From contig NW_021823664.1 in the NCBI RefSeq assembly GCF_006345805.1, positions 1 through 21,669 of the forward strand: a stretch of DNA of 21,669 bases, given 5' to 3'. Under the pieces are notes generated by a model, which made no database searches, was not told where the DNA came from, and worked only from the letters and a program-made list of their open reading frames with translations. Source of the DNA: Octopus sinensis (Eukaryota). Positions 1-21,669 of this stretch are shown one piece after another. Position 1 is the first letter of the stretch. The number at the start of each line of letters is the position of its first letter. A program made the translations under genes and the position numbers.

Positions 1-353
1 TGACGATGATGATGATGATGATGACGACGACGATGATGATAATGATGATGACGATGATGGTGATGGTGGTGGTGGTATTGATGGTGGTGGTGATGGTGGA
101 GATGGTGGTGATGGTGGTGGTGGTGGTGGTGATGATGGTGGTGATGATGATGATAATGATGATGACAATGATGGCGACGACGACGACGACGATGAAGATA
201 ATGATAATGATGATAACGATGATGTTCACTTCGCAGATGATGACGATGACAATGACGAAGACGATAATGGCGGCGGTAATGTTGAAGATGGTGATAATGG
301 TGATAATGAGGATCCACCCCCTCCTACGTTCTTTTCCGCTCCCTCTCCTCGCT

Positions 354-390
<37 letters not shown>

Positions 391-672
391 ACAACATCAC
401 CACCATCATCATCATTATCATCATCATCATCATCCACAATGCAAATCCTCTAGCGCCTGCTCCATCGCAATCTTTTCTCAACACTACCACATCCATCACA
501 CCCGCCGCCGCCGCCACCACCATACCACCACACCATATCACACCACTACCCCCACCGCCACCACCACCACCACCGCCGCCGCCACCACCGCCATCACCAT
601 ACTACCACCACCCTTTCATTATGACACTCCTTCAATCACGTTCCATCCCCCTATTTCTCATCATGGTATCAT
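1..672. repeat. Degenerate trinucleotide tract: (GAT/GGT/GAC)n at 1-310, then the complementary (CAT/CAC/CCA)n at ~352-672
   Basis: Directly visible. It explains the poly-M/V/I/P ORF 6..674. Confidence 0.95.
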
Positions 673-699
673 AATCATCATTAAAATTACAGTATCTTT

Positions 700-1088
700 T
701 TTCTTTTATTCTTTCACTTGTTTCAGTCATTTGAATGCGGCCATGCTGGAGCACTGCCCTTAGTCGAACAAATCGAACCCTTGAGTCTACTACTCATTCT
801 ATCGGTTTCGTTTGCCGAACTGCTAAGTTACAGGGTCGTAAACACACCAACATTGGTTGTCAAGCGATAGTGGCGGTGATGGACAGGGGAAAAACACAGA
901 TACACAAACATATATTTATATATATGTATATACAATGGGCTTCTTTCAGTTTATGCCTACCAAATCAACTCACAAGTCTTTGGTCGGCCTGAGGCTATAA
1001 TAGAAGACAATTGCCCAAGGTGCCACGCAGTGGAACTGAACCCGGAACCAGGTGGTTAGGAAGCAAGTTTCTTACCACACAGCCACAC
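700..1088 (-). mobile_element. tRNA-derived SINE, family B (near full length, internal TA/CA tract)
   Basis: Reverse complement of the family seen at 4438-4597 and 17439-17611/19540-19792. Shares the core ggtcggcc..gaggctata..agaagac..ttgcccaaggtgccacgcagtgg..ctgaacccggaacc and the tail ttgtttcagtcatttga..gcggccatgctggagca. Confidence 0.9.
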
Positions 1089-1139
1089 ATGTAACAAATT
1101 AGAAAAGGTGGCTTATTAGTAATTAATTTCATCTTTAGG

Positions 1140-1142
<3 letters not shown>

Positions 1143-1184
<42 letters not shown>

Positions 1185-1260
1185 TATAAGTGCCTTTACA
1201 TACATTCCAAAAATCCAACACGCAAACACGTGTGTATATGTATATATAATCATATATGCA

Positions 1261-1298
<38 letters not shown>

Positions 1299-1525
1299 CT
1301 ATATATAGAATATATATACATATATTATACATATATTCTTAATATATACATGTATAGAAATATGTATATACATATGTATTATGTATGTATATATATATAT
1401 ATATATATACATACATATATATTACAATATATACATATATATATGTATATAAGCATACATATATATACATATATATATGTATATAAATATGTATGTATGT
1501 ATATATACACACAGACACACACACA
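1143..1525. repeat. (TA)n / (TATG)n / (CA)n compound microsatellite
   Basis: Directly visible; source of the YI-repeat ORFs. Confidence 0.95.
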
Positions 1526-1564
1526 ATCATAACTTTTAACTTGACTTTGCATGTTTATTTCTTA

Positions 1565-1680
1565 GGAGGAAAGGTAAAACTGACCTCAACGTGTTTTGAA
1601 CTCGGAACGTAGAGAGCGCCAAATCATGTCGAGGTCAGCTTTGCCTTCCAGGGATCACCAAAATAAAGTGCCGGTCAAGT
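1565..1680. mobile_element. Two short degenerate fragments of SINE family A in opposite orientations
   Basis: ggtaaaactgacctcaacgtgttttgaactcggaacgta resembles the minus-strand B-box region. gtcgaggtcagctttgccttcc..gatc..aaataaagtgcc resembles the plus-strand body. Confidence 0.45.
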
Positions 1681-2287
1681 ATAATTTTTACTGCAGCCAA
1701 CCAACGTTATTCACGCTAAAATTGTTGACTTCGTGCAAAATTGAGAAAAAAAAAAACAAACAAACTATTATCTTCGAATTATTTTTATATTCCTCAGAGA
1801 AAGGAATTAGTATTTAATTCACTACATAAGTATTTCCTATGACTTGAATGAAGTTTAATATTTCTATTGTCGGCGGCGTTAATTACATTGACTGAACTTC
1901 AAAAAGTAACTCGATGCTTAGCCTACCTAAAATGCACTCAGAAACAGCCCTACTGGGTATTGACATCGAAATTACTGTATAATTACCGCACCGACCAGAT
2001 ACACCTCTCACCACTCCCATCTGCAAGCATTTTATTACAGCTTTCGTACCTTATTTACACTTCTCCCTAATAATCACCACGCCAAATTATACTAAAAATG
2101 TTAAGTCAGGAAGACAGAAGACGAATTGATGTGGAAGTCTTTACACGATCTCTCGATTTGTTTGTAATGATAAAGCATCCCTCAAATTTGCAACACACTT
2201 TATTTCTTTCTGCTATTGGTGCAATGCCTGATATTTTTTGGTTGAGAGGGGACTGACTATTTGATAACATCGTCATCCGTTCGTAAC

Positions 2288-2406
2288 TGGTACGTATTGT
2301 CTCGATGACACCTGAAAGAATTAAAGGCAGAGTCGACTTCAGAAGAATTAGAACGCAAAACGTAAAGCTGCTACAAATACCGATATACATTTCGCCGACT
2401 TTGCAA
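2288..2406 (-). mobile_element. Degenerate SINE family A fragment
   Basis: gacacctgaaagaattaaaggcagagtcgacttcagaagaattagaacgcaaaacgtaaag aligns to gacaccgaaaggatgaaaggcaaagtcgacctcggtggaatttgaactcagaacgt in the copies at 21040-21270. Confidence 0.65.
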
Positions 2407-2427
2407 CATACTATATTAATTTCAAAT

Positions 2428-2634
2428 TGTGGCACAAGGCCAGCAATTTCAAAGTAGGGATAAGTCTATTACAACGACCCCAGTGTTCAACAGGTACTTA
2501 ATTCTTTTATTGACCTCGAAATCATGACAGGTCAAGAAGACCTGGGCAGAATTTGAACTCAGAACGTAAAGACGAACGAAATGCCGCTAAGCATTTTTTT
2601 CCGGCGTGCAAACGATTCTGTCCGTACAGCGACC
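2428..2634 (-). mobile_element. tRNA-derived SINE family A, full length, diverged
   Basis: Contains gaatttgaactcagaacgtaaagacg..aaatgccgctaagcattt..ccggcgtgc..aacgattctg, the reverse complement of the A-family head and B box. Confidence 0.85.
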
Positions 2635-2655
2635 TTACAATATACTCTACTAAAA

Positions 2656-2867
2656 GGCGGCAAGCTGGTAGAAATGCCGGACGAAATGATTAGCAGTATT
2701 TCGCCTGTCTTTGCGTTCTGAGTTCAAATTCCATCGAGATCGTCTTTGCCTTTGATCCTTTCCGGGTCGATAAATTAAGTACCAGTCGGGTACTGGGGTC
2801 GATCTATTCGACTGCTTGCCTTCCCCAAAATTTCGGAAATTGTGCCTAAAGTAGAAGAGATTATTAT
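2656..2867 (+). mobile_element. tRNA-derived SINE family A
   Basis: Head ggcggcaagctggtagaa (A-box-like), B box gagttcaaattcc, body gtcgataaattaagtaccag..tactggggtcgatcta, tail gtagaagagattatt. Confidence 0.9.
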
Positions 2868-2877
2868 ATCAACCAAA

Positions 2878-3091
2878 GGTGGCGTGCTGGGTAGAAACGT
2901 TAGCACACCGGGCGAAATGCTTAGCGGTATTTCGTCAATATTTACGTCCTGAGTTCAAATTCCGCAGAGGTTGTCTTTGCCTTTCATCCTTTCCGGATCG
3001 ATAAATTAAGTACCAGTTGCGTACTGAGTCAATCCATTTGACTGGCCCCCTCCCCCAAAATTTCGGGCCTTGTGCCTAGAGTAGAAAAGAA
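2878..3091 (+). mobile_element. tRNA-derived SINE family A (second, tandem copy)
   Basis: Head ggtggcgtgctgggtagaaacgttagcac, B box gagttcaaattcc, tail ctggccccctcccccaaaatttcgggccttgtgcctagagtagaaaagaat. Confidence 0.9.
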
Positions 3092-3151
3092 TATACTATA
3101 TTAAAACACGCATTATTACATTAGAATGTAGTCTGGTGTATACAATTGTCT

Positions 3152-3563
3152 TCTTTAATCTTTAATCTTTAATCGTTTACTTGATTCATTCATTGAACTG
3201 CGGCCATACTGCGACACCGCCTTGAAGGGGTTTTTATAGTCTAGCCAATCGACACTCGTATAAGATACTTATTTTTTTGTAAAATTTGTTACTTATTTTA
3301 TATGTCGCTTTGGCTGAACCGCAAGTTTACAAAGACATAAACAAACCAGCACCGATCATCAAGCAGTAGTAGAGACAAACACAAAGTTGCGCGCGCACAC
3401 ACACTCATACACACACGACGGGATTCTACGCAGTTTCCTTCAAGCGAATTCACTCACAAAGCATTGGCCGCCCCGGAAGTATAATAGACGACGTTTGCCC
3501 AAGATGCCGTGCGAGAGGATTGAAGCTGAAACCACGTGGTTGTGGAACGAACTTCTTAGCCAG
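3152..3563 (-). mobile_element. Old, diverged SINE family B copy with (CTTTAAT)3 tail repeat
   Basis: Colinear but diverged match to 700-1088 (gcggccatactg..caccgcc, ttcactcacaaagcattggccg, tttgcccaagatgccg). Confidence 0.75.

Positions 3564-3598
<35 letters not shown>
3564..3598. repeat. (TAAA)n microsatellite
   Basis: Directly visible. Confidence 0.95.
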
Positions 3599-3599
<1 letters not shown>

Positions 3600-3604
3600 G
3601 AACA

Positions 3605-3715
3605 AAAGGCAGGATGGCCATGCTTTGAAAGCCTTTGATCATGGGTTTATTTTATCAGAACCGACTCAAGACTAAACAACAACAACAGCAACAACGACCA
3701 CAACGGCAACAACAT
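3605..3715 (+). mobile_element. Fragment of an unclassified interspersed repeat (family F), SINE-like 3' tail ending in (AAC)n
   Basis: ggatggccatgc..gcctttgatcatggg resembles the reverse complement of 20505-20545 (tgatcagaggttattccagccatgactatcc); followed by aacaacaac. Confidence 0.45.
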
Positions 3716-4035
3716 CGCCAAGAAGGAAGTGAATTATGTCAAGCAAGGAAACAAAATTGCTTTGCACTCAAAAACCGTCAATGGAAAAGCTGCGCGAATT
3801 GATAGAGACATTACGAAACCATTTCTAGATGCTCAATAAATAAATAAACAAATAATACCAAATGTAAACCAACAAAGAAAAACCCTTCCCCGACCCCAAA
3901 TTTATTAATCTTTTCTAAACTACTTCGCCCATTCAAAGAGCAGCATGGCCCTACCCTTTAAGGATCATCTCGTTCTCTTTGTTCTGATGGCTAATTGCTT
4001 AAACATATAGTCTTAAAATATACACTACCAGACAG

Positions 4036-4051
4036 ATATATATATGTAATA

Positions 4052-4101
<50 letters not shown>

Positions 4102-4120
4102 GTGTATATATATTTATATG
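4036..4120. repeat. (TA)n microsatellite
   Basis: Directly visible. Confidence 0.95.
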
Positions 4121-4437
4121 CATTCATGCACGTATACAGACATATATGAGGCGTACAAAGTGGGTCTTCCCCCTTAAATGCACTCGTTGGTCTATACAGT
4201 GGAATAGAGTACATATAATCTACCTAGGGTACGTGATAAATCAAACACATTGATTATAATTCTAGAAGATCACTTACCACTAGTAAAAGTCAGATCAGTA
4301 AAACGAAACGAAACATTTAAAACGTGTTACGTTTTCCTTTTTAGGTTTTAGATTATGAAACATTTTCTTATTCAGGTATTGGAAACTATCTATTTTTTTT
4401 TTCGTCAAAGTGCAGTGACGAATCCTTGTATAATATA

Positions 4438-4597
4438 GGCGCAGGAGTGGCTGTGTGGTAAGTAGCTTGCTTACAAATCGCATGGTTCCGGGTTCAGTCC
4501 CACAGCGTAGCACCTTGGGCAAGTGTCTTCTACTATAGCCTCGGGCCGACCAAAGCCTTGTGAGTGGATTTGGTAGACGGAAGCTGAAAGATGTCCA
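4438..4597 (+). mobile_element. SINE family B, 5' half (tRNA-like head plus core), followed by (TATG)n
   Basis: ggcgcaggagtggctgtgtggtaag (A box), ggttcagtccc (B box), ccttgggcaagtgtcttctactatagcctcgggccgaccaaagccttgtgagtggatttggtagacgg; (TATG)n at 4627-4688. Confidence 0.9.
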
Positions 4598-5160
4598 CAT
4601 ACATATTTGTGACTGCGTGTGTATTGTATGTATGTATGTATGTATGTATGTATGTATGTATGTATGTATGTATGTATGTATGTATGTATATATATAACAT
4701 AGATACATATAAAATAAAATTAAATGCAATGAAGATCAATGGAAATAAGCATAATAAAGCAGGCAGGTAAGGGAGAGAAAGATAGAAAAAAGCAGGAAGA
4801 TGTGTATATTTATATGTATGTGTGTATATATATATACATATATATACACACACACACATATATCTATGTGTGTATGTATGAATGTATGCATGTGTATGTC
4901 TATATAGTGTACAAATATGTGTGAGCGCGAGTGTGGGCTTTGTGTGTTTGTGTAGTTGTGGTTGTAAGTTTTTGGTAATGTATTCCTGTGTCAATGTCCT
5001 TTGGAACTTAGACCGCTATATTTAATTATATGAGATGATAACATTGCGGTTTGGCATCGAATCGCACTTGAAACATTCAATGCTGAGTTCCAAATAACTG
5101 CAATTGTGAAACGTACGTAAGAACTGAATATTTATACCGGGGTATATCTTAGTTTTTCAC

Positions 5161-5217
5161 TATATATATCCATATAAATATATTATATATTATATATATA
5201 TATATATATATAATATT

Positions 5218-5248
<31 letters not shown>

Positions 5249-5376
5249 GTATAATATTATATATATATATGTATATATATAGTATATATATGTATATGTA
5301 TATGTATATATCATATTATATATATTATATATATACACATATAAATATAGATATATATATGTATATATACATACAC

Positions 5377-5407
<31 letters not shown>

Positions 5408-5414
5408 CGTATAT
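5161..5414. repeat. (TA)n / (TATG)n compound microsatellite
   Basis: Directly visible. Confidence 0.95.
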
Positions 5415-5587
5415 ATCACCATGATAGATCGTTGGCCACTACAACACACTTTTTTTCTCTGTCCCTTTCTGTAGAAGAGCGTAGGCTGGAAACGTAAAAG
5501 ACTTTTTCTCTTCCTGGCGTTATACTAATGCATCTGTTTGTTTTGTACACCACCTGTCTTCGTCTTTTGTTTGTTTCGTAAACTCCC
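5415..5587 (+). mobile_element. Short hammerhead-like unit between (TA)n tracts, probable Penelope-like element terminal fragment
   Basis: Non-microsatellite island flanked by (TA)n on both sides and containing the hammerhead-like motif at 5465-5500. The family assignment is inference. Confidence 0.5.
5465..5500 (+). ncRNA. Degenerate minimal type I hammerhead ribozyme motif
   Basis: cttt CTGTAGA a gagc-gtag-gctg GAAA C GTA aaag. Stem I cttt/aaag; core CUGANGA with A6 changed to U; stem II agc/gct; palindromic ACGT stem III; GUA cleavage triplet. Confidence 0.5.
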
Positions 5588-5599
5588 ATATATATATAT

Positions 5600-5642
<43 letters not shown>

Positions 5643-5645
5643 ATG
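5588..5645. repeat. (TA)n tract between two convergent hammerhead-like units
   Basis: Directly visible. Confidence 0.95.
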
Positions 5646-6120
5646 TATGTTGTATGTAAACTTACTTGGAATGGGATGCGTGGCATTCATTAAATAATGT
5701 ATATGCATATATGGTTACAGGTCGTCACCAACTGTGTTAATAACATGAAATACGAAACGAAACGAGTTAAATGTGCAAACTTCGAGAGAAAAAATAGATA
5801 ACAGGACATGTAAACACAGAACGACCCTCTCATCAGTTGTCGGCTGTCTATCTACTCCTCATTTCGAGCATTCAACACGACAATGTGAGTCTTCAACCAC
5901 ATTTGCGCCCATAAATTCTAAAATAAAATTTAGGATGTATAGAGAGTCAAAAGTGGGAAGAAAAACAGGACGTGGAACAAGGGTAGTGTTATTGGACGCT
6001 CAGAAAAGGAAAGAAAGGAGGATTTAACGTTGCGAGCGTAGCTCTTCGTCAGAAACATAGAAAAAGGAAAGGTCCAAGGAAGGGAAGACGGAGAAAGAAA
6101 ATCGCCAACGGTACACACGC
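5646..6120 (-). mobile_element. Hammerhead-like unit, probable Penelope-like element terminal fragment; 3' end abuts (TA)n
   Basis: Contains the motif at 6023-6055 and is bounded by (TA)n on the left and the CR1 tail on the right. Boundaries approximate; assignment is inference. Confidence 0.45.
6023..6055 (-). ncRNA. Degenerate minimal type I hammerhead ribozyme motif
   Basis: Minus strand reads ttt CTGACGA a gagc-tac-gctc GCAA C GTT aaa. Intact CUGACGA, perfect 4-bp stem II, GAAA changed to GCAA, ACGT stem III, stem I ttt/aaa. Confidence 0.55.
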
Positions 6121-6124
6121 TGTA

Positions 6125-7860
6125 TACTTTGATACTTTGATAGGTTTCGGCCATTATTGGCCCAGGCCATGTCTAACTTAATAGCACCACCTGGTGAAGT
6201 CTTTCAAGTCAGAATTTGGGCACTATGGCCCACTCAAGTAGAGAGTTATTGTTTACAGAGACATATCCGGTGTAGGGGGTTTATCCGGATTTCTTGAAGG
6301 AATCTGTCCAAACACTTCTTGAACCCTATAGGGTCAGTTTTCTGTTTTAATTGTTTTGGTGTAATGTTAAAGAGAGCGGGGCCCAATTGAGGTGAAATAA
6401 TTGTGCCGTATTGTTGTTATGAGATGAGAGTGCGATTTTTGTTTTGGGCGGATGGCACGGGGCCCAAGCCTTGGATGTACCTTAAAGTGATGCCAACATC
6501 ATTGGGCAATGCTGATGGAATATTTTCCACATCATGCAGATGATGTAAGCGCTCACGACGACGTTGGAGAGAATAGAGTTTTAGCTTTCTAGTCGACCCC
6601 AATAGTCGAGGCCTGTCATGCCCTATCTTTTTTGTGATTGCCCTTTGAGGTGCTTCAACTTTTATGATACCTTGTATTGTGTGGGGAGACCCCAGTGGAC
6701 AACAGTATTCAAGGTGGGGTCGGGCAAAAGTGAGAAGAGAAGGATAATGGTGTGGATATCTCTCGACTGGAAAGTTCTGAGAATCCAGGAACACATTCTG
6801 CGGGCCATGTCAACTTTGGTGTTTATATGAGTGGCCCAGCTTACGTTGTTGTCCACATTACTCCCAAGTCTCTGATGTTGTTGACGCCGCGAGAGTTTCA
6901 CCTGAGGAAGGGAGTATGGGAGTTTTCAGGGCATCTCTCTTTTCCAAAGTGGATTAGCTCAATTTTATCCTCTTTCAGCAGCATATTGTTTTTTTCTGCC
7001 CATTGGATAACCGCCATAGATCTGACTGAAGGCATGTCCGGTCACTCGCCTCATTTATGACCTTCTGTAGCTTGGAGTCATCTGCAAAGATTTTTATGTT
7101 GCTGTGCTTGATGATGTCATTAATGTCATTATGTAAATGATGAAAAGAAGTGGGCCCAGCACAGTGCCTTGCGGAACGCCACTACTGACTTTGGCTGGGC
7201 TTGATTTTACCCCTTCAACTACAAATGTTGAGATCTGTCTGTCAGGAAACACTTAATCCATTCAGTAACTTTCCAGAGACACCAATGTTGGATAGTTTTT
7301 TCAATAGGATCTTGTGATCGACCCTGTCGAAGGCCTTACTGAAATCAAGGTAGATGACATCGGTGTTGGAGCCCTCTCCCAAAGCTCTCAAAATGTCCTC
7401 AAAGTGATGCAGGAGCTGCGTTAGGCAGTCCCTTCCATTACGGAACCCATGTTGGTTGGTGATCAGCCGCCGTCTTTGCTTCCAGAAATTGGGTTATTCG
7501 AGATCTCACCACCCTCTCAAATACCTTGATGATATGAGAGGTGAGTGAGATCGGACGGTAATTCACTGCAAGGGACTTGTTCCCTTTTTGAAAACTGGGA
7601 CAACAGACTGGGACAGAAGGTTTTTTGGAAATAGCCAGCATCCAGTGAGTTTCTCCACAGATTAGCAAGGGGAGATGCAACGTTGGTGTCGACACACCTT
7701 CAGGACACAAGCAGGGAACCTATCGGGCCTACTGCTGAATTGTTTTTTATTTCGTTATCGCCGCTAAGACATCAGGGCACTAAACGTTATGTCCGATATA
7801 GTGTGTTGGGGGTTGACATCACTGATACAGCCCAGATCGGCCATATCAGGATTGCTGAAA
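6125..7860 (-). mobile_element. CR1-clade non-LTR retrotransposon (LINE), 5'-truncated, ORF2 reverse transcriptase pseudogene
   Basis: Minus-strand translation across frameshifts gives NSAVGPD, NYRPISLTSHIIKVFERVV, NQHGFRNGRDCLTQLL, VIYLDFSKAFDRVDHK, GVPQGTVLGPLLF, FADDSK, RPHLEYCCPL, LKLYSLQRRRER. 3' end has a tandem 8-mer tail (TATCAAAG)2 at 6125-6142. Confidence 0.92.
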
Positions 7861-7877
7861 ATATATATATATATATA

Positions 7878-7965
<88 letters not shown>

Positions 7966-8077
7966 TATATATACACATACACACATACACACACAACACA
8001 CACACACACATATATATATATGTATATATATAGGTATATATAATATATTATATAAGATATATATATATATATAATAT

Positions 8078-8140
<63 letters not shown>

Positions 8141-8162
8141 TATGTATGATGTATGTATGCAT
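7861..8162. repeat. (TA)n / (CA)n compound microsatellite
   Basis: Directly visible. Confidence 0.95.
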
Positions 8163-8577
8163 GTAGTTGCACAGATAATTCTATATATTAGTGACGAGTT
8201 TACTTATGCCTTTCGTTTGTAAATTGCGAATAGCCACCTTAATAATTCTCACTTACCATTTCCGGAATCAGTCAATGCTCCCTATGGTGCTCTCTATAAG
8301 GCTTACAAGGTGAGTTAAGGTTTTAACCTTCAGCGACGAAGTAATGGGTCACTGATAAATATTGATCAACTCTGAAATCAGCGTTGATATGACTCCATTT
8401 CCCTTGCCATAGGAGGCTTGTCTCCCTTCGATAAGTGCTTGCACGTAGTTAAGAGTTGTTTTGACTCTTATTTCTAGCAATGCTGGTGTTGACTAGCAAC
8501 CTCAGCCTGGTTGGATTGTCTTTGGTCGTAGATCTTCTGGATCAGGACTGAACTGGACCTAAAAACCACTAACCAGA

Positions 8578-9368
8578 TCACCATCAGCACTCCTGGGCTC
8601 CCACCAGCATTATCAGTACTACTACCACCACCAACACCAACACCACCAGCAGCACCACCACCACTACCACCTCTACACCCATCACCACAACCACCATCAC
8701 CACCACCATCTCCACCATCAGACCCAGGCCTCCACCGGCACTACCACCTCCACCAACACCATTACCATCACCCCCCCCATCCCCACCACTATCATCCTCA
8801 GGCCCCCAACAGCACTACTAGCACCAACAACATCACCACCACCACCAACAGCAACAACTCTACCACCACCAGCATCCCCACTACTATCACCCTTAGGCCC
8901 CCCACCAGCACCAACAGCACCCCTAGTACAACCAGCACCACCAACAACACCTGCACAGCACCAGCACCAACACAAGCACCGCCATTATAACCATTATCAC
9001 CAGCACCAGCACCACCACCATCACCACAACCACCATCACCATCACCACTACCATCTCCACCATCAACCCAAGGCCTCCACCAAGACAAGCACCGCCATTA
9101 TAATCATTATCACCAGCACCACCACCATCACCATAACCACAACCACTATCATCTCCACCATCAGCCCCAGGCCTCCATCAGCACTACCACCACCACCACT
9201 ACAACCACCGTCACCATCACCATAACCATCACCACAACCATATCCACCATCAGCCCCAGGCCTCCACCAGCACTACCACCACCAGCACCAGCACCACCAC
9301 CACCACCACCAGCACCACTACCACCACCACCAACAACAACAACAACAACAATAACAACAGCAGCAACA
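8578..9368. repeat. (ACC/ATC/AGC/AAC)n low-complexity tract with cryptic higher-order repeats
   Basis: The anchor catctccaccatcag.cccaggcctccacc.gcactaccacc recurs near 8708, 9052, 9151 and 9243; caagcaccgccattataa.cattatcaccagcacc occurs twice. Confidence 0.9.
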
Positions 9369-10080
9369 AGAGTGCCGATGGAACATGATTATCTGATCCA
9401 TAATGTTAAAGTGATTATGGTGGGGGGTGGAGGACACTGATTAAGATTTTTATTGAAGACTAGGTGGAGCATGCTTAAACCTGCTTGTTAGATAATATGG
9501 TACCTTTAAAACCAACTAAAGTGATTAAAATTTGAATGTATCGCTAAAGTAATTAGTGAATTTCATGTGCATTTAAGAAAAAAGAAAAAAAAAATGTTTG
9601 ATGTTTAAAGCGTTATTTCGTGTACAGCTGTTCCTAGACGGATTTTCTCAACTAATTAGAGGTTAACGCTTATGAAATAAAACAAAACACGAACGGAAAA
9701 ATTACAAATAAAATAATAATTAAAATACGGAGAAAAACAAATCAGAGAAAATCCCCTTAATTACAACCAGCTGATGTTGAATAACGGCAATATCAGGAAC
9801 AACAATATTTGTAGCAGAAGTAGTAGTAGTAGTCGCGATCGTCATCAATGTCGTTGTCGTAGTAGTAGTAGTAGTAGTGATTCACTTTGTAGTAATTAAA
9901 ATATTGTTAATAAAAAAAGAAAAATGATTTTTAACTTTGACAGAAGGCCACAAAATCTGAAGGAAGGATGCTGTCGATTAAAAGACTCTTCTCTACGTAT
10001 TTTCGAAGACTCCTTGAAAAAAAAAAAAAACTACCAGAGTCGACTCAGAATGTAAAATGATGAAATTGAAAATAAACATA

Positions 10081-10291
10081 TCTACTATAGGCACAAAGCC
10101 TGAAATTTGCAAGGAGGGGGTTAATCGAAAGCATTGACCCCCCAGTGTTTCGCTGGTACTTAATTTATCGAGCCCGAAAGGGATAAACAGCAAAGTCGAC
10201 CTCGGCGGAATTTGAACTCAGAACGTGCAGACGTACGACATGCTGCTAAGCATTTTGTCCGGTGTGCTAACCATTCTGCCAGCTCGCCGCC
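10081..10291 (-). mobile_element. tRNA-derived SINE family A, full length
   Basis: Head aaccattctgccagctcgccgcc, B box ggaatttgaactc, body gtcgacctcggc, tail taggcacaaagcctgaaattt (all as reverse complement). Confidence 0.92.
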
Positions 10292-10292
10292 T

Positions 10293-10293
<1 letters not shown>

Positions 10294-10342
<49 letters not shown>

Positions 10343-10366
10343 ATAATAATAATAATAATAATAATT
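10294..10366. repeat. (ACT)n followed by (AAT)n microsatellite
   Basis: Directly visible. Confidence 0.95.
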
Positions 10367-10997
10367 TTGTCATCATTTACATCTTGGGGTTCCCTAAAAG
10401 ACAATGGAATGTGGGATAACATGAATGAGCGTGTAAAATTAAAAAAAAAAATAGCAATAACAATAAATTTAAAACATTGAAAAATTCCCACCAAAAGCTA
10501 GACTTCCGTGGACTATTTGTGGAAACCTCACAAAACCACGGTCACTTTGATCCGTAAAGCAAGTTTCTTCTCCCTGTTGTGTCGTTCTTCAATCGACAAA
10601 CGATTACTCAGGGAAGACTTATTCATTCGGACCATCGTCGCTTACATCCATCTTTCAAAAAATTTGCTGGGAGGCAGGACTTCTCTTTCTTACCTTATTT
10701 TCCTTGACAAATGAATCTTGAAAAGTTGATGAGGGTTTTTTAAATCTGACTCACCAACTAACCTCTTATTCTAAAGCCATCAGACAAAGGAGCACGGCTT
10801 GTTCTATCCGATCAAAAAGAAGTGTTGGGGTGACCTTCACAATAGAGTCAGCTGTTAGCTGGATCCTTTCTAAACGTGATAGCTGCTGTTCGACATGACT
10901 GCACAGGTTAGCAATGCTAGGATCTAAACAAGCGGACGAGTGCGTGTAGCAGACTTTCATCTCGTATATTTGAATGGCTTTTATGTGTGTTGGTAGT

Positions 10998-11378
10998 GGA
11001 GGCGCAATGGCCCAGTGGTTGGGGCAGCGGACTCGCGGTCATAGGATCGCGGTTTCGATTCCCAGACCGGGCGTTGTGAGTGTTTGAGCGAAAACAACTA
11101 AAAAGCTCCACGAAGCTCCGGCAGGGGGTGGTGGTGATCCCTGCTCTACTCTTTCACCACAACTTTCTCTCACTCTTACTTCCTGTTTCTGTTGTACCTG
11201 TATTTCAGGGGGCCGGCCTTGTCACTCTCTGTGTCACGCTGAATATCCCCGAGAACTACGTTAAGGGTGCACGTGTCTGTGGAGTGCTCAGCCACTTACA
11301 CGTTAATTTCACGAGCAGGCTGTTCCGTTGATTCGGATCAACCGGAACCCTCGTCGTCGTAACCGACGGAGTGCTTCC
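10998..11378 (+). mobile_element. Full-length tRNA-Arg-derived SINE (family C) with target-site duplication
   Basis: A box tggcccagtgg, B box ggtttcgattcc, tRNA-Arg-like anticodon arm (cggactcgcggtc). TSD atgtgtgttggt at 10983-10994 and 11379-11390. Possibly the octopus OR1/OR2 class (unverified). Confidence 0.92.
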
Positions 11379-11781
11379 ATGTGTGTTGGTGTGTTATATG
11401 TTAGTCTGGAGAGATCGGTCTGGTAATGTTTGTGTATTGATAAGGCGGTTAGCTGGCAGAAACATGAGCCTGGCTAGGCTTTAAACGGGCGCATTTATTT
11501 ATATATTATTATGTTTGATGCAACAATTCGCCCAGACTTCGTTTCAATATTTTTTGCATTTTTTTTTACTGTTTCCGTTGATAAAATAATTTCTTCGGAC
11601 GGCGTTGGCAAAGCCGCCAACGCTAGATTTGCAAGTTGTGGAGTCTTCATTCTTTTTTTCAGTGGTGATTGTGGCTGAGGTGGAATTTGTCGATGTGTTA
11701 AAAGCGCAGTTTAATATTTTGCTTATCTGTTCTTCGTGTTAATTTTTGTGGTTGTTTTCGTTGTTACTTTTGTAGCTTTCC

Positions 11782-12560
11782 TCATGATGATGATGACGAC
11801 GACGGCAACGACGATGGTGGTGGTGGTGGTGGTGGTGATGATGATGATGATGACGACGACGACGATGACGAGATGAAGATGATGGTGACAATGACGACGA
11901 CGAAGTTGATAACAACGACGATATAAAGATGACGATGACGATGACAACTACGACGACAACGGTGATGGCAATGATGATGACGATGACAGTTGCGTTGACG
12001 ACGGTGATAACGATGATGATGATGTCCATAACGATGATGATGATGTGGATTGTGATGATGTGGATTGTGATGATGTGGATGATGATGATGACGATGATGA
12101 TGATGATGATGATAATGATGATGATGTTGATGATCGTGATAATGAGGATAAGACGCTGCTACATTTGCTGAAGTTCCTGATTATGCAGATTATCGCCTTT
12201 GGGTTGATGGTAGTGGTGGTGGTGATGATAATGATGATAACAACGATAATGATGATGAAGGTGATGATGACGATGATGATAATGATGATAATGATGATAA
12301 TGATGATAATGATATGTTGGCAGTGAATAATGTTCTTTGTTGTGATGATGGTGGTACTGATGGTGGTGATGTGGTGGTACTGATGACCAAGAAGGCTATG
12401 ATTACAATGATGAATTAAGCCGTAATGACGATGATAATAATGATATTAAGACTGCTGCTGCTGCTGTCGCTGGTGGTGGTGGTGGTGGTGATGATAATGC
12501 TAATAATGAGAATGAAAATGATGTCGATTATTTTGATTATTTTGGCGTGGTGTTGGTCGT
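11782..12560. repeat. (GAT/GGT/GAC)n degenerate trinucleotide tract
   Basis: Directly visible; includes a 15-mer GATGTGGATTGTGAT tandem near 12040-12085. Confidence 0.95.
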
Positions 12561-12622
12561 GGTGATGGAGAGGAACCACTCGAAACATCAGAATTGTGAG
12601 AATCGCAAACGCTCCAAATAAA

Positions 12623-12788
12623 AATGCTTTGCGACATTAATTCCAGTTCTTTAGTTTCAGAGTTCAAATTCCACCGAAGTCACCCTTGCCTTTCGTTCTT
12701 TTGGTGTCGAGAAAATGTATACCAGTCAAATACTGGGTACGATGTAATTAATTTCCCCGCCCCTCAAAAACAGCTGGCTATGTGTCAA

Positions 12789-12790
<2 letters not shown>
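12623..12790 (+). mobile_element. Degenerate SINE family A copy
   Basis: B box gagttcaaattccaccgaagtc..ttgcctttc, then gtcgagaaaatgtataccag..tactggg. Confidence 0.7.
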
Positions 12791-12821
<31 letters not shown>

Positions 12822-12880
12822 TTAATTTAATTATTATTATTTATTATTATTATTATTATATTATTATTATTATTATTATT
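12791..12880. repeat. (TTA)n microsatellite
   Basis: Directly visible. Confidence 0.95.
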
Positions 12881-13057
12881 AATATTGTTGTTGTTGGTGC
12901 TGGTTTCTTTTCAGGTGTAGGTTTTACTTTTGTATTGTTATTGTTCTTGTTGGTTTTATTTAATGGTGAAGATGCTAAGAATGATGGTGGTGAATGCTGG
13001 ACAGGTATCCATCTCGCTGAATACGATGCAAGGAAGTAAATAAAAGGATGTGCCTTA

Positions 13058-13116
13058 TGATGGTGGTGGTAGTCGTGGTGGCGGTAAAGATGACGGTGAC
13101 GCCAACGACGATGATT

Positions 13117-13150
<34 letters not shown>

Positions 13151-13400
13151 TGATGATGATGATGACGACGACGATTATAAAGATGATGACAATGATGATG
13201 ATGACGACGACGATTATAAAGATGATGATGACAATGATGATGAGAAAAATGACGATGATGATTACAATGATGATGATGTTGATGATCATAGCCGTGGTGA
13301 TAATGACGACGAAGATAAAGAAGAGAAAGAGATGAAAGAGGAGCACGACAAGAAAAGTGGTCGATAGTAATGATGATGGTGATGGTGATGGTGATGTATT
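13058..13400. repeat. (GAT/GAC)n tract with a ~39-bp internal tandem duplication
   Basis: gatgatgatgacgacgacgattataaagatgatgac occurs twice in tandem (~13150-13235). Confidence 0.9.
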
Positions 13401-13596
13401 CTTCAAGTAATCATTTTGCGATTGCGACATTTATATGGACGGAATCGGTAGAAATTCCTGCAAATTCAACTTTGATGTCACCAAAAGAGAACTTCGATTG
13501 CAAAATTTGAAAGAGACCAATCAAATACCTTCTTCTCCACTCTCTCACTCAATTATGCTACCTTGGTTACTCTTCATGTTGCCGACAGATATTCCT

Positions 13597-13612
13597 CTGT
13601 GTGTGTGTGTGC

Positions 13613-13649
<37 letters not shown>

Positions 13650-13700
13650 CTTGCGTGTGTGTATACTTGCGTGTGTGGATGCGCGCTTGCGTGTGTGAGT
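13597..13700. repeat. (GT)n microsatellite with a short 16-mer tandem (gtgtgtatacttgcgt)
   Basis: Directly visible. Confidence 0.9.
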
Positions 13701-14079
13701 TTGTGAATGTTATGTATCTGTGTTTGCGGATAAATAGAGATGAATAGATGTAGAGAGACCAAGAGAGATATAGTAAAACATATATATAGTAAAACATATA
13801 TATATATATATACAGAGTGAGTGTGGGAAAGAGGAGAAAGTGAGAAAGAGAGAGAGAAAGAGCAAGGTGGGGGGAAAAAGAGATCAGGTGAAATACTTGT
13901 TATAATCAAAGGAAGCCTTTCATTCAGTGATTAAATAGAATCTATAACATCCATCTTCCTTTTGAAATGTCCGTGTCTCTTTTTACCCGCTTTTTCTATC
14001 TATCTTTCATAATCTCTACCCAGCTACTTGATCTTTCTAACTCCCTTTTGCTCTCATATTAAGCTCACTCTCCTGCCTT

Positions 14080-14155
14080 CTTCTCTCCTCTCCCCTCCCC
14101 CTCTCCCTCCTCTCCATCCTCTCTCTCTCTCCTCCTCTCTCTCTATATATATATA

Positions 14156-14194
<39 letters not shown>

Positions 14195-14223
14195 ATATAT
14201 ATATATATAAATATTATATATTA
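14080..14223. repeat. (CT)n followed by (TA)n
   Basis: Directly visible. Confidence 0.95.
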
Positions 14224-14285
14224 TATTGCTGTATTAAATCTCTCAGCGAGATTTAAACAATAGCAATACGGAATCGTAACCTATA

Positions 14286-14755
14286 ATTGTCAACCAAGTG
14301 TGGCGTCCTATACGGGACAGTGCTACTGACGTTTATAGCCCCAGGAAGACATGTCTTCCAGCTGGCTAACGACACACACATTCTGTGTCGGATTAGTATT
14401 TGCGAAGGGAGGTCATTGCTCCCATCCTTAGCCTTACGTGATACATACGAACCCTCACTCACAGATTTAATATAGCTTATTTCTCCTTTTTGGAGATCAG
14501 CGACGGTTCGTCGCTGGAAAAAGCATATAGTATTTTGCGAGTGCGGGGAGTTTTCATCACGTTGAGGACGGTAATCACCCAGAAACTACAGTCCGTGTGT
14601 ATCACGTAAGGCTAGAGATTGGAGCGATGACCTCCCCTCGCAACAAATACTAATCGGACACAAAATGTGTGTCGTTAGCCAGCTAGAAGAGATGTCTTAC
14701 TGAAGCTATAAACGCCAGTAGCACTGTCCCGTACAGGATGCCACACTTTGTTGGC

Positions 14756-14758
<3 letters not shown>
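14286..14758. mobile_element. Fold-back / MITE-like element with long imperfect inverted arms, flanked by TATA
   Basis: Left attgtcaaccaagtgtggcgtcctatacgggacagtgctactgacgtttatagc... matches the reverse complement of the right end (attgccaacaaagtgtggcatcctgtacgggacagtgctactggcgtttatagc...) over ~170 bp and continues inward after a 42-nt bulge. TATA at 14282-14285 and 14759-14762. Confidence 0.8.
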
Positions 14759-14792
<34 letters not shown>

Positions 14793-14915
14793 TCCGTAAT
14801 AATGAAGGGTGAAATTAATTAATTTTTAGTAGAAGAAATAGCTATAACTCTTTGACTGCTATTTCTAAATTCGGTATGTGGTAAGGCAATTCGTTGCTAA
14901 ACCCTTTATTGCTTA

Positions 14916-15299
14916 CTATATATATATATATATTATATAAAATCCGTTCTGTCTGTCTCTGTGTGTATCTTCTAGGATCTTGGGCATCCTCCACCCGATT
15001 TCGCTCAAATTTGATATGTAGATACCGACGGTATCAGGGCGTGCATAAATCTTGAAAAAAATTACAAGAATCGATTCCAGGAGAGAATGCGATCGATAAA
15101 GTGAATAAAATCGTTTTTCTTTGGAATAGAAAAAAAAGTCTATCTTTATTTCTTCTTTTGCTGGTGTCTCAAATTTAGGTTAAATCAGTGTTTCTCAAAG
15201 GGGAGGCCTATGGGACTGTCGGACAAGTTGCTTTGAGAACATTTGGTTTAAATGTTTGATAACTCAGCACCGTCCATTGGACGGGGGGTGTTTTGCTCG
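14916..15299 (+). mobile_element. Non-autonomous Helitron-like element with a nested mini-MITE
   Basis: 5' ctatatata..tataaaatccgttctgtctgtc..ccgatttcgctcaaatttga is typical of non-autonomous Helitron starts. 3' perfect hairpin ccgtcca-t-tggacgg (15270-15284) lies 11 nt before CTCG|T, a one-base variant of CTAG|T. Confidence 0.6.
15186..15245. mobile_element. 60-bp hAT (Charlie-like) mini-MITE
   Basis: TIRs cagtgtttctcaaag / ctttgagaacatttg. 8-bp TSD ggttaaat (15178-15185) and gtttaaat (15246-15253), 7/8 identical with central TA. Confidence 0.65.
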
Positions 15300-15400
15300 T
15301 ATATATATATATCCTCTCTCTATATATATCTCGCAGTCTTTCCCTAGTCATGTATATATATTTCTCTCTCTATCTTTTTCTCTCTTCATTTTACTCCCGC

Positions 15401-15403
<3 letters not shown>

Positions 15404-15452
<49 letters not shown>
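15404..15452. repeat. (CT)n microsatellite
   Basis: Directly visible. Confidence 0.95.
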
Positions 15453-15457
<5 letters not shown>

Positions 15458-15754
15458 GAGTAACTGTGTTTATTTCTTTTTATCCGTTATTGGAAACAAT
15501 AATACGGTCTAGATAAATGATTAACTTTTAGTGTACGTCATTGAGAAAGATATCCGTGCCTTAATAACCCCTATTTGACTTTCCCTTAATCACTTCAGAT
15601 TAATTCATTCTTTCATTGGGAAACAAATTTAATATGATTCGACTTCAGTGCATGACTGATACTTATTTCATTAATCCTAATCCCACCATCTACTCTTTAA
15701 GACACGATGTATAAACTGAAATGAGCCAGAGATGAAACCACTATGTGGCCAGTT

Positions 15755-15820
15755 AGATATGCTAGAAATAGCAGTCAAATTTATCCCTCCCCCCCACCTC
15801 AGATCACATTTTACCGTCTG
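15755..15820 (-). mobile_element. Fragment of unclassified repeat family F
   Basis: tagaaatagcagtcaaa is the exact reverse complement of tttgactgctatttcta near 14850 and matches atttagctgctacttctagc near 20605. Confidence 0.4.
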
Positions 15821-15906
15821 TTATGTTTCGAGTTATGCAGTTTGAGATAGGTTATGTCTAAAAACAGAATGACTGGAGGCGGGCAAGTATATTCTATTAT
15901 AGTTCC

Positions 15907-16071
15907 GAGTGAGAGAAAGTTGTGGCGAAAGAGTACAGCAGGGATCGCCACCACTCCCTGCCGGAGCCTCGTGGAGCTTTAGGTGTTTTCGCTCAATAAA
16001 CACTCACAACGCCCGGTCTGGGAATCGAAACCGCGATTCCGCTGACCTAACTACTGGGCTATTGCGCCTCC
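15907..16071 (-). mobile_element. SINE family C, head and body only, with an internal deletion in the tRNA region
   Basis: Reverse complement of 10998-11175 (cccggtctgggaatcgaaaccgcgat, attgcgcctcc). Confidence 0.88.
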
Positions 16072-16127
16072 ACACACACACATATATATGTAAGTGTGTG
16101 TGTGTGTGGTGTGTGTTTGTGTGCTTG

Positions 16128-16226
16128 GGATATAGTAGAAAGCAACTGCCCAAGGTGCCGCGTTGTGGAATCGAACCAGAAGCCATGTGGTTACAAAGCG
16201 AGCTTCTTAACCATGACTATGCAGCC
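16128..16226 (-). mobile_element. SINE family B head fragment
   Basis: tatagtagaaagcaactgcccaaggtgccgcg..gtggaatcgaacc..ccatgtggtt matches the family B head in reverse. Confidence 0.75.
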
Positions 16227-16425
16227 GTGCTTGTACTGCTTGTACAAAGGTTTTGAGTTTGAATTCAGTCCGGGATTCTATATAAATCTAGGAATAAGAC
16301 ACCTGTTGATTATTACTGGGAATTAGGTCAAACGGATCTTGGCATAGATGGAAATATTGAGACATTCTTTAATCTCTGAAGCTGCAGTTCATAGTTCGAA
16401 AAATTCTAATCGTATCACTATGTTA

Positions 16426-16772
16426 CCCTTTAGCATTTTAACTGGTCAAACCAGTCTTAAATATTCTACCTGTCTAATGTTCAAACCGACCTGATCCAAC
16501 CTGTCACACCTACCCTACAATGTAATTCTAAAAATAAACAATTACGTTATCGTAACATCGAAGCAACGAGATAATGCAAAATAGAGAAGTATTTCATTTG
16601 ACAGAATAATCTCAAAGCTATTCCGCTGAGGTCGACTTTGCCTTTTATCCTTTCGGGATCGATAAATAAAGTACCAGTTGCGTACTAGGGTCGATCTATT
16701 CGACTGGCCCCCTCCCTCAAAATTTCGGGCCTTGTGTCTAGAGTAGAAAAGAATAATCTGAATGCTAGAGAG
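16426..16772. mobile_element. piggyBac-like non-autonomous MITE interrupted by a SINE
   Basis: 12-bp TIRs ccctttagcatt / aatgctagagag (10/12). Flanks gtta and ttag resemble a decayed TTAA TSD. Confidence 0.55.
16621..16757 (+). mobile_element. 5'-truncated SINE family A nested in the MITE
   Basis: Very close match to 2962-3091. Direct repeat agaataatct at 16603-16612 and 16750-16759 is a candidate TSD. Confidence 0.88.
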
Positions 16773-16855
16773 TTAGGAGAAATGAGTTAAAATTAGTTCT
16801 CTACAACCGCCCTCACTGCTTTGTGATGTTCTTCCTAATTCCTAATTCTGGGGGT

Positions 16856-17044
16856 AAGGCCAGAAATTTTAAGGGAGGAGTAAGTCGATTACATCGACCC
16901 CTGAATTTGGTAAGTACCATATTTAATCGATTCCGAAAGGGTGAAAATCAAGGTTGACCTCGGCGTTTTCGAACTCAGAACGTAAAGTCCTGGAGGAAAT
17001 GTTGTTGAGCAGTTTGTGCTAACGATTCTCCCAGCCCGCCATCC
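16856..17044 (-). mobile_element. Diverged SINE family A copy
   Basis: gtcgattacatcgacccc, ggttgacctcggcgttttcgaactcagaacgtaaag, gtgctaacgattctcccagcccgcc. Confidence 0.8.
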
Positions 17045-17198
17045 TGCATTGCCTTCAAATATGATATTATTATCAGCAAAACCATTACTGACTTTGAAAT
17101 AAAGGCCAACATTTTTGGGCCGTAAATATTTTGAGAGAATGTCACAATATAAAGAATACATCTTGAGAAGCGGATCTCTTTTTTTACCTACGGACCCT

Positions 17199-17258
17199 CC
17201 TTTACCCTTTTACTTGTTTCAGTCATTTGACTGTGGCCATGCTGGAGCCTTTAGTCGG
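17199..17258 (-). mobile_element. 3' tail fragment of SINE family B
   Basis: ttttacttgtttcagtcatttgactgtggccatgctggagc matches 715-750. Confidence 0.8.
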
Positions 17259-17438
17259 TTAAACTTCTATAATACACAAAATAAATAATTTTTTAAAATA
17301 TGATTATTGTAATAATTCCTGGTAATATATAATTCCTAGTAATAATAAGACCTAGCAATATTAATTATGAAAACGTAATAGGCTTTTATTAACACTGAAT
17401 GGTTATGAGGGTCCAACGGAGCAAAGTAGGAATCAACA

Positions 17439-17611
17439 GGGTAGGAGTAGGAGTAGCTTGCTTACCAACCACATGGTTCCATGTTCATTCCCATTGCGTG
17501 GCACCCTGGACAAGTGTCTTCTACTATAGCCTCGGGCCGACCAAAGCCTTGTGAGTGGATTTGGTAGACGGATATTGAAAGAAACCCGTCGTATATATAT
17601 ATATATATATA
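17439..17611 (+). mobile_element. SINE family B, 5' half, ending in (TA)10 where the palindromic element begins
   Basis: Near-identical core to 4438-4597; ends gaaagaaacccgtcg(ta)10. Confidence 0.92.
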
Positions 17612-17715
17612 CCGGAGTAAACACATAAATGTGAAACAAGGTGGAAAAAAGAGTACTCAAATACCAGTGGTAGAGTAATATGCTTTATTTTAAGCAGCAG
17701 AAAATTCAACAAAAT

Positions 17716-17753
17716 CTGTTACTCTGAGTTTCTCGTTGCCGTTCATCAGACAG
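17716..17753 (-). ncRNA. Minimal type I hammerhead ribozyme motif
   Basis: Minus strand reads ctgt CTGATGA acg-gcaa-cga GAAA ctc-a-gag TA acag. Intact core, stem I ctgt/acag, stem III ACTC/GAGT with a 1-nt loop, GUA cleavage triplet. Stem II has an A-A mismatch at its base and a GCAA (GNRA) loop. Confidence 0.75.
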
Positions 17754-19424
17754 TTTTTGCTAGAATGGAACATATATATTAATTCAATCTATACTCTTAC
17801 AAACGCTACACCTTTAAAAAGAAATGGACTTGTTTGATTGGCCCTTTAGAAAAAACGGTCAATCTTCGAGCGATAAACAAAAGGTCAAAAATATATGTAT
17901 ATTATATATAAAAAAACTTATAAAAATTATAAAATCCGAGGAAAAAACCGAGGAAAAACCTATTGCCGTTAATGAAGACAGTACAAATTAATGCATAGAA
18001 ATTAAACCTGTTATAAATACTGCAATACATATTTATATTAAAATCCACATATATATCTCAACATACACAAAAGGATGCGCGTAAACGCCATACATACATT
18101 ACAGACGTATGAATATGATCTAAATTATACACATAAAAGCATGTGTACATATATTCACGCAAACCGTCTCGCACGCAAGCTAAAATTCATCTATGTAGCA
18201 ATTCTCATATACTGAGCAAGGAGGGGGAACGAAGAAAGGGAAGAGAGTAAAAAGGAACGAAGGAGGGGTGGGGAAACTTGTAGCGATATTATTGGCATCT
18301 ATAGAGGCCAGTATACATACACAAGTTTGAATTGATCATATACATACCCGTGTGTGTATGCGTGCTTAAGCACACATACTTTCACTTACACATACACAGA
18401 TACGCATGCTTACAAATACATATGCTTTGCTATACACAAACTTATATAACATTCTAAATTTGACAACATTGCTTTTTTTAAAAAACATTGCTTTTAAAAA
18501 ATGGGTGCATTAATAAAAATATATACGAAAGACATATAAAATAAAATATAACATCCTATTTTGGGTCATTTATAAATAATCAAGGTAATGATTATTTATA
18601 AATGACCCAAAATAGGATGTTATATTTTATTTTATATGTCTTTCGTATATATTTTTATTAATGCACCCATCTTTTAAAAGCAATTTTTGTTTTTTTTTAA
18701 AAAGTAATGTTGTCAAATTTAGAATGTTTATATAGTTGTGTATAGCAAAGCATATGTATTTGTAAGCATGCGTATCTGTGTATGTGTAAGTGAAAGTATG
18801 CTTGTGCTTAAGCACGCATACACACGACGGTATGTATATGTATCAATTCAAACTTGTGTATGTATACTGGCCTCTATAGATGCCAATAATATCGCTACAA
18901 GTTTTTCCCCACCCCTCCTTCGTTCCTTTTTCTCTCTTTCCCTTTCTTTCGTTCCCCCTCCTTGCTCAGTATATGAGAATTGCTACATAGATGAATTTTA
19001 GCTTGCGTGCGAGACGGTTTGCGTGAATATATGTACACATGCTTTTATGTGTATAATTTAGATTCATTTCATACTTCTGTATATGTATGTATGGCGTTTA
19101 CGCGCATCCTTTTGTGTATGTTGATATATATATGTGGATTTTAATATAATATGTATTGCAGTATTTATAACAGGTTTAATTTCTATGCATTAATTTGTAC
19201 TGTCTTCATTAACGGCAATAGGTTTTTTCCTCGGTTTTTCCTCGGATTTTATAATTTTTATAAGTTTTTTTATATATATATACATATATTTTTGACCTTT
19301 TTTTTATCGCTCGAAGATTGACCGTTTTTTCTAAAGGGCCAATCAAACAAGTCCATTTCTTTTTAAAGGTGTAGCGTTTGTAGAGTATAGATTGAATTAA
19401 TTATATGTTCCATTCTAGCAAAAA

Positions 19425-19462
19425 CTGTCTGATGAACGGCAACGAGAAACTCAGAGTAACAT
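19425..19462 (+). ncRNA. Minimal type I hammerhead ribozyme motif (second-arm copy)
   Basis: ctgt CTGATGA acg-gcaa-cga GAAA ctc-a-gag TA acat; identical to the left copy except the last stem I base. Confidence 0.7.
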
Positions 19463-19492
19463 ATTTTGTTGAATTTTCTGCTGCTTAAAAAG

Positions 19493-19514
19493 TATATATA
19501 TATTATATATATAT

Positions 19515-19545
<31 letters not shown>

Positions 19546-19792
19546 ATATATATATATATGTGTGTGTGTGTGAGTGTGTGCATGTTTGTGTGTCTGTGTT
19601 TGTCCCCCCCCCCATCATCGTTTGACAACGGATGCTGGTGTGTTTACGTCCCCGTAACTTAGCGGTTTGGCAAAAGAGATCGATAGATTAAGTACTAGGC
19701 TTACAAAGAATAAGTTCTGCGGTCGATTTGCTCGACTTAGGGCGGTGCTCCAGCATAGCCGCAGTCAAATGACTGAAATAAATAAAAGAGTA
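19493..19792 (+). mobile_element. SINE family B, resumed (TA)n/(TG)n tract and 3' half
   Basis: gtgtctgtgtttgtccccc..tttgacaacggatgctggtgtgtttacgtccccgtaacttagcgg..gcggtgctccagcatagccgcagtcaaatgactgaaa is colinear with the reverse complement of 700-905. Confidence 0.92.
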
Positions 19793-20171
19793 CGCATATA
19801 CATAATTATAGCTACTACTTATTAAACAGAATTTTCTTTTTTTTTCGTAATTCAGTAATTTTTAAAGAACTGACAGGCTTTATTGCGTATAAGATGATCG
19901 ACACACCATCAGCTGGTGTTGAAGGTAGATAAATTTTAACAGCAAGCATAGCTTTCACATTTGAGAAGGCTATCATAACTACGAGGCATCTTGCAGTAGC
20001 ATGGGAAAAAAACCTATAAATAGATCACATGGACGATATCTGTGTTAGAAATGATATCAGGTGTTGTTAAAAACCAGCGGGTATCGTGTATACCTACATT
20101 TTTATAATTCAAGAGTTAAATATTTTAGTATCAAATTGATTATTTATTATGTCCCAAAATATATGCTTTAT

Positions 20172-20427
20172 TATTTGTTCCTTCTCGAGCCATGCCTGGC
20201 TCATAGGGGCGGTTTCCCGGTTTCCTTTGCGTATAAGTTTCCCCACCTGGACGGGACGTCGGTCCGTCGCAGGTGAGCTGCAAGATGCAGGAGGAAAGAG
20301 TGAGAGAAAATTGTGGCGAAAGAGTCAGCAGAAGTTCGTCATTACCATCTGCCGAAACCGCGTGGAGCCGAACCCGCGATCCCTCGACCGCGAGTCCGCT
20401 GCTCTAACCACTAGGCCGTGTGTCTCC
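20172..20427 (-). mobile_element. tRNA-Arg-derived SINE (family D): head/body shared with family C, different 3' tail
   Basis: Minus strand head ggagacacacggcctagtggttagagcagcggactcgcggtcgagggatcgcgggttcg; body ctgactctttcgccacaattttctctcactct; tail ctgcgacggaccgacgtcccgtccaggtgg..ggaaaccgggaaacc..tggctcgagaaggaacaaa. Confidence 0.88.
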
Positions 20428-20479
20428 GATGTTCCAAAATAAGAATCAGTAATACATTCTGAGAACAAGTAGCTATTGT

Positions 20480-20665
20480 TAATGTCAGGCCAGCTTGGAC
20501 GAATCTACCAATGATCAGAGGTTATTCCAGCCATGACTATCCTGCTTTCTAGCGTTTCAAATATCGTGTCTAGGAGCACATTATCCAATGTTATTTGAAG
20601 GAGATTTAGCTGCTACTTCTAGCAAGTAACACGACTACGTAAAGGTTCTCCTGTTGGGTTGCTTG
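20480..20665 (-). mobile_element. Unclassified repeat family F fragment
   Basis: Shares motifs with 3605-3715, ~14850 and 15755-15820. Confidence 0.45.
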
Positions 20666-20943
20666 AACTGAAGTAATTGGCATTAGTAGAAATATTAAGA
20701 TGAAAACATCGTATTATCAATATCATTGTATCTTCAAAGCACGGAGTCTGTTACGTTAAAGGATATAATAGGAAACAAGAGATTTAGTAGTCATGGTAAT
20801 GGTGTTGGTTGCGGTGACAGAGATAAGGACAGTGGCAACTAGAGAGCATGTAAGAAAAATATACAGAGTCTCACTAAAATATATATACACACTGGTAACT
20901 AAATTATCATTTCTTTTTATACATTTTTATTAATCCATTAGAA

Positions 20944-21099
20944 ATAATCTTTTCTACTCTAGGCACAAGGCCCGAAATGTTGGGGAAGGGGCTAGTCGAT
21001 TAGATGGATCCCAGTACACAACTTGTACTTATTTCATCGACACCGAAAGGATGAAAGGCAAAGTCGACCTCGGTGGAAATTGAACTCAGAACGTTAAGA
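20944..21099 (-). mobile_element. SINE family A lacking its head
   Basis: tctactctaggcacaaggcccgaaat..gaaaggatgaaaggcaaagtcgacctcggtggaaattgaactcagaacgt. Confidence 0.9.
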
Positions 21100-21103
21100 C
21101 ACA

Positions 21104-21341
21104 AAATACCTATTTTATTACTACCCACAAGGGGCTAGACACAGAGGGGACAAACAAGGACAGACAAACGGATTAAGTCGATTATATCGACTCCAGTGCG
21201 TAACTGCTACTTATTTAATCGACACTGAAAGGATGAAAGGCAAAGTCGACCTCGGTGGAATTTGAACTCAGAACGTAGCGGCAGACGAAATACCGCTTAG
21301 CATTTCGCCCGGCGTGCTAACGTTTCTGCCAGCTCGCCGCC
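21104..21341 (-). mobile_element. SINE family A, full length, alternative-tail subfamily
   Basis: Well-preserved head and B box; the 3' tail reads ttaatccgtttgtctgtccttgtttgtcccctctgtgtctagccccttgtgggtagtaata instead of the usual tail. Confidence 0.92.
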
Positions 21342-21354
21342 TTACGCATTAGAA

Positions 21355-21669
21355 ATATTGAAGACAGAATTAAATAAATTTCATCTTGGAAGTTTGAAAA
21401 CGCACAGTCGAAGTGCAAAAACAATTTAGGAGAGACTTTCAAAGAGAACTACCGATGCAACTTACTGTCACTCCAATTAGCGATAAGTTTGAAGCAGATG
21501 GAACAGTTCAGAAATGTTCTAGAAGATCGCAGAATTCGATGAGACCCACAAATGTAAGAAAAGGCACTAGAAACGTATTGCCAGAGTTCTGAAAATCTGT
21601 GCGGCTACAGAACCGTGAATTAAGAGTTTCAAAATAACGGCCTCCATTGTATTTTGAAGGCGTTGCCAT
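21355..21669 (+). pseudogene. Tc1/mariner-superfamily transposase N-terminal remnant (DUF4817-like HTH region), runs off the window
   Basis: With one frameshift after 21404: WKFENA/VEVQKQFRRDFQRELPMQLTVTPISDKFEADGTVQ, then KSVRLQNRELRVSK after an in-frame stop. Recognised by resemblance to mariner-like transposases carrying a TITRIRDKFEADGTV-type motif. Confidence 0.75.

Follow-up and report, generated by a model that had tools for sequence, protein, structure and literature searches.

Penelope-like elements (PLEs) leave insertions with a recognizable set of hallmarks. These insertions are heavily 5′-truncated, often with an adjacent inverted copy that is itself 5′-truncated (PMC8557442), and they carry a tail of 30-40 bp at one end only (PMC8557442, PMC3846280), such as the 31-bp tail at the 3′ end of one inverted pLTR (PMC3846280). 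Head-to-head inverted repeats with palindromes at their junctions have been attributed to self-priming, and 5′ junctions at microhomologies as well as unrelated sequences mobilized in trans have also been described for PLEs (PMC3846280). The Naiads, a clade present in Octopus spp., prefer (TA)n tracts as their targets, which masks target-site duplications, and they are reported without canonical hammerheads (PMC8557442). In O. vulgaris, 31 PLE families are recently active, with 336 insertions (PMC13282606). The mechanism by which PLEs transpose has so far had no in vitro reconstitution (PMC8557442).

Here we describe an insert of 1,879 bp (17612-19490), almost perfectly palindromic, that lies in the internal (TA)n tract of a SINE in the genome of Octopus sinensis (contig NW_021823664.1). 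All positions are those of the window, by which we mean the whole 21,669-nt stretch of DNA that was analyzed. Four features of the insert match PLE hallmarks: the (TA)n target, the head-to-head arms, a 3′ tail on one side only, and a junction at a microhomology. Our best reading is that the insert is the fossil of one retrotransposition-type event and not a mobile palindromic element, and it is probably without present function.

The split SINE and the palindrome inside it

The insert is bounded by (TA)10 and by the TA/TG tract of one SINE, the kind of microsatellite target expected of a PLE, and the foreign sequence begins at 17612 (Table 1). An intact copy of the SINE on the − strand, at about 690-1095, has the order 5′ half, TA/TG tract, 3′ half; the two split halves follow the same order, and when they are aligned with the intact copy, no unique sequence proves to be lost or present twice. 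The TA tract flanking the insert shows no discernible target-site duplication. ARAGORN found no tRNA, so the head of the SINE is not called as one. An earlier note on this DNA had proposed that one SINE copy took a single insertion in its (TA)n tract, starting at 17612 after a (TA)10 that ends at 17611, with flanks that are colinear and not mirrored, and each of these points was borne out.

Table 1. Positions of the insert, its parts and the flanking SINE within the window
Feature	Coordinates	Strand	Remarks
5′ half of split SINE, tRNA-related head and body up to internal microsatellite	17440..17591	+	aligns to intact copy (reverse complement of 690-1095) and to copy 2 (4438-), substitutions only
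(TA)10, left part of SINE internal microsatellite	17592..17611	.	intact SINE has TA/TG tract at equivalent place
Unpaired one-sided tail, 64-76 nt	17612..17687	-	right arm has no partner for it; no other copy in window
Left arm, 895 nt; + strand here is antisense (cDNA-like)	17688..18582	-	inverted-repeat blocks I1-I8, gapped alignment
Hammerhead-like motif, left copy	17707..17762	-	CUGAUGA 17749-17743; helix I 11/12 pairs; predicted cleavage between 17720 and 17719; no Rfam match
6-nt loop AGGTAA, centre of symmetry	18583..18588	.	
Right arm, 902 nt; sense strand on +	18589..19490	+	inverted repeat, gapped alignment
Hammerhead-like motif, right copy	19416..19471	+	CUGAUGA 19429-19435, GAAA 19446-19449; helix I 10/12 pairs; no Rfam match
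Right junction: AG then TATAT microhomology, then remaining SINE TA/TG microsatellite	19491..19584	.	
3′ half of split SINE	19585..19792	+	aligns to 3′ half of intact copy

The two inverted arms and the loop between them have the sizes given in that note, and in a gapped alignment of one arm against the other 877 of 912 columns are identical, far beyond chance. A 10-nt palindrome, ATTTATAAAT, stands in each arm 7 nt from the central loop, and arms, 6-nt loop and short palindrome together have the form described for inverted PLE copies with palindromic junctions (PMC3846280). Since inverted, 5′-truncated copies set head-to-head at a palindromic junction are a PLE hallmark already on record, the form, which the note had thought unusual, is not especially so. 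The note's description of a palindromic insertion holds for the near-perfect arms, but it did not mention the tail, which keeps the palindrome from being complete: outward of the left arm, and only there, 76 nt (17612-17687) have no counterpart, or about 64 nt when a 3-nt gap is allowed, in which case the right arm runs on as AG(T/C)ATAT into the tract. At 64-76 nt this one-sided tail is about twice the published length. An AATAAA lies at its inner edge (17689-17684), and we read the tail as the very 3′ terminus of the RNA that was inserted, with its sense strand on −. The sense strand so inferred is T-rich. Taken together, the (TA)n target, the inverted arms and the one-sided tail reproduce the architecture known from the PLE literature (PMC8557442, PMC3846280), from which the note had cited the inverted terminal segments.

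Inverted arms around a tiny loop might instead belong to a hairpin (fold-back or MITE-like) DNA transposon, non-autonomous and moved by cut and paste, either of the piggyBac type with a TTAA duplication or of the Tc1/mariner type with TA. Each arm does carry a TTAA 2 nt in from its outer end (17690-17693 and 19485-19488), the site is in a TA tract, and O. vulgaris has recently active piggyBac and Tc1-mariner elements (PMC13282606). TTAA is itself palindromic, however, so its occurrence in each arm says no more than the palindrome already does. Such a transposon has terminal inverted repeats that reach both ends, and a target-site duplication; this insert shows neither. The inverted repeat stops short of the left boundary, and the 64-76-nt tail would need a separate, earlier insertion. 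The termini (GCAGCAG...) are unlike the ends of piggyBac, which are of the CCC/GGG type, and self-BLAST of the arms revealed no tandem subrepeats, unlike Foldback elements. We consider a hairpin transposon very unlikely. A Helitron was ruled out by direct reading of the ends, which are not of the form TC...CTRR.

Differences between the arms and read support

The manner in which the two arms differ is peculiar. They are separated by 22 indels and 8 substitutions, whereas the seven SINE pairs of the window show 6 indels against 149 substitutions (Fisher p=9e-17); the SINE pairs are free of this 1-nt indel noise, which is confined to the palindrome. Of 19 A/T indels, 17 are the loss of an A on the + strand, and this is so in both arms (p=7e-4). 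The arm differences look like local consensus or sequencing noise, not divergence, a point that the note had missed, and because of this the sequenced molecule probably had identical arms. Dating the insertion by arm divergence was dropped, as the differences look technical. The same strand-specific, indel-rich noise makes the read support look thin, which brings in the reading that the structure is in whole or in part an artefact of sequencing or assembly, the palindrome or at least its 6-nt centre having come from a single aberrant long read or a few of them; a fold-back molecule, single-read gap filling and a pair of real inverted repeats whose spacer was collapsed are all possible routes. 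The loss of A on the + strand in each arm is what would be expected if the consensus rests on a single strand or very few reads.

Against this, one SINE supplies both flanks as colinear halves, with no mirroring, the tail has no mirror on the right, and 14-mers of the SMRTbell, ONT and Illumina adapters are absent from the centre and from the junctions. (SMRTbell 14-mers do match at 3672 and 9330, and were set aside as (CAA)n-type low complexity far from the insert.) Both outer junctions independently abut the same SINE TA tract, so that three coincident chimeric joins would be needed. A genuine palindrome is also expected to be noisy: nanopore accuracy falls in inverted duplicates (PMC7229812), and short-read polishing, we infer, ignores reads that map to more than one place. 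The note's argument that this is not a simple read fold-back stands on the colinear flanks, the unmirrored tail and the clean centre, even as the strand-biased noise continues to fit thin read support, and we regard an artefact as somewhat unlikely. The noise is a useful warning for this assembly, whose consensus is unreliable in inverted repeats, and apparent divergence between the arms of its inverted repeats must not serve for dating.

Coding content and the hammerhead-like motif

The arms are non-coding, as the note had said. Their longest open reading frame has 87 aa, no ORF in the left arm (17688-18582) exceeds 55 aa, Pfam gave no match at E<=1 for six-frame translations of the arms, and no ORF for a reverse transcriptase (RT) or GIY-YIG endonuclease is present in any of the six frames. 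Among ORFs of 90 aa or more anywhere in the window, no PLE RT or GIY-YIG was seen, the sole RT-like sequence being a weak LINE-type remnant at 6417-7710 (RVT_1, E=0.006, at 7438-7710). The RT and GIY-YIG element that the note had suggested looking for did not turn up in the arms or among these ORFs. A non-autonomous PLE derivative would need no such ORF. With neither a long ORF nor a Pfam domain, the template would have been non-autonomous or mobilized in trans. The 87-aa arm ORF has no match in the protein database, and neither has a 75-aa ORF spanning the junction of SINE and tail; since the latter is SINE-derived and unmatched all the same, small ORFs of this genome appear to be absent from that database. 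When tail and arm were compared by BLAST with the remainder of the window, the sole matches were low-complexity TA/CA, with no second copy. An exact 22-mer of the hammerhead-like motif had no match in IMG/VR, and its one match in the JGI metagenomes, which falls within coding sequence on a GC-rich contig from a bacterium, was dismissed as chance.

Near each outer end of the palindrome the note had placed a hammerhead, and it had called the insert a ribozyme element. Part of this stands: both copies of the motif read outward, with the CUGANGA and GAAA boxes in order together with a UH cleavage site, and not one of 400 dinucleotide shuffles of the window gave a motif as good. In the right copy the cleavage triplet is GUA (19456-19458), with the predicted cleavage site after 19458. 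Helix I is largely paired, and helix III is ACU-CAG-AGU, three base pairs between ACU and AGU around the loop CAG, ACUCAGAGU being self-complementary. The rest lacks support. Rfam reported no hammerhead at the gathering score in the whole window, and none at E<=10 in 17400-19800 (2.4 kb) or in 17690-17780 (91 nt). Rfam models may not cover the minimal hammerhead variants of PLEs. Sub-threshold Rfam matches to miRNA precursors at 18526-18645 reflect the central hairpin only, and were rejected.

The helix II segment, ACGGCAACGA, forms only two base pairs (C-G and G-C, as CG/GCAA/CG) with a GCAA loop, flanked by A.A, against at least 4 bp for a type I or PLE minimal hammerhead (6-8 bp in the minimal ones of PLEs) closed by a G10.1-C11.1 pair, the definition we took from PMC4209133. 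The hammerhead fold is predicted at -7.5 and -4.0 kcal/mol against minimum free energies of -12.2 and -8.7 kcal/mol for a competing hairpin that pairs CUGA with UCAG and is thus 4.7 kcal/mol more stable; the z-score is 0.66. We call the motif hammerhead-like and no more; the label of ribozyme falls on both Rfam and helix II.

Origin of the insertion and comparison with known systems

The combination of a one-sided tail with a microhomology junction suggests that the palindrome was made within one insertion event, and it argues against the fold-back retroelement, mobile as a palindromic unit, that the note had proposed. We suggest that the insert arose from a single event of target-primed reverse transcription in which the cDNA snapped back on itself, a reading to which we give a probability of roughly 40%. 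A nick or break in the (TA)n tract of the SINE, most likely made by a PLE endonuclease, would have exposed a + strand 3′-OH at (TA)10 as primer; from it a non-coding RNA would have been reverse-transcribed, beginning at the 3′ terminus of the RNA, into an antisense cDNA that makes up the tail and the left arm (17612-18582). Some 970 nt in, the nascent strand would have folded back at the 6-nt loop and copied itself into the right arm (18589-19490). Copying would have halted 64-76 nt before the start of the cDNA, and the end would have joined the other side of the break at the ATAT/(TA)n microhomology, so that the whole + strand from 17592 to 19500 would be one continuous product of 5′ to 3′ synthesis. 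The sequence itself shows the geometry, the one-sided tail, the microhomology, the (TA)n target and the lack of coding capacity; the role of a PLE-type reverse transcriptase, an RNA as template and the use of the hammerhead-like motif as a marker of the sense strand are inferred. If it does mark the sense strand, both sense strands point outward; with the motif facing outward in both arms, the 3′ ends lie outside and the tail sits at a 3′ end, as the PLE model requires.

Several observations weigh against a PLE. The arms hold no PLE RT or GIY-YIG, the motif fails on Rfam and on helix II with its G10.1-C11.1 pair, the tail is longer than published ones, the inferred sense strand is T-rich, and noise and strand bias in the consensus suggest that read support is weak. 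A DNA polymerase that copied a folded-back strand would give this geometry equally, which leads to a reading in terms of DNA repair: a double-strand break in the (TA)n tract, microhomology-mediated synthesis of ~970 nt from ectopic DNA or captured cDNA, a fold-back, and re-annealing to the opposite end at a TA microhomology. The arm would then not be a transposable element, and the hammerhead-like motif would be incidental or derived from the donor. Long tracts of TA are known to form cruciforms and to break; repair fits the geometry, the one-sided tail and the ATAT microhomology, and the arm has no coding capacity, no recognizable transposable-element hallmark and no second copy in the window, and its hammerhead-like motif finds no Rfam match. 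Kilobase-sized templated palindromic insertions are rare, however, beside PLE insertions where a genome carries hundreds of recent PLE copies, the (TA)n target with head-to-head arms and a one-sided 3′ tail is a specific PLE signature, and the orientation of the motif agrees with a retroelement. Repair therefore seems to us an unlikely source of the insert.

On the snap-back reading, the layout is that of known head-to-head, self-primed PLE insertions, so the insert would be fairly ordinary; if the structure is real, it is a tidy single-event example of how PLE inverted structures form, with (TA)n priming, a fold-back turn, a tail and a microhomology join. A perfect hairpin of 900 bp would also be a potential source of dsRNA or small RNA if transcribed, and a fragile site. 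A bolder version, which we hold to be doubtful, is that this is a very young fossil of PLE snap-back second-strand synthesis, whose template was a previously undescribed non-autonomous, non-coding element with a divergent hammerhead of 2-bp helix II in its 3′ region. If that were true, the whole path from target 3′-OH through cDNA and hairpin turn to microhomology capture would be preserved on one strand, giving direct structural evidence on the unresolved mechanism of PLE integration and on the origin of the tail.

Among described ribozymes, the closest to the motif are the type I and minimal hammerheads of metazoan PLEs and non-LTR retrozymes. It shares with them the order of CUGAUGA and GAAA, the GUA triplet, one additional nucleotide following position 9, a mismatch within helix I, and a helix III that is short, palindromic and could dimerise; it differs in its 2-bp helix II, in an extra A before G12, in finding no Rfam match and in not being the minimum-free-energy fold. 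Metazoan non-LTR retrozymes are tandem repeats of 170-400 nt with a type I hammerhead in each, whereas this insert has no direct or tandem copies of the motif, its two copies standing 1.7 kb from each other in opposite orientation. Foldback (FB) elements and long-TIR MITEs resemble the insert in being non-coding and mostly inverted repeat with a tiny loop, and differ from it in that its one-sided tail makes the ends asymmetric, it lacks subrepeat arrays, and it has no demonstrable target-site duplication.

Among mobile elements, endonuclease-positive PLEs (Penelope/Poseidon, Neptune, Naiad) come close with their insertions. Unlike theirs, the insert consists of two inverted, non-coding 3′ pieces only, with no RT/GIY-YIG ORF or direct pLTR, a tail of 64-76 and not 30-40 nt, and a motif that lacks the long helix II and G10.1-C11.1 pair of PLE minimal hammerheads. 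Like theirs, it has head-to-head inverted, 5′-truncated copies with a short palindromic junction, a 3′ tail at one end, a (TA)n target showing no discernible duplication, and one microhomology junction, and it carries its hammerhead-like motif in the 3′-terminal non-coding part, as PLEs do (PMC4209133). Twin priming, self-primed non-LTR cDNA and the capture of cDNA at breaks likewise produce an inverted segment in a single event, with 5′ truncation and microhomology junctions. L1 twin priming, however, inverts a different part of the RNA, while here both arms are the same ~900 nt, as true fold-back copying predicts.

The insert and its surroundings

The insert interrupts a SINE whose intact counterpart at about 700-1090 (minus strand) runs from a 5′ half through a TA/TG-rich tract into a 3′ half. 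When both flanks were aligned to this intact copy, the left flank (17440-17611) accounted for the 5′ half as far as the TA tract and the right flank (19491-19800) for the tract and the 3′ half, with no unique SINE sequence lost or duplicated across the split. Because the halves fit the intact copy in this way, the flanks represent one SINE broken within its internal microsatellite, and the colinear split at a (TA)n tract described in an earlier note is borne out. In the same tract, a third copy of the SINE, from 4442 to about 5040, contains an extended run of (TGTA)n together with at least about 130 nt of DNA foreign to the SINE, and its 3′ half is hardly recognisable; the internal microsatellite seems to be a soft spot, a recurrent site of insertion or expansion.

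Coordinates of the insert, its parts and the boxes of the hammerhead-like motif
Feature	Position	Relation	Basis
(TA)10	17592-17611	left of the insert	direct reading of 17200-19900
Foreign sequence	17612 to about 19490-19492		direct reading and inverted-repeat search
Left arm	17688-18582	reverse complement of right arm	
6-nt loop AGGTAA	18583-18588	between the two arms	
Right arm	18589-19490	reverse complement of left arm	
CUGAUGA box	19429-19435	right copy of the motif	
GAAA box	19446-19449	right copy of the motif	

Sequence reading and the inverted-repeat search agree with the earlier description of a (TA)10 ending at 17611 and of inverted arms around a short loop, the arms being identical in 877 of 912 columns of a gapped alignment. 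At its left end, however, the insert begins with 76 nt (17612-17687) that are unpaired and have no counterpart on the right side, so that it is a palindrome with a one-sided tail. If a 3-nt gap is permitted, the right arm extends as AG(T/C)ATAT into the TA tract, which shortens the tail to about 64 nt and places the right junction within ATAT microhomology to the target; with 64-76 nt at the left end lacking a partner on the right, "fully palindromic" was an overstatement. An AATAAA lies on the inferred sense strand at 17684-17689 (minus strand), exactly where the right arm ceases to match the left. Short inverted repeats (17203-17248 with 19747-19792, and 14282-14386 with 14658-14762) arise from the 3′ ends of separate, oppositely oriented SINE copies and do not belong to the palindrome; some 200 bp upstream of the split SINE there is also a truncated SINE tail in reverse orientation.

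A TTAA lies 2 nt inward of both outer arm ends (17690-17693 and 19485-19488), which fits a piggyBac-type target duplication, and piggyBac has been recently active in octopus. A hairpin DNA transposon is nevertheless very improbable, since the tail would then have to be a separate earlier insert; TTAA at both arm ends is trivially expected because the motif is itself palindromic.

As the earlier note had proposed, the insert is non-coding: the arms contain no ORF longer than 87 aa and no Pfam match at E<=1 in six-frame translations. Both arms are AT-rich, the plus strand of the left arm being A-rich, and neither internal subrepeats within the arm nor a further copy of arm or tail in the window was found. 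Protein-database searches gave no match, including for a query from a SINE-derived ORF. Sub-threshold Rfam matches at 18526-18645 to miRNA precursor families of plants and animals (MIR1319, MIR774 and mir-3912; 45-49 bits, where the gathering scores are 80-117) reflect nothing more than the perfect central hairpin. Elsewhere in the window, decayed LINE-type reverse-transcriptase remnants at 6417-7710 (minus strand; motif ...NYRPISLTSHIIKVFERV...; Pfam RVT_1 E=0.006, under the curated cut-off) are unrelated to the palindrome. Large degenerate trinucleotide-repeat blocks (GAT/GGT/GAC and complements) in both orientations at 1-700, 8590-9400 and 11740-13400 give rise to long ORFs that are spurious and abound in D, G, H, M and I. 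A second SINE family (motif ...GAATTTGAACTCAGAACGT...) has at least 6 copies or fragments in both orientations (2499-3037, 10158-10280, 12648-12746, 16600-16716 and 20983-21330), and ARAGORN called no tRNA across the window.

Arm differences and the possibility of an artefact

Between the arms there are 8 substitutions and 22 indel events, against 149 substitutions and 6 indel events in seven SINE pairs of the same window (Fisher p=9e-17). The arms, unlike the SINE alignments, show 1-nt indel noise, which is therefore local to the palindrome. At 17 of the 19 A/T indels the shorter arm is the one having A on the plus strand (p=7e-4), and half of the substitutions (4/8) set C in the left arm against A in the reverse complement of the right arm; a single error mode, A under-called on the plus strand, accounts for the pattern in both arms. 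These differences, which the earlier note had missed, are most simply read as consensus error from few reads or one strand rather than as evolutionary, and therefore arm "divergence" is unusable for dating the event. The arms were probably identical in the molecule sequenced.

This signature of thin read support is the main reason for giving weight to an assembly or sequencing artefact, which we consider somewhat unlikely. A genuine palindrome would show the same noise, because nanopore reads are less accurate inside inverted duplicates (PMC7229812). In a simple fold-back read, the left flank and the tail should both reappear as mirror images; here neither is mirrored and adapter sequence is absent from the centre, in keeping with the earlier rejection of such a chimera. 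Moreover, at each outer junction, independently, an arm end abuts the TA tract of one and the same SINE. An artefact would require three chimeric joins at once, or two genuine inverted repeats whose intervening spacer had been lost.

A hammerhead-like motif in each arm

Within the window, a simple hammerhead descriptor matched just two sites, one in each arm and both reading outward, while 400 dinucleotide-preserving shuffles of the window gave none of equal quality and averaged 1.3 bare cores. Of the 12 pairs of helix I, 10 form in the right copy and 11 in the left; helix III (ACU/AGU) is closed by a CAG loop, ACUCAGAGU is self-complementary, and the predicted cleavage triplet is GUA. The segment between the boxes, ACGGCAACGA, allows a helix II of merely 2 bp with A and A at its sides. 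Rfam hammerhead models gave no match, whether at the gathering score or, for 2.4 kb and for 91 nt, at E<=10, and the region is not more stable than shuffles (z=0.66). A plain hairpin pairing CUGA with UCAG outcompetes the hammerhead fold (-12.2 and -8.7 against -7.5 and -4.0 kcal/mol). Cervera and de la Pena (PMC4209133) give, as recurrent features of the minimal hammerheads of Penelope-like elements (PLEs), an extra nucleotide after position 9, a G10.1-C11.1 pair, a 6-8-bp helix II and a palindromic helix III; the motif here shares the first and last of these features but not the other two. Thus, of the hammerhead proposed for each arm, the boxes, helices I and III and outward reading stand, whereas helix II, the Rfam result and the competing fold speak against the label, which was overstated. 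The motif is an unconfirmed, "hammerhead-like" one and may be a ribozyme that has decayed or diverged, or else a 3′ stem-loop containing the boxes by chance. DNA pattern scans for the 22-nt motif core returned nothing relevant, the sole metagenome match (L001 1225-1246) being unrelated and due to chance, as it falls in bacterial coding sequence on a GC-rich contig.

Proposed mechanism and comparison with Penelope-like elements

The geometry fits one continuous 5′ to 3′ product on the plus strand. The 3′-OH of the (TA)10 would be extended into antisense cDNA comprising the tail and left arm, the strand would turn at the loop and copy itself to yield the right arm, and synthesis would halt 64-76 nt short, the end being captured at ATAT/(TA)n microhomology. 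Priming from the right junction fails on the tail, since a strand snapping back to copy the right arm would be expected to enter target DNA rather than a new sequence of 64-76 nt. The same geometry would result if a broken TA tract were repaired by fold-back synthesis, which we regard as unlikely.

Insertion by self-primed reverse transcription has close parallels among PLEs, whose insertions show heavy 5′ truncation, an adjacent head-to-head inverted 5′-truncated copy and a tail of 30-40 bp confined to one end; Naiads, a PLE clade present in Octopus spp., prefer (TA)n, where target-site duplications are hidden (PMC8557442). Palindromes at the inverted junction have been read as self-priming; a tail of 31 bp on the 3′ side of a single inverted pLTR, microhomology at 5′ junctions and trans-mobilisation of unrelated sequence are also reported (PMC3846280). 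O. vulgaris has recently active PLEs, with 31 families and 336 insertions (PMC13282606). Since the hammerhead-like motif reads outward, the 3′ ends and tail lie outside, as the PLE model requires. Unlike published PLE insertions, the insert has a longer tail (64-76 nt against 30-40 bp), and unlike PLEs with an RT/GIY-YIG ORF it has none in its arms, nor does one occur among window ORFs of at least 90 aa. The earlier note was thus largely right in what it observed and partly so in its interpretation: rather than a new kind of fold-back ribozyme retroelement, the insert is best seen as a further example of the known PLE-style, head-to-head, self-primed insertion of non-coding sequence.
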